From assembly GCA_964388175.1 (NCBI GenBank), contig CAYLYS010000003.1:6870-70869 (forward strand): a stretch of DNA of 64,000 bases, read 5' to 3'. Position 1 is the stretch's first letter, and every line of letters starts with the position of its first letter. The translations under genes were made by a program, and so were the position numbers. The DNA comes from an uncultured Chromatiales bacterium. GTDB lineage: Bacteria > Pseudomonadota > Gammaproteobacteria > SZUA-140. The notes beneath the pieces were generated by a model. That model did no database searches, was not told the origin of the DNA, and saw nothing but the letters and a program-made list of their open reading frames with translations. Below are positions 1 through 64,000 of the stretch, in pieces.

Positions 1-1193
1 TAGTTCTCACCGGCGGCGTAGCCCTCGGGCTCATCGTGCGCATAGCGGTAACCCTTGCCGTAATCGAGTTCACGCATCAGCCGCGTCGGCGCGTTGCGCA
101 GCTTCATCGGCACTTCGAGTGAACCGTGGCCGCGCGCATCGCTCATCGCGTTGTTGAAGGCGGTGTAGACGGCATTGCTCTTGGCGGCGCAGCTCAGATA
201 GAGCACGGTCTGGGCCAGTGCGAGCTCGCCTTCGGGACTGCCGAGGCGTTCCAGCACTTCCCAGGCGTCGAGCGCCATCGTCAGGGCGCGCGGATCGGCG
301 TTGCCGATATCCTCGCTGGCCATACGCAGCACACGGCGGGCAATGTAGAAAGGGTCGCAGCCGGCTTCCAGCATGCGCGACAGCCAGTACAGCGCGGCAT
401 CCGGCGCCGAACCGCGCACCGATTTGTGCAGCGCGGAAATCTGGTCGTAGAACGCCTCGCCGCCCTTGTCGAAACGCCGGGTGCCGCCGGCGAGTACCTC
501 ATCGAGCAGGGATTCGGTGACCGCACGCGCACCGTTTTCTCCCTCGGGTGTCAGGTCGGAGACGATTTCCAGCAGATTGAGCGCGCGCCGGGCGTCGCCG
601 TCTGCAGCCAGGGCGAGACGGTCGCGCAGTTCGTCGGGCATGTCGAGGGCCAGTGCGCCCAGCCCCTGTTCGCGATCGGTGAGAGCGCGATCGATGACCC
701 GGCGCACGGCAGCGGGATCGAGCGGCTTCAGCACGTAGACGCGGGCGCGCGACAGCAGGGCGTTGTTGAGTTCGAAAGAGGGGTTCTCGGTCGTTGCGCC
801 GATGAAGATGAAGGCGCCTTCCTCGACGTGATGCAGAAAGGCGTCCTGCTGGGCCTTGTTGAAGCGATGCACCTCGTCGATGAACAGCACGGTGGCGTGG
901 CCGCGCGCGGTGAGGTTCTGCTGGGCGGCAGTGATGGCGGCGCGGATTTCCTTGACGCCGGAGAATACCGCCGACAGGCTGAGGAAATCGGCATCCACGC
1001 TCGCCGCGATCAGGCGCGCGAGCGTGGTCTTGCCGGTGCCGGGCGGTCCCCAGAGCACGAGTGAATGCAGCCGGCCAGCCTCTATCGCCAGGCGCAGCGG
1101 TTTATTCGCGCCGAGGATGTGTTCCTGACCGATGACGTCTTCGATGCGCTGGGGACGCATGCGGTCGGCGAGAGGACGCGGGTCCGTGCTCAT
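1..1193 (-). CDS. rarA: Replication-associated recombination protein A (AAA+ ATPase); C-terminus runs off the window
   Basis: Reverse-strand translation from ATG (revcomp of cat 1191-1193) gives MSTDPRPLADRMRPQRIEDVIGQEHILG...LWGPPGTGKTTLARLIAA (Walker A) and RarA/MgsA-type C-terminal region; synteny ftsK-lolA-rarA. Confidence 0.9.
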   Translation of the reverse strand, partial: MSTDPRPLADRMRPQRIEDVIGQEHILGANKPLRLAIEAGRLHSLVLWGPPGTGKTTLARLIAASVDADFLSLSAVFSGVKEIRAAITAAQQNLTARGHATVLFIDEVHRFNKAQQDAFLHHVEEGAFIFIGATTENPSFELNNALLSRARVYVLKPLDPAAVRRVIDRALTDREQGLGALALDMPDELRDRLALAADGDARRALNLLEIVSDLTPEGENGARAVTESLLDEVLAGGTRRFDKGGEAFYDQISALHKSVRGSAPDAALYWLSRMLEAGCDPFYIARRVLRMASEDIGNADPRALTMALDAWEVLERLGSPEGELALAQTVLYLSCAAKSNAVYTAFNNAMSDARGHGSLEVPMKLRNAPTRLMRELDYGKGYRYAHDEPEGYAAGEN

Positions 1194-1216
1194 TCTGCCT
1201 CCCTGCGGCTGCGTGC

Positions 1217-1858
1217 TCAGTCGTCGCCGAGCACGTCGACGCCGTCGGGGACGACGAACTCGAACAGCGCCGGATCGATGGCCACGTTGCGCTTCAGATT
1301 GCTGAAGCGGATCTGTACGCGCTGCTCCAGTGCGTCGACGATTTCCATGGTGGCGAGATGGTGGCCGTCGAAGCCGAGGAAAATGCGGCTGAAGGCGGAC
1401 TGTTCACCGTAAGGTTCGAGCATGACCCATTCGAGGCCGTCTTTGCTGCCGCCGTCGATGATCAGGAAGAGCTGTTCGAGCGGCTGCTGCGTGCTGAGCA
1501 GCACGGCGGGAGTATTGCCGACTGATTGATCCAGGGCGGAGCGGGTGACCTGATCGAGATCGGGCTCGTAGACCCACAGCGTGCTGCCGTCGGTGATGAG
1601 CAGCTGCTCGAAGGGGCTCTCATAGGACCAGCGGAATTTACCCGGCCGCAGAATACGCAGATTGCCGCGGGTCTGCTGCACCAGACGATCGTTCTGCGTG
1701 ATGATCTGATCGAAGTCCGCGCTCAGGGTGCGCAGCCCGTCGAAGAAGGCGTGCAGGCGGGCAATGCCGGTATCTTGAGCCGCGGCGAGGGCGGGCAGGA
1801 GCAGCGCGGCTAGGAACAGCAGCAGGGTCGTGGCGGTGTGACGCGGCAGGCGTTTCAT
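1217..1858 (-). CDS. lolA: Outer-membrane lipoprotein carrier protein LolA
   Basis: 213 aa with signal peptide ([28 protein letters not shown]) and LolA-like body; position between ftsK and rarA as in E. coli. Confidence 0.9.
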   Translation of the reverse strand: MKRLPRHTATTLLLFLAALLLPALAAAQDTGIARLHAFFDGLRTLSADFDQIITQNDRLVQQTRGNLRILRPGKFRWSYESPFEQLLITDGSTLWVYEPDLDQVTRSALDQSVGNTPAVLLSTQQPLEQLFLIIDGGSKDGLEWVMLEPYGEQSAFSRIFLGFDGHHLATMEIVDALEQRVQIRFSNLKRNVAIDPALFEFVVPDGVDVLGDD

Positions 1859-4191
1859 CAGTCGGCCGGCGGTGGCGGCGCCAGCACTTCGCGGCTGCCG
1901 TTGGATTCGAGCGGACCGACCACGCCGGCGCGTTCCATCTCTTCCACCATGCGCGCGGCGCGGTTGTAGCCGATCTTTAGGCGGCGCTGCACACCCGAGA
2001 TAGAGGCGCGGCGCGTTTCGGTGACGATGCGCACGGCCTGATCGTAGAGCGGATCGACATCACCGCTCGGACCTTCGCCGGCTTCACCGCCGCCTTCACC
2101 GTCGGTTTCCGCATGGCGCAGGATGTCTTCGATGTATTCGGGTTCACCCAGGTTTTTGAGGAACTCAGCCACTTTGTGCACCTCGTGATCGTCGACGAAG
2201 GCGCCGTGGATACGGGTCGGCACGCTGGTGCCCGGCGGCAGATAGAGCATATCGCCATGTCCGAGCAGCTGCTCGGCGCCCATTTGGTCGAGAATGGTGC
2301 GCGAATCGATCTTGGACGAGACCTGGAAGGCGATGCGCGTGGGGATGTTGGCCTTGATCAGGCCGGTGATGACATCGACCGAGGGCCGCTGCGTCGCCAG
2401 CACCAGGTGGATGCCCGATGCGCGCGCCTTCTGCGCCAGGCGCGCGATCAGCGTTTCGACCTTTTTGCCGACGACCATCATCATGTCGGCGAGCTCGTCG
2501 ATGATGACCACGATATAGGGGATCGGCTCCAGCGTGGCCGGCTCGCCGCCAGCGGTGATCTTGAGGAAGGGATCGGGCAAGGCCTCGCCGGCGTCGATGG
2601 CGGCCTGCACCTTGCGGTTGTAGTTGGCGATGTTGCGCACGCCGAGATGGGCCATGAGCGCGTAGCGGCGGTCCATTTCCCCCACACACCAGCGCAGCGC
2701 GCTGGCTGCTTCCTTCATGTCGGTGACCACCGGCGCGAGCAGATGCGGTATGCCTTCGTAGATCGAAAGCTCGAGCATCTTGGGGTCGATCATGATCATG
2801 CGCATGTCCTGCGGCGAGGCATTGTAGAGCATGCTGAGGACCATGGCGTTGACCGCCACCGATTTGCCGGAACCCGTGGTGCCGGCGATCAGCAGATGCG
2901 GCATCTTGGCCAGATCGACGATGACCGGATGGCCGCTGATGTCCTTGCCGAGTGCGAGCGAGAGCGGCGAAGCGGCCTCATCGTATTGCTTGGAGTGCAG
3001 GATTTCGCTCAGGCGCACGGTTTCGCGATGCTCGTTGGGGATTTCGAGCCCGATGACCGATTTGCCCGGGATGATGTCGACGATACGCACGCTCACCGTC
3101 GACAGCGAACGGGCGAGATCCTTGGACAGATTGCTGATCTGGCTGACCTTGATGCCGGGCGCGGGCTGCATTTCGAAGCGCGTGATCACCGGGCCGGGAT
3201 GGACCGCCACCACCTGCACTTCGATGCCGAAATCCTGCAGCTTCAGCTCGACCTGGCGCGACATCGCCTCGAGCGTGGCGGCGGGGATCGCGTGCGGGGA
3301 AACCTCGGGCGGATCGAGCAGCGCCAGCGGCGGCAGCGCGCCGTTGCTCGGCGCGGCGGCCGGGGTGAACAGCGGCACCTGGCGCTCTTTCTCGGCGCGC
3401 ACGCTCGGTTCGATCTGCTTGACCAGCGGTTCGATGCGTGGCGGGGTCCGCTCTTTTTTCAGCTTGCGTTCTTCCTGTACCGCTTCGGCGCGGACCCGGC
3501 GCTGCTGCTCCGCCTGACGCCGTTCGGCGCGCGCCTCCCGCAGATCGGCCAGCCGGTCGCGCAGACGCGCCGCCGCTTCACACACGCTGCGGCCGGTACG
3601 ATCCATCAGCGTCAGCCATGACAGTCCGGTGAACAGGGAAACGCCGGTGAGGAACAGGGCGAGCAGGAACAGGGTGCTACCGACGAAGCTAAAGGAAGCG
3701 ACCAGTGAATTGCTGACGATGTCGCCGAGGATGCCGCCGGGATTGGCCGGCAATGCGCTCTGGCCGGTGCTGAAATGCAGCGTGGCGATACCGCAGCCGG
3801 CGGCGACGGTGAGCACGAAACCGATGACGATGAACAGCGTATGACGCAGGTCCGGTGCCTGCTCATGTCCGCGTCCACGGTACAGCCGCCATGCGGCGTA
3901 GGCGACGAGCAGCGGGAACAGATAGGCCAGATAGCCGAAATAGAACAGGAACACCGACGAGAACCAGGCGCCCACCAGTCCGCCGTTATTGGCGATGCGG
4001 TCGGTATTGCCGCTGAAAGACCAGCCCGGGTCGCCGGCATTGTAGCTGAGCAGCGAGAGCATCATATAGATGGCGATCGCGCCGAGCACGAACAGCGCGC
4101 CCTCGCGCAGCCCGCGACGCAGATGTGCGACCGGGACGGGCTGTTTGGCGCTCTTCCTCGTGGCTTGTGCCAAGGACTTTTCCTCTTCCAC
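1858..4191 (-). CDS. ftsK: DNA translocase FtsK
   Basis: 777 aa: N-terminal TM region, Pro/Gln-rich linker, C-terminal motor domain ([20 protein letters not shown]...) and gamma domain ([27 protein letters not shown]); GTG start; 1-nt overlap with lolA start. Confidence 0.92.
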
Positions 4192-4263
4192 TGCCGGCGG
4201 CGGATGCCGGATCAGCGCAGATTATGCCATATCCCGGCGCGCGGTCGGCTCTCGGTCGAGCGC

Positions 4264-6370
<2,107 letters not shown>

Positions 6371-6742
6371 ATGGCCGGCGCCGATGAGCAGGCTGCCATG
6401 CCCGGCGATTCCATGAATAAGCCGCGGACGGAACAGCGGGAATTCCCCCGCCTGACCGTCAACTGTGCGGTCGGATGCCGGCCGGCCTCCGGGCGAGGCG
6501 AGAGCCGCACGCTGGTCAAGAACATCAGCGGCAACGGTGTGCTGATCGTCGCCGCAGAGCCGCCCGCGCTGGGGGCGCGTATGGAAATCATCGTGGGGCC
6601 GGATCTCTGTTCGATACCGGCCCTGCATGCGCTGGTCGAAGTGGTGCGGATCGCGGCCAGGGCGTCCTGGGATTACGGCGACGAGGCGCCGCAGACGCCT
6701 TGTTACGATATCGGCGCCCGTATCGTAGCGATGCAGCACTAG
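6371..6742 (+). CDS. Small PilZ-domain (c-di-GMP binding) protein; possible alternative start at 6413
   Basis: RxxxR (REFPR) and N.SxxG (NISGNG) PilZ signature motifs; ATG directly abuts trxB stop (TGAATG). Confidence 0.55.
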   Translation: MAGADEQAAMPGDSMNKPRTEQREFPRLTVNCAVGCRPASGRGESRTLVKNISGNGVLIVAAEPPALGARMEIIVGPDLCSIPALHALVEVVRIAARASWDYGDEAPQTPCYDIGARIVAMQH

Positions 6743-6814
6743 CTGCCGCCGTCGGGATGGCCTGCTGCGCATGCCTGCCATGGGAATGATGGGGTCGAGC
6801 GTGGGCGTATAGCG

Positions 6815-7963
6815 ATGCGGATCGAAATGCACAGCCGGATCGACGCGTTCGATGCGGGCGAGTGGGACTGCCTCGTTCCCGAACAGCCTTTCCTGCGTCA
6901 CGCTTTTCTCGATGCGCTTGCCCGTCATGGTGCGATCGGCGGCTCCAGCGGTTGGCATCCGCGCTATCTCGCCGCGCGTGAAGCGGGTCGTCTGATCGGC
7001 GCCGTACCCCTGTTTCTCAAGGACCACTCCTTCGGCGAATTCATATTCGATTGGGCCTGGGCCGAGGCTTATCATCGCCATGACCTGGATTACTATCCCA
7101 AGCTGGTGGTGTCGGTGCCGTATACGCCGGTGAGCGGTGATCGCATCCTGCTGGCGCCCCAAGTCAATACGGGCACCGATGCCGAACGGGTGAGCGCGGC
7201 ACTGATCGATGCCGCCCTCGATCATGCGCGCGAAAGCGGCGCTTCTTCCCTGCACTGGCTGTTCACCAGCGAACGGGACGCCACGCGACTGCAGGCGCAC
7301 GGTTTCATGTCGCGCGCGTCGTGCCAGTTCCACTGGCTCAATCGCGGCTACGGCGATTTCGACGATTTTCTCGCCACGCTGTCTTCACGCCACCGCAAGA
7401 AGATTCGCGCCGAGCGCAGGGCGGTGCGTGAGCAGGGCATCGTCACGCAGGTGCTGAGCGGTGCGGAGGCGACGCCGGCGCTGTGGGATGTCTTTCATGA
7501 CTTCTATTTGTCGACCTTCATCCGCAAGGGCAATCATGCGCCGCTGACACGCGGTTTTTTTCGCGACATCGGCGCAGCACTGGGCGCAAATACGCTGCTG
7601 ATTCTGGCCCATCACGATGGCCGTCCGGTTGCCGGCGCATTCTTTTTCGCGAGCGAGGACACGCTGTACGGTCGCCACTGGGGCCGCAGCGAAGGTTTTC
7701 ACGGCCTGCATTTCGAGTTGTGTTATTACCGGGCGATCGAGTATTGCATCGAACGCGGCCTGCAGTGTTTCGAGGCGGGCGCGCAGGGCGAGTACAAGGT
7801 GCAGCGTGGCTTCGCGCCCACGGCCACGCGTTCTTCGCACTGGATCGCGGATGCCGGCTTTGCCAGCGCGATCGACGGTTTCCTCGCCCGCGAGCGCGAT
7901 GCCGTCGCCGCGTACATGCAGGAGATGTCGGCGTATCTGCCGTACCGGAGCGCGCATGGCTGA
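6815..7963 (+). CDS. GNAT-family N-acetyltransferase (DUF482/FemAB-like)
   Basis: 382-aa ORF with the family architecture commonly annotated as GNAT N-acetyltransferase/BioF2-like; stop overlaps aat start. Confidence 0.65.
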   Translation: MRIEMHSRIDAFDAGEWDCLVPEQPFLRHAFLDALARHGAIGGSSGWHPRYLAAREAGRLIGAVPLFLKDHSFGEFIFDWAWAEAYHRHDLDYYPKLVVSVPYTPVSGDRILLAPQVNTGTDAERVSAALIDAALDHARESGASSLHWLFTSERDATRLQAHGFMSRASCQFHWLNRGYGDFDDFLATLSSRHRKKIRAERRAVREQGIVTQVLSGAEATPALWDVFHDFYLSTFIRKGNHAPLTRGFFRDIGAALGANTLLILAHHDGRPVAGAFFFASEDTLYGRHWGRSEGFHGLHFELCYYRAIEYCIERGLQCFEAGAQGEYKVQRGFAPTATRSSHWIADAGFASAIDGFLARERDAVAAYMQEMSAYLPYRSAHG

Positions 7964-8693
7964 GTACGCGCCGCGTTATCCCGTCCTGCTCGATCCGTAT
8001 GCCGAGGAATGCCGGTTCCCGGACGTCGAGCGGGCGCTCGACGAACCGAACGGTCTGCTCGCCATCGGCGGCAATCTGCAGCCGGACAGCCTGCTCGCGG
8101 CCTATCGTGGCGGCATCTTTCCCTGGTACGAGCGCGGACAGCCGATTCTGTGGTGGTCGCCCGATCCGCGCCTGGTGCTGTTTCCCGAGCGCCTGCGCGT
8201 GACGCGCAGCCTGCGCAAGACGATGCGACAAACGGGATGGGCGCTCAGTTTCGACCGGGATTTCGCGGCGATCATGCGCGCCTGCGCCGCGCCGCGCGAG
8301 CCGGGCGGCGGCACCTGGATCACCGAGGAAATGCTTGCTGCCTATGCGGATCTCCATCATCTGGGATATGCGCATTCGGTGGAAGTATGGCGCGATGGGG
8401 AGTTGGCCGGCGGCCTTTATGGTGTGGCGCTGGGCGGTGTTTTCTTCGGCGAATCGATGTTTCACCGCCGCAGCGACGCTTCCAAGATCGCGCTCGTCGG
8501 TCTCGTGCATCATCTGCGCGAGCGCGGCTGCGCCATGATCGATTGCCAGATGCAGACTCATCATCTGATGAGCCTGGGCGCGGAGACGGTGCCGCGCACG
8601 CGCTTTACCGCGCTGCTCGCGGCCTGCGATGAAGGGCCCGGACCGGCGCGCTGGGAAACGCGCGTATTTCCAGCGGCGGTGTTGGCCGGCTGA
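7956..8693 (+). CDS. aat: Leucyl/phenylalanyl-tRNA--protein transferase
   Basis: MAEYAPRYPVLLDPYAEE...GIFPWYERGQPILWWSPDPR...ELAGGLYGVALGGVFFGESMF typical L/F-transferase; aat-bpt-infA-clpA-clpS-cspD synteny. Confidence 0.88.
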   Translation: MAEYAPRYPVLLDPYAEECRFPDVERALDEPNGLLAIGGNLQPDSLLAAYRGGIFPWYERGQPILWWSPDPRLVLFPERLRVTRSLRKTMRQTGWALSFDRDFAAIMRACAAPREPGGGTWITEEMLAAYADLHHLGYAHSVEVWRDGELAGGLYGVALGGVFFGESMFHRRSDASKIALVGLVHHLRERGCAMIDCQMQTHHLMSLGAETVPRTRFTALLAACDEGPGPARWETRVFPAAVLAG

Positions 8694-8694
8694 G

Positions 8695-9420
8695 ATGGCC
8701 GGACGGGACCGTTACATCGTTTTTTACCGCAGCCTGCCCCAGCAGTGCGGTTATCTGCCGGGACGCCAGGCGGTCAATGCGGTGATGGATCCGATGGTGA
8801 TGCCGGATCGCACGCTCTACAGCCGTCTCGTCGATCTCGGCTTCCGCCGCAGCGGATCGCGTATCTATCGACCGGCCTGCAACGGCTGCAAGGCATGCCT
8901 TGCCCTGCGCATCCCCGTGGCTTCCTTTCGCCCCAATCGTATCCAGCGTCGGGTGAGCCGTCTGCATGCCGGCCTGAGCGTGACCGAGCGCGACCCGGGG
9001 TTTCGCCAGACACATTACGATCTCTATCGGCGCTATCTGCACGCGCGCCATCCCGGCGGTGGCATGGACGAGGGCGATCCGGAAGACTATCTGTCCTTTC
9101 TCGTCTGCGCAGGCGTGGATACGCGTTTCTTCGAATTCAGCGCCGACGGGCGTTGCCTTATCGTGGCGGTGGTCGATGTGCTGGCGAATGGTCTGTCGGC
9201 GGTCTACACCTTCTATGATCCGGATCTGCCGGGGAGCAGCCTGGGCGCATACGCCGTGCTGTGGCAGATCGAGGCGGCGCGCCGGCTGGGTGTCGATTGG
9301 CTGTACCTGGGCTACTGGGTCGAGGAGTGCCGCAAGATGAGCTACAAGATCCACTATCAACCCTGTGAGCTGTTCATCGATGGCCGCTGGCGTCCCTTCG
9401 ACGGTCTTTCCGGCAAGTGA
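8695..9420 (+). CDS. bpt: Arginyl-tRNA--protein transferase (bacterial Bpt)
   Basis: MAGRDRYIVFYRSLPQQCGYLPGRQA...CNGCKAC...YLGYWVEECRKMSYKIHYQP; start 1 nt after aat stop. Confidence 0.85.
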   Translation: MAGRDRYIVFYRSLPQQCGYLPGRQAVNAVMDPMVMPDRTLYSRLVDLGFRRSGSRIYRPACNGCKACLALRIPVASFRPNRIQRRVSRLHAGLSVTERDPGFRQTHYDLYRRYLHARHPGGGMDEGDPEDYLSFLVCAGVDTRFFEFSADGRCLIVAVVDVLANGLSAVYTFYDPDLPGSSLGAYAVLWQIEAARRLGVDWLYLGYWVEECRKMSYKIHYQPCELFIDGRWRPFDGLSGK

Positions 9421-9555
9421 TGGTTCCGGTATCCCGCCGGGCGGCAGAAAGAGTATAATGCCGCGGCCCGGCCCGGAGAGTTGCACGGGGGGTCGCAAGG
9501 GTGGACCGGCAGCGCTGCCGAGCGCTCCCGCTCAGTTGCTACGGATAAGGGGATT

Positions 9556-9774
9556 ATGGCGAAAGAAGATCACATCGAAATGGAAGGGGTCGTTGTCGAA
9601 ACCCTGCCCAACACTATGTTCCGCGTCGAACTGGACAACGGACACCTGGTAACCGCGCACATCTCGGGCAAGATGCGCAAGCACTACATCCGCATTCTCA
9701 CCGGCGACAAGGTAACCGTCCAGTTGACGCCGTACGATCTCAGCAAGGGACGTATCGTTTTCCGCGCCAAGTAG
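9556..9774 (+). CDS. infA: Translation initiation factor IF-1
   Basis: [72 protein letters not shown], 72 aa. Confidence 0.97.
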
Positions 9775-9792
9775 TCCGCGGCGACTTCACTC

Positions 9793-12063
9793 TCAGCCTT
9801 CCACCGTTTCCTCGACACCCTCGATGTCGAAGCTCAGGCTGTTGTCCTGGAGGCTGATGCGGACGTGTCCGCCCTTGGCGAGGCGTCCGAACAGCAGCTC
9901 TTCGGCGAGCGGCTTCTTGATGTAATCCTGGATGGTGCGCGCCATCGGGCGGGCGCCCATCTTGGCGTCGAAGCCGCGCGTTCCCAGCCAGCGCCGCGCC
10001 GCATCGTCCACGTGCAGCGAAACCTTGCGCTCTTCGAGCTGGGCTTCCAACTCGAAGATGAACTTGTCCACCACCTGGCCGACGATTTCCGGCGCCAGTG
10101 AGCTGAACTGGATGATCGCATCGAGACGGTTACGGAATTCGGGCGAGAACATCCGCTTGATGGTTTCCATGGCGTCGCTGGAGTGATCCTGGTGAGTGAA
10201 GCCGATGGAAGCACGGCTGAGCTGCTCGGCGCCGGCGTTGGTCGACATGACCAGGATCACGTTGCGGAAATCGGCCTTGCGACCGTTGTTGTCGGTGAGG
10301 CTGCCATGGTCCATGACCTGCAGCAGCAGATTGTAGATGTCGGGATGCGCTTTTTCGATTTCGTCGAGCAGCAGCACGGCATGCGGATGCTTGGTGACGG
10401 CCTCGGTGAGCAGGCCGCCCTGATCGTAACCGACGTAGCCCGGCGGGGCGCCGATCAGGCGCGATACGGTGTGACGTTCCATGTATTCCGACATGTCGAA
10501 GCGGATCAGTTCGATGCCGAGGATCCTGGCGAGCTGGCGCGTGACCTCGGTCTTGCCGACGCCGGTCGGGCCGGCGAAGAGGAAGGAACCGATGGGCTTT
10601 TCCTGGTTGCCGAGCCCGGAGCGGGCCATCTTGATGGCGCCGGCGAGCGTGCTGATGGCCTCATCCTGACCGAATATGGTCATCTTCAGGTCGCGGTCCA
10701 AGGTGCGCAGCTTGTCCTTGTCCGAGTGCGTCACCGTTTTCGACGGGATACGCGCGATCTTGGCGACGATGCTTTCGACATCCTTCACGCCGATGGTCTT
10801 CTTGCGCTTGGACGGGGCGAGCAGATGCTGATAGGCGCCGGCTTCGTCGATCACGTCGATGGCCTTGTCGGGCAGGAAACGGTCATTGATGTAGCGTGCC
10901 GAGAGATCGACGGCGGCGCGCAGCGCTTCGCGCGAGTACTTGACGCGATGATGCTGTTCGAAGCGTGACTTCAATCCCTGCAGGATGCGTACGGCTTCCT
11001 CCGTAGTCGGCTCGGTGACATCGATTTTCTGGAAGCGGCGGGCGAGGGCGCGGTCCTTCTCGAAGATGCCGCGGTACTCGTTGTAGGTGGTCGAACCGAT
11101 GCAGCGCAGCTCGCCCGAGGACAGCATCGGTTTGATCAGATTGGCGGCATCCATCACGCCACCCGACGTCGAACCCGCGCCGATGATGGTGTGGATCTCA
11201 TCGATGAACAGGATCGCGTTCGGTTCCTTGCGCAGTTGGGCAAGGATGCCTTTGAGGCGTTTTTCGAAATCGCCGCGATACTTGGTGCCGGCGAGCAGGG
11301 CGCCCATGTCGAGCGAATGGATGGTGCTGTCGGCGAGCACGTCCGGCACCTCGCCGTCGACGATGCGCTTGGCCAGCCCTTCGGCGATGGCGGTCTTGCC
11401 GACGCCGGCTTCGCCGATCAGCAGGGGATTGTTCTTGCGCCGCCGGCACAGCACCTGGGTGACGCGCTCGATTTCCTGGTCACGGCCGATGAGCGGATCG
11501 ATCAGGCCCATGCGTGCGCGGTGGTTGAGGTTGGTGGTGTACTGTTCGAGCGGGCTGCGCGCGGCGGATTCGCCGTCACCCTCGCTTTCCGCCGACAGCA
11601 GGCTTTCGCCTTCCTCCTCGCCGCTGATCTTGGCGATGCCGTGCGAGATGTAATTGACCACGTCGAGGCGGGTGATGTTCTGCGTGTTCAGGCAGTAGAC
11701 GGCCTGGGAATCCTGTTCGCCGAAAATCGCCACCAGCAGATTGGCGGCGCCGACCTCGCGCTTGCCCGAGGACTGGACGTGGAATACGGCGCGCTGCAGC
11801 ACGCGCTGGAAGCCGAGCGTGGGCTGCGTGTCGCGGGCGTCGTCCTGCAGGTGGGGCGTGGTTTCGTCGAGGAAGACGGTCAGCTCCTGGCGCAGGGCGT
11901 CGATGTCGGCGCCGCAGGCGCGCAGCACGGAGTTGGCGGCGGAGTTGTCGAGAAGCGCGAGCAGCAGATGCTCCACGGTGATGAACTCGTGATTCTTGTC
12001 ACGGGCTTCCTGGAACGCCACGTTCAGCGTGTATTCAACATCCTTGCTCAGCATATCTGCCAC
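9793..12063 (-). CDS. clpA: ATP-dependent Clp protease ATP-binding subunit ClpA (likely true start a few codons downstream at MLSKD)
   Basis: N-domain, two AAA+ modules (GEAGVGKTAIAEGLA; GPTGVGKTEVTRQLA); 756 aa; convergent with infA. Confidence 0.95.
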   Translation of the reverse strand: MADMLSKDVEYTLNVAFQEARDKNHEFITVEHLLLALLDNSAANSVLRACGADIDALRQELTVFLDETTPHLQDDARDTQPTLGFQRVLQRAVFHVQSSGKREVGAANLLVAIFGEQDSQAVYCLNTQNITRLDVVNYISHGIAKISGEEEGESLLSAESEGDGESAARSPLEQYTTNLNHRARMGLIDPLIGRDQEIERVTQVLCRRRKNNPLLIGEAGVGKTAIAEGLAKRIVDGEVPDVLADSTIHSLDMGALLAGTKYRGDFEKRLKGILAQLRKEPNAILFIDEIHTIIGAGSTSGGVMDAANLIKPMLSSGELRCIGSTTYNEYRGIFEKDRALARRFQKIDVTEPTTEEAVRILQGLKSRFEQHHRVKYSREALRAAVDLSARYINDRFLPDKAIDVIDEAGAYQHLLAPSKRKKTIGVKDVESIVAKIARIPSKTVTHSDKDKLRTLDRDLKMTIFGQDEAISTLAGAIKMARSGLGNQEKPIGSFLFAGPTGVGKTEVTRQLARILGIELIRFDMSEYMERHTVSRLIGAPPGYVGYDQGGLLTEAVTKHPHAVLLLDEIEKAHPDIYNLLLQVMDHGSLTDNNGRKADFRNVILVMSTNAGAEQLSRASIGFTHQDHSSDAMETIKRMFSPEFRNRLDAIIQFSSLAPEIVGQVVDKFIFELEAQLEERKVSLHVDDAARRWLGTRGFDAKMGARPMARTIQDYIKKPLAEELLFGRLAKGGHVRISLQDNSLSFDIEGVEETVEG

Positions 12064-12090
12064 CTTCGATAGTTCACTGTCGCGCGCCGG

Positions 12091-12414
12091 TCAGACTTTC
12101 TCCATGGTACATTTGAGCGGGTGCTGGTTTTCCCGTGAGAATTGATTGACCAGGGCAACTTTGGTTTCGGCGATGTCGCGATTGAATATGCCGCAGACTC
12201 CCAGACCCCGGGTATGGATCTGCAGCATGACCTGTGTCGCTTTTTCCTGATCCATGGCGAAGAACTTCTGCAGCACATAAACCACGAAATCCATGGGCGT
12301 GTAGTCGTCGTTCAGCAGCATGACCTTGTACAGCGGCGGCCGCTGCAGTTTCGGTTTGGCTTCCTGCAGCGCCAGTCCGTCGTCGCCCGCCGGGCGTTGT
12401 CTGATCGTTTTCAT
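12091..12414 (-). CDS. clpS: ATP-dependent Clp protease adaptor ClpS
   Basis: 107 aa with conserved [27 protein letters not shown] core; immediately upstream of clpA on the same strand. Confidence 0.92.
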
Positions 12415-12956
12415 GACATCGGCAATTATAGCCGAAAAGCCAGAATATTTCCTGCTTCCACAATGGGTAAGGCAATGGGTAAGGCCGCCGTCGGCGGACT
12501 GCTGCCGAGCGCACGCGCGATGTCTGTCCGCTTCGTTATTTATAACGTCATGCGCAGGAAAAGCATGAGCAGGAAGGCGCGTTGGCGGCGGCCGGCAAGG
12601 ACCTGCGCCGGTCCGCTTCCGTTTTCCCGCGGGCTTGACGCGAGCGGTCAGTTGCGCAAAGCTGAACGACGTCAGTGGGGAGCACTCCGCAGCGTAACTT
12701 CAAGAGTAACCGCGCAGGAGTGTTCGGGTAGCATCTGGGAGGGGGCTGGTCGGTAGCCGAGTGCGTGCTGCCGGCATCATTCCTTGAGTGCATGTACACG
12801 CCGGATCTTTGTCTCCGTCCGACCCGTCAGCGAGCTGTGCCGCTGCGCACGCCATCGTGCGTCAAGTCGTTCCACCACCTTCCCCGATGATCATTGCGCA
12901 CCGCGATCGCCGACGGCGCCATCGAGCGGCTGCGCTATCAAGAGGAGCCACGCAAG

Positions 12957-13172
12957 ATGGCTACAGGCATCGTCAAATGGTTCAATAACGCCAAGGGCTT
13001 CGGTTTCGTCTCGCTGGATGAGGGCGGAGACGATGTGTTCGCCCATTTTTCCGCGATCGAGATGGAAGGCTACAAAAGCCTCAGGCAGGGGCAGAAAGTG
13101 GAATTCGACGTTTCGCAGGGCCCCAGGGGGCCATTTGCGCAGCATATCCGTCTGGCGATGACGGCGGAATGA
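12957..13172 (+). CDS. cspD: Cold-shock domain protein (CspD-like)
   Basis: [52 protein letters not shown]; divergent from clpS as in E. coli. Confidence 0.85.
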
Positions 13173-13223
13173 AGACCGCGGCGCCCCCTTATCCCTGCCT
13201 GGGCGCGCCGCGGTCGATGAGGA

Positions 13224-14477
13224 TTACATGCCTGCGATGATGGCTGCGCCGAAGCCGGAGCAGCTGGTCAGCTTCGCGCCTTCCATCAGCCGTTCCAGAT
13301 CATAGGTGACGGTGCCGGCGGCGATGGCGCGCTTGACGCCGCCGATGATGAGGTCGGCCGCTTCCGTCCAGCCGATATGGCGCAGCAGCATTTCACCGGA
13401 GAGGACCAGCGAAGCGGGGTTGACGCGGTCCTGCCCGGCGTAGCGCGGCGCAGTGCCGTGCGTGGCCTCGAACAGCCCGATGGTGTCGGAAAGGTTCGCG
13501 CCCGGCGCCATGCCGATGCCGCCGACCTGGGCGGCGAGCGCATCGGAGATGTAGTCGCCGTTCAGATTCAGGGTGGCGATGACGCTGTAGTCCTCCGGTC
13601 GCAGCAGGATCTGCTGCAGGAAAGCGTCGGCGATGACATCGTTGATCACGATAGGTTTGCCGGTGCGCGGGTTGTGCAGACGGCACCACGGACCGCCGTC
13701 GATCTCGACGGCGCCGAATTCGCGCTGCGCCAGCGCATAGCCCCAGTTCTTGAAGGCGCCTTCGGTGAATTTCATGATGTTGCCCTTGTGCACCAGCGTG
13801 ACCGAGTCGCGGTCGTTGTCGATCGCGTACTCGATGGCGCGGCGCACCAGCCGTTCGGTGCCTTCCTTCGATACCGGCTTGATGCCGATGCCGGCGGTCT
13901 GCGGAAAGCGGATCTTGGTCACTTTCATCTCGCCCTGCAGGAAGTCGATGATCTTGCGCACTTCGGCGCTGCCCGCTTCCCATTCGATGCCGGCATAGAT
14001 GTCCTCGGCGTTTTCGCGGAAGATGACCATGTCGGTCTTTTCCGGGTGCTTGAGCGGGCTCGGCGTGCCGTCGAAATAGCGTATCGGCCGCAGGCAGACG
14101 TAGAGATCGAGCTCCTGGCGCAGAGCGACGTTGATGGAACGGATGCCGCCGCCGACCGGGGTGGTCAGCGGCCCCTTGATCGCCACCAGATAGTCGCGGA
14201 TCGCCTGCAGCGTTTCTTCCGGCAGCCACACGTTCTCGCCGTAGACCCGGTTGGCATTTTCGCCGGCGTAGATTTCCATCCACGAGATCGAACGCTTCCC
14301 GCCATAGGCCTTGTCGACCGCCGCATCGACCACCGCTCGCATCACCGGCGTGATGTCCACACCGATGCCGTCGCCCTCGATGTAGGGAATGATGGGGCGG
14401 TCGGGGACGTTCAGCTTGCCGTCGTGGGCAGTGATGGCGCGGCCGTCGCTGGGGATCTGAACGTGCTGATAAGACAT
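13224..14477 (-). CDS. icd: NADP-dependent isocitrate dehydrogenase
   Basis: [44 protein letters not shown]...[25 protein letters not shown]; 417 aa. The 960-aa track ORF is an upstream read-through lacking an in-frame stop. Confidence 0.95.
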
Positions 14478-14705
14478 GGGCGGGTCCTTATGTAGAGAAT
14501 GTGCCGTGAAAATCGAAAAAAATTCCGGTGCTGAGAGGGAAGATACAAGATAGCCGGCGCGTGAGACAAGGGAAGAGGGGGAAGCGACGCCTGCTCGCCA
14601 CGAACGCCGGCCGCGCCTGAGGGGCGCGGTGGCGGCCTTTGTCCCGCTCCCGCCCGCAGCCGGCCAGTCTGCTACAATAGCGGCTGCAACAGTCTGAGCC
14701 GACGA

Positions 14706-15882
14706 ATGATTTCCAATCGAGAAGCAATAGCGGGCGAGCGCGTCATCGTGGGGATGTCGGGCGGAGTGGATTCCTCCGTCGCGGCGCTGCTGCTCAAGCG
14801 CCGGGGCTGCGAGGTCAGCGGCGTATTCATGAAGAACTGGGATGAGACCGATCCGCAGGGCTCGTGTCCGGCGGAAGTCGATGCGCGTGATGCGCTGGCC
14901 GTGTGCGACCGCATCGGTATCGATCTCGACGCCGTCAGCTTCGCCGAACGCTACCGCGAGCGGGTTTTCGCGCGGTTCCTGGCCGATTACGAGGCCGGCC
15001 GCACGCCGAATCCCGATGTGCTGTGCAACAGCGAAATCAAGTTCCGTGCCTTTCTCGATTACGCGCTCGCTCAGGGCGCGGCCTGGATCGCCACCGGCCA
15101 TTACGCCGCCGTCGCCCAGCGCGAGGGGCGCAGCGTGCTGCTCAAGGGCGCCGATCCGGACAAGGATCAGAGTTATTTCCTGCACGCGCTGTCGCAGGAA
15201 CAGCTCGGCCGTGCCCTCTTTCCGCTCGGCGACTGTCTGAAGCCGGCGGTGCGGCAGATGGCGCGCGAGGCCGCTCTCGCCACTCATGCCAAGAAGGACA
15301 GCACCGGCATCTGCTTCATCGGCGAACGCCGTTTCCGCGAGTTTCTCGGTGGTTTTCTGCCGGCGCGCCCGGGCGAGATCCGCAGCGTCGATGGTGAACT
15401 GCTCGGCGAACATGAGGGGCTGATGTTCCATACGCTCGGCCAGCGCAAGGGGCTGCGCATCGGCGGTCGTGCCGGCGGCAACGGCGAACCCTGGTACGTG
15501 GTGGGCAAGGATCTCGCCGGCAACACGCTGCTGGTGGCCCAGGGTTACGATCATCCGCTGCTTTACAGCAGCGAGCTGACCGCCGACGAGTTGAACTGGA
15601 TCGCGCCGGCGCCCGCCGTGGGCGAAACCCTGCATTGCAGTGCCAAGACGCGCTATCGCCAGCCCGATCAGGACTGCGTGGTCGAGACGCTCGGCGACGG
15701 GCGTTGCCGGGTGCGTTTCGCCCGGCCACAGCGCGCGGTGACGCCGGGCCAGTCGGTGGTGTTCTATCGCGGCCGGGAATGTCTCGGCGGCGGAGTCATC
15801 GTCGGGGTGGCGGGTGGCGGGCTGCAGCCCGGGGCCGATCTGTCGCCGGCGGCGATGTCCGTATACAGCGAAGGAGTGCGGT

Positions 15883-15902
<20 letters not shown>
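14706..15902 (+). CDS. mnmA: tRNA 2-thiouridine(34) synthase MnmA (C-terminal extension overlaps hflD by 20 nt)
   Basis: PP-loop [26 protein letters not shown], conserved MnmA body; 398 aa. Confidence 0.9.
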
Positions 15903-17917
<2,015 letters not shown>

Positions 17918-18051
17918 CGGGAGACGGCGCACCGGCGTGACCGTGTTCACGGTTCGGCGCCGGCAGGCATGGATAATGGGTAGGGCAGGGCGTGGTCAGG
18001 GTGGCGTAACCGTCTTGTTCCTCCAAGTCTTGCCATCCGCCCGCTCATGTA

Positions 18052-18099
18052 CCCGGCCATGCGTCCTCCCCTCTGCGGCCGGGTTTTTTTTTGCCCGCC
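18052..18099 (+). terminator. Putative intrinsic terminator after purB (7-bp stem CCCGGCC/GGCCGGG, long loop, T9 run)
   Basis: cccggcc...ggccggg followed by ttttttttt at 18091-18099; a further small hairpin (cgggaaaatcccg) in the serS leader. Confidence 0.4.
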
Positions 18100-18201
18100 G
18101 AGTTGTCATACTCCCGCCTTTCCGTACCGCTGACGCCCGTTCCGGACGGGAAAATCCCGCATGGCGTCGTGATGCGGGACAGAAAACATTGGCCGAGGTA
18201 G

Positions 18202-19479
<1,278 letters not shown>

Positions 19480-19488
19480 TATAGGGTC

Positions 19489-20883
19489 GTGGACTTCCTG
19501 CCCGTCTTTCTCGATATCCGTAAGCGCGATTGCCTGGTGGTCGGCGGCGGCGAGGTGGCCGCGCGCAAGATCGATCTGCTGCGCCGCGCCGGTGCAAGCG
19601 TGACGGTCTGCGCGCCGCTGTTGTGTCCGGTGCTGGCGAAGCTTGCCGCAGAAGGCGCCGTGCGGTATCGCAACGGCGTTTTCACCGCGGCCGACGTCAC
19701 CGGCTTCGATCTCGTCGTTGCCGCCACCGATGACGCGGCGGTCAATGCGGCGGCGGCCGAGGCAGCGCGGGTTCGCGCCATTCCGGTCAATGTCGTCGAT
19801 GAGCCGGCACTGTGCAGTTTCATTTTCCCGGCGATCGTCGACCGTTCTCCCTTGCTGATCGCGGTCTCCACCGGCGGAGCCGCGCCGGTGCTGGCGCGCA
19901 CGCTGCGGGCCAGATTGGAAACGCTGTTTCCCGCCGCCTACGGGCGGCTTGCCGCTCTGCTGCAGCGTTTCCGTCCGCTGATCCGCAGCAGCATCAGCGA
20001 TGCCGGCCAGCGTCGGCGCTTCTTCGAGAAAGCGGTGGACGGGCCGATATCCGAATTGGTGTTCGCCGGACGTGAGGAGGAGGCCGCCGCCTTGCTGCAG
20101 CAGTCCCTGCAGGCGCAGGATGCCGCGCCTCGTGGTGAAGTGAGCCTGATCGGCGCCGGTCCGGGTGATCCCGATTTGCTGACTTTCCGTGCGCTGCGTT
20201 TGATGCAGCGTGCCGATGTCGTGCTTTATGATCGACTGGTCGCGCCGGCCATTCTCGATCTGGTGCGGCGTGATGCCGAGCGTATATACGTCGGGAAAAG
20301 GCGCGATTATCACGCATTGCGCCAGGAAGAGATCAATCAGGTGATGGTCAGGCTGGCGCAAGAGGGCAAGCGGGTGGTACGCCTCAAGGGCGGCGATCCC
20401 TTCATATTCGGACGAGGAGGCGAGGAGATTGCCACACTGGCGGAGGAAGGTATCCCGTTCCAGGTCGTGCCGGGCATCACGGCCGCCAATGGCTGCGCCG
20501 CCTATGCGGGCATTCCGCTGACGCATCGTGATCATGCGCATTCGGTGCTGTTCGTCACGGGCCATCTCAGGGGGGAAGAGGGCATCAACCTCGACTGGCA
20601 GACGCTGGTCCGTCCCGCCCAGACGCTGGTCATCTATATGGGGCTCACCGGCCTCGATCTCATCTGCCGTGAACTCGTTCGCCACGGCATGGGGCCCGAT
20701 ATGCCAGCCGCGCTGATCGAGCACGGCACCACGGCCGATCAGCGCGTGTTCGCTGCGACCCTGAGCGAGTTGCCCGATCTCGTGGCGCGCAATGAGGTGC
20801 GCGCGCCGACGCTGCTCATCGTCGGCGAGGTGGTGCGTCTGCGCGAACGGCTGGCCTGGTTCCGCACCGGCGTGCAGCACTAG
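19489..20883 (+). CDS. cysG: Siroheme synthase (precorrin-2 dehydrogenase/ferrochelatase + uroporphyrinogen-III C-methyltransferase)
   Basis: N-terminal Rossmann [11 protein letters not shown]; C-terminal methylase motifs [29 protein letters not shown]; 464 aa. Confidence 0.92.
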
Positions 20884-20965
20884 AACGGGAGGCGCGCAGC
20901 GTATCAGCCATGGAATATGCCTGTTTTCATGATGGCGACATGATCGTCGCTATCCCCGCTTAGAC

Positions 20966-22705
20966 GTGTTTGCCACTGCACTCGCGGAGACCTTCCGCCG
21001 CGGCTATTCGCTGCGTTCGCTGCGTTCCGATATTCTCGCCGGCCTGACCGTCGGCGTGCTCGCATTGCCGCTGTCGATGGCGCTCGCCCTGGCCAGCGGA
21101 GTGCCGCCCCAGCATGGCCTCTATACGGCGATCATTGCCGGCGCCATCATTGCGATCTGCGGCGGTTCCAGGGTCAATATTTCAGGGCCGACCGCCGCCT
21201 TCGTCGTGGTGCTGTTGCCGGTCGTGCATCAGTTCGGCCTCGGCGGACTGGTGATGGCGGGGCTGCTTGCCGGACTGATCCTGGTCGCGCTCGGGCTTGC
21301 CCGCATGGGGCGGCTGATCGAATACGTACCGTATCCGGTCACTGTCGGTTTCACCGCCGGCATCGCGATCGTGATCGCCATGCTGCAGATCAAGGATTTC
21401 CTCGGCCTGGACGTGGCGGTGAGCGGCGATCATTTCTTCGACCGCGTTTCCGGCATCGTCTCCGCATTGCCGACCTTGCACTGGCAGGATACTTTCATTG
21501 CCACGCTGACGCTGGCGATTCTCATCGTCTGGCCGCGCCTCGGCACGCGCGTTCCAGGGCTGCTGGTCGCGCTCACCGCCGCGACGCTGGTCGGCTGGAT
21601 CTGCGGTCATTTCATCCCGGGATTCGACATCGCCACCGTCGGCAGCGTTTTTTCCTATACGCTCGATGGCGTGATCAAGGCCGGCATTCCGCCGCTCGCA
21701 CCGCAGTTCGTGTGGCCGTGGGAATTGCCGGGCGCCGATGGCCAGCCGATCGGTCTGTCGTTTCAACTGATCAATGACCTGCTCGGCCCGGCGCTGACGA
21801 TTGCCGCGCTGGCGGCGATCGAGTCGCTGCTGTGCGCCGTGATCGCCGACGGCATGGCGGGTACCCGCCATGACCCCAATGCCGAGCTGATCGGCCTCGG
21901 CCTGGGCAATATTCTCGTGCCGTTCTTCGCCGGCATCCCGGCGACCGCGGCCATCACGCGCACGGCGGCTAGCGTGCGCGCGGGGGCGGTATCTCCCATC
22001 GCCGCGGTGATCCATGCCATGGTCGTGCTGCTCGCGGTTCTGGCGCTGGCGGGTCTGCTGGGCTACGTACCCATGGCGGCGCTGGCCGCGCTGATGATGA
22101 TGGTGGCGTGGAACATGAGTGAAGCGAAGCATGTCCTGCGCATCATGCGCGCGGCGCCGGGCAGCGATGTCGCCGTGCTGGTGAGTTGTTTGGTGCTGAC
22201 GGTGGTGTTCGACATGACGGTCGCTGTCGCTATCGGCATCGGTCTGGCGGCGCTGCTGTTCATCAGGCAGGTGAGCGAACAGACCGAAGCGAAAGTGGTT
22301 TCTCATGCCGATGGATCGCACGCCTACCAGGTGCCTGCCGAGGTGCTGATCTATGATGTGAACGGTGCGCTTTTTTTTGGCGCGGCGCATCGCGCCATGC
22401 GCTCGCTCGAAGCGTTGCCGCCGGGAAAAAAGGTGGTGATCATGGATATGACGGACGTATCCATCCTGGATATGACCGCCATCATGCTGTTGCAGGAGTT
22501 GCTTACCAGCCTCGAACACCGTGGTACCGCGGTAATCATCAGCGGACTTCACCCCCGCCTGATTCTGCAGCTGCAGCGCGTGGGGGTTGTCGGGCGCCAG
22601 GGAAGACTCGAGTTTACCCGTGATGTGGCGGGCGGTATTGTCCGTGCGACGGTGCTGTGTGCTGGGCCGGGGGAGCAGGGCGGGGATAAACCGTCAACCG
22701 CCTGA
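20966..22705 (+). CDS. SulP-family anion transporter with C-terminal STAS domain
   Basis: GTG start; multi-TM body with SulP N-terminal motif (LRSDILAGLTVGVLALPLSMALA) and C-terminal STAS (VLIYDVNGALFFGAAHRAMRSL...). Confidence 0.85.
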   Translation: MFATALAETFRRGYSLRSLRSDILAGLTVGVLALPLSMALALASGVPPQHGLYTAIIAGAIIAICGGSRVNISGPTAAFVVVLLPVVHQFGLGGLVMAGLLAGLILVALGLARMGRLIEYVPYPVTVGFTAGIAIVIAMLQIKDFLGLDVAVSGDHFFDRVSGIVSALPTLHWQDTFIATLTLAILIVWPRLGTRVPGLLVALTAATLVGWICGHFIPGFDIATVGSVFSYTLDGVIKAGIPPLAPQFVWPWELPGADGQPIGLSFQLINDLLGPALTIAALAAIESLLCAVIADGMAGTRHDPNAELIGLGLGNILVPFFAGIPATAAITRTAASVRAGAVSPIAAVIHAMVVLLAVLALAGLLGYVPMAALAALMMMVAWNMSEAKHVLRIMRAAPGSDVAVLVSCLVLTVVFDMTVAVAIGIGLAALLFIRQVSEQTEAKVVSHADGSHAYQVPAEVLIYDVNGALFFGAAHRAMRSLEALPPGKKVVIMDMTDVSILDMTAIMLLQELLTSLEHRGTAVIISGLHPRLILQLQRVGVVGRQGRLEFTRDVAGGIVRATVLCAGPGEQGGDKPSTA

Positions 22706-22745
22706 TGGTGCGGCTGTCGATGCGCAGGCGGTTGCGGATGAAGCG

Positions 22746-22769
22746 TCGCGCCGGCGCAAGCCGGCGCGA
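22746..22769. terminator. Perfect 10-bp stem with GCAA (GNRA) tetraloop between convergent SulP and His-rich genes; candidate bidirectional terminator
   Basis: tcgcgccggc-gcaa-gccggcgcga; weak T-run at 22782-22786. Confidence 0.35.
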
Positions 22770-22785
22770 CGGCTGCGTCTAGTTT

Positions 22786-23046
22786 TCAGTGTGAATGGTC
22801 GTGCGGTTCGTGATCGTGACCCTGGTGGGAATGATCATGGGCACCCAGCTCGGAGTCCTTGTGGCTATGTCCGTGATCCGCATCTTTGCCGTGGTCGTGA
22901 GCGTGCGTATGGCTGTGATCATGGCCATGGGAATGCTCGTGTTGGTGCTGGTGCGCGTGGCGCGTGCCATCGCCATGGACATGATCGTGTTCATGCTCAT
23001 GTTTGTGTTCATGCTGGTGGCTGTGGTCGTGTTTGTGATCACCCAT
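22786..23046 (-). CDS. Histidine-rich (HxH)n putative metal-binding protein, 86 aa, ~40% His
   Basis: MGDHKHDHSHQHEHKHEHEHDHVHGDG...GHDHEPHDHSH; strong SD AAGGAGAG 7 nt upstream of ATG; the plus-strand 98-aa Met/Val-rich ORF is the mirror image of CAY/GAY codons and lacks an SD. Confidence 0.6.
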   Translation of the reverse strand: MGDHKHDHSHQHEHKHEHEHDHVHGDGTRHAHQHQHEHSHGHDHSHTHAHDHGKDADHGHSHKDSELGAHDHSHQGHDHEPHDHSH

Positions 23047-23112
23047 CGTTTTCTCTCCTTGAGTTGTATGTCAGCAGTGGACGCTGCATAGCGTGGCCGG
23101 CATGGCCCACGT

Positions 23113-23132
23113 CATTTTCTGCGCAGAAAATG
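23113..23132. promoter_or_regulatory. Perfect 20-bp palindrome CATTTTCTGCGCAGAAAATG ~70 nt upstream of the His-rich gene; candidate operator
   Basis: Exact reverse-complement symmetry read directly from sequence. Confidence 0.35.
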
Positions 23133-23416
23133 GGCTTTGCGCAAGGGAATGACGCGACCATCCCACGATACTAGAAACGGCCCCTGGCCGCGACTCGTCC
23201 GGAAACCATCGTGCGCAGCGGCGTCTATCGGGTTGAGTGATCGGCAGCGCTGCTGAGTGACTGAAGGGCGGGTGGAAAAAAAACGCTGCCGGAAACGCCC
23301 AAGCAATGATTGCTGCATGATATTCCCTCCCGGACTGGCGACACGGTCAGCGTAACAGGGGCGTGAGATGAAATCAATAAATACTCCTACCGCGGTGAAC
23401 TTGCCGTCTCGCTTAA

Positions 23417-23484
23417 AACGAAAGCCCCGCAGAGCGGGGCTTTCGATGAGAGACGCTGAAACCCGGGAGCTTGCCGGGTTTGTC
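23417..23484 (-). terminator. Tandem hairpins downstream of yccA (aaacccgg..ccgggttt; gaaagccccgc-agag-gcggggctttc followed by TTTT on the minus strand)
   Basis: Two GC-rich inverted repeats; the distal one is followed by a T-run on the coding strand of yccA. Confidence 0.5.
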
Positions 23485-23491
23485 GGCTGTT

Positions 23492-24160
23492 TCAGTCGTC
23501 GCCGCCGAAAGCACCGAGCAGATGCAGCAAGCTGGTGAACAGATTGTAAATGCTGACATACAGGGCAACGGTAGCGAGGATGTAGTTGTCTTCACCGCCA
23601 TGCACGAGCTGGCTGGTCTGGAACAGGATATATCCGGACATCAGCAGGATGAACATCGCCGATACCGCCAGACCGACCGCCGGCAGAGAAAAGATCGCCG
23701 CGCCCAGGCCGGCCAGGAAGGCGACCAGAATGCCGACGAAAAGAAAGCCGCCAAGGAAGCTGAAGTCCTTGCGGGTGGTGAGCGCATAGGCGGAAAGCCC
23801 GAGGAAGATCACGCCGGTGCCGCCGAGCGCCGTCATCACCAGTTGGCCGCCGTTGGGCAGCGCCAGATAGTGGTTCAGGATCGGTCCCAGGGTCAGACCC
23901 ATGAACCCGGTAAGGGCGAACACGGAGGCCAAACCCCAGGCGCTGTTGCGCAGGCGGTAAGTCAGGAACAGCAGGCCGAAATAGCCCAGCAAGGTGAACA
24001 GCAGCCCGGGGTGGGGCAGCTTGTACGCCATCGATACGCCGGCAGTGACGGCGCTGAAGAGCAGGGTCATCGCCAACAGCGTGTACGTGTTGCGAATCAG
24101 CCTGTTTTCGCTCAGCACCGTAGGGCGTGCACGTGCGATGGTGTTCTGCATGGACTTCAA
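23492..24160 (-). CDS. yccA: Bax inhibitor-1/YccA family membrane protein (FtsH modulator)
   Basis: 222 aa, 7 predicted TM segments, conserved BI-1 family pattern. Confidence 0.85.
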   Translation of the reverse strand: MKSMQNTIARARPTVLSENRLIRNTYTLLAMTLLFSAVTAGVSMAYKLPHPGLLFTLLGYFGLLFLTYRLRNSAWGLASVFALTGFMGLTLGPILNHYLALPNGGQLVMTALGGTGVIFLGLSAYALTTRKDFSFLGGFLFVGILVAFLAGLGAAIFSLPAVGLAVSAMFILLMSGYILFQTSQLVHGGEDNYILATVALYVSIYNLFTSLLHLLGAFGGDD

Positions 24161-24333
24161 CCTCCTCGGAAATAAATGGTCTTTTGCGAATATATAGGCT
24201 GCGGCGGGTGCTTACAAGGGCGCGGGGTTCCGGAGGGCCCCGGATGAGTCTGGTAGGCGGGCCTGGGGAGGGCGCTGTCGCCGAGGGGCGTTTATTGTAG
24301 AATGGCCGGCCCGGCGCCGCGCGCCGGGTGTGC

Positions 24334-24421
24334 GGAGAGGTGGCTGAGCGGTCGAAAGCGGCGGTCTTGAAAACCGTTGACTCGCAAGGGTCCGGGGGTT
24401 CGAATCCCTCCCTCTCCGCCA
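24334..24421 (+). tRNA. tRNA-Ser (anticodon TGA), CCA encoded
   Basis: GGAGAGG acceptor stem pairing with CCTCTCC, D-loop, anticodon loop cTTGAaa, long variable arm, TPsiC GGTTCGAATCC, discriminator G + CCA. Confidence 0.9.
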
Positions 24422-24832
24422 TTTCTCTCCCTTGAGCGGGCACGGTATGCGCTATTCCTCACCGCCGGCGTTTGGAGCGGCGGGAGGAACTTCGACCTCA
24501 TGATCCGAAGCGCTGATTCAATCCGGCAGGCATCACGGTTCATGATCACGATGCTGATCGGTTGGTCGATTCCCGGCGGGCTGCAAGGTGGTCGAGTTGA
24601 TCATGACGGTGATCATACTGACGAGCGACACGCATCTGAGCGGGTCGGTTTCGGGCATCAGTCATCGTTTCTGATTGGCAAACGAAAGTGCCGAGGACGT
24701 CTGTCAATCGGCGCCCGAAACGGGCCCGCTCCATGGTGGAGAGATCGAAAGGGCTATGGCGCAGACTATCGTTTTCATTTTCGCCGTTTTCTGTCCATTA
24801 CTCCTACAATATTCCCGACTATCCCGCTGTCG

Positions 24833-24922
24833 TCAGGCCGCCAGGAAGACTCCCATCGCCAGCCAGCCGGTGAACAGTGCTATGAGTCCGAATACCACAA
24901 AATACAGAGGGTTGTATCGCAT
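24833..24922 (-). CDS. Hypothetical 29-aa hydrophobic peptide MRYNPLYFVVFGLIALFTGWLAMGVFLAA
   Basis: Perfect SD AAGGAGGT 4 nt upstream of ATG; single predicted TM helix; divergent from miaA, next to tRNA-Ser. Confidence 0.35.
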   Translation of the reverse strand: MRYNPLYFVVFGLIALFTGWLAMGVFLAA

Positions 24923-25038
24923 ATGACCTCCTTGTCGCCAAGGCGGCGACGCTGCTGCGTATCCCTCCCTCGTCCCATCGATATGGGGGCGGTTTCGCCG
25001 TCTTCAAAGCGCCATAAAGCGCCATCGGATCGGCGCGT

Positions 25039-25992
25039 GTGCCGTGTCGGAGTGCTGGCGTGCGCGTGATTTTTCTCACCGGTCCGACGGCGAGCGGCAA
25101 GACCGATCTGGCGCTGGCGATCGCGCGCCGTTTCCCCTGCGAACTCATCAGCGTCGATTCCGCCATGGTTTATCGCGGCATGGATATCGGTACCGCCAAG
25201 CCGGATGCCGATACGCTGCGCCAAGTGCCGCACCGGCTCATCGATATATGCGATCCTGCCGAGGCCTATTCGGCGGCGCGCTTCCGCACCGACGCCCTGC
25301 GTGAAATCGAGGCGGTGCAGCGCAGCGGACGGCTGCCTCTGCTGGTCGGCGGCACCATGCTGTATTTTCGGGCGCTGCAGCAGGGGCTGTCGGATCTGCC
25401 GGCTGCCGACGCCGCGCTGCGCGCGCGGCTGGAGCGTGAAGCCGAGGAACTGGGGTGGGCGGCACTGCATGCGCGTCTGGCGCGCCTCGATCCGGCTGCC
25501 GCAGCGCGTATCCATCCCAACGATCCGCAGCGCATTCAGCGTGCGCTGGAAGTGTGCGAGCTCACCGGACGTCCGCTGAGTGAGCTGCAGCGTGCGGACG
25601 AAACTGAACCCATGCCCTTCGACGCGGTCAAATTGCACATCCTGCCCACCGATCGCGCCGATCTGCACGACCGTATCGAGGTGCGTTTTCACCGCATGAT
25701 CGATGAGGGTCTGCTGGCCGAAGTCGAGGCCTTGCACGCGCGGGGAGATCTGGATCCGGCGTTGCCGGCGCTGCGCGCTGTCGGTTACCGCCAGCTTTGG
25801 CAGTATCTCGACGGCGCACTGGATTATCGGCAGGCGGTGCAGGCCGCGATCACCGCGACCCGCCAGCTGGCCAAGCGCCAGATGACGTGGATGCGGGCGG
25901 AGCGGGACGCGGTCGTTTTTCCCGCCGACGGCGCCCGATCGGAGGACAAGGTATTGAAATATGTACAGGCGGTCACTCATTATCAGGCGTAA
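25039..25992 (+). CDS. miaA: tRNA dimethylallyltransferase
   Basis: GTG start; P-loop IFLTGPTASGKTDLALAIA, conserved MiaA body; miaA-hfq-hflX-hflK-hflC synteny. Confidence 0.9.
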   Translation: MPCRSAGVRVIFLTGPTASGKTDLALAIARRFPCELISVDSAMVYRGMDIGTAKPDADTLRQVPHRLIDICDPAEAYSAARFRTDALREIEAVQRSGRLPLLVGGTMLYFRALQQGLSDLPAADAALRARLEREAEELGWAALHARLARLDPAAAARIHPNDPQRIQRALEVCELTGRPLSELQRADETEPMPFDAVKLHILPTDRADLHDRIEVRFHRMIDEGLLAEVEALHARGDLDPALPALRAVGYRQLWQYLDGALDYRQAVQAAITATRQLAKRQMTWMRAERDAVVFPADGARSEDKVLKYVQAVTHYQA

Positions 25993-26119
25993 TGGTTAAA
26001 TGCTAGAATGCTGCGACAGAGTGTCGAGAAAAGCCGGGATAGGCCGTCATCGACTCTGGAGTATCCATTCGGATCAAGCGGGTTCGAATCAGGCGGGCAA
26101 GAATAAGGAGAAATCAAGA

Positions 26120-26362
26120 ATGGCCAAGGGGCAGAGTTTACAGGACCCTTTTTTGAATGCACTGCGCAAGGAACATGTGCCAGTGTCTATTTACCTGGTC
26201 AACGGCATCAAGCTGCAGGGGCAGGTCGAGTCCTTCGACCAGTTCGTCGTGCTGCTGAAGAATTCCGTCAGCCAGATGGTGTACAAACACGCGATTTCCA
26301 CCATCGTGCCCGCGCGCAACATCAAGGCTTTGCTATCTGATGATGCCAATGGCGGCAGCTGA
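26120..26362 (+). CDS. hfq: RNA chaperone Hfq
   Basis: [64 protein letters not shown]; AAGGAG SD 9 nt upstream. Confidence 0.97.
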
Positions 26363-26391
26363 AGGCATCCGCACAGGAGGATACCGTCCTT

Positions 26392-27771
26392 TTGTTTGAG
26401 CGACCTCAGGCGGGTACGCGAGCGATACTCGTTCAGCTCGATCTGCGTTCCGACAGGAAGCGGGAGAGCCGGGAAGAGTTCCACCAGCTTGCGGTGTCCG
26501 CTGGCGTCATGCCGGTCGCCGCGCTCGGCGGCACGCGCGACCGGCCCGACCCACGGCTCTTCGTCGGCGCGGGCAAGGCCGAGGAGATCCTGCAGCGGGT
26601 GCAGGAGACGGAGGCCGAACTGGTCCTGTTCAATCATGCGCTCACGCCGGTGCAGGAACGCAATCTCGAGCGCGAACTGAAGTGCCGCGTGCTCGACCGC
26701 ACCGGCCTCATCCTCGACATCTTCGCCCAGCGTGCGCGGACCTTCGAAGGCAAGCTGCAGGTCGAACTGGCGCAGCTCAAGCATCTGGCCACGCGCCTGG
26801 TGCGTGGCTGGTCGCATCTGGAACGGCAGAAGGGCGGTATCGGTCTGCGGGGTCCGGGTGAAACCCAGCTCGAAACCGACCGCCGCCTGATCGGCAAGCG
26901 CATACGCCAGCTCAACAAGCGCATCGAAGGTGTGCGACGTCACCGTGAACTGAGCCGGCGTTCCCGCCGCAAGGCGACGGTGTACGGTGTTTCTCTGGTC
27001 GGATACACCAACGCGGGCAAGTCGACCCTGTTCAACCGCCTCACCGGCGCCGGGGTCTACCAGGCCGATCAGCTGTTCGCAACGCTCGATCCGACGCTGC
27101 GCCGCCTGGAACTGCCGGGCATGGCGGACGTGGTGCTTGCCGACACGGTGGGTTTCATCAGCGATCTGCCGCCCGATCTGGTCGCCGCTTTCCATGCCAC
27201 CCTGGAAGAAACCCTGGAAGCGGATGTGCTGCTGCACGTCATTGACGCGCACGACGAGGAGCATGCCGCCCAGATCGAGGAAGTGAACAGCATACTGGTC
27301 GATATCGGCGCGCAGCAGATTCCGCAGATCGAGGTGTACAACAAGATCGATCTGCGCGAGGATGATCATCCTCGCGTCGATTACGATGCGGCGGGGCGGC
27401 CGAAACGGGTGTGGCTGTCGGCGCGCGACGGTCGCGGCGTCGATCTGCTGCGCACCGCGGTCGCACAGTTGCTGCAGTCCCTGCATAATGACGGCGCCGG
27501 CAATGGCGCCATGAGTGGGGCAGCAAAGCCGTTCCAGGTCCGCCTGCAGCCTGGCGCCGGGCGTATCCATGCGCGTCTGCATGCCTGGAAGGCGGTGCAG
27601 CATGAACAGACCAACGAACAGGGGGAATGGCTCGTCGATGCGCTGCTGACACCCGCCATGCGTGACTATCTGTGCGCTCAGGAGGGTTGTGAGATCGGTG
27701 TCAAAGACGACGCCGGCGAGCTTGTCGCTTGCGGCGAAACCGCCAGCACCCTAAAATCTGCGACCGGATGA
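26392..27771 (+). CDS. hflX: GTPase HflX
   Basis: TTG start giving MFERPQAG... collinear with E. coli HflX; G-domain VSLVGYTNAGKSTLFNRLT, DTVGF. Confidence 0.9.
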   Translation: MFERPQAGTRAILVQLDLRSDRKRESREEFHQLAVSAGVMPVAALGGTRDRPDPRLFVGAGKAEEILQRVQETEAELVLFNHALTPVQERNLERELKCRVLDRTGLILDIFAQRARTFEGKLQVELAQLKHLATRLVRGWSHLERQKGGIGLRGPGETQLETDRRLIGKRIRQLNKRIEGVRRHRELSRRSRRKATVYGVSLVGYTNAGKSTLFNRLTGAGVYQADQLFATLDPTLRRLELPGMADVVLADTVGFISDLPPDLVAAFHATLEETLEADVLLHVIDAHDEEHAAQIEEVNSILVDIGAQQIPQIEVYNKIDLREDDHPRVDYDAAGRPKRVWLSARDGRGVDLLRTAVAQLLQSLHNDGAGNGAMSGAAKPFQVRLQPGAGRIHARLHAWKAVQHEQTNEQGEWLVDALLTPAMRDYLCAQEGCEIGVKDDAGELVACGETASTLKSATG

Positions 27772-27789
27772 ATCAATAATTTCAAAAAT

Positions 27790-29079
27790 ATGAAACCGTT
27801 GGAAGAATCGAAAGCACAGGGGCAGGAAATGGCATGGAACGAGCCTGGCGGCCCCAGGGGCGGCAAGGATCCTTGGAGTGGCCGCGGTGGTGGTGATGGC
27901 CAGCAGCAGGGACCGCCGGATCTCGACGAGGTCGTGCGCAAACTGCAGGAGAAGTTCAGCGGCCTGTTCGGTGGCGGTCGGCGTGGCGGTAGCGGCGGCG
28001 GCAAGGGCAGCGGCCGGGCGGCATCGTTCAGCATAGGCACCATCATCCTCGTGCTGCTTGGCCTGTGGGGATTGTCCGGCTTCTATATCGTCACCGAAGG
28101 CAGCCAGGGCGTGGTGCTCCGCTTCGGCCAGTACCAGCAATCGGTCGGTTCCGGCCTGCACTGGCATATCCCTTATCCCGTCGAGTCGGTGGATCTCGTC
28201 GACGTTGACGACTTCGACCGACTCGACGAGATCCGCACCGCCGAGATCGGCTATCGTTCCGGCGCCGGCCCCCAGGGCGCACGCGCACTGGCGCGCGAGG
28301 CACTGATGCTGACCCAGGACGAGAACATCGTCGACATCAAGCTGGCGATCCAGTACCGGGTCAAGGACGCGCGGGATTATCTCTTCAACGTCGCCGATCC
28401 CGATCTCACTCTGGCGCAGGCGGCGGAAAGCTCGCTGCGCGAGATCATCGGCAAGAGCACCATGGATTTCGTGCTCACCGAAGGCCGCGCGGAAGTGGTG
28501 GCGCGGGTCAATACGCTGATCCAGGCGATCCTCGACAACTATCAGGCCGGCCTGCATCTGACCAGTGTGAACATGCAGGACGCCCAGCCGCCGGAAGAAG
28601 TGCAGCATGCCTTCGATGATGCGGTGAAGGCGCGCGAGGATGAGGAGCGCCTGCGCAACGAAGCCGAAACCTATTCCAACGATATCCTGCCGCGCGCACG
28701 CGGTCAGGCCGCCCGCGTCATCGAGGAGGCGAACGCCTACCAGGCGCAGATGATCGCGCAGTCCGAAGGTGACGCGAGTCGTTTCACCCAGGTGCTGGCG
28801 GAGTACCGCCGTTCGCCCAGCATCATGCGCGAGCGCATGTATCTCGATACCATTGAATCGATCATGAAGAATGTGAGCAAGGTGATAGTGGACGTGGAGG
28901 GTGGCAACAACATGCTGTTCCTGCCCATCGACCGTCTGATGAGCGGCGAGCTCGGTGCGCGCACCGACGGCGGCGCCGCAAGAAGCGGCACCGGCACCGG
29001 TGCGGCTGCGACGCCTCTGTTGAGGGACGATGCCGCGGAACGCGCGCGCGCCGCCTTGCGTGACCGGGGGGTACGCTGA
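27790..29079 (+). CDS. hflK: FtsH protease modulator HflK (start may be 27829, MAWNEPGG)
   Basis: SPFH/band-7 domain, N-terminal Gly-rich region and TM; 1-nt overlap with hflC. Confidence 0.9.
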   Translation: MKPLEESKAQGQEMAWNEPGGPRGGKDPWSGRGGGDGQQQGPPDLDEVVRKLQEKFSGLFGGGRRGGSGGGKGSGRAASFSIGTIILVLLGLWGLSGFYIVTEGSQGVVLRFGQYQQSVGSGLHWHIPYPVESVDLVDVDDFDRLDEIRTAEIGYRSGAGPQGARALAREALMLTQDENIVDIKLAIQYRVKDARDYLFNVADPDLTLAQAAESSLREIIGKSTMDFVLTEGRAEVVARVNTLIQAILDNYQAGLHLTSVNMQDAQPPEEVQHAFDDAVKAREDEERLRNEAETYSNDILPRARGQAARVIEEANAYQAQMIAQSEGDASRFTQVLAEYRRSPSIMRERMYLDTIESIMKNVSKVIVDVEGGNNMLFLPIDRLMSGELGARTDGGAARSGTGTGAAATPLLRDDAAERARAALRDRGVR

Positions 29080-29957
29080 TGGGACGCATCAACTCGATAG
29101 TCATCATCGTCGTCGCGGCGCTTCTGCTGCTGGCCTCGTTCTCCCTGTTCACCGTGAAGGAATGGGAACGCGCCATTCTGTTCCAGTTTGGCGAGATCGT
29201 GCGTTCCGACTATGAACCGGGTCTGCACTTCAAGATTCCGGTGATCCAGAACGTGCGCAAGTACAACGGCCGCATCATGACCATGGATGCCGCCGCCGAG
29301 CGCTATCTGACCGCGGAGAAGAAAAACCTCATCGTCGACGCCTTCGTCAAGTGGCGTATTCAGGACGTGCGGCGCTACTATACCGCGATGGGCGGCGACG
29401 AGACGCGCGCGCGCGATCGTCTGTCCCAGATCATCAAGGACGGGCTGCGTGCCGAATTCGGCAAGCGCACCGTGCAGGAAGTGGTGTCCGGCGAGCGGTC
29501 GGCGGTGATGGCCGTGCTGCAGGTCAATGCCGATGCCCAGGCCGCCCAGTTCGGCATCTCCATCATCGACGTGCGTCTGAAGCGCGTCGATCTGCCGGAA
29601 GACGTCAGCGCGTCGGTGTATCGCCGCATGGAAGCCGAGCGTGTACGTGTCGCCACCGATCTGCGTTCGCGCGGTGCGGAAGCGGCCGAACGCATCCGCG
29701 CCGATGCCGACCGCCAGCGCACCATCATCCTGGCGGAAGCGTATCGCGAAGCCGAGGAACTGCGCGGTACCGGCGACGCCCGCGCCGCCGAGATCTACAG
29801 CACCGCGTTCTCGGGAGATCCGGAGTTCTTCTCGTTCTATCGCAGCATCAATGCCTATCGTTCCTCGTTCAGCGAGAAGAGCGATGTTTTGCTGCTCGAT
29901 CCGGACAGCAGCTTCTTCAAGTATTTCCGCGACCCGGGCAAGAGCTCGGGTCGATGA
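29079..29957 (+). CDS. hflC: FtsH protease modulator HflC
   Basis: N-terminal TM MGRINSIVIIVVAALLLLASFSLF followed by SPFH domain; 292 aa. Confidence 0.9.
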   Translation: MGRINSIVIIVVAALLLLASFSLFTVKEWERAILFQFGEIVRSDYEPGLHFKIPVIQNVRKYNGRIMTMDAAAERYLTAEKKNLIVDAFVKWRIQDVRRYYTAMGGDETRARDRLSQIIKDGLRAEFGKRTVQEVVSGERSAVMAVLQVNADAQAAQFGISIIDVRLKRVDLPEDVSASVYRRMEAERVRVATDLRSRGAEAAERIRADADRQRTIILAEAYREAEELRGTGDARAAEIYSTAFSGDPEFFSFYRSINAYRSSFSEKSDVLLLDPDSSFFKYFRDPGKSSGR

Positions 29958-30014
29958 TCGCCTCGCTGCGCGTCTGATCGGCGCCGGACCATGAAAGGCG
30001 CCCGACTGGACGGA

Positions 30015-31208
30015 ATGAGCAACCGCTGGCTGTTGCCGGACGCGGTCGATGAATTTCTGCCGCCGCAGGCAGAAGCGCTCGAACGGCTGCGCCGCGAGCT
30101 GCTCGATATGTTTTTCAGCTGGGGGTATGAGCTCGTCATGCCCCCGCTGATCGAGTATATCGAGTCGCTGCTGGTCGGCACCGGCAACGATCTCGACCTC
30201 GAAACCTTCAAGCTGATCGATCAGTCCACCGGGCGTCTGCTCGGCCTGCGTGCCGACATCACGCCCCAGGTCGCGCGCATCGATGCGCATCGCCTGCAGC
30301 GTCAGGGGCCGCAGCGGCTGTGCTATCTCGATCCCGTCGTGCGCACGCGGCGCAACGGTTTCGCCAGTTCGCGCAATCCGCTGCAGCTGGGCGCCGAACT
30401 CTACGGTCATGCCGGCATCGAAAGCGACATCGAAGTGCTGCGCCTGATGGTGCGTACGCTGCGGGTAGCCGGGCTGTCGCATTTCCACATCGATCTGGGG
30501 CACGTCGGTATCGTGCGTGCGCTGGCCCGCGAGGCTGGTCTCGATCAGACCCAGGAGTCATTCCTCTTCCACGCGCTGCAGCGCAAGGCGCGGCCGGAGA
30601 TCGAATCCTATCTTGCCGGCCTCTCCATCGATACCGCCTGCCGGCGCCGCCTCATCGCCCTGGTCGATCTCAATGGCGGCGAGGGCGTGTTCGACGAGGC
30701 CCGCAGCCAATTGCGCGGTGCCGGACGCGAGGTCATGCAGGCGCTGGAATCACTGCAGCAGATGGCCGAGGCGGCGCAATGCCAGTTTGCCACCATCGAG
30801 CTGCATTACGATCTCGCCGAACTGCGGGGCTACCGTTACCAGTCCGGTGTGGTGTTCGCCGCTTTCGTGCCGGGACACGGACGGGAAGTCGCTCGCGGCG
30901 GGCGCTATGACGATATCGGTCGCCTGTTTGGCCGCGCTCGTCCGGCGACCGGCTTCAGTACCGATCTCAAATCACTGCTGGCCTTGGGTTCAGCGCCCTC
31001 CGTGCGCCGCCGGGCGATCCTGGCGCCGCCATGGCGCGAGGACGACGCACTGCGGCGCCTGATCCGCACCCTGCGCGCGGATGGCGAGCGCGTCATCTAT
31101 ACGCTGCCAGGCCAGCAGATCGATCTCGCCGAGCTCGGTTGCGATCGCGTGATCGAGCACCGCGACGGCAAATGGGTAGTGCTTCCCGCAGCGGACGCCC
31201 GCCAGTAG
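30015..31208 (+). CDS. hisZ: ATP phosphoribosyltransferase regulatory subunit HisZ (alternative start 29991)
   Basis: Class II aaRS-like HisZ fold (MSNRWLLPDAVDEFLPPQAEALERLRRELLDMFFSWGYELVMPPLIEY...); located between hflC and purA. Confidence 0.8.
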   Translation: MSNRWLLPDAVDEFLPPQAEALERLRRELLDMFFSWGYELVMPPLIEYIESLLVGTGNDLDLETFKLIDQSTGRLLGLRADITPQVARIDAHRLQRQGPQRLCYLDPVVRTRRNGFASSRNPLQLGAELYGHAGIESDIEVLRLMVRTLRVAGLSHFHIDLGHVGIVRALAREAGLDQTQESFLFHALQRKARPEIESYLAGLSIDTACRRRLIALVDLNGGEGVFDEARSQLRGAGREVMQALESLQQMAEAAQCQFATIELHYDLAELRGYRYQSGVVFAAFVPGHGREVARGGRYDDIGRLFGRARPATGFSTDLKSLLALGSAPSVRRRAILAPPWREDDALRRLIRTLRADGERVIYTLPGQQIDLAELGCDRVIEHRDGKWVVLPAADARQ

Positions 31209-31221
31209 TTCCAAACCGTGA

Positions 31222-32676
<1,455 letters not shown>

Positions 32677-32772
32677 GGCCGGCGTGCGATGATGCGGGCG
32701 GAGAGCAGGGTGGTGACAACTGCGCCGCCAGCGCCGCGCCGCCTCGGCCGCACCGGCTAAGGAGAGTGAATC

Positions 32773-34275
32773 ATGGATGATTCCACTTTTTTCGATCGCC
32801 TGCTCGACCGTCTGGAGCGCATGGGCAATGCGCTCCCGCATCCGGTCACGCTGTTCGTTTGCGCGCTGCTGCTGGTGATGGTCGCATCGCAGCTCGCCGC
32901 CTGGGCGGGCTGGTCGGCGCAGCGTCCGCTGCCGGCGGCGGACGGCAGCCTGATGGTCACCGCCAGAGGCCTGTTCGAAAGCGAAGGGCTGTGGTGGCTG
33001 TTTTCCTCCCTGGTCGGCAATTTCACCGCTTTCCCGCCGCTCGGCATCGTGCTGGTGGCGATGTTCGGCATTGGCCTGGCCGAGCGCAGCGGACTGCTGG
33101 CGGCGCTGCTCGAGCGTGCGCTGCATGTGACGCCCGCGCATCTGCTGACGCCGATGATCATTCTGCTCGGCATCCTGTCTTCGCTGGCGATGGATGCGGG
33201 CTATGTCGTGCTGCCGCCGCTGGCGGCGATTCTGTTTCACGCCGCCGGACGTCCACCGCTGGCCGGGTTGGCGGCGGCGTTCGCCGGCGTCGCCGCCGGT
33301 TTCAGCGCGAATTTCTTCATCACCGGACTCGATCCCCTGCTGGCCGGTTTCACCCAGGCCGGTGCGCAGATCGTGGTGCCGGATTACCAGGTGGCGGTGA
33401 CGGCCAACTGGTGGCTGATGATCGTTTCCACGGTCGTGCTCACGCTTGCCGGATGGTGGGCCAGCGTCCGTTTCGTCGAACCGCGTCAGCAGGTGATGGC
33501 GTCCACGGCAGTGCCCGCGGCCACCGTCAGCGGCCGCGGCCTGCGCTCGGCCGCGCTGGCATTGCTGCTGACGCTGCTGTTCCTGCTCGCGCTGGTGCTG
33601 ATACCCGGCGCGCCGCTGCACGGTGACGGCGCGCACTTCGCGCGCTGGGTGGAAGCGATGGTGCCGATGCTGCTGCTGTGCTTTCTCGTGCCGGGCCTGG
33701 CTTACGGCGTCGCCGCCGGCACCATCCGCAGCGACCGCGACGCGGTGCGCATGCTGGGCGATACCATCGCTGCGCTTGCTCCCTATATCGTGCTCGCCTT
33801 CGTCGCCGCCCAGTTCATCGCCGCTTTCAACTACAGTCAGCTCGGCCTGCTGCTGGCGATCACCGGCGGTGCCTGGCTGGCTTCGCTGCAACTGCCGGCG
33901 CCGGTACTGATCCTGCTTTTCATCGCCCTGGTGATGTTCGCCGATCTGTTCATGGCCTCGGCATCGGCGAAATATGCTTTTTTCGCGCCGGTTTTCGTGC
34001 CCATGCTGATGATGGCGGGTATCAGTCCCGAGCTGACGCAGGCCGCCTACCGCATCGGCGATTCGATCACCAACATCGTCACGCCGCTCAATCCCTATTG
34101 GGTGATCATACTGGCATTCATGCAACGCTGGCGTGCCGATGCCGGCATGGGCACGCTGATAGCGCTGATGGCGCCCTATGCGCTGGTGTTCGCCCTGGTG
34201 TGGCCCGTACTGCTGCTGTCGTGGATATGGATGGGCATTCCGCTCGGTCCCGGCGGCAGTCTGTACTGGCCCTGA
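32773..34275 (+). CDS. AbgT-family (p-aminobenzoyl-glutamate/antimetabolite) transporter
   Basis: 500 aa, ~12 TM; N-terminus FFDRLLDRLERMGNALPHPVTLFV typical of the AbgT/MtrF family. Confidence 0.78.
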   Translation: MDDSTFFDRLLDRLERMGNALPHPVTLFVCALLLVMVASQLAAWAGWSAQRPLPAADGSLMVTARGLFESEGLWWLFSSLVGNFTAFPPLGIVLVAMFGIGLAERSGLLAALLERALHVTPAHLLTPMIILLGILSSLAMDAGYVVLPPLAAILFHAAGRPPLAGLAAAFAGVAAGFSANFFITGLDPLLAGFTQAGAQIVVPDYQVAVTANWWLMIVSTVVLTLAGWWASVRFVEPRQQVMASTAVPAATVSGRGLRSAALALLLTLLFLLALVLIPGAPLHGDGAHFARWVEAMVPMLLLCFLVPGLAYGVAAGTIRSDRDAVRMLGDTIAALAPYIVLAFVAAQFIAAFNYSQLGLLLAITGGAWLASLQLPAPVLILLFIALVMFADLFMASASAKYAFFAPVFVPMLMMAGISPELTQAAYRIGDSITNIVTPLNPYWVIILAFMQRWRADAGMGTLIALMAPYALVFALVWPVLLLSWIWMGIPLGPGGSLYWP

Positions 34276-34452
34276 TCCGCATTTCCCCGCCGTCGCCGTT
34301 GCTGTTGCATGGATGCAACGCCGCGTGCATTTAACCAAACTGCAACATTAGATTCATCCAAGCGTCATCTGTCCTTCCTACACTCCCTGCTGCACGACAG
34401 ATCCTCATACGAGGATCGTTATCGAAAAATATCAGCAACTGTGGAGAGATTG

Positions 34453-35508
34453 ATGAACAGCAAATCGCTTTCGGGAAAAACCCTGCTCGCTACCGCCGTC
34501 GTCGCGGTGCTGGCCGCACCCGCGGCATTCGCCGCCAGCGATGTGGATGTGGAAATCTATGGTCGTGCGCATGTCTCGGTAGATATGCTGGATGACGGTG
34601 AAGACAGCGGCGCCAACGTGTCCAGCAACTCCAGCCGCATCGGTTTTCGCGCCAGCACGGAAGTCGCGCCGGGCTTGAAGGGTATGGTGCAGCTGGAACA
34701 GGAAGTCCGCTTCGATCACGGTGGCGGCAACTTCGCCACACGCGACAGCTTCGTCGGCCTGGAAGGCAGCTTCGGTGGTGTCCGCCTCGGCCAGTTCGAC
34801 ACCCCGCTGAAGAAGGTGCGTGGCGAGGTCGATCTGTTCGGCGATCAGATCGGTGACATGCGCAACCTGACCCGTCTCAATCGGGTCGGTGGTCCTTACA
34901 GCGCCGATTTCGATACCCGTTTCCAGAACGGTATCCACTACTACACACCGTCGTTCAACGGTTTCGGCGCGGACCTGCACTACAGCACCAACACGGACAC
35001 CGGCACCAATCCGACTTCGGATGACGCTACCGCCTACAGCCTGGGGCTGAACTACAAGACCAAGGTTCTGTATCTGGGTGCTTCTTACGAGCAGCAGGAA
35101 GCTCGTGACGACAGCAGCGCGCTGCGTCTCGCCGCCAGCTACAAGATCGATGATCTGCGCCTGATCGCGCTGTACCAGCTGGCCACGCTGAAGGCCGAAG
35201 GCATTGATGATATCGATGTCGATATCTACGGCGTCGGTGCGAGCTACAAGGTCGGTGACAAGACCACGATCAAGGGCCAGTACCTCGCGCTGAGCGAGGA
35301 TCGCAATGACCGCGATGCCAGCCTGCTCGCCCTCGGCGTCGATTATCAGCTGAGCAAGGCGTTCCGCCTGCTGTTCGCCTATGCCATGACCGACAACGAC
35401 GATGCGGCGGCCTATCGCATGTCGGACAGCGGTCACGGTGACGCCGTTGCCACCATCCCCGGTGAAACGGCGAGCGGCTTCTCGGCGGGTTTCCGTTACG
35501 ACTTCTGA
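34453..35508 (+). CDS. Gram-negative general porin (beta-barrel, C-terminal Phe)
   Basis: Signal peptide MNSKSLSGKTLLATAVVAVLAAPAAFA, alternating amphipathic beta strands, terminal ...GFRYDF. Confidence 0.75.
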   Translation: MNSKSLSGKTLLATAVVAVLAAPAAFAASDVDVEIYGRAHVSVDMLDDGEDSGANVSSNSSRIGFRASTEVAPGLKGMVQLEQEVRFDHGGGNFATRDSFVGLEGSFGGVRLGQFDTPLKKVRGEVDLFGDQIGDMRNLTRLNRVGGPYSADFDTRFQNGIHYYTPSFNGFGADLHYSTNTDTGTNPTSDDATAYSLGLNYKTKVLYLGASYEQQEARDDSSALRLAASYKIDDLRLIALYQLATLKAEGIDDIDVDIYGVGASYKVGDKTTIKGQYLALSEDRNDRDASLLALGVDYQLSKAFRLLFAYAMTDNDDAAAYRMSDSGHGDAVATIPGETASGFSAGFRYDF

Positions 35509-35538
35509 TTCCGCAGTACCTTTCCTCCCTCCCTTGCA

Positions 35539-35567
35539 GGGGCCGGCCATCCGGCCCCATTTTTTTT
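35539..35567 (+). terminator. Strong intrinsic terminator after the porin gene
   Basis: ggggccgg-ccat-ccggcccc perfect 8-bp stem followed by T8. Confidence 0.75.
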
Positions 35568-35747
35568 CGTGGCTTGGCATCGACCTGCCGGGATGCGTCG
35601 GCTCGAGGCGACAGGGCGGCTGGCAAACATCTGCCCATGGCAGTCAGCGCCTGCTAGGCGTCCGGATACGCTGGAGTTCCCTTGTGAAGGAACGGTATAC
35701 TTCGTGCAAATAATAGTGCGTCTCATTTTTGATTGATGCCCGTTTGA

Positions 35748-36560
35748 TTGATGTTCAGCGCGACCGGATCCGTTTCGATGCCGAATACCTTGATTGCCAG
35801 CGAATCCGGCTGCTTCTCACCGCAGAATGGCTTGGCTTTACCGCCTGCCCGGGTCCTGGTGGTGGATGATCATGAAGACATTCGCGAGCCGGTGACGATC
35901 TACCTGGGACGACAGGGTTTCGAAGCTGTACCGGCAGCCGGCGCCATGGAAATGCGGGCGGTGCTGCGCCAGCGGCCGGTCGACGTGATCGTGCTCGATA
36001 TCATGCTGACTGACGGCGATGGCCTCGAACTGTGCCGCGAGCTGACTGGTACCAGTGCGATGCCGGTCATCCTGCTGACCGCGATGGCAGGCTACCAGGA
36101 CCGCGTGATTGGTTTGGACGCCGGTGCCGACGACTACGTCGTCAAGCCCTTCGATCCGGCCGAACTGGCGGCGCGCATCCGCAGCGTACTTCGCCGTCTG
36201 GCGCGCGGCAGTGCGCTGCCGGTGCCCGCAGTGGTGCAGCGTTTTGAGTTCGAAGGCTGGGTGTTCGATGTGGCGGCGCGCGAGCTGACCGATCCGCACG
36301 GCCGGCGAGTAATCCTGAGCGAGACCGAATACCGTTTGCTGACAGTGTTCGCCGAATACCACGGTGAGGTGCTCAGCCGTGACCACCTGCTCGATCTGAC
36401 GCAGCCCAACGACCTGTCGGTGTTCGACCGCAGCATCGATACCCAGGTCTGCCGCCTGCGCAAGAAGCTCGAGCCGGAACCACAGATGCCTCGACTGATA
36501 AAGACGGTGCGCGGCGGCGGCTACCTGTTTGCCGCGAACGTGCAGCCCTGGCCACCATGA
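35748..36560 (+). CDS. OmpR/PhoB-family response regulator (true start probably downstream of 35748)
   Basis: Receiver domain (RVLVVDDHEDIRE...VIVLDIMLTDGDGLEL...ILLTAM) and winged-helix output (SRDHLLD...VCRLRKKLE...IKTVRGGGY). Confidence 0.85.
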   Translation: MMFSATGSVSMPNTLIASESGCFSPQNGLALPPARVLVVDDHEDIREPVTIYLGRQGFEAVPAAGAMEMRAVLRQRPVDVIVLDIMLTDGDGLELCRELTGTSAMPVILLTAMAGYQDRVIGLDAGADDYVVKPFDPAELAARIRSVLRRLARGSALPVPAVVQRFEFEGWVFDVAARELTDPHGRRVILSETEYRLLTVFAEYHGEVLSRDHLLDLTQPNDLSVFDRSIDTQVCRLRKKLEPEPQMPRLIKTVRGGGYLFAANVQPWPP

Positions 36561-37888
36561 GGTTCTGGCCGCGCAGCATGGCGGGCCAGCTTGCCATGCT
36601 GCTGTCGGCCGGTTTGCTGGCAAGCCACTTGGTCACCGTGCTCGTGCTGCGCGGTTACAGCGATGCGCTGAACCCGGTTTCGCGGGACCATGTCCTCGAG
36701 CACATGGCGAGCGCCTACCACATCGCGCAGACAGCGTCCGAAGCTGAGCTGGCGCAGTTGCTGCAGGCGATGAGCTCACGGGAAACGCAGTTCCGCATCA
36801 CCTCGGAGCCGTCGCCGCCGACCCTCGAGTCCGAAAGATTGCCGCTCCTGTATAACCGGCTTGCAGCCAAATTGCCCGAGGCCCCGCAACTGCGCGTGCG
36901 GGTGGCGCGGCCTGCTGTGGCGGAGAGCACCGGCAGTGTGCTGGATCTGCCGGTCGTGTGGGTGCATATGGCGGCGCGTCTCCCCGACGGCCGCTGGCTG
37001 CACAGCGTGCAGCAGTCGCGGGCCAATCAGCACTGGTGGTGGTGGCTGGGCCTGTGGCTGCCGGTGAGCGCATTGCCGGTGCTGGTACTGGTGATTGCGT
37101 TTCTCTACCGCACGCTGCGTCCGATCAAGGCACTCGCGCGTGCGGCCGAGCGCGTCAGTCGCGGCGAACGGGTCGCGCCGCTGCCGGTCGTCGGTCCGGG
37201 CGAGGTGCGTGAAGTCTCGGCCGCGTTCAACACGATGCAGGACAAGCTTACCCGCTTCATCGATGATCGCACGCAGTTGCTCGCCGCGGTGAGCCACGAC
37301 GTGCGTACGCCGATCGCTTCGCTGCGCGTGCGCGCCGAACTGGTGGACGATCCAGCGCTGCGCGCCGCGATGACGCGCACGCTCGACGACATGAGCGCGA
37401 TGGCCGAGCAGACGCTGCACTTCGCTCGCGACGATGCCGCCGGCGAACCGATGCATGAGATCGATCTGCGGACGCTGCTCGACGACGTGGTGCACGATGC
37501 GCGCGCCGTGGACCATGAGGTCGAGATCGAAGTCGAGTCCGGACCGCCGCAACCATACCGTGCGCGGCCCAGCAGTCTGCGGCGCGCGCTCGCCAATCTG
37601 GTCGACAATGCGATGCGTCACGGCGGTGGACGAGTGTGGGTGCGCTTGACCGAGGCGCCGCTGCGCATCGAGGTCGATGATGCCGGACCCGGACTGACGC
37701 CGGATCTGCTCGAACGCGTGTTCGAGCCTTTCTTCCAGGTGGATCCGGCGCGCAACCACAATCGGAAGGGCGTCGGCGTCGGACTGGGGCTGGCGATCGC
37801 GCGTTCCTGCGCCCGCGCGCACGGCGGTGACGTGACGCTGGCCAATCGACCCGAAGGCGGCTTACGCGCGACGCTCTTTCTGCCGTGA
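36557..37888 (+). CDS. Sensor histidine kinase (2 TM, HAMP, HisKA, HATPase_c), partner of the upstream regulator
   Basis: H-box LLAAVSHDVRTPIASL, N/G boxes (LANLVDNAMRHGG; GVGVGLGLAIARS); ATGA overlap with the regulator stop. Confidence 0.85.
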   Translation: MRFWPRSMAGQLAMLLSAGLLASHLVTVLVLRGYSDALNPVSRDHVLEHMASAYHIAQTASEAELAQLLQAMSSRETQFRITSEPSPPTLESERLPLLYNRLAAKLPEAPQLRVRVARPAVAESTGSVLDLPVVWVHMAARLPDGRWLHSVQQSRANQHWWWWLGLWLPVSALPVLVLVIAFLYRTLRPIKALARAAERVSRGERVAPLPVVGPGEVREVSAAFNTMQDKLTRFIDDRTQLLAAVSHDVRTPIASLRVRAELVDDPALRAAMTRTLDDMSAMAEQTLHFARDDAAGEPMHEIDLRTLLDDVVHDARAVDHEVEIEVESGPPQPYRARPSSLRRALANLVDNAMRHGGGRVWVRLTEAPLRIEVDDAGPGLTPDLLERVFEPFFQVDPARNHNRKGVGVGLGLAIARSCARAHGGDVTLANRPEGGLRATLFLP

Positions 37889-37961
37889 GCCGCCACGCGG
37901 CCGTCGCCGTGTCGGCCTCTGCCGACGGGCAATCGGCGTTTGCGCGAGCGCGAGTATCACT

Positions 37962-38546
37962 TCAGCGCGGTGTGCGGACTGACGCGCGATGGCCGTTGAC
38001 GCCTGGCTTTGACAGGGCCGGCGCCTCGGCTTCCTGTGCGTCGGGCGTCCGGCGACTTTTCTGCCGGCACTTGTGGCAATCGTCCGTTTCGATGGTCAGA
38101 CAGCGCTGCGGCTCGTCCGGATGGGCGCAGCCGGTGAACCGGCGTATTTGTTCCAACAGTGCTGCATCCTGAAAGGCGGTGCCGTGTCCGCAGCGACGGC
38201 AGAGCAGGCGGTGTGCGGGCGTGCTCTGCTGGCCCGAGCGCGCGTAGAGAATCGAGTACACGGTCTTGACGCCGGTAAGGCCGGGTATCCATTCGCGCAC
38301 GAGCAGGCCTGCCGATTCGAAATCACCCAGCACACGGTAGATGGTCGCTATGCTGAGGCTCGTGCCACCGGCAAGCAGATTCATGAACACATCACTGGCC
38401 GAGACGGGGCCGGACATGGCTTCGACTGTCCGCAGAATGCTGACCCGCGTTGCCGTCGGGCGCAGCCGGACGTCGCGCAGCCGTTCGGCCGGGTTGAGAA
38501 GCGCTTCGCGAGGGCGCAGTGACAACGCGGCGTGAGGTGACTTCAT
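37962..38546 (-). CDS. Fur-family metalloregulator (Fur/Zur-like) with ~30-aa C-terminal extension
   Basis: Start at MKSPHAALSLRP after AAGGAGA SD; wHTH (ATIYRVLGDFESAGLL), HRLLCRRCG and CHKC metal-site motifs. Confidence 0.72.
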   Translation of the reverse strand: MKSPHAALSLRPREALLNPAERLRDVRLRPTATRVSILRTVEAMSGPVSASDVFMNLLAGGTSLSIATIYRVLGDFESAGLLVREWIPGLTGVKTVYSILYARSGQQSTPAHRLLCRRCGHGTAFQDAALLEQIRRFTGCAHPDEPQRCLTIETDDCHKCRQKSRRTPDAQEAEAPALSKPGVNGHRASVRTPR

Positions 38547-38622
38547 GTCGGATTCTCCTTGCGTTTTACTGCGGTGCCCGTATCGAAGCCCGGTGCTGTC
38601 GGGTGAGGAGAGTCTGCGCCGG

Positions 38623-38970
38623 TCAGGCAGTGAGGTACACGGAGCATAGCAGTGATAAGACGAAGCTGACCGCCGCCACGGTGAGCGCAATCCGCTCCTG
38701 ATAGGAAATCAGCAGGATCCACAGGCCGGTGACCGCCGTCAGCACGCCGAACCAGGCGACGGGTCCGAGCGCCGCTCCCCAGGCCATGATGCTGTATACG
38801 AGCGCCAGCGCCAGCAGCAGCCATCCCGAGCCGCGCAGCAGCCACTGCGGCAGGACGCCCGGCGCGCGCTGCAACAGTTGCCGGTAGTGGCGTTCCATGG
38901 ACAGACACAGTGCCGCCATGCCGGCATGGAGCGCGCTGATGATTGCGACGACCAGCACCAGTTTGCTCAT
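38623..38970 (-). CDS. Small 3-4 TM membrane protein, DUF3325-like partner of PepSY membrane proteins
   Basis: 115-aa hydrophobic ORF overlapping the stop of the upstream PepSY-TM gene by 4 nt; family assignment from memory of the typical receptor-PepSY-DUF3325-DUF3649 operon. Confidence 0.45.
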   Translation of the reverse strand: MSKLVLVVAIISALHAGMAALCLSMERHYRQLLQRAPGVLPQWLLRGSGWLLLALALVYSIMAWGAALGPVAWFGVLTAVTGLWILLISYQERIALTVAAVSFVLSLLCSVYLTA

Positions 38971-40994
38971 GCATGCCCCTTCGCGAGATCATCGGCTCCG
39001 ATCCGCGCACCGATGGAGATCTCAGCGATCTCGGCGGTATTGCCGGTGTCGGCGCCCGGGGATTGCGCCGGTTTGCGCTGTGCCGCAACCATTCTGATGT
39101 GGACCTTCCATGCTGCCCAGGCGAACATCAGTCCCAGGGCGATGAAGACCGCCTCGATGCTGACCAGGATCCAGTCGCCGCTGGACAGGGTGGTCAGAAG
39201 ATGACGGTCGGTGGTGATGAAGTTCAATACCGGCAGCAGCAGATAGGCGGCCGCGGCGAGGAACAGCACTTCGCGCCATGTCTGCATGACCGGTCTGAAC
39301 AGGGCATAGATGAGCATCAGCAGCCAGGCAATGAACAGGCTGTTTATTTCCCAGGCTGCGCGGTCTTCCAGATCCACCGGCAGCAAACGGTTCGACCAGA
39401 AATAGACGGCAAGGGCAAAAGGGAGGCCCGCCACGGCGACCACGTTGAGTCTTTCGACCAGCATGTGCCCGAAGTGCCACGTCCCCCTGGCGTGCTTGGG
39501 GCGGCGCTTCACCGTCCACAGGACGAGACCGGTGGCGATCATCGCCGATCCCAGGATGCCGGACACGAAGTACAGCCAGCGGGTGAGGGGCCTGGCGAAC
39601 TGTCCTTCGTGCAGCCCGAGCATGGAGCGGCCGAATACGTCGGTCGCCGGCGTGTCCTGATTCGAAGAGATCATGCGTTCGCCGGTAACGGCATTGTATT
39701 GAGCGTTGGTTCCGCGTCCGCGGATCGTATCGATATTCGCACGCGCCAGTTGCAGCCTGGCCGGGGCCGAATCGCTCGCGGCCGTGATCGTGACGGCGCG
39801 GATTTCCTGATGGCCCCATTCGCTCTCCACCTGACGCACGATGGAGGAGAGATCGGCGAACGAGGCGGCCTGCCGATGCACCGGGTTTATTGCCGCGGGC
39901 TCCTGATTTCCCGCCTGGCCTCTTCCCTGATTTGCGCCGCCCGCGTTATTGCCGCGGCCGGCTCTTTCAGCAGGCTGATCTGCCGAACGCTCGCCGCCGG
40001 CGCTGCGCTCATTGCGGCCGGTCTGATTCCGTTCGCCCGCGCCGGATCTTTCCATGCCCATTCCTTCACGACCCGCGCCTTCACGGCCAGTTCCTTCTCG
40101 ACCCATTCCTCCGCGTGCCGGCGGATCGGCGACACTTTCATCGCCGGTTGCATCTGCATTCGCAGACGCGTTGTTCCCGCCGCGCCCACCACCGCCGCCA
40201 CCACCGACGGTACGGCCGACGAGCCGGGTGCTGCCGATCTGGGAACTCAATTCCGCGTAGTATGTCCGCTGGTCTTCGGCATCGAATCCGTAGGTCAGCG
40301 GCACGCCGAGCGGCATATAGGCGTACATGAAGAACAGCAGACCGCTGTAAGTGATCATCAGATAGAAGGGTAGTGCGAGCACGCCGAGCACGTTGTGCGC
40401 ATCGAGCCAGGAGCGCCGTCCTTTCGCCGCCCTGAAGGTGAAAAAATCCTTGAAGATCTTCTTGTGCGTGATGACGCCGGTGACGATGGCGATCAGCATG
40501 AGCATGGTGCAAATGCCGACGATGCGAATTGCCCAGTCGAAGGGAATGTAGTGGAGGGCATAGTGCATCCGTACCAGGGCACGGCCGCCGGCCGTCGCGC
40601 GCGGCTCTGCGCCCGGTTCCACCACCTCGCCCGTGGCGGTATCCAGAATGACGCCTTCCGTTCTGCCGCGATTCTGGCCCGGTTCAGGCGCCAGACTCCA
40701 ATTGGCCGTCAATTGATTGCCGCTGCGGCCGGTGTTGATGAGGTTGACGGTCCAGCTCGATGACTGCTGGCTTGCCGGATTGGCGAGCAGATGCCGGTAC
40801 GCGATGTCGAACTGATCGGCGTTGCTCATCGCATTGCTGGCGCGCATCGGCTGCTCCGGCTGCATCCAGCGCGTGATCTCGCGATTGGCGTAGCTGGCCG
40901 TCCCGGTCACGAAGACGAACAGCAGTATCCAGCCGACGACCAGTCCGGTCCAGGTATGCAGCCACGCCATGCACTGGCGGAAACCTTCCTTCAT
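38967..40994 (-). CDS. PepSY-associated TM (PiuB-like) membrane protein with a Gly/Arg/Glu-rich low-complexity insertion
   Basis: Start MKEGFRQCMAWLHTWTGLVVGWILLF after GAGG SD (track ORF extends to 41099 but overlaps the upstream gene); TM helices with conserved His; internal tandem-repeat region 39900-40200. Confidence 0.7.
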   Translation of the reverse strand: MKEGFRQCMAWLHTWTGLVVGWILLFVFVTGTASYANREITRWMQPEQPMRASNAMSNADQFDIAYRHLLANPASQQSSSWTVNLINTGRSGNQLTANWSLAPEPGQNRGRTEGVILDTATGEVVEPGAEPRATAGGRALVRMHYALHYIPFDWAIRIVGICTMLMLIAIVTGVITHKKIFKDFFTFRAAKGRRSWLDAHNVLGVLALPFYLMITYSGLLFFMYAYMPLGVPLTYGFDAEDQRTYYAELSSQIGSTRLVGRTVGGGGGGGRGGNNASANADATGDESVADPPARGGMGREGTGREGAGREGMGMERSGAGERNQTGRNERSAGGERSADQPAERAGRGNNAGGANQGRGQAGNQEPAAINPVHRQAASFADLSSIVRQVESEWGHQEIRAVTITAASDSAPARLQLARANIDTIRGRGTNAQYNAVTGERMISSNQDTPATDVFGRSMLGLHEGQFARPLTRWLYFVSGILGSAMIATGLVLWTVKRRPKHARGTWHFGHMLVERLNVVAVAGLPFALAVYFWSNRLLPVDLEDRAAWEINSLFIAWLLMLIYALFRPVMQTWREVLFLAAAAYLLLPVLNFITTDRHLLTTLSSGDWILVSIEAVFIALGLMFAWAAWKVHIRMVAAQRKPAQSPGADTGNTAEIAEISIGARIGADDLAKGHA

Positions 40995-41002
40995 GACGAC
41001 CT

Positions 41003-41347
41003 CTATGGTTTGAGCAACAGCGCCAGCAGTGCCAGCGCGATGACGGTTGCAGCGGTTCCGACCCAGGCGCGGGTAGCGCTCGCCGCGGTGAATACCCACA
41101 GCACCGCGATCAGCCAGACGGTGAAGCTGAACAGCATGGCGCCGTAGGTGGCCAGTTCATTGGGGCCGGGCAATATGCCGGTGATCACGGGCACGCTCAG
41201 GCCGGCGATCAGAAACCCGCCGACCGCGGCAGCCAGGACACGGGAAAAGACCGCCCAGCGATGGCGCGCGCCATCGGACAAAGTGCGGGATCCGGGTATT
41301 TTCATCAGCGCCGGCATACCAGGCGCGCCTGCGCGTTTACTGTTCAT
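41003..41347 (-). CDS. Small membrane protein (DUF3649-like, iron-uptake associated)
   Basis: 114 aa, 3 predicted TM; sits between the binding-protein and PepSY genes with overlapping stop/start. Confidence 0.45.
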   Translation of the reverse strand: MNSKRAGAPGMPALMKIPGSRTLSDGARHRWAVFSRVLAAAVGGFLIAGLSVPVITGILPGPNELATYGAMLFSFTVWLIAVLWVFTAASATRAWVGTAATVIALALLALLLKP

Positions 41348-42416
41348 GCTGATCGAATGCCGCCTGGATCTGCCGGATGCTCTGCTGCAGCAGACCCAGA
41401 CCGCCGGCCATCAGGTACCAGGGGCCGTTCTGATCCAGATAAATCACTCGTCCTTGCTGCCATGCCTTGCTGTTGGCGATGGCGGGCGTGGCGGCCATCG
41501 CTTCCGCCGCCTTGGCATCGCCGAAGGCGGCATTGCGGTCGACCACGAACAGCCAGTCGGGTTCGCGCGCCATCACGTCGGCCAGGTACTTCGCTTCGGC
41601 TTGCTGGCGTGCTTTCTGCGCCGCTTCGGCGGCGGCCTTGGCGGCGGGATCGTTCTCGTCCACAGTGACAGCAGCCGGTGGCCGGCCGCTGCTCAGGCCG
41701 CCGGCGCCATCGGTCGGCGTCAGAACGGGGCGGATGCCGACCACGTCGTAGATCAGGCCGAAGCGGGCGTCGAATTGCTGGGGCATGACGCGGTTGCCGA
41801 CGGCGAACAGCACCAGCCCCGTACCCTGTTTGGCGGCGCTCTCGCGCAGTGCGCGCATGCTGGCCAGCAGTTCGTAGGCTTTCTCGCCCGCCTGCTTTTC
41901 CTGTCCGAAGGCCGCACCCAAGGTCAGGATGTTCTGCACCACGCTGTCGACGAAGCTGGTGTTGCTGACCGACAGATCGATGGTGGGGGCGACCTCTTTC
42001 ATGGTCTTGAATGCATTTTGGTCGGTGACGACGACGAGATCGGGCCCGAACGCCTTGATCTGGGCGAGTTGGGAATTGCCTTCACTTTCCTGGGAGGAGC
42101 GGCCGCCGCCGCTGATCTTCACGTATTTGTCCTGGGCATATTGCTCGAGCAGATGTGCGGGCCAGCGCGTGGTCGAATCGCCGGCAGGCAGCGCGGGGAC
42201 GGCCGCCGCTTCGATGCCGAGGGCATCCAGCGTATCCAGGGCGGCCAGGCCGAGGACGGCGACCTTCCTGGGTGTGGCCGGGATTTCGGTGGTGCCCTGG
42301 GCATGCGTGACCTGGCGTGCTTCGGCCGCGTGCAGGGAGGGGAAGGCGATGCCGCCCAGCAAGGCGATGCCCGCGGTCAGGGCCGCAGCAAGCGCGGGAC
42401 GGGATGGAATAATCAT
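41337..42416 (-). CDS. Periplasmic substrate-binding protein (FecB/TroA-like, iron-siderophore type)
   Basis: True start MIIPSRPALAAALTAGIALLGGIAFPSLHA (signal peptide) preceded by AGGAG; the track ORF extends upstream into the methyltransferase gene. Confidence 0.72.
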   Translation of the reverse strand: MIIPSRPALAAALTAGIALLGGIAFPSLHAAEARQVTHAQGTTEIPATPRKVAVLGLAALDTLDALGIEAAAVPALPAGDSTTRWPAHLLEQYAQDKYVKISGGGRSSQESEGNSQLAQIKAFGPDLVVVTDQNAFKTMKEVAPTIDLSVSNTSFVDSVVQNILTLGAAFGQEKQAGEKAYELLASMRALRESAAKQGTGLVLFAVGNRVMPQQFDARFGLIYDVVGIRPVLTPTDGAGGLSSGRPPAAVTVDENDPAAKAAAEAAQKARQQAEAKYLADVMAREPDWLFVVDRNAAFGDAKAAEAMAATPAIANSKAWQQGRVIYLDQNGPWYLMAGGLGLLQQSIRQIQAAFDQHEQ

Positions 42417-42462
42417 GGGAATGCTCCTGGGAGACGAGGTTGGGAATCTGGTGGACACGGGA

Positions 42463-43902
42463 TCAGCGCAGGGCGGCCAGCCACTGCAGGCGGCGGACGT
42501 CGCCGGTTTTGCCGCGCGGCGCCGGTATGGCCGAGCCGATGGCGGCCGCGGCCAGAATGGATCCGTTGAAAGGCGGATCCTGGCGGGCCAGCGCCGCATT
42601 GAGGCGCTGCGCGATTTCGCGGGTTGCGGCCGCGGCAGCGTCGTCTGGCACGTGATCGGGGCGCAGGAACTGCAGCCATCCTGCCCAGGCCAGCATCTGC
42701 AGCGCCTGGCCGACGAATGCCGGCTGCTCCGCGTAAACGGGCAGGGCGGCCAGCTCGGCATGGCTGCGTGGGCCATCCTGCAATGCCGCGAGCAAGGGGG
42801 CGACGTCGGCCATCGGCAGCTTCACCGGGCCGATACGCGATTCGAGCGTCAGCGTGCCGCCGGTTGATACGCTGGTCGATACGCTGGTCGATACCGGGGC
42901 TGCGGGCGCGGCGGGCAGCAGGCAGACGCGCTGTGCCCGCTGCGCTGCGTGGTGTGCGTCGTCCGGCAGCAGATTGCCGTCGGGATGGCGGCGCTGATAG
43001 AGATCGCAGCGCTGGGTCTGGTAGCGCGCGAGATCCTTGAAAGTCTCTACCGCCGCCGCGTCGGCGCCGCCGCGGCGCAGTTCTTCCAGCAGGGCCAGCA
43101 TGCCCGGAGGCAGTGACGCCGCATCGATATTTTCATGAGGTATGGCGCTGCCGGCGTATTCGCAGTCGGCGTTGGCGAAGTCCGCCATCACGTCGGCGAC
43201 GTGCAGCACATCCCAGTGTTCGTTGAGGTACTCATGGGCGAGGAAAGCGGCGTTGACCTCGTCCAGGGCGCGATCGTCCTGCAGCGTGCGCGGATGCTCC
43301 TGGAAGTAGCCGGCGCCGGCGTCCGCCATGCGCTGCAGCAGGGACAGGCCGGAGCGGACCCTGTCAGTGCTGGACCCCGGCAGGTTTTGCGTGGCCATGC
43401 GCATCAGGCTGCGCGCGGCGGCGAACGAGGCCGAGCCGGGATGACTGAGATAGGAAACGTAAAGCACACCGCCGGGTTTGAGCTTGCGCGCGGCAATGCC
43501 TTGTATGGCCGCTCTGGCAGCGGTGTCGATCCATGAATAGACGCCGTGCATCACGAGGAAGTCACAGCGGGGAATCCGTTCGTCCGCAGCCGCAATCACC
43601 TGGTCGAAGTCCAGGCAGTGGAAGCCGGCATTGCAGATGCCGGTCGATTCGGCCAGCGCATTTGCCTGCTCGATGGCGGCGGCATTGATGTCGATGCCGA
43701 TGAAGCGGCCGAGCGGATTGGTGGCGGCGGCCACCAGGGTACCCAGACCCGAACCGCATCCCAGCTCAAGCCAGGTATACGGTCGGGTCGGGTCAGGTAT
43801 GCGACGGCCAAGGGCTGTGAGGACCGACGCCATCCACACCGGCATGGTTTCACGGTGAAAATGCCGGGGATAGGCAACGTCGGTGATATAGCCCTTGTGC
43901 AT
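42463..43902 (-). CDS. Class I SAM-dependent methyltransferase with C-terminal methyltransferase-regulatory domain
   Basis: SAM motif I LELGCGSGLGTLVAAA, motif post-I IGIDIN, motif II VLYVSY; 479 aa. Confidence 0.7.
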   Translation of the reverse strand: MHKGYITDVAYPRHFHRETMPVWMASVLTALGRRIPDPTRPYTWLELGCGSGLGTLVAAATNPLGRFIGIDINAAAIEQANALAESTGICNAGFHCLDFDQVIAAADERIPRCDFLVMHGVYSWIDTAARAAIQGIAARKLKPGGVLYVSYLSHPGSASFAAARSLMRMATQNLPGSSTDRVRSGLSLLQRMADAGAGYFQEHPRTLQDDRALDEVNAAFLAHEYLNEHWDVLHVADVMADFANADCEYAGSAIPHENIDAASLPPGMLALLEELRRGGADAAAVETFKDLARYQTQRCDLYQRRHPDGNLLPDDAHHAAQRAQRVCLLPAAPAAPVSTSVSTSVSTGGTLTLESRIGPVKLPMADVAPLLAALQDGPRSHAELAALPVYAEQPAFVGQALQMLAWAGWLQFLRPDHVPDDAAAAATREIAQRLNAALARQDPPFNGSILAAAAIGSAIPAPRGKTGDVRRLQWLAALR

Positions 43903-43911
43903 ATGCTGCCG

Positions 43912-46245
43912 TCAGAACGAGGCCGTGTAGGTGACGTAGTAGGCGCGCCCCGGTTCGTTATAGGTCAGCGCGCCGGCGCCCGTGGTGATCACCCGGTCTT
44001 CCAGCGGTCCGGCGGCGACGTTTGCCGATGCCAGGCGCGCGGCGCGCTTGATCTCACGGTCGAACAGGTTGCTGACGCCGAAGCCGACACGATGGTGACG
44101 GTTGAATTCCCAGGTGCCGTTGAGCCCGACCAGTACGTAGGAAGGACGCTCGCGCACCGCAAGTCCGGTCATGGGATAACCGTGGTAGCTCACCGTGCGC
44201 GGCGTGCGGCGGCCGTAGAGCGTGCTCGTCAGCTGCATCGAAAAGCTTTCCGTGGTGCGCCAGAACAGCGAGCTGTTGAGTGTGTATTTCGGGATGATGG
44301 ACAGTGGCTGGCCGGTTTCCGTGCTGTGGTTCTTCAGCATCCAGGTGATGTTGTTGTAGAACTTCAGCCGGTTTCCGTTCGTGCCGAGCAGCGGCACGTT
44401 GAAGCTGCCCTCGAAGCCTTCGACCAAGGCCTTGCCGCCGTTCTTCCACTGGAAGTTGGCGGGACTGTCTATCACGCCGTCTTCCAGGTCTGCCAGGAGA
44501 TCCTGTATCGACACCGGGGAGTCCGCGACGATGCGGTTCTTGTAGTCGTTGCGGAAGTAAGCGAGGCTGCTGTCCCAGCCGTTCGGGCCGTTCCAGGCCA
44601 CACCGATTTCCTTGTTGACGCTGGTTTCCGCATCCAGGTCGGGGTTGCCGCTGACGCCGCAATCGTAATCGTCGCCGCTGATCAGGCCCAGATCGTTGCC
44701 GTTGTACGGGCAGGCGCCGCCGAGATTAGACAGGTAGCTCGGCGCGGTCTGGTAGAGCGTGGGTGCCTTGAACACGCGCGCGATACCGCCCTTGAGAGAA
44801 AAACCGCCGCCGAGCTCATAGAAGGCATTGAAGCTGGGTGACCAGTTGTTGCCGAACTGGCTGTGATGATCGAAGCGGATGCCCGGGATCAGCATCAGCG
44901 ACTGGCCGACGGCGATGCTGTCTTCCAGATAAAAGGCGATGGTGTCGTTTTTTATTTCGACGAAACCATCGCCGCCGGGTGTCGAACCGGCGCCACCGCC
45001 CGCATTCTGCAGCAGCGCATTGTTGTCGAGCAGTTTCGTGCTGCGGAACTCGATACCGGTGGTGAGGATCTGGTCGAGGCTGCCGAGGCTCAGCGGCGTG
45101 TTCAGCTCACCGTTGACGAAGTAGTTGTCCATGTCCGAGCGCTGCGTGTCGCCCTCGGTACCGCAGTTGGCCTCGCCCATGCCGCCCGCACCCTGGCGGC
45201 AGTTGATCGTGTCCGTGTTCTCGTACTGGAAGAGCAGGCGCGAACTGCCGAGGCTGTCCCACGTTCCGCGATGCGTCACAGCGGCATTGCGGCGATAGAC
45301 GCGGCGGGTCTCGGCGCCTCTGTCGGCCCATTCCTGCATCAGGGCGCTGGGGGTGGTATTGGCCGCTTCGCCTGCGTAGATGTTGCCCTGGCGGCTGAAG
45401 CCGGCCTCGAATTCCACGACCTGGTCGGGCGTCAGATCCCAGCGCAGCAGGCCGGTGGCGTCGCGGTTGCGGCGGCCTTCGCGGCCGGCGATCCAGTTGG
45501 GGTCGCCTTCGTCGGTGACGCCGTTGATGGTGGGCTCGTCACCGTCGGTCTTGGCCGCACTGCCGTACAGGCGGAACGACAGATCGCCGACAATCGGGCC
45601 GGCGAGATTGAAGCCCAGGCGGCGCGTGCCGTTTCCTTCCAGTTCGTCTTCCGGCTTGCTGGCATAGGCGGTGATGGAGCCGGAGAAGTCGCCGGTGGGC
45701 TTCTTGGTGATGATGTTGATCACACCACCTGAAGCGCCGGAGCCGTAGCGCGCGGCGGCCGGGCCGCGGATGATCTCGATGCGCTCGATCTGGTCGGCCG
45801 GCACCCAGTTGGTGTCGCCACCGGTGTCGCGGTCGCCGGTGCGGCGCGTGATGGCGCCCTGGCGCGACTGCACGGGTTTGCCGTCGATCAGGATCATGGT
45901 GTTTTCCGCACCCATGCCGCGGATGTCGATTTCGCGCTGATTGCCGTAGGCGCCGACCGAGCTGGCGCCGGAGAGGCTGATGCCGGGCTGGGTCATGAGG
46001 ATCTCGGACAGATCGTTGGCGGGCGGACGATACTTGAGATCCTCTGCCGTGATGATCGAAACGCCCAGCGACTGCTTGAGTTCCTCCTCGGCGGTGTTGA
46101 CCACGCGGAGTGTGGACAGGGTGACTTCGGGCGTTTCGTCCGCTATCGCGTCGATAGTTTGCGCGGCTACGGGCAGCATGGGGGTCAGTACCAGGCCGAG
46201 GGCGGCAGCCATCGGCTTCAGGCGGAAGACGTGTTGTTCTCGCAC
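43912..46245 (-). CDS. TonB-dependent siderophore receptor
   Basis: Signal peptide, TonB box ETPEVTLSTLRVV, plug domain (GGVINIITKKP), 22-strand barrel, terminal ...YVTYTASF; GTG start with GGAGAG SD. Confidence 0.9.
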   Translation of the reverse strand: MREQHVFRLKPMAAALGLVLTPMLPVAAQTIDAIADETPEVTLSTLRVVNTAEEELKQSLGVSIITAEDLKYRPPANDLSEILMTQPGISLSGASSVGAYGNQREIDIRGMGAENTMILIDGKPVQSRQGAITRRTGDRDTGGDTNWVPADQIERIEIIRGPAAARYGSGASGGVINIITKKPTGDFSGSITAYASKPEDELEGNGTRRLGFNLAGPIVGDLSFRLYGSAAKTDGDEPTINGVTDEGDPNWIAGREGRRNRDATGLLRWDLTPDQVVEFEAGFSRQGNIYAGEAANTTPSALMQEWADRGAETRRVYRRNAAVTHRGTWDSLGSSRLLFQYENTDTINCRQGAGGMGEANCGTEGDTQRSDMDNYFVNGELNTPLSLGSLDQILTTGIEFRSTKLLDNNALLQNAGGGAGSTPGGDGFVEIKNDTIAFYLEDSIAVGQSLMLIPGIRFDHHSQFGNNWSPSFNAFYELGGGFSLKGGIARVFKAPTLYQTAPSYLSNLGGACPYNGNDLGLISGDDYDCGVSGNPDLDAETSVNKEIGVAWNGPNGWDSSLAYFRNDYKNRIVADSPVSIQDLLADLEDGVIDSPANFQWKNGGKALVEGFEGSFNVPLLGTNGNRLKFYNNITWMLKNHSTETGQPLSIIPKYTLNSSLFWRTTESFSMQLTSTLYGRRTPRTVSYHGYPMTGLAVRERPSYVLVGLNGTWEFNRHHRVGFGVSNLFDREIKRAARLASANVAAGPLEDRVITTGAGALTYNEPGRAYYVTYTASF

Positions 46246-46634
46246 AGAAATACTCTCCAGTAAGATTTTTAATAGTAGGTATGCGTTCGGGGCGCTCGCC
46301 GTGCATGAGGCCGGCGAGCAACACTCGACAAGGGCCCTCAGCGCGGGAGGCCTTCACCCGACTTCACGGAGTCGATGCTGTTGCGAATCATACCCATTCA
46401 CATTCGCCGGAATATTTCAGCCTGTTACAGGGCAAGGGCGGATGTCGTGGGATACGGTCGGTGGGCGGCTCTCTTGCTGGCGTTGAGGGGAGAGAGACGG
46501 GATGCTGGCGTTATGGCGCCGCGGTATCGGTGCTCTTCATATGATCTGCGCCGACATCTTGGGGATGCGTTCGCGGCTCAGGTAGGGGATCCCGGCGCAT
46601 CTTGTTGAAGTTTCTTTTCTGCATGAGAGACAAC

Positions 46635-46681
46635 TGTTGCATGACACTGCAACATTGCTCTGCCCTGGCAAAGCCAATGCT
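46635..46681 (+). promoter_or_regulatory. Dyad TGTTGCA-N6-TGCAACA immediately upstream of a sigma54-like -24/-12 element (TGGCA-N6-ATGCT) in the receptor/kinase divergent intergenic region
   Basis: Perfect 7-bp inverted repeat at 46635-46654; GG/GC spacing at 46667-46680 equals that of the sigma54 consensus TGGCAC-N5-TTGCA. Confidence 0.3.
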
Positions 46682-46933
46682 AAGCAGCAGTGCTGCAAAG
46701 TGAAGCACGTGCTATCTTGATACGAGCAGTTTTTGCATTGATGGAATAGCTGTCGTAGCCGCACCGCTTTTTATATTCGATCGTTTTATCTCGCGCTCGA
46801 CCAGTACCCTGAAGGAGACGACTGAGCAATTGGTGTAAGTTCGGTTTTCGACGATAGCCATACTGGTTCTGGCCGTCAGCCAAAGCCAGTTGGTGGCGCA
46901 TCTCCTATATCTGCAGATGGTCGTGAATCGGAA

Positions 46934-49900
46934 ATGCCGGAAAATCCTCGCATGGGTATCGCTATAAACGAACCGACGCTCTATGTCGGAGTCGGTGCTT
47001 CGGCGGGTGGGCTGGATGCCTGCGGGGAGCTGCTGGCGGCTGTGCCGGCCGATACCGGCATGGCATTCATTCTCGTATTGCATCTGGACCCGACGCGTAC
47101 GAGCCATCTCGCGCAGATTCTGCAGCAACACGCCTCAAATCTGACGATCGTGCAGGCCGAGGGCACGACCCGGCTTGAGCGCGATCACGTCTATGTGATT
47201 GCACCGAACTCCAAGCTGCATCTCGTCGATGGCATGCTGGAGGTCGATCCGCTCGCCGAGGACGAGGCGCGCGGCCAACTCGTGGATTATCTGTTCTCGT
47301 CGCTCGCCGAAGCGCAACGCACGCGCGCGGTCGGCGTTGTCCTCTCGGGAGCGGGGCATGACGGCACCGAAGGGCTCGGACGGATCAAGGCGGCGGGCGG
47401 GTTGACCATTGCCCAGGCGCCGGTTACCGCCGGATCGACCGGCATGCCGTCGTCCGCGATCAATGCCGGCGTCGATGCGGTGCTCGCGCCGGATGCGATT
47501 CCGGCGGCTCTCATCGCGTTCGCCGAGCATGGCGTGCGGCCGTTGCCGCGGCACGCGGAGGATGGAAACGACGGGCCGGGCGGTGCACGCGATCAGATGA
47601 TCGGCTTTGCGAGCATTCTGCATCAGATCGGTACGATGGCGGATATCGATTTTGACGATTACAAGCCCGGTACGCTGCAGCGCCGGGCCCTGCGTCGCAT
47701 GAACCTTAAAGGTATCGAGACGTGGGATGACTATGCGCATTACCTGGGCGATAACCCCGACGAACTCGATGCGCTCTATCGTGATGTGATGATAGGCGTG
47801 ACCGAATTCTTCCGTGAGCCCGCGGTTTGGGAGCGGCTTGCGGCGGAACTGCCGGCCCTGCTGGAGAGCCGGGGTGAGCCAGGAGCGCGCGCCTGGGTGG
47901 CGGGCTGCGCCACCGGCGAAGAAGCCTACAGTCTGGCGATGATATTGTTCGAGCAGTTGCCGGAGAAAGATCGCGGAAAGATACAAATCTATGCGACGGA
48001 TATCAACGAACACGCCTTGGCCATCGCGCGTCGCGGCATTTATGCAGCCGAGGCGCTGCAAGGTGTTTCTCATGAGCGGCGCGAGCAGCATTTCAAGCAC
48101 CACGACGGGCAGTTCAAGGTTGGCGATTGCCTGCGCAGCTGCGTGTCCTTCGCGCCGCACAATGTGCTGAGCGATCCGCCGTTCTCCAGAATGGATATCG
48201 TGTCCTGCCGCAATCTGCTGATTTATCTGAAGCCACAGGCACATGACCGACTCCTGAAGAGCCTGCACTTCGCGCTCCGGCCAGGCGGCTTGCTCGTGCT
48301 CGGTCGCGCCGAGACGCTGGGTCGTCAAACCCGATTGTTCGATGAGATCTCCAAACCTCAGAACATCTTCCGATCGCGCGCGATCCCGCAGCACGAGCGC
48401 TTTCGCGTTGATCCGCGGACGAGGGAGCATAGCCACGGTATCAGGCAGGCGGTGCCGCTGCCGCTGGTAATCCCGGCCCACCTGCGCGAATCGGCACCGG
48501 ATCGCCGTATCGATCAGTTTGTGCTGCGCCAGCACACGCCGGCCTGTGTCGTGATCAATGCCGATTTCGAGATTCGGAGTTTCTACGGTCAGACCCAGCC
48601 TTATCTCGCGCCGCCGACCGGAGAATCGCACCAGGATCTGCTGGCCTGGATGCGGCCCGGATTCTACATACGATTGCGTTCCGCACTTAAGCAGGTGGCG
48701 GAAAGCGGTGAACCGCTGGTCGTGGAGGGGCAGATCGATCGTGACGGCGAGATCCGTCATGTGCAATGCGCGATCGAGCAGATCCCGCCGGTCGTCAACG
48801 CCGAAGGGATGCTGTTGGTGACCTTCCAGGACATCGGCGCCTCCACGCCCAGGAAAATCGATCCGGCAGCGGCGCATGAGCCGCTCGTGCATGAGCTCGA
48901 AATGGAGCTGATCGCAACGCGACGCGAACTGCAAAGCACGATCGAGCAACTCGACGTGGCAGGCGAGGGCTATCGCGCGAGCCACGAGGAATTGATGTCG
49001 CTCAACGAAGAGCTGCAATCGAGCAACGAGGAGCTCGAGGCCTCGAAGGAGGAGCTCGAAGCGCTCAACGAGGAAATGAATACGATCAACCGGGAGCTCG
49101 AGGAGAAGAACGGCGAGTTGCGGGTGGCGAACAATGATCTGAATACGCTGTTTCTCAGCACGGGGATTCCGACCGTGTTTCTTGACCGCGAGTTGAAGGT
49201 GAGGCGTTTCACGCCGACCGCGACGACAGTCATGCATCTGGTGCCATCCGACATCGCCCGCTCGATCGAGCATGTCAAGGAGCGTGTGGGCGATGGGCAT
49301 ACCGCCGACAAAAGCCGACAGGTGCTCAGAACGGCTGAACCGGATACCACCGAGGTTTGGAGTGAGGGTGGCGAGCGCTGTTATGTGCGCAGTATCCTGC
49401 CCTATCGTTCCGAGGAGGGGACGCTCGACGGCGTCTGCATCACTTTTTCCGATGTGACCGAACAAAAGACCGTGGCGCAGGCAAATGAAGCCGCGCTCGC
49501 CTATTCGGAGGCGATCATTGAGGTTGTTCGTACCCCCTTGCTGATTCTCGATCGGGAGCGGCGGATTTTGTCGGTCAACAGAGCGTTGCAGCTGGCCTAC
49601 GGTGTCGGCCCGGAACTGCTGGGCAGCTCGCTGACGCAGGCGCAGGATCAGCCCTGGAATGTATCGGCGATCGATGACGCGGTGGCGGCGGTGTCGTCGG
49701 GAGGCGGCGAGGTCAAGGATCTCGAGGTTGTGGTCCACGATAGAACGATCCTCGTCAATGTGCGTCTGGTGCATAGCAGGGCTGGCGAAGACCGGATTCT
49801 GCTGTCATTCGAGGATGCCACGCAGCAGCGCGAATTTCAGCGCCGCTCCGAACAGCGGGCGGCGGAGTTCAAGGGCGATGAGCGTCGCAAGGATGAATGG

Positions 49901-50971
49901 ATCGCGGTGCTTGGGCACGAGCTGCGCAATCCGATCGGTGCGATCAGCAATGGAATCGAGCTGCTGAAGTCGACATCACTTGCGCCCGATCAACAGACAC
50001 AGATCGTCGGTATGCTGGAGCGGCAGATCGGCTACATCGCCCGTCTGCTCGACGATCTGCTCGATATCGCGCGCGTCATCTCCGGCAAGCTCGATATCGC
50101 GCGCAAGCCCGTGGATTTGATCGAAGTGGCGCGGTGGGCGCTCGACGCCTCCATGTCGCAGTTCAGCGCCAAGACGCATGAGATCTCGTTTACCCTGCCG
50201 CCCGCCAGAACGGTCTGGGTGCGTGGAGATCAGCTCCGCTTGCACGAAATTCTCGTGAACCTGCTCGACAATGCCGCCAAATATACGCCCCGTGGCGGCT
50301 GCATTACGCTCGAGATCGTCGCGGATGCTGAACAGGCCACGATCAGCGTGCGTGACACCGGCATTGGTATCCCGCACGATCTCAAGGAGCATATTTTCGA
50401 GATTTTCACCCAGGGACCGCGCACGCTCGAGCGCCTGGATCGCGGCCTGGGTATCGGTTTGTCACTGGTGTACAGCTTGGTGAAGCTGCACGGGGGCGAG
50501 GTCGAGGTGTTCAGCGCCGGCGCAGGCCAGGGCAGCGAGTTCAGGGTCAGGCTGCCGCGTATCCAGCATGCCGGAGAGGCGGCGCAGCCGGCTGACCATG
50601 GGCAGGAGCCGCTGCCGACACAAAGGTATTCTCGCGTCCTGATTGTCGATGACGAGGGTGACGTGGCGGATTCGCTCCAGCAGCTGCTCAAAGCGCTCGG
50701 CCATGAGGTGCAAGTGGCCGCGAACGGGTCGGCGGCATTGGACAGGGTGCAGACCTTCAAGCCCGAGATCGCCTTGCTCGATCTTGGACTGCCCGGTATG
50801 GATGGCTACAAGCTGGCGCGTCGCTTGCGTGATGAACTGCCGGAGGTGGTGTTGATTGCGATAACGGGCTATCAGGCGGATAGCGACCGCCTCAAGGCCG
50901 CGGGGTTTGACCATCATATGATCAAGCCGATCAGTATCGAACGCCTGTCGCGTTTGTTGCATCTGAAGTGA
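46934..50971 (+). CDS. Giant hybrid signalling protein: CheB methylesterase + CheR methyltransferase + coiled-coil + PAS domains + HisKA/HATPase_c + C-terminal receiver
   Basis: 1345 aa: CheB-like N-terminus (GASAGGLDA...VLSGAGHDGTEGL), CheR (FFREPAVWERL...WVAGCATGEEAYSLAM), ELQSSNEELEASKEELEALNEE coiled coil, H-box VLGHELRNPIGAI, G-boxes, REC (RVLIVDDEGDVADSL...DLGLPGMDG). Confidence 0.85.
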   Translation: MPENPRMGIAINEPTLYVGVGASAGGLDACGELLAAVPADTGMAFILVLHLDPTRTSHLAQILQQHASNLTIVQAEGTTRLERDHVYVIAPNSKLHLVDGMLEVDPLAEDEARGQLVDYLFSSLAEAQRTRAVGVVLSGAGHDGTEGLGRIKAAGGLTIAQAPVTAGSTGMPSSAINAGVDAVLAPDAIPAALIAFAEHGVRPLPRHAEDGNDGPGGARDQMIGFASILHQIGTMADIDFDDYKPGTLQRRALRRMNLKGIETWDDYAHYLGDNPDELDALYRDVMIGVTEFFREPAVWERLAAELPALLESRGEPGARAWVAGCATGEEAYSLAMILFEQLPEKDRGKIQIYATDINEHALAIARRGIYAAEALQGVSHERREQHFKHHDGQFKVGDCLRSCVSFAPHNVLSDPPFSRMDIVSCRNLLIYLKPQAHDRLLKSLHFALRPGGLLVLGRAETLGRQTRLFDEISKPQNIFRSRAIPQHERFRVDPRTREHSHGIRQAVPLPLVIPAHLRESAPDRRIDQFVLRQHTPACVVINADFEIRSFYGQTQPYLAPPTGESHQDLLAWMRPGFYIRLRSALKQVAESGEPLVVEGQIDRDGEIRHVQCAIEQIPPVVNAEGMLLVTFQDIGASTPRKIDPAAAHEPLVHELEMELIATRRELQSTIEQLDVAGEGYRASHEELMSLNEELQSSNEELEASKEELEALNEEMNTINRELEEKNGELRVANNDLNTLFLSTGIPTVFLDRELKVRRFTPTATTVMHLVPSDIARSIEHVKERVGDGHTADKSRQVLRTAEPDTTEVWSEGGERCYVRSILPYRSEEGTLDGVCITFSDVTEQKTVAQANEAALAYSEAIIEVVRTPLLILDRERRILSVNRALQLAYGVGPELLGSSLTQAQDQPWNVSAIDDAVAAVSSGGGEVKDLEVVVHDRTILVNVRLVHSRAGEDRILLSFEDATQQREFQRRSEQRAAEFKGDERRKDEWIAVLGHELRNPIGAISNGIELLKSTSLAPDQQTQIVGMLERQIGYIARLLDDLLDIARVISGKLDIARKPVDLIEVARWALDASMSQFSAKTHEISFTLPPARTVWVRGDQLRLHEILVNLLDNAAKYTPRGGCITLEIVADAEQATISVRDTGIGIPHDLKEHIFEIFTQGPRTLERLDRGLGIGLSLVYSLVKLHGGEVEVFSAGAGQGSEFRVRLPRIQHAGEAAQPADHGQEPLPTQRYSRVLIVDDEGDVADSLQQLLKALGHEVQVAANGSAALDRVQTFKPEIALLDLGLPGMDGYKLARRLRDELPEVVLIAITGYQADSDRLKAAGFDHHMIKPISIERLSRLLHLK

Positions 50972-51374
50972 AGCGGGGCGGTAGGTATACCAGGGTTCCT
51001 TGGCGCCGCGGCCGGGAACAGGCCAAGGGTCTGCCTGCAGAGCAAGCCGTTACTTCGAAGTTGCCAGAACGATTGCTATTTATGCAGGTTTCCTGTTGTT
51101 CTTAACGACAATCGCAATTTCCGTTGCAATATATGGGAAAATCCTTGCCATTAGGGGCGATAAACCGACCTACGGGAGGTTTGCAAAAATCCTGCTCTAT
51201 ACTGTGATGCTATACATCTCGCTTCCGTATATGCAGTTAGAGCTAAATGCATTCTATGGCCCTGCCGTATCCAAGGCGCCATCATTGTAGGCCGAAGAAT
51301 TGGGACGGTCATGCTCCGCTGATTGCTCGACACCAGCGCAAAGGAAGGACTTCCAAGCCACTAGAGGCGATACC

Positions 51375-51717
51375 GTATTTTGTGCCAACGCACCAGGAAT
51401 TGGTGGCGGGGTGGCTGCAGGATACGGACCGCAAGACCAAGCCGTTTCTGTTCCATCACGACGCGGTGAACAGCGTCAGCGAGGTGACGGGGCACAATGG
51501 CGGGACAACGCAAAGTGTCCTCTACCGATCATTCGGGCAGACGCAATCGACGACGGCAGCAGCCCGAACCGACTGAAGTACACCGGGCGAGAGGATGATG
51601 GGACGGGGCTCTATTACTATCGAACCCGGTACTGCTGGGTTTTAGGGCGGGGATCAATTTCTATGCCTATGCAGGGAATAATCCGATCAATGCCAATAAT
51701 CCCAATGGATTGGATAA
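51375..51717 (+). pseudogene. rhs fragment 1: YD-repeat end plus RHS core remnant, broken across three frames
   Basis: HQELVAGWLQDTD...FHHDAVNSVSEVTG..SVLYRSFGQ (frame A), SSPNRLKYTGREDDGTGLYYYRTRY (frame B), AGINFYAYAGNNPINANNPNGL (frame C). Relative to the intact copy at 52790-53010 there is a deletion of the YDPAIGRFVSEDPIRFK segment. Confidence 0.55.
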
Positions 51718-52152
51718 CTCAATAGTGTTTCATTCGGCGGAACTGCAGCAATCCTGCTTCTCGGAATAGGTGGAAATGTGAGCGTTGGCATTTCTGTTCC
51801 TGATGACTTGACTAATTGGCGTGGCTGCCGGGTATTCGGCGGTGCGCAAGCAAACCTAATGGCGGGCGGGGGTGGCTACTTGGGGTATGGTGTCAGCGCG
51901 GGAAAGGTCGAATCGGTTGGGCCATTGGATCCCAGTTTTAATTTGGATAATGGCTGGTATGCTGAGGCTGACGCAGGTATCGGGAGTGCGGCTATTGGTG
52001 CAAGCCTCCAAGGCCACGGAAAGCCTTTTAGTAGTTTGCCTTCTGGTGGAAGTGTCACTCCGCTTCCAAAGGTTGGCCAAGGCGCCGGCGTTTGGGTATC
52101 GCCGATAGGAACCTATGGTTCTGCGACTGCAGCATCATATACACATCGGTGA
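51718..52152 (+). CDS. Orphan rhs C-terminal tip CT1: Gly-rich, glycine-zipper-like putative toxin domain, out of frame with its core remnant
   Basis: …SFGGTAAILLLGIGGNVSVGISVPDDLTNWRGCRVFGGAQANLMAGGGGYLGYGVSAG…SATAASYTHR; reading frame opens right after the core NPNGL motif. Confidence 0.4.
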   Translation, partial: LNSVSFGGTAAILLLGIGGNVSVGISVPDDLTNWRGCRVFGGAQANLMAGGGGYLGYGVSAGKVESVGPLDPSFNLDNGWYAEADAGIGSAAIGASLQGHGKPFSSLPSGGSVTPLPKVGQGAGVWVSPIGTYGSATAASYTHR

Positions 52153-52543
52153 TGTCGTAGATGGCGTGACAGCGCTGTTCGGTGCTGTTGCCAGCTCTCC
52201 CGCGCAGAGTGCCGCAGCAAGCGGCGGGTTCCTTTATTTACCCGAACAAAGTAAACAACAACATGATGATTTCGGTATATTCAAAGTGACCAAGTATAGG
52301 AGCTTTGCTTCCTATTATGAGCTAGCGATTCTCCACGCATCCAAGTGGATTCTCACGGCTGTTTTATTTGTTTCTGCATTTATCTTAATCTTAGCGTGTA
52401 TTGATTTGATGGCGCCAATTTTCGCTGGCGCCTACGATTGGCGCACGGTCATGTGGGGAATCTTCATGATGATACTTTCTTACACAATTCGTCGCATGAT
52501 TGTTCGCCGATTGACATCAATCCGAAAAGAAACGAACTTCTGA
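52115..52543 (+). CDS. Putative immunity-like membrane ORF after CT1 (start uncertain; likely GTG/ATG within 52160-52420); contains a frameshifted echo of the conserved toxin tail (ASGGFLYLPEQSK)
   Basis: C-terminal part …KWILTAVLFVSAFILILACIDLMAPIFAGAYDWRTVMWGIFMMILSYTIRRMIVRRL has 2 TM helices. Confidence 0.3.
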   Translation: MVLRLQHHIHIGDVVDGVTALFGAVASSPAQSAAASGGFLYLPEQSKQQHDDFGIFKVTKYRSFASYYELAILHASKWILTAVLFVSAFILILACIDLMAPIFAGAYDWRTVMWGIFMMILSYTIRRMIVRRLTSIRKETNF

Positions 52544-52690
52544 CGAAGAGAACCTACCAGGGCTCGACCACCCGCTACGTCTACAACGCGGCGAATAGCG
52601 TTGGCACAACCACCTACACCTACGATGTGCTCTACTGCCTGACCGCCGTCAACCGTCCTGACACCGCCAACAACGAAGCCTATACTTTGG

Positions 52691-53563
52691 GTGCGCTGCC
52701 CCCGAACTTCGAACGCCCGCTACTTTACTACACTGCAAACACCAACCTGGAGCGCTACTTCCGGGGATCGAGCATCGACGAATTGGTGGCGGGGTGGCTG
52801 CAGGAGCAGCCCGAACCGATTGAAGTATACCGGGAGGGAGGACGACGGAACTGGGCTCTATTACTATCGCGCACGATACTATGATCCAGCGATAGGACGG
52901 TTCGTTTCGGAAGATCCAATCCGATTCAAAGCTGGCATAAATTTCTATGCCTATGTGACAAACAACCCGATTAACTATAATGATCCGACCGGAGAAATCG
53001 AGAACTGGCCAGGCGCGGTACGGCAAACTATAGGGATAATCGGGAATGCAGTTGGTGCTGTAGGTGGGCTTGTAACGAGTGGTGTAGGCGTGGTTCTCGT
53101 GGCCGCTCCCGAGCCCACCATGTTGAGCACGGCAACCGGAGTGCTTCTAATTCCTGCAGGGGGCTTCATGTATGGCTCCTCTGTGGATGGGATGAAGGAG
53201 AATTTCAATGCCCTGTTTGATAACATCTATGGAACTAGCACGCCATACGCGCCCGAGTTTAAAAATACCGTTACAAGTGGATTAGGTTTCAGCCCAGGCA
53301 ATCCTACTGTAAGCGGTATATATGACGCCGCCTCGTTCGCGGCCGGGATCCCGAGCGGGAGGATTGTAACTCAGCTGGGAAACTTACCATCAGCGCTTAG
53401 TACGGTTTCAGATATTGATGTCACTATAAGAGGGGTGGAATCTCTGATCGATTCATCGTCAACGATTTACGATTCGTTGTCACCCGGCTCGGCAAGTGGA
53501 GGTTATTTGCTGTACCCAAATAAACCAAACATGAATATGCTTCAAAGTGTGTATCAGAAATAG
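52691..53563 (+). CDS. Orphan rhs C-terminal fragment 2: intact RHS core end (NRLKYTGREDDGTGLYYYRARYYDPAIGRFVSEDPIRFKAGINFYAYVTNNPINYNDPTGE) fused in frame to a ~185-aa toxin domain (CT2) ending in the conserved tail
   Basis: Classic RHS core signature followed by IENWPGAVRQTIGIIGNAVGAVGGLVTSGVGVVLVA... and ...SASGGYLLYPNKPNMNMLQSVYQK*. The upstream YD-repeat piece (52540-52810, ...TYTYDVLYCLTAVNRPDTANNEAYT...DELVAGWLQ) is in another frame, so the module is N-terminally truncated and frameshifted. Confidence 0.6.
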   Translation: MRCPRTSNARYFTTLQTPTWSATSGDRASTNWWRGGCRSSPNRLKYTGREDDGTGLYYYRARYYDPAIGRFVSEDPIRFKAGINFYAYVTNNPINYNDPTGEIENWPGAVRQTIGIIGNAVGAVGGLVTSGVGVVLVAAPEPTMLSTATGVLLIPAGGFMYGSSVDGMKENFNALFDNIYGTSTPYAPEFKNTVTSGLGFSPGNPTVSGIYDAASFAAGIPSGRIVTQLGNLPSALSTVSDIDVTIRGVESLIDSSSTIYDSLSPGSASGGYLLYPNKPNMNMLQSVYQK

Positions 53564-53574
53564 CGGACGAGAGT

Positions 53575-53763
53575 ATGTTATACGGACTGTTAACATTGTT
53601 AATAGGTATTCTGATGTTGCTTTTTTCTCTGAATATTCTAACGCTGAAGAGTGCTCAGGCGGGAGATTTATGTGTGCTAAAGGAAAGATATGGCGCTTTT
53701 TTTAAGGTGCTTGGCGCGCTGATGATTGCCCACGCTCTGTTTACTCTTATAGGGGTTTACTAA
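53575..53763 (+). CDS. Putative immunity protein for CT2 (62 aa, 2 TM)
   Basis: MLYGLLTLLIGILMLLFSLNILTLKSAQAGDLCVLKERYGAFFKVLGALMIAHALFTLIGVY; starts 12 nt after the CT2 stop. Confidence 0.45.
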   Translation: MLYGLLTLLIGILMLLFSLNILTLKSAQAGDLCVLKERYGAFFKVLGALMIAHALFTLIGVY

Positions 53764-53816
53764 TTCTTAAAATTCTTGAGATTGCGATAAGCACAGGCGT
53801 TTTTGGCGTCCTCGGT

Positions 53817-54053
53817 GTGTATTTTTATCAGGTAAATAAAAAGAAGAAATTAAATAGAGGAAATAGGTGTGCTCGTTGCGGAGAGCATTTGGAGATGGGG
53901 AAATCTGTAAGGATGTCGGCATCGTATCGAGCATTTCTATTCTGCAGCGCTTGCGCGGAGCGAGAAAAACAAGCTGATGGAATTTTCTTTCTTGTATCAG
54001 CCTCGGCGGTTGCTGCATTGGTTGTGGTTTATTTGTGGAGCTTGCAAGAATAG
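53817..54053 (+). CDS. Small zinc-ribbon (CxxC...CxxC) protein with C-terminal TM helix
   Basis: RCARCGEHLEMG...FCSACAEREK...IFFLVSASAVAALVVVYLWSL; GTG start. Confidence 0.35.
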   Translation: MYFYQVNKKKKLNRGNRCARCGEHLEMGKSVRMSASYRAFLFCSACAEREKQADGIFFLVSASAVAALVVVYLWSLQE

Positions 54054-54074
54054 TGAGCCTGCCTGTGGCTCGGT

Positions 54075-54150
54075 TCCTATGCTGTAGCAGCATAGCTTGA
54101 GCCCCTGTGTACTGCTGACCTGTGTACTGCCGATAGGCAATCTTCTATCG
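54075..54150 (+). repeat. Cassette-junction repeat, copy A (contains the inverted repeat CTATGCTG-TAG-CAGCATAG)
   Basis: ~75-bp segment nearly identical to 56234-56300; each copy lies just downstream of an immunity-like ORF and upstream of an rhs remnant. Confidence 0.6.
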
Positions 54151-54250
54151 ATTCCGTTCGAGCTTCCAAAATTTCAGCGCGAGTGGAGGATTCCTTGTTT
54201 ACCCTAACAAGTCAAATATAAACATGATGCAGTCAGTGTATAGGAAATGA
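54139..54250 (+). pseudogene. Remnant of a toxin C-terminus retaining only the conserved tail (…FQNFSASGGFLVYPNKSNINMMQSVYRK*)
   Basis: 37-codon open frame starting after TAG within the junction repeat; tail motif matches CT2 and CT3. Confidence 0.45.
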
Positions 54251-54585
54251 ATACCTTTATCTCGATCGTTAGGCGCGTTGCTTTGTGTGTTGTGTTTTCT
54301 TTGTTTTGTGGGTATGCATTTCTATCAGTAGAATCTCTAGTTTGTGGTTCATCCGGCGGAGGTTCTTCTGCGGGTGGTGGGGCCGCAGTGGGTATGCTCG
54401 CCATCGCTGTGGCTATCGGAATGTTCGTGGTTACGTTTCTACCTTTGGCTATTGTTGATGTTGGGAGAGGGGCTGGCGTCTGGCGCCTTTCGTTGACTTT
54501 CAAGAGAGAGTTTATTTTTGTGTTGGGAGTTTTTTTGGCAATTCAGATTGTTTTAGGCGGCGTGTTGTTTTTTAAAGGATGTTAA
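54247..54585 (+). CDS. Putative immunity membrane protein (112 aa, 3 TM), ATGA-coupled to the tail remnant
   Basis: MNTFISIVRRVALCVVFSLFCGYAFLSVESLVCGSSGGGSSAGGGAAVGMLAIAVAIGMFVVTFLPLAIV... Confidence 0.45.
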   Translation: MNTFISIVRRVALCVVFSLFCGYAFLSVESLVCGSSGGGSSAGGGAAVGMLAIAVAIGMFVVTFLPLAIVDVGRGAGVWRLSLTFKREFIFVLGVFLAIQIVLGGVLFFKGC

Positions 54586-54837
54586 GGGCCGGTAAGTAGT
54601 TTTGTGTTTGTGATACAGCGCAGCTATTACTGAAGGATGCGGTTCGTATGAGACGGTAATCGCCCTAGTAATTTTAGATAATTTAAATAGATTGTCTGAG
54701 ATTAAGATGTTCAAAAGAATATACATGGTGGTAAATCGCTGATTCTTGCGTAACCATCGCGCCGCTGCGCGCCGATAGGGAAATCAATCGCTATTTCCTG
54801 ATGCAGCATGCCGTGCTTCAACAGAGGAGGAGAGGGT

Positions 54838-54996
54838 ATGGTTGCCGACCCCTGCAAATCGCCAGAGATACCGTATCCAGCGCCAGTGCCCAGATTACTA
54901 TGCTCCAAATCTCGCCGCGAACACGCAAGGAAAATTCGGTCCGCATCCGTTACGATCCGCAGAATGTTGTCCTGCAATAAATCCAATGAAGTATAA
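54838..54996 (+). CDS. Small basic Cys-containing hypothetical protein with a very strong SD
   Basis: GAGGAGGAGAGGGT-ATG; MVADPCKSPEIPYPAPVPRLLCSKSRREHARKIRSASVTIRRMLSCNK. Confidence 0.3.
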   Translation: MVADPCKSPEIPYPAPVPRLLCSKSRREHARKIRSASVTIRRMLSCNKSNEV

Positions 54997-55306
54997 CCTT
55001 GTAGTCATGATGGCTGGGGTGGCGTTCCTAGTCTTGGGTGCGCACTCTATTTTTTTCGATATGCCTGGTCTAGGTATGGTGGTGTGATCGATTTTGGCGA
55101 CGATCATATAGTAGGGGGGGTAATCAGGGTCGTTATTGGGTTGATACTAATTTACTTCGCAAGGACCGCTAAGTGACAATCAACAGAGAATCCGGATATC
55201 TGTAGCATGCAGATTTCACGCCCGCTTCGCACTAAGTACAAACTACTATTGCCTGCTGCGGAATGCCGCATAGACCGCGAACACCGCAACAGAAATCGAC
55301 GGCGAT

Positions 55307-55534
55307 GTGATCCCGCGGGGCGGTGGCTCTGTGGTTAAGACCTTCACCACGAACTCGGCGGGCTTCCTGAACGTGGATCTGTGGGATTTGTTTACTCCCG
55401 ACGGCTTCGATGTGCTGGAGCTTCGGATCATGAATCCGGCCAATCAGACAGTGCTGCTCCTGAACGGAGCGTGGGGGGGGGTGATTCCGGATCTTTCAAC
55501 GCGGAGGCGAACAGCCTCTACACTGTGCAGGTGA
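55307..55534 (+). pseudogene. rhs-related fragment containing a G9 homopolymer tract (55473-55481) and ending at an in-frame TGA directly before CT3
   Basis: …VKTFTTNSAGFLNVDLWDLFTPDGFDVLELRIMNPANQTVLLLNGAWGGVIPDL…LCR*; a G9 run is slippage-prone. Confidence 0.35.
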
Positions 55535-55537
55535 ATT

Positions 55538-55906
55538 GTGGCTATGCATGGTGTGTTTGATGACACGTTCCGCGACATACCATCGAATATTGTAAAGATG
55601 CAGGAGGTCGGCATCTTCGCCAGAGACTTTGACGACGCCGTAGGGAATGCGCAAGAGTTTTCCAATGTTACGAACCAGAATGCAATTCCATATTGGCCTC
55701 TTGGGCCAAACAGCAACTCATACGCTTCGACGTTTGTCGAGAGCTTTACTGGTTCTCGTCCCAACCCCATTGTGAGCGCGCCAGGGTCAGATATGGGCCG
55801 GCCTTCGTCAGCACTGCCCTACTCGCCAGCGCCGGCTTCCGGCGGCTTCCTCATATATCCAAACAAGCCGAATACCAATTTTTTGCAATGGGTCTACGCG
55901 AAATAA
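55538..55906 (+). CDS. Orphan toxin domain CT3 (122 aa) ending in the conserved tail
   Basis: GTG start one codon after TGA in the same frame as the upstream fragment; …NAIPYWPLGPNSNSYASTFVESFTG…PASGGFLIYPNKPNTNFLQWVYAK*. Confidence 0.45.
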   Translation: MAMHGVFDDTFRDIPSNIVKMQEVGIFARDFDDAVGNAQEFSNVTNQNAIPYWPLGPNSNSYASTFVESFTGSRPNPIVSAPGSDMGRPSSALPYSPAPASGGFLIYPNKPNTNFLQWVYAK

Positions 55907-55921
55907 GGGGCAGCGTAAGCT

Positions 55922-56251
55922 ATGATTGACGTGAAGCGGTTCATGCGCGTGATCATGTTAGCTTGCATAGCAATGATTACGAGTGCCTGCGAGGGGAGCT
56001 GTGAATCAATGGCAAAACAAGTAAGAGCTAACCTTGAGGAACAGCTTCACGTCGGGGACAGTAGGGAAAAAATTGAAGCTGTTCTGCAAAGCATTGGAAT
56101 ACGATATTCCTACGACGAGTTCTCTAATCGCTATCAAAGTACGGTTCGGGAGGAGTGCGGAAAATTTGAAGCTGTCAGCGTGTATGTAAATCTTGACGAT
56201 CAAGGCCGGCTGTCAGCCATTGAGGTGTTTAATTCCTATACCTGGCTGTAG
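55922..56251 (+). CDS. Putative lipoprotein immunity protein for CT3 (109 aa)
   Basis: MIDVKRFMRVIMLACIAMITSAC lipobox-like signal, then soluble domain; starts 16 nt after the CT3 stop. Confidence 0.45.
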   Translation: MIDVKRFMRVIMLACIAMITSACEGSCESMAKQVRANLEEQLHVGDSREKIEAVLQSIGIRYSYDEFSNRYQSTVREECGKFEAVSVYVNLDDQGRLSAIEVFNSYTWL

Positions 56252-56300
56252 CAGCATAGATTGAAAGCCCGATCCCTGCCGATAGACATCTTCTACTGAC
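56234..56300 (+). repeat. Cassette-junction repeat, copy B
   Basis: Matches 54075-54150 (gctgtagcagcatag…gccc…tgccgatag.c.atcttcta…); an additional shared segment g.gatgccgcatagac…gc.gcaac at 55262-55300 and 56310-56343. Confidence 0.6.
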
Positions 56301-56398
56301 TCCGGCTGTGGGATGCCGCATAGACAGTCAGCGCTGCAACTAAAAAGGCGAGGGCATAAACGGATTTCGCCACCCCGAGACCCTTCGTATCGCTCGGC

Positions 56399-56824
56399 TT
56401 GATGGTTATCGACCAAAACAGCCTGACCATCGCTACTCTGAATGCACCAAGAAGTGTTCAGTTCGAGGCCGAGGACTCCGTATACACGGTGATAGTGACC
56501 GGCATTTCGGGAGGATCTCTTGGGTTCTTCGGACTGAATGTCACAGGGTCCGTATTTCCAATCACCAACTATATCTACGACGGAGTCTACCGTCTGACCG
56601 CGGCAGACCGGCCCGCCACGGCCAACGATGAAGCTTTCACCTATGAAAGGCGAGAATTGACGCTTCAGGTTAGCGCCGGACGGCGGGCAGGCGAGGAGGG
56701 GAAGGCGGTCGAAATCGCTTTCTTGGATTTGGGCGTTGCAGAGGGATATGGCAGACACTTGGCGGCCACACTGGGCCGCGGACGGCAAATAGGAGCGAGG
56801 ATCGCCAGCGGGATAGTGTCTTGA
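56399..56824 (+). pseudogene. rhs fragment 4: YD-repeat end region (NYIYDGVYRLTAADRPATANDEAFTYE) without a downstream core
   Basis: Paralogous to 52600-52700 (TYTYDVLYCLTAVNRPDTANNEAYT); truncated. Confidence 0.5.
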
Positions 56825-56897
56825 GCCGATGAGCCCTATTTGCTAGAATCAATATTAATCAAAGTGATTTATTTTGAATCAAGGCAGGAGGAATGCC

Positions 56898-57167
56898 ATG
56901 GCCAAAGCTGAGACTCGCGTGCTAACAGCGCATGTACCCGCTCCGCTGGCGGACAAGGTAGATCAGCTGGCCAGCCGCCTCGATCGTTCGCGCGGTTGGA
57001 TCATGAAGCAGGCCCTCGCTTCCTGGATCGCCCAGGAGGAAGAGCGCGACCGGCTGACACACGAAGCGCTGGACGACGTGGATGCCGGCCGCGTCATCGA
57101 TCACCAGGCCGTGCAGGCATGGGCGGACAGCTTGAGCACGGATCAGCCGCTGCCAGAGCCTCGCTGA
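56898..57167 (+). CDS. Ribbon-helix-helix antitoxin (ParD/CopG type)
   Basis: MAKAETRVLTAHVPAPLADKVDQLASRLDRSRGWIMKQALASWI…; AGGAGG SD; stop overlaps toxin start (TGATG). Confidence 0.7.
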   Translation: MAKAETRVLTAHVPAPLADKVDQLASRLDRSRGWIMKQALASWIAQEEERDRLTHEALDDVDAGRVIDHQAVQAWADSLSTDQPLPEPR

Positions 57168-57442
57168 TGGATTTGAAGTGGACCAGCAAGGCGCTTGCCG
57201 ACTTGGCACGCCTGCATGAATTCCTGGCCCCTGCAAACAAGCTTGCCGCCGCGCGGGCGGTACAGGCGCTGACCAAAGCGCCAACAGTTCTGCTGACCAA
57301 TCCACGTATCGGCGAGCAACTGTTCCAGTTCGAGCCGCGCGAAGTTCGGCGGATCTTGGTCGGGCAGTACGAGATGCGTTATGAGATTGCGGACGGAACT
57401 GTCTATGTGCTGCGGCTCTGGCATACCCGCGAGGAACGATAG
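57167..57442 (+). CDS. ParE/RelE-family toxin
   Basis: MDLKWTSKALADLARLHEFLA…RIGEQLFQFEPREVRRILVGQYEMRYEIADGTVYVLRLWHTREER. Confidence 0.75.
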   Translation: MDLKWTSKALADLARLHEFLAPANKLAAARAVQALTKAPTVLLTNPRIGEQLFQFEPREVRRILVGQYEMRYEIADGTVYVLRLWHTREER

Positions 57443-57858
57443 CGAAGCTGAGCGACACCGCCGGTGTAACGCTGAAGGCCTTGGGCGGCGCTTTCTTGGT
57501 GGAAATCACCACGCGCACCGGGGTCTGCGGTCTTGGCAAAGGCCCGTGGTTCGGAGTCGCGTCGGTTCGGCCAATCCAACCCGCGTCGTTTCCGCGTGTC
57601 TTGTCAGGCGCGCAGAGGAACAACCATTACACATATGCCCCGGTATGATCCATCTGAAGAGCACCCATGAGGCAGAAGCCGTAGTCCGAGCCATGGATCA
57701 ATCGAAATACGTTCACGGGGAGAGCATCAGGATCGGGTGAGGGTTCGGAATCGGACGGGGGGTGGAGACGGAACCGATCGCCGCCAGGCAACAGAGACCG
57801 GCTGGGAAGGCGCGGGCATCTACTGGTAGGATGGAGCTTGAAGGGATATCAGAACGTT

Positions 57859-57945
57859 TGGTGCCGAGGAGAGGACTTGAACCTCCACGGGGTTTCCCCC
57901 ACTAGCACCTGAAGCTAGCGTGTCTACCAATTTCACCACCTCGGC
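57859..57945 (-). tRNA. tRNA-Leu (anticodon CAG), CCA encoded; its 3' end faces the island
   Basis: Reverse complement GCCGAGGTGGTGAAATTGGTAGACACGCTAGCTTCAGGTGCTAGTGGGGGAAACCCCGTGGAGGTTCAAGTCCTCTCCTCGGCACCA, near-identical in architecture to E. coli leuT-type tRNA. Confidence 0.9.
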
Positions 57946-58069
57946 GGGTGAACTACGGCGGCGGGAACTGGCTGCGCCGTAAGACCGCGCAACTTTAACC
58001 ATAAGGTGTCATAATGTCAAACCCGACGGGGACCGAAAGGATGAAGCCCTGGAATAACAAGCGATTGAC

Positions 58070-60361
58070 ATGATACCCCCTGCCAAGACAGACCCCCACG
58101 CCTCTCGTGAGGCACGCAAATACGAGCGACCGATCAAGAGTCGGGAATTTATTCTCGACCATCTCGAACAGCGCAAGACACCGCTCAGCCTGGAGCAGAT
58201 CGCCCACGACCTCGAACTGAACGACGAGACCGACGTCGAGGCGCTGCGCCGGCGCCTGAATGCCATGGAGCGTGACGGACAACTGGTGCGCAACCGCCGC
58301 GGCCACTACGGCGTGCTCAGCAAGATGAACCTGGTGCGCGGCCGCGTGATCGGCCATCCCGACGGTTTCGGCTTCCTGGTGCCCGACGAAGGCGGCGATG
58401 ATATTTTTCTTTCCGCCAAGCAGATGCGGCCCGTGCTGCATGGCGATCGCGTGCTCGCGCGGCTGATCGGCACCGACCGGCGCGGACGCCGGGAAGGCGC
58501 CGTGGTCGAAGTGCTCGAGCACAATACCCAGGAAGTGGTCGGGCGCTACTACATAGAGGGCGGTCTCGGTTTCGTGCTCGCCAGCAACAAGCGCATCAAT
58601 CACGACACTGTGATTCCGCCTGACCAGAGCGGGGGCGCGCAGGAAGGGCAGATCGTGGTCGCCGCCATCACGGATCAGCCGAGCCGGCATTCCCAGCCGG
58701 TGGGACGGGTGGTCGAGATCCTGGGTGATCGCATGGCGCCCGGCATGGAGATCGAAATCGCCATCCGCAGCCACAGTCTGCCGGATCGCTGGCCGGCCGA
58801 AGTCGAGCTGGAGGCTGCCACCTTCGCTGCCGAGGTGCCGGCCGAGGCCGGCGCGGGTCGCGAGGATCTGCGGTCCGTGCCGCTGGTGACCATCGACGGC
58901 GAGGACGCCAAGGATTTCGACGATGCCGTCTACTGCGAACGCGATGGCCGGGGCTGGCGCCTGCTGGTCGCCATCGCCGATGTCTCCTCCTATGTCAAGC
59001 CGGGCATGGCGCTCGACCAGGAAGCGCGCGAGCGCGGCAATTCGGTTTATTTTCCAGGGCACGTCATCCCCATGCTGCCGGAGGTGCTGTCCAACCATCT
59101 CTGTTCGCTGCGCCCGCAGGTCGACCGTCTGTGCATGGTATGCGAACTGCGCATCAGCGCCAGCGGGCAGATCCGCGGCCATCGCTTCTTCACCGGCACC
59201 ATGCGCTCGCATGCGCGTCTCACCTACAACGAGGTGGCGCAGATCCTGGTCGATGAAAATCCGGAGACGATGGCGCGCTACAGCCATCTGCTGCCGCACC
59301 TGCAGGATCTGCACAAGCTCTACCAGGCGCTGCAGAAGGCGCGCGAAAAGCGCGGCGCCATCGATTTCAACACCACCGAGACGCGCATCGTCTTCGGTGA
59401 GCAGCGCAAGATCAGCCGCATCGTGCCGGTCGAGCGCAACGATGCCCACCGCCTGATCGAGCAGTGCATGATCACGGCCAACGTCGCGGCGGCCGAATTC
59501 CTGCTCGAACAGGGACTGCCGGCGTTGTACCGTACCCATCCCGGGCCCAACGCGCAGAAGCTCGACGATCTGCGCAACTTCCTCGGCGGCTTCGGTCTGA
59601 AGCTCGGCGGCGGCGACAGTCCGGCGCCGCGCGATTATGCCCGCCTGCTGGCCGATATCGGTGAACGCCCCGACCGCCGGCTGATCGAGACCGTGCTGCT
59701 GCGCAGTCTGGCGCAGGCGGTCTATGGCGCCGAAAACGTCGGCCACTTCGGACTGGCGCTGGAGGCCTATACGCATTTCACGTCGCCGATCCGGCGCTAT
59801 CCCGATCTGCTGGTGCATCGCGCCATCCGCCATGCGCTGGACAGGCGCACGCTGGAGGATTTCCAGTACAGCGCCACCGACATCCAGAGCATGGGCGAGC
59901 ACTGTTCCATGACCGAGCGCCGCGCCGACGAAGCGACGCGCGACGCCGTCGACTGGCTCAAGTGCGAGTTCATGCTCAACGAGGTCGGCGGCGAATTCCC
60001 GGGCATCATCACCGGCGTCACCAGTTTCGGTTTGTTCGTCGAACTCGACGACATCTACGTGCAGGGCCTGGTGCATATCACCAGCCTGGGTGACGATTAC
60101 TATCACTTCGATTCGGTCAAGCATCTGCTCTATGGTGAGCGCACCGGTGCGCAATTCCGCTTGTCCGACCGTGTACAGGTGAAGGTGGTGCGGGTGGATC
60201 TGGACGAGCGCACCATCGATTTCGTGCTGGCACAGCAGCCGCAGCGCCGCGGCCAGGAAGGAAAGTCCGCGACGGCGCGCAAGGCGGCGGACGGCAAGCC
60301 GGAGCGGAAGAAGAAGCGCAGCCGCAGCAAGCGCAAGAAAAAGGCGCAGGGGGACGCATGA
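58070..60361 (+). CDS. rnr: Ribonuclease R
   Basis: HTH, cold-shock, RNB catalytic (DFDDAVYCE…) and S1 domains, Lys-rich tail; 763 aa. The 794-aa minus ORF across it is antisense. Confidence 0.95.
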   Translation: MIPPAKTDPHASREARKYERPIKSREFILDHLEQRKTPLSLEQIAHDLELNDETDVEALRRRLNAMERDGQLVRNRRGHYGVLSKMNLVRGRVIGHPDGFGFLVPDEGGDDIFLSAKQMRPVLHGDRVLARLIGTDRRGRREGAVVEVLEHNTQEVVGRYYIEGGLGFVLASNKRINHDTVIPPDQSGGAQEGQIVVAAITDQPSRHSQPVGRVVEILGDRMAPGMEIEIAIRSHSLPDRWPAEVELEAATFAAEVPAEAGAGREDLRSVPLVTIDGEDAKDFDDAVYCERDGRGWRLLVAIADVSSYVKPGMALDQEARERGNSVYFPGHVIPMLPEVLSNHLCSLRPQVDRLCMVCELRISASGQIRGHRFFTGTMRSHARLTYNEVAQILVDENPETMARYSHLLPHLQDLHKLYQALQKAREKRGAIDFNTTETRIVFGEQRKISRIVPVERNDAHRLIEQCMITANVAAAEFLLEQGLPALYRTHPGPNAQKLDDLRNFLGGFGLKLGGGDSPAPRDYARLLADIGERPDRRLIETVLLRSLAQAVYGAENVGHFGLALEAYTHFTSPIRRYPDLLVHRAIRHALDRRTLEDFQYSATDIQSMGEHCSMTERRADEATRDAVDWLKCEFMLNEVGGEFPGIITGVTSFGLFVELDDIYVQGLVHITSLGDDYYHFDSVKHLLYGERTGAQFRLSDRVQVKVVRVDLDERTIDFVLAQQPQRRGQEGKSATARKAADGKPERKKKRSRSKRKKKAQGDA

Positions 60362-61161
60362 CGGCGCCGCGCCGCGCAAAGGAAAGGGCGGGCGGCGGTG
60401 AAGGTCTGCTCTGCGGTATCCACGCCGTCGGTGGTTTGCTGCGGCGCCGGCCCGAGGCCGTGCGCAGCGTGTTCGTGCAGGAGGCCGGGCAGAATCCGCG
60501 CCTGGCGGAGATCGCGGCGCTGGCCACGGACCATGGCGTGCGTCTTCTCAGTCTGGGTGCTGATGAGATCGATCGCCGCGCCCAGGGGGCACGGCATCAG
60601 GGTGTCATCGCGCAGTTCGATCTCGACCGCGCCGTTTCCACCGAAGACGAACTCGATGGGCTGCTGGAAAACGTTTTCGGCGCGCCGCCGCTGCTGCTGG
60701 TGCTCGACGGAGTGCAGGATCCGCACAACCTCGGCGCCTGCCTGCGCACGGCCGACGCCGCCGGTGTGCATGCGGTGATCGCGCCGAAGGATCGTGCCGC
60801 CGGGCTGACGCCGGCAGTGTGCAAGGTTGCCAGCGGCGCGGTCGGGCACATTCCTTTCGTCCGCGTGACCAACCTGGCGCGTACGCTGCGCCGGCTGCGT
60901 GAGGCGGACGTCTGGATCGCCGGCGCCGATGCGGCGGCCGAGGATGCCATGTCGCTCTACGAAGCCGATCTGACGCTGCCGCTCGCGCTGGTGCTGGGCG
61001 CCGAGGGCAGCGGCATGCGTCGTCTGACGCGCGAGCACTGCGACTGGCTGGTTTCCATTCCCATGGTCGATGCCGCGGTGGAAAGTCTCAACGTCTCCGT
61101 CGCCACCGGTATCTGCCTGTTCGAAGCGCGGCGCCAGCGGCTGGCTGTGGCGTCCTCCTGA
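60358..61161 (+). CDS. rlmB: 23S rRNA (guanosine-2'-O-)-methyltransferase RlmB (SpoU family)
   Basis: ATGA overlap with rnr; SPOUT motifs LVLDGVQDPHNLGACLRTADAAG, LVLGAEGSGM, NVSVATGICLFE. Confidence 0.9.
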   Translation: MTAPRRAKERAGGGEGLLCGIHAVGGLLRRRPEAVRSVFVQEAGQNPRLAEIAALATDHGVRLLSLGADEIDRRAQGARHQGVIAQFDLDRAVSTEDELDGLLENVFGAPPLLLVLDGVQDPHNLGACLRTADAAGVHAVIAPKDRAAGLTPAVCKVASGAVGHIPFVRVTNLARTLRRLREADVWIAGADAAAEDAMSLYEADLTLPLALVLGAEGSGMRRLTREHCDWLVSIPMVDAAVESLNVSVATGICLFEARRQRLAVASS

Positions 61162-61606
61162 GTGCATGGCGTTAGCGCTAGCGATAGTGGTTGGCGGGGT
61201 GCCGGGCCATCTTCTTCAGGACAGGGAGCCGCTGCGCGCCAACAGTCCTGAAGAAGATGACCTGACACCGCTTGCAAGGGGCTTGATACACGTTTGAGCC
61301 CGTCCATTGGAAGCCTCCGGCGAATAAGCTGAAGAATGCCAGAACGCCTGACTGCGGCGGCAGGGCATGCGCGCAGCGGCTCCCGGTTGCGGAGGGAATG
61401 CCCTGCCGCCGCTTGCCACTGACACTGGCCGTTAATGGCCCGGCGCCGGCCGCTGCCTTCCGCGGTGTCAGACCGCAATTGCCCGCCCCCGAGAAATCCA
61501 TTAGAATTCCGCCTTTGTCCGCACCCATCGGGGCGGGCAGAAAGACAATCCGACAAACTCCTTGCCTTACCGCCATGCGGAAGGCTGCCAACCCGTAAGG
61601 AGCGCA

Positions 61607-61981
61607 ATGAGACACTACGAAATCGTGTTTCTGGTCCATCCTGACCAGAGCGAGCAGGTGCCTGCCATGATCGAGCGCTATCGCTCGACCATCGAAGCGA
61701 CCGGCGGTGCCATCCACCGTCTGGAAGACTGGGGCCGCAGACAGCTTGCCTATCCCATCAACAAAGTGCACAAAGCGCACTATGTGCTCATGAACATCGA
61801 GACCGACAAGAAGACGCTCGATGAGCTGAGCAGCGCTTTCCGCTTCAACGACGCGGTGATCCGCAATCTGATCGTCCAGAGGGACGAAGCGGTGGTCGAG
61901 CCTTCTTTCTTCGCCAAGAACGGCAAGGATGAGGGCGATGGTCAGTCACGGGTCAGGAGCGAGAGATATGAACAACGGTAA
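61607..61981 (+). CDS. rpsF: 30S ribosomal protein S6
   Basis: [25 protein letters not shown]…; TAAGGAG SD. Confidence 0.96.
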
Positions 61982-62207
61982 TCAGCGCGGTAATTTCAGA
62001 CGCAAGAAGTTCTGCCGCTTCACGGTGGAAGGGGTGACGGAGATCGATTACAAGGATATCCAGACCCTGAAGAACTACATACTCGACACCGGCAAGATCG
62101 TTCCCAGCCGGATCACCGGTACGCGCTCGAAGTATCAGCGCCAGCTCGCCACCGCGATCAAGCGGGCGCGTTATCTGGCGCTGCTGCCGTACAGCGATTC
62201 GCACTGA
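61968..62207 (+). CDS. rpsR: 30S ribosomal protein S18
   Basis: …[65 protein letters not shown]; overlaps rpsF 3' end; no priB between them. Confidence 0.95.
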
Positions 62208-62261
62208 TCCGCTGCGGCGCGGTATTCCGCGCACCGGCAGCGAGATAAAAAACCGGTACTG

Positions 62262-63209
62262 GTGCTGATGCAGGCATTCGCCAATTTCATCCTGCGCGGG
62301 CGTTTGCAGGCCTTGCTGATCGCGGCAGTGGCGGCGGCGCTCATGCTGGTGCTGCCGTTGTTCAGCCATGTCGCAGGCGGTGCCCTGGCGCTGGTCACGC
62401 TGCGCAACGGCGTACGGGAAGGAGCACTGATCGCACTGGGCGCGACACTGGTGCTGGCGGCGCTGGCGTCCTTTTCCGCCTTCGGCGCCGGTGTGGTCAA
62501 CGTGCTCATCACGGCGGTGGTGCTGCTGCTGTGGCTGCCGGTGCTGCTGGGTGCGGGTGCGTTGCGGCTGACGCGTTCACTCGATCTGGCCTTGCTGGCG
62601 GTGGCGGCCTTGGCCGGTGCGGCGATGCTGGTGTTTCACGCCGCCGTCGGCGATGCGCCGGCCTGGTGGCGCTCGGCGCTGCAGGAAACGCTGATACCGG
62701 TGTTGCAGCAGCTGCAGGTGCCATTCGCCGAGGACGACCGCGAACGCATGATCGAGGCCATGTCGCGGATGATGAGCGGTGCGTTGGCCGCTGCCTTTTT
62801 CATTACCGCGATGATCAATCTTTTCATCGGCCGATGGTTGCAGGCGCTGGTCTTCAACCCCGGCGGCTTCGGCGGCGAATTCCGTGCGCTCAAGTTCGGT
62901 CGCCGCGTTGCGATCGCGGCGCTGGCCATGGCGCTGGCGGCGAGCCTGCTCGATGGCTGGCTGGGGAATATGGCCGTCAATCTGCTGTTCCTGTTCGGCG
63001 CGATGTATGCTTTGCAGGGACTGGCGGTGGTGCATGCGATGGTGGCGCTGCTGAATGCGCACCGTGCCTGGCTGATCGCGCTCTACGTGCTCATGCTGTT
63101 TGCCTTGCCGCAGGTGGCGCTGGCGCTGGCGGCGGCGGGATTCGCGGACAGTTGGCTCGACCTGCGCGGACGGGCAGCGAAGCCTGGTGCCGGGAAGGGT
63201 GAGGAATAG
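62262..63209 (+). CDS. Polytopic membrane protein (DUF2232/YybS-like) inserted between rpsR and rplI
   Basis: 315 aa, ~8 TM, Ala/Leu-rich; position typical of non-enteric gammaproteobacteria. Confidence 0.55.
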   Translation: MLMQAFANFILRGRLQALLIAAVAAALMLVLPLFSHVAGGALALVTLRNGVREGALIALGATLVLAALASFSAFGAGVVNVLITAVVLLLWLPVLLGAGALRLTRSLDLALLAVAALAGAAMLVFHAAVGDAPAWWRSALQETLIPVLQQLQVPFAEDDRERMIEAMSRMMSGALAAAFFITAMINLFIGRWLQALVFNPGGFGGEFRALKFGRRVAIAALAMALAASLLDGWLGNMAVNLLFLFGAMYALQGLAVVHAMVALLNAHRAWLIALYVLMLFALPQVALALAAAGFADSWLDLRGRAAKPGAGKGEE

Positions 63210-63334
63210 ATTTCAACCGAATGTTTTATAGATGATTTTATTTTTCATCCTCCTGCGGGATGAGCCATGATGCGCGCCGTGGCGTGCCGTACGGCGCGGC
63301 GGTTGTAGTACTCTTTAAGCGAGGGTGTATCGAA

Positions 63335-63781
63335 ATGAAAGTGATTTTGCTCGACAAGGTGGAGAATCTCGGCGGCCTGGGCGACCTGGTCACGGTCAAG
63401 CCCGGCTATGGCAGAAACTATCTGATCCCGAGCGGCAAGGCGACGACGGCCACCGAGGCCAACATGAAGGCGTTCGAAGCGCGTCGCGCCGAACTCGAAC
63501 GCATCGCTGCCGAAACGCTGGCCGCCGCGCAGGCGCGCGCAGAACGTCTGGGTGAGCTCAGCGTCAGCATCGCCTGCAAGACCGGCGAAGAGGGCAAGCT
63601 GTTTGGCTCCGTCGGCGCCGGCGACATCGCCGAGGCGATCACGCAGGCTGGCGTCGAAGTGAAGAAGCAGGAAGTGCGTCTGCCGGAAGGACAGCTGCGT
63701 CACATCGGCGCCTTCAGCGTCGAGCTGCATCTGCATCCGGAAGTCAACGTCGAGGTCAGCATAGAGATCGTTCCCGAATAA
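63335..63781 (+). CDS. rplI: 50S ribosomal protein L9
   Basis: [36 protein letters not shown]…; 148 aa. Confidence 0.96.
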
Positions 63782-63855
63782 TCTGCCGGCAATAAGTTTG
63801 AGAGCGGGATGAGATCGCCGTGGCGATCCCACGGGAGGCGTATGGAGCGGGTTCG

Positions 63856-64000
63856 ATGCAGGAACTGACAGCGGGCGCGAATCCCGGCGGGCGTGCTGTC
63901 GACAGCCTGCGCATCCCGCCGCATTCGATCGAGGCGGAACAGGCCGTGCTCGGCGGCCTGATGCTGGACAATACCGCCTGGGAAGTGGTTGCCGACCAGG
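63856..64000 (+). CDS. dnaB: Replicative DNA helicase DnaB, N-terminal fragment (continues beyond window)
   Basis: MQELTAGANPGGRAVDSLRIPPHSIEAEQAVLGGLMLDNTAWEVVADQ; rplI-dnaB synteny. Confidence 0.8.
   Translation, partial: MQELTAGANPGGRAVDSLRIPPHSIEAEQAVLGGLMLDNTAWEVVADQ

Follow-up and report, generated by a model that had tools for sequence, protein, structure and literature searches.

In the Rhs systems described so far, the toxin tip extends as far as the stop codon, and all of it is variable. Enterobacterial rhs loci and WapA share an architecture in which a core with a DPxG boundary is followed by a variable tip and an adjacent putative immunity gene, and their orphan cassette arrays retain a piece of the core for recombination. 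The 64-kb stretch of DNA analysed here as a whole (hereafter, the window), from an uncultured Chromatiales bacterium, resembles these loci in both respects, but differs from described Rhs systems in that its tips end in a constant peptide. This 23-residue tail, A-x-GG-F-L-L-YPNKPNTN-x-M-Q-S-VY-x-K, caps the toxin tips throughout an array of decaying orphan Rhs cassettes. A constant peptide after a variable toxin is unexpected among polymorphic toxins. Domains marking polymorphic toxins for delivery, namely, MIX, FIX and similar ones, are N-terminal type VI effector domains of at least 100 residues, and a 2023 bioRxiv preprint, 10.1101/2023.07.16.549128, going by its title, reportedly deals with an N-terminal delivery domain that defines a polymorphic T6SS effector class in Enterobacterales. 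The tail is like MIX and FIX by function only, as a constant module on polymorphic toxin domains, and unlike them it is a C-terminal 23-mer that follows the toxin in a predicted Sec-dependent system. As a short C-terminal signature on many unrelated secreted proteins, it also recalls the LPXTG, PEP-CTERM, PGF-CTERM, GlyGly-CTERM and MYXO-CTERM signals. The tail itself is so far undescribed: neither a Pfam or NCBIfam model nor a solved structure was found to include it, and no paper to report it. Scans with Pfam and NCBIfam of the tips, the immunity ORFs and 135 tail-bearing proteins placed nothing over the tail, a PDB profile search returned only a chance similarity to 13 residues of ephrin-B3 (E = 0.08), full-text literature searches with tail motif strings retrieved no paper, and literature searches on XrtM, on exosortase with RHS and on DUF6531 yielded nothing describing a tail-bearing Rhs system.

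The window contains four copies of the tail, all on the forward strand and within 3.7 kb, three being intact and one frameshifted. Copy 2, the feature under study (53492-53563, ASGGYLLYPNKPNMNMLQSVYQK and stop), closes the CT2 toxin, which ends in ...SASGGYLLYPNKPNMNMLQSVYQK directly at its stop codon. Copy 3 (54179-54250, ASGGFLVYPNKSNINMMQSVYRK and stop) terminates a stand-alone remnant ending in ...SASGGFLVYPNKSNINMMQSVYRK, with the stop at 54250, and copy 4 (55835-55906, ASGGFLIYPNKPNTNFLQWVYAK and stop) terminates CT3, which ends in ...PASGGFLIYPNKPNTNFLQWVYAK, again directly at the stop codon. These are the three frames that a preliminary description of this DNA had reported as ending in a common peptide, and all three were recovered. 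The same description had counted three copies plus a frameshifted echo after CT1; the echo is real, but the number is not, as the echo turned out to be a complete fourth copy. This copy 1 (52217-52289) carries a 1-nt frameshift near 52235, so that ASGGFL is read at 52217-52234 and IYPNKVNNNMMISVYSK with the stop in the next frame, at 52236-52289. With a tail profile built with the three intact copies included and the CT1 copy left out, the intact copies score 66, 60 and 60 bits and the CT1 copy 38.9 bits, the highest-scoring unrelated segment among the six frames of the window reaching 5.9 bits.

The array is a series of four degraded orphan cassettes of a tail-bearing Rhs clade, to which it is linked by core fragments 63-88% identical to the Denitromonas protein P0185 and by the matches of CT2 and CT3 to tips of full-length members. 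All of its parts lie on the forward strand. It opens with module 1 (51337..51745), a pseudogene in three reading frames comprising the 3' part of an Rhs shell and a core fragment, and corresponding by tblastn to residues about 1170-1303 of P0185 and of P0200, the latter from Thiobacillus denitrificans, in frames 1, 3 and 2. There follows the glycine-rich CT1 toxin body (51778..52152), a pseudogene whose frameshifts sever the body from its tail; an intact homologue bearing the tail is found in locus L001 (8503-9687), from a Sulfuriferula MAG. Putative immunity gene 1 (52287..52543, 85 aa), assigned by position, starts in a GTGA overlap with the stop of tail copy 1 at 52287, and its hydrophobic segments suggest two membrane spans. 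Module 2 (52525..52830), made of internally deleted Rhs shell fragments ahead of CT2, aligns in tblastn with family residues about 950-1109 and 1195-1228.

The CT2 orphan ORF (52691..53563, 290 aa) belongs to the only one of the four cassettes that looks intact. It comprises an Rhs-associated core (TIGR03696, 86.3 bits for a cutoff of 32.5), an NDPTGE boundary of the DPxG type (...NNPINYNDPTGE...) shared with 186 database tips, a toxin containing a hydrophobic hairpin of helices, then a linker and finally the tail. Its tip family counts 13 members, including the full-length Denitromonas Rhs P0185, and the toxin without its tail gave no match at E ≤ 1e-3 among 5.8 billion proteins. The AlphaFold2 model of CT2, a low-confidence one too poor for a fold search, places helices at residues 4-36 and 42-78 with a pLDDT of about 75, leaves the remainder at low confidence and shows the tail unpacked against the toxin. 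An 11-nt gap separates the stop of tail copy 2 from putative immunity gene 2 (53575..53763, 62 aa), likewise assigned by position and with hydrophobic segments suggesting two membrane spans.

The third cassette is reduced to the stand-alone remnant (54152..54250), that is, the last linker residues and tail copy 3, with no upstream toxin and no start codon, the stop of which overlaps through ATGA at 54247 with putative immunity gene 3 (54247..54585), encoding a membrane protein of 112 aa and assigned by position. CT3 (55535..55906, with the ORF at 55538-55906) is a 5'-truncated toxin retaining the last ~120 residues of a ~215-residue tip, tail copy 4 included; about 95 N-terminal toxin residues are missing by alignment with the tips of P0038, P0234, P0240, P0171 and P0176, the last of which is 52% identical to it. 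After a 15-nt gap comes putative immunity gene 4 (55922..56251, 109 aa), so named from its position, whose product has an N-terminus like that of a signal peptide or lipoprotein and is found in identical form, among the same neighbours, on a contig from a metagenome. The island ends in a further Rhs shell fragment (56564..56650), matching family residues about 1052-1081 at 56-62% identity in tblastn. Since the window holds fragments only, with no long RHS ORF or full YD-repeat shell, its cassettes are orphans without a functional rhs gene; the window is also devoid of a transglutaminase-like gene and of the accessory genes discussed below.

With regard to the tail copies themselves, the fraction of invariant sites across the three intact tails is 0.65, 0.78 and 0.09 at codon positions 1, 2 and 3, respectively, and pairs of intact tails differ by 10-13 synonymous versus 6-7 non-synonymous codon differences. 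Nucleotide identity amounts to 58-70% over all six pairs of the four copies, the longest exact run common to tail pairs is 5-9 nt, and the 69-nt flanks of the three intact tails, taken on both sides, share 19-33% ungapped identity, as expected at random. This codon-position pattern, the lack of any exact run above 9 nt and the unrelated flanks mean that selection acts on the peptide, and of the purifying kind, in agreement with what had been proposed from the first reading of the sequence. The same data bear on the suggestion, made at that time, that the tail is a DNA-level homology patch guiding 3' recombination of the cassettes. The tail does bound each cassette at the 3' end, just as the core sequence bounds it at the 5' end, but with exact matches of at most 9 nt, 9% invariant third positions and saturated synonymous sites, this reading appears extremely unlikely, all the more so because a crossover at the tail would part the toxin from its immunity gene. 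The recombination homology proper resides in the 5' core sequence, where modules 1 and 2 have in common a stretch of 26 nt without mismatch and one of 76 nt at 84% identity. From the clustering of four copies in so short a region, one could also take the tails for the product of a trivial duplication, or for the way in which one toxin family ordinarily ends. Neither the near-identity of whole toxins at the nucleotide level nor the duplicated C-terminus of one known family, which the preliminary description had named as refuting outcomes, applies here: the sequences upstream of the tails are unrelated, the three window tips are of different families and fall into separate BLAST clusters, tips in databases form 71 clusters, and none of the Pfam or NCBIfam toxin models extends over the tail, which leaves this explanation next to no probability.

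Beyond the window, an exhaustive profile search recovered tail matches in 513 cluster representatives at E ≤ 1e-3 and in 154 at E ≤ 1e-10, with the consensus A-[ASGN]-GG-[FY]-[LV]-[LI]-YPNK-[PSA]-N-[TN]-N-x-[ML]-[QR]-x-VY-x-K-COOH, about 23 residues long. The final Lys is the exact end of the protein in 135 of 149 proteins and in 205 of 221 distinct tails, and the tail is thus an extreme C-terminus, as first described. It is equally true that it sits on otherwise different toxin domains. The 186 core-delimited tail-bearing tips fall into 71 BLAST clusters, and the tail-bearing toxin families, at least 71 and unrelated, include nucleases, peptidoglycan enzymes and membrane toxins. Ntox44, Tox-GHH, GH-E, Tox-REase-7, SLT, Peptidase_M10, Tlde1 and DUF5675 are among the recognisable tips, and a Pfam toxin match was obtained in only a minority of the scanned tail-bearing proteins. 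As a 23-residue query, the tail is highly specific and can be used to discover new toxin and immunity families. The 30 residues on its N-terminal side are rich in Ser, Gly and Ala, and the linker ahead of it ranges from about 0 to 35 residues within one tip family. The tail is a separable module, joined to the tips by a Ser/Gly-rich linker of variable length and predicted flexibility.

A small ORF follows all four window tails, a feature already pointed out for the copies first recognised, and 65 of 69 non-redundant database tails, in which its start lies between -13 and +97 nt from the tail stop, with a 4-nt overlap in 21. An ORF that so regularly abuts or overlaps the tail stop could suggest, as had been proposed, that the cognate immunity protein docks on the tail. 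However, the encoded proteins, for which an immunity role is suggested by position, are mutually unrelated, range from 52 to 287 residues and differ in predicted location, being membrane-bound or soluble, whereas the tail is constant, and a site common to all toxins would undermine specific immunity. We thus consider such a function highly improbable.

The survey of full-length relatives revealed a consistent architecture, with a predicted signal peptide, DUF6531 and an RHS shell, signal-peptide-like N-termini being seen by eye in relatives, and the tail proves to be the hallmark of one large clade of predicted Sec-exported Rhs toxins. Among the 119 closest homologues of one full-length member, all at least 40% identical to the query, the strict motif is present in 84 and recognisable variants in most of the other 35; truncation or a frameshift affects about nine, and a clear tail is missing from only two proteins that look intact. 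Rhs proteins that share the XrtM and transglutaminase links but only 25-27% shell identity are devoid of it. No PAAR, CdiA, LXG or other delivery domain was detected among the 135 tail-bearing proteins, and the clade samples scanned contained neither VgrG nor any other type VI domain; with its predicted Sec export, the clade in this respect too is unlike described Rhs systems. It corresponds to the 'inactive transglutaminase' RHS polymorphic toxins of Zhang, de Souza, Anantharaman, Iyer and Aravind (2012, PMC3482391), whose section 19 reports proteins with a signal peptide, a Cys-less transglutaminase-like domain, in some cases bacterial Ig domains, then RHS repeats, and toxins of diverse kinds at the C-terminus. 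That section makes no mention of a conserved C-terminal tail, of a split-gene version or of an operon with XrtM and an LRR protein.

The transglutaminase-like protein is fused to the Rhs protein or encoded upstream in all five distinct full-length loci centred on the tail, and none of the related full-length loci with sufficient flanking sequence is without it. In place of the catalytic Cys, it has Asp in the tail clade and Ala in the tail-less clade, the Asp substitution being located in a strongly conserved transglutaminase-like pocket. On these sequence grounds, the protein is predicted to be catalytically dead, and the Cys-less class has been proposed to bind peptides (Zhang et al. 2012, PMC3482391, section 19). 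The idea that the pocket tracks tail integrity was rejected, the pocket being equally conserved alongside degenerate tails. A papain-fold gene always nearby, together with the invariant A-x-G-G ahead of a hydrophobic stretch, would fit a cleavable C-terminal propeptide, the removal of which, for example after Gly-Gly, would activate or free the toxin, or else a tail keeping the toxin unfolded or inactive in the shell. Yet the catalytic Cys is missing from the transglutaminase-like protein, the operon offers no other conserved protease, and the best-kept part of degenerate tails is the terminal VY-x-K rather than Gly-Gly; on balance, a propeptide function seems improbable.

Loci with enough upstream sequence also encode a surface-anchored squalene-cyclase-like/LRR protein and a secreted protein of about 230 residues, both so predicted, and in most of them the exosortase XrtM and a membrane partner. 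An XrtM homologue with intact Cys/Arg/His motifs is present in the operons of L001, of L035 from Methylomonas sp. 11b and of L036 from Denitromonas iodatirespirans, among which only that of L035 reaches the TIGR04300 cutoff (228 bits versus 125). In co-occurrence counts that cover a handful of lineages and are uncorrected for phylogeny, at least ten metagenome loci combine the tail with close XrtM homologues, and three clade loci without XrtM and its partner have degenerate tails, both lysines being lost in two of them. Such observations raise the question of an XrtM-dependent element, the tail being either a sorting signal or, through one of its invariant lysines, an amine acceptor for the LRR protein. 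Like tripartite sorting domains, the tail co-occurs with an exosortase-family gene in many loci, some loci being without one. Unlike them, it has no hydrophobic membrane segment but about 10 polar residues after YPNKPN, and no Arg-rich or basic cluster but a single terminal Lys; for want of a transmembrane segment, it falls outside the tripartite definition. The true signal of this type in the operon is carried by the LRR protein, whose C-terminus displays VP-x-x-P, then a membrane helix, then basic residues, as in a canonical XrtM substrate. Furthermore, L042 harbours a tail-less Rhs beside a 92%-identical XrtM, distant XrtM loci are tail-less too, and the P0230 locus has XrtM and the full accessory set, yet a degenerate tail. 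Because the LRR protein has a canonical signal and tail-less Rhs proteins adjoin close XrtM homologues, the case for XrtM as sortase of the tail is weakened, and we hold the dependence of the tail on XrtM to be of low probability. An adjacent type II secretion cluster, considered as a general partner, was found only in L108 and was rejected as such.

A more specific version of this link would combine the two C-termini. Pilin sortases join subunits via the lysine of the YPKN pilin motif, and XrtM and its partner might similarly cleave the VPxxP-CTERM signal of the LRR protein and join this protein to an invariant tail lysine, the tail reaching out of the Rhs shell by means of its flexible linker and the lysine acting as acceptor. 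We regard this ligation as very unlikely. If it did take place, it would provide whatever toxin the shell contains with a receptor-binding LRR handle, would be the first time that a protein is proposed as the acceptor of an exosortase, and would amount to a new arming of Rhs toxins in two-membrane bacteria.

With no type VI secretion domain in the clade samples scanned, some route of entry into target cells is needed. CdiA-CT toxins and colicins have entry domains, and in a comparable manner the released tail could bind a conserved component of the victim envelope and help any attached toxin to cross a membrane. A short, linear and basic peptide (mean net charge +2.4, without an acidic residue in 88% of the tails) on a flexible linker, common to toxins bound for different compartments, is consistent with such an entry motif. 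The latter point also counts against it, as SLT and Tlde1, which act in the periplasm, and nucleases, which act in the cytoplasm, bear the same tail, so that a single entry step would need to suit the two compartments. In addition, related Rhs clades manage without the tail, and the degeneration of tails coincides with changes in the producer operon, which points to the producer side; an entry function therefore seems unlikely to us.

We prefer, tentatively and with slightly less than even confidence, to view the tail as a docking tag, specific to the clade, that some conserved component of the apparatus recognises, and, among the roles first suggested, a secretion, activation or processing signal is the direction we favour. 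Both the recognition in trans and the identity of the recognising component are what we infer. Such a component would bind the constant peptide in trans, and any toxin cassette recombined onto the shell would then be handled alike with regard to retention, orientation, release or export; we can propose that orphan cassettes keep the tail because a docking tag would serve any cassette placed on the shell. Modularity, selection on the peptide, terminal position, restriction to one clade, constant operon partners and the degenerate tails of the three loci without XrtM and its partner speak for this view; against it, the transglutaminase-like pocket is kept just as well where tails are degenerate, and P0230 has a degenerate tail despite XrtM and a full accessory set. 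In an AlphaFold2 model of the last 1200 residues of the Denitromonas Rhs, built without the N-terminal 355 residues and the accessory proteins, the shell has a pLDDT above 90 and the tip and tail one of 20-28, with no docking of the tail. The constant peptide offers a concrete handle on how Rhs toxins independent of type VI secretion leave the producer and their own shell, and the tail can be used as a mutation target, as a receptor bait and as a candidate portable tag for foreign cargo. It also ties the toxins of the clade to an unstudied operon including XrtM, the substrates and role of which are described in no paper that we found. The clade is widespread among environmental bacteria, its hosts being Beta- and Gammaproteobacteria, Desulfobacterota, Nitrospirota and Nitrospinota.

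The peptide of about 23 residues that caps the toxin tips of the window's orphan Rhs cassettes, referred to here as the tail, is a genuine module on which purifying selection acts, located at the extreme C-terminus. The three peptides initially quoted, which end the toxin tips CT2 and CT3 and a bare remnant, are present as described, each followed by a stop codon. The "frameshifted echo" behind the third tip, CT1, is indeed frameshifted, but it is more than an echo, namely, a full fourth copy broken by a 1-nt frameshift (52217–52289) and reading ASGGFL in one frame, then IYPNKVNNNMMISVYSK and a stop codon in the next. With a tail profile from which the CT1 copy was left out, the four copies score 66, 60, 60 and 39 bits, and the six-frame translation of the 64 kb contains no other match above 6 bits, save the other-frame half of the CT1 copy. 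Invariant codon positions in the three intact copies amount to 65% of the first, 78% of the second and 9% of the third, and each pair shows 10–13 synonymous and 6–7 non-synonymous codon differences. In all six pairs of the four copies, the longest exact DNA run in common is at most 9 nt, and the 69-nt flanks on either side of the intact copies share 19–33% identity, which corresponds to random sequence. The codon-position pattern, the short exact runs and the random flanks thus place conservation at the peptide level, in line with the preliminary description, and limit it to the tail. The same comparison contradicts the further proposal of a homology patch guiding cassette exchange, and such a recombination role appears highly improbable.

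Neither Pfam nor NCBIfam has a model covering the tail. A word-indexed search with the tail profile returned 20 short proteins, all having the peptide as their C-terminus, and when 1.84 billion cluster representatives were searched exhaustively with HMMER, 513 proteins of 43 to 2371 aa were retrieved at E ≤ 1e-3 (154 at E ≤ 1e-10). C-terminal placement holds for these database matches as well, since the final Lys is the protein end in 135 out of 149 and is followed by one extra residue in 11 more. The logo built from 221 distinct tails reads A-[ASGN]-G-G-[FY]-[LV]-[LI]-Y-P-N-K-[PSA]-N-[TN]-N-[MQ]-[MLI]-[QR]-[SQ]-V-Y-[SAR]-K, with a mean net charge of +2.4 and no acidic residue in 88% of them, and Ser, Gly and Ala abound in the 30 residues before the tail.

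With regard to the toxins, Pfam analysis of 135 tail-bearing proteins detected Ntox44 in nine and DUF5675 in two, together with single occurrences of Tox-GHH, GH-E, Tox-REase-7, SLT, Peptidase_M10, a Tlde1 domain and others. The Rhs-associated core is present in 51 of them, the others being mostly short fragments. Their only delivery-related domains are RHS repeats, DUF6531, Transglut_core and FG-GAP; PAAR, haemagglutinin and LXG domains are absent from the set. When the tip is defined as the stretch from the core motif to the tail, 186 tips (135–224 residues from DPxG to tail, median 187) form 71 BLAST clusters, so that the tail does occur on otherwise different toxins, as first supposed, and is tethered to at least 71 unrelated toxin families. 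These clusters, the many Pfam toxin families and the random flanks contradict a trivial duplication of one toxin, which ranks last among the alternatives and can practically be set aside. Full-length Rhs proteins carry relatives of all three window tips: the CT2 family has 13 members, including the Rhs of Denitromonas iodatirespirans, that of CT3 has 10, and CT1 matches a Sulfuriferula orphan.

As already noticed, a small ORF follows the tail, and this is the case behind all four window copies; its start either overlaps the tail stop codon (GTGA at 52287, ATGA at 54247) or lies 11 nt (53575) or 15 nt (55922) beyond it. The tail might accordingly be imagined as a docking site for the immunity protein; we regard this as very unlikely, and place it just ahead of the recombination patch.

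Members of the CT3 family differ in the length of the spacer that separates toxin from tail (about 0 to 35 residues), so that the tail forms a module of its own on a flexible tether, outside any toxin fold. The AlphaFold2 model of CT2, a prediction suggested in the preliminary description, agrees with this as far as it goes: a hydrophobic helical hairpin is predicted with a pLDDT of about 75, and the remainder, including the tail, is unpacked and of low confidence. A terminal module of this kind might also be a cleavable propeptide, a reading that we consider improbable. The CT2 toxin starts (52997–53240; residues ~4–78 past the core boundary) with a pair of hydrophobic helices, rich in glycine and with APEPT between them. 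The partners of CT2 and of its Denitromonas homologue are small hydrophobic proteins resembling two-span membrane proteins, and the predicted hairpin and the small, apparently membrane-spanning putative immunity protein suggest that CT2 may be a membrane-inserting toxin. A search of 5.8 billion proteins returned no homologue of the CT2 toxin at E ≤ 1e-3.

With one genome scanned per species, 29 loci were found to bear the motif; they belong to Beta- and Gammaproteobacteria, Desulfobacterota, Nitrospirota, Nitrospinota and a few MAGs of other phyla, and in them the motif caps full-length Rhs proteins of ~1550 or ~2400 residues and downstream orphans. The full-length proteins carry an apparent Sec signal peptide, then DUF6531 and the RHS shell. 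A transglutaminase-like region is fused N-terminally in the longer form and encoded by a separate upstream gene (~900–1050 residues) in the shorter one; in its core, Asp stands in for the catalytic Cys (R-G-N/S-D-V-D-L-A), and the His and Asp positions have been retained with hardly any variation. A list of the 119 homologues closest to one full-length member (each at least 40% identical to the query) contains 84 with the strict tail. The other 35 mostly show recognisable variants, such as YPNQ, YPNM or a kept ...VY-x-K end; about nine of them carry truncations or frameshifts, and a clear tail is missing from only two homologues that appear intact. The tail is absent from Rhs proteins that have a like operon but a shell merely 25–27% identical, and is thus the signature of one clade; it is confined to this Sec-exported, transglutaminase-associated group and kept by its orphan cassettes. 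A second, distant clade of fused transglutaminase–Rhs proteins at that shell identity has Ala at the catalytic Cys position (L042 1464–8876; L088 12736–20367; L093 12694–20235); its Rhs adjoins the exosortase homologue XrtM and a leucine-rich repeat (LRR) protein with the same sorting signal, and its tips bear no conserved tail. The tail-bearing clade is the class of RHS toxins with an "inactive transglutaminase" described by Zhang et al. 2012 (PMC3482391), whose passage on this class assigned it to Sec/T2SS export and proposed that the inactive transglutaminase might anchor the toxin via peptide binding. The clade itself was thus already outlined in 2012; the tail is new so far as we found, no curated model, structure or paper covering it, or connecting XrtM and the LRR protein with the clade, having been retrieved.

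A conserved gene set surrounds the toxin in Methylomonas sp. 11b (L035 5414–16712), D. iodatirespirans (L036 3684–14952) and a Sulfuriferula MAG (L001 5480–10195), and we found no paper describing this operon. It encodes XrtM (TIGR04300), a small exosortase homologue with intact Cys, Arg and His motifs, an adjoining ~205-aa membrane protein, two secreted proteins, one with squalene-cyclase-like repeats and LRRs and the other ~230 aa long, the transglutaminase-like protein with Cys replaced by Asp, and Rhs with its immunity protein. The Methylomonas XrtM scores 228 bits against a curated cutoff of 125, and those of the other two loci fall below it. The LRR protein ends in VP-x-x-P, a hydrophobic helix and basic residues, a textbook sorting signal, and is therefore the expected XrtM substrate. 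The tail has neither membrane segment nor Arg cluster and falls outside the tripartite definition of a standard exosortase signal. A metagenome scan starting from XrtM gave 68 loci, with the canonical tail in at least ten that have close XrtM homologues; tail-less Rhs of the second clade stands beside a 92%-identical XrtM in one locus and beside distant ones in several. The tail tracks the clade of the Rhs and transglutaminase-like proteins and not XrtM in itself.

XrtM and its membrane partner are lacking in three loci, from two lineages, inside the tail-positive clade. In two of them (L106, L107; 4337–5817), the LRR protein ends in a dockerin-like repeat with no exosortase signal, and a weak cohesin protein is encoded upstream in one. 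In the third (L108 15229–24547), the LRR protein has an Ig-like domain at its end, and the Rhs operon is followed by a complete type II secretion-like cluster unique to this locus. The Rhs tail is degenerate in all three, with both lysines lost in the two dockerin-like loci, and the transglutaminase pocket is unchanged. One locus with XrtM and all accessory genes also has a degenerate tail. An XrtM-dependent signal or lysine acceptor would fit the former loci better than the latter, and we hold it no likelier than the propeptide. These observations suggest that the tail acts at the producer's apparatus and not at the target, but come from few, phylogenetically clustered loci, too small a set to decide the matter. 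A target-cell entry motif is accordingly unlikely, albeit the first-ranked alternative.

In polymorphic toxins, the protein end is expected to be the most variable part, and a constant C-terminal tail comes as a surprise for this field. Since the peptide is constant while all before it is exchanged, we infer that it interacts with something constant. The shell and accessory proteins of the clade are constant and would be candidate partners; we therefore tentatively favour a clade-specific docking tag, which would make each cassette compatible with the apparatus. In an AlphaFold2 model that covers the Denitromonas Rhs by itself and from residue 356 on (its last 1200 residues; 69-sequence alignment), the shell exceeds a pLDDT of 90, and the tip and tail, at 20–28, adopt no docked position, a result neutral towards docking to the shell; no solved structure with the tail motif was found. 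The tail offers a practical way into an unstudied delivery route.

In the window, the copies lie in a low-GC island (51.0–56.9 kb; G+C 41–56% inside versus 60–70% around) without any long open reading frame, bounded by a large chemotaxis-type sensor kinase gene and, on the other side, by an RHH/ParE pair, a tRNA-Leu gene and an RNase R gene. Searching the island by tblastn with full-length Rhs proteins revealed broken Rhs 3' ends in a row, all on the plus strand: shell and core fragments of module 1 in three frames (51337–51745), followed by the CT1 body (51778–52152); internally deleted shell fragments of module 2 (52525–52830), running into the CT2 ORF (52691–53563), the only one of the island that looks intact; the bare tail (54152–54250); CT3, cut short at its 5' end (55535–55906); and a final shell scrap (56564–56650). 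These cassettes are degraded orphans, CT1 being frameshifted, CT3 truncated and one copy reduced to the tail, with CT2 possibly intact; the 64-kb window holds neither a shell gene nor accessory genes. The RHH antitoxin/ParE-type toxin pair (56874–57442) and the tRNA-Leu(CAG) gene (57859–57945, minus strand) directly flank the island, as is typical of islands acquired horizontally. Two pairs of direct repeats, 54081–54100/56245–56264 (GCTGTAGCAGCATAG(C/A)TTGA, 95% identity) and 55243–55295/56293–56345 (53 nt, 72% identity), lie close to two cassette ends and upstream of CT3, and may represent shared junction remnants between cassettes. Finally, a 78-aa ORF (53817–54053) between the second immunity gene and the bare tail, with two CxxC pairs, a C-terminal hydrophobic segment and weak zinc-ribbon matches, could be spurious or represent an orphan immunity gene.
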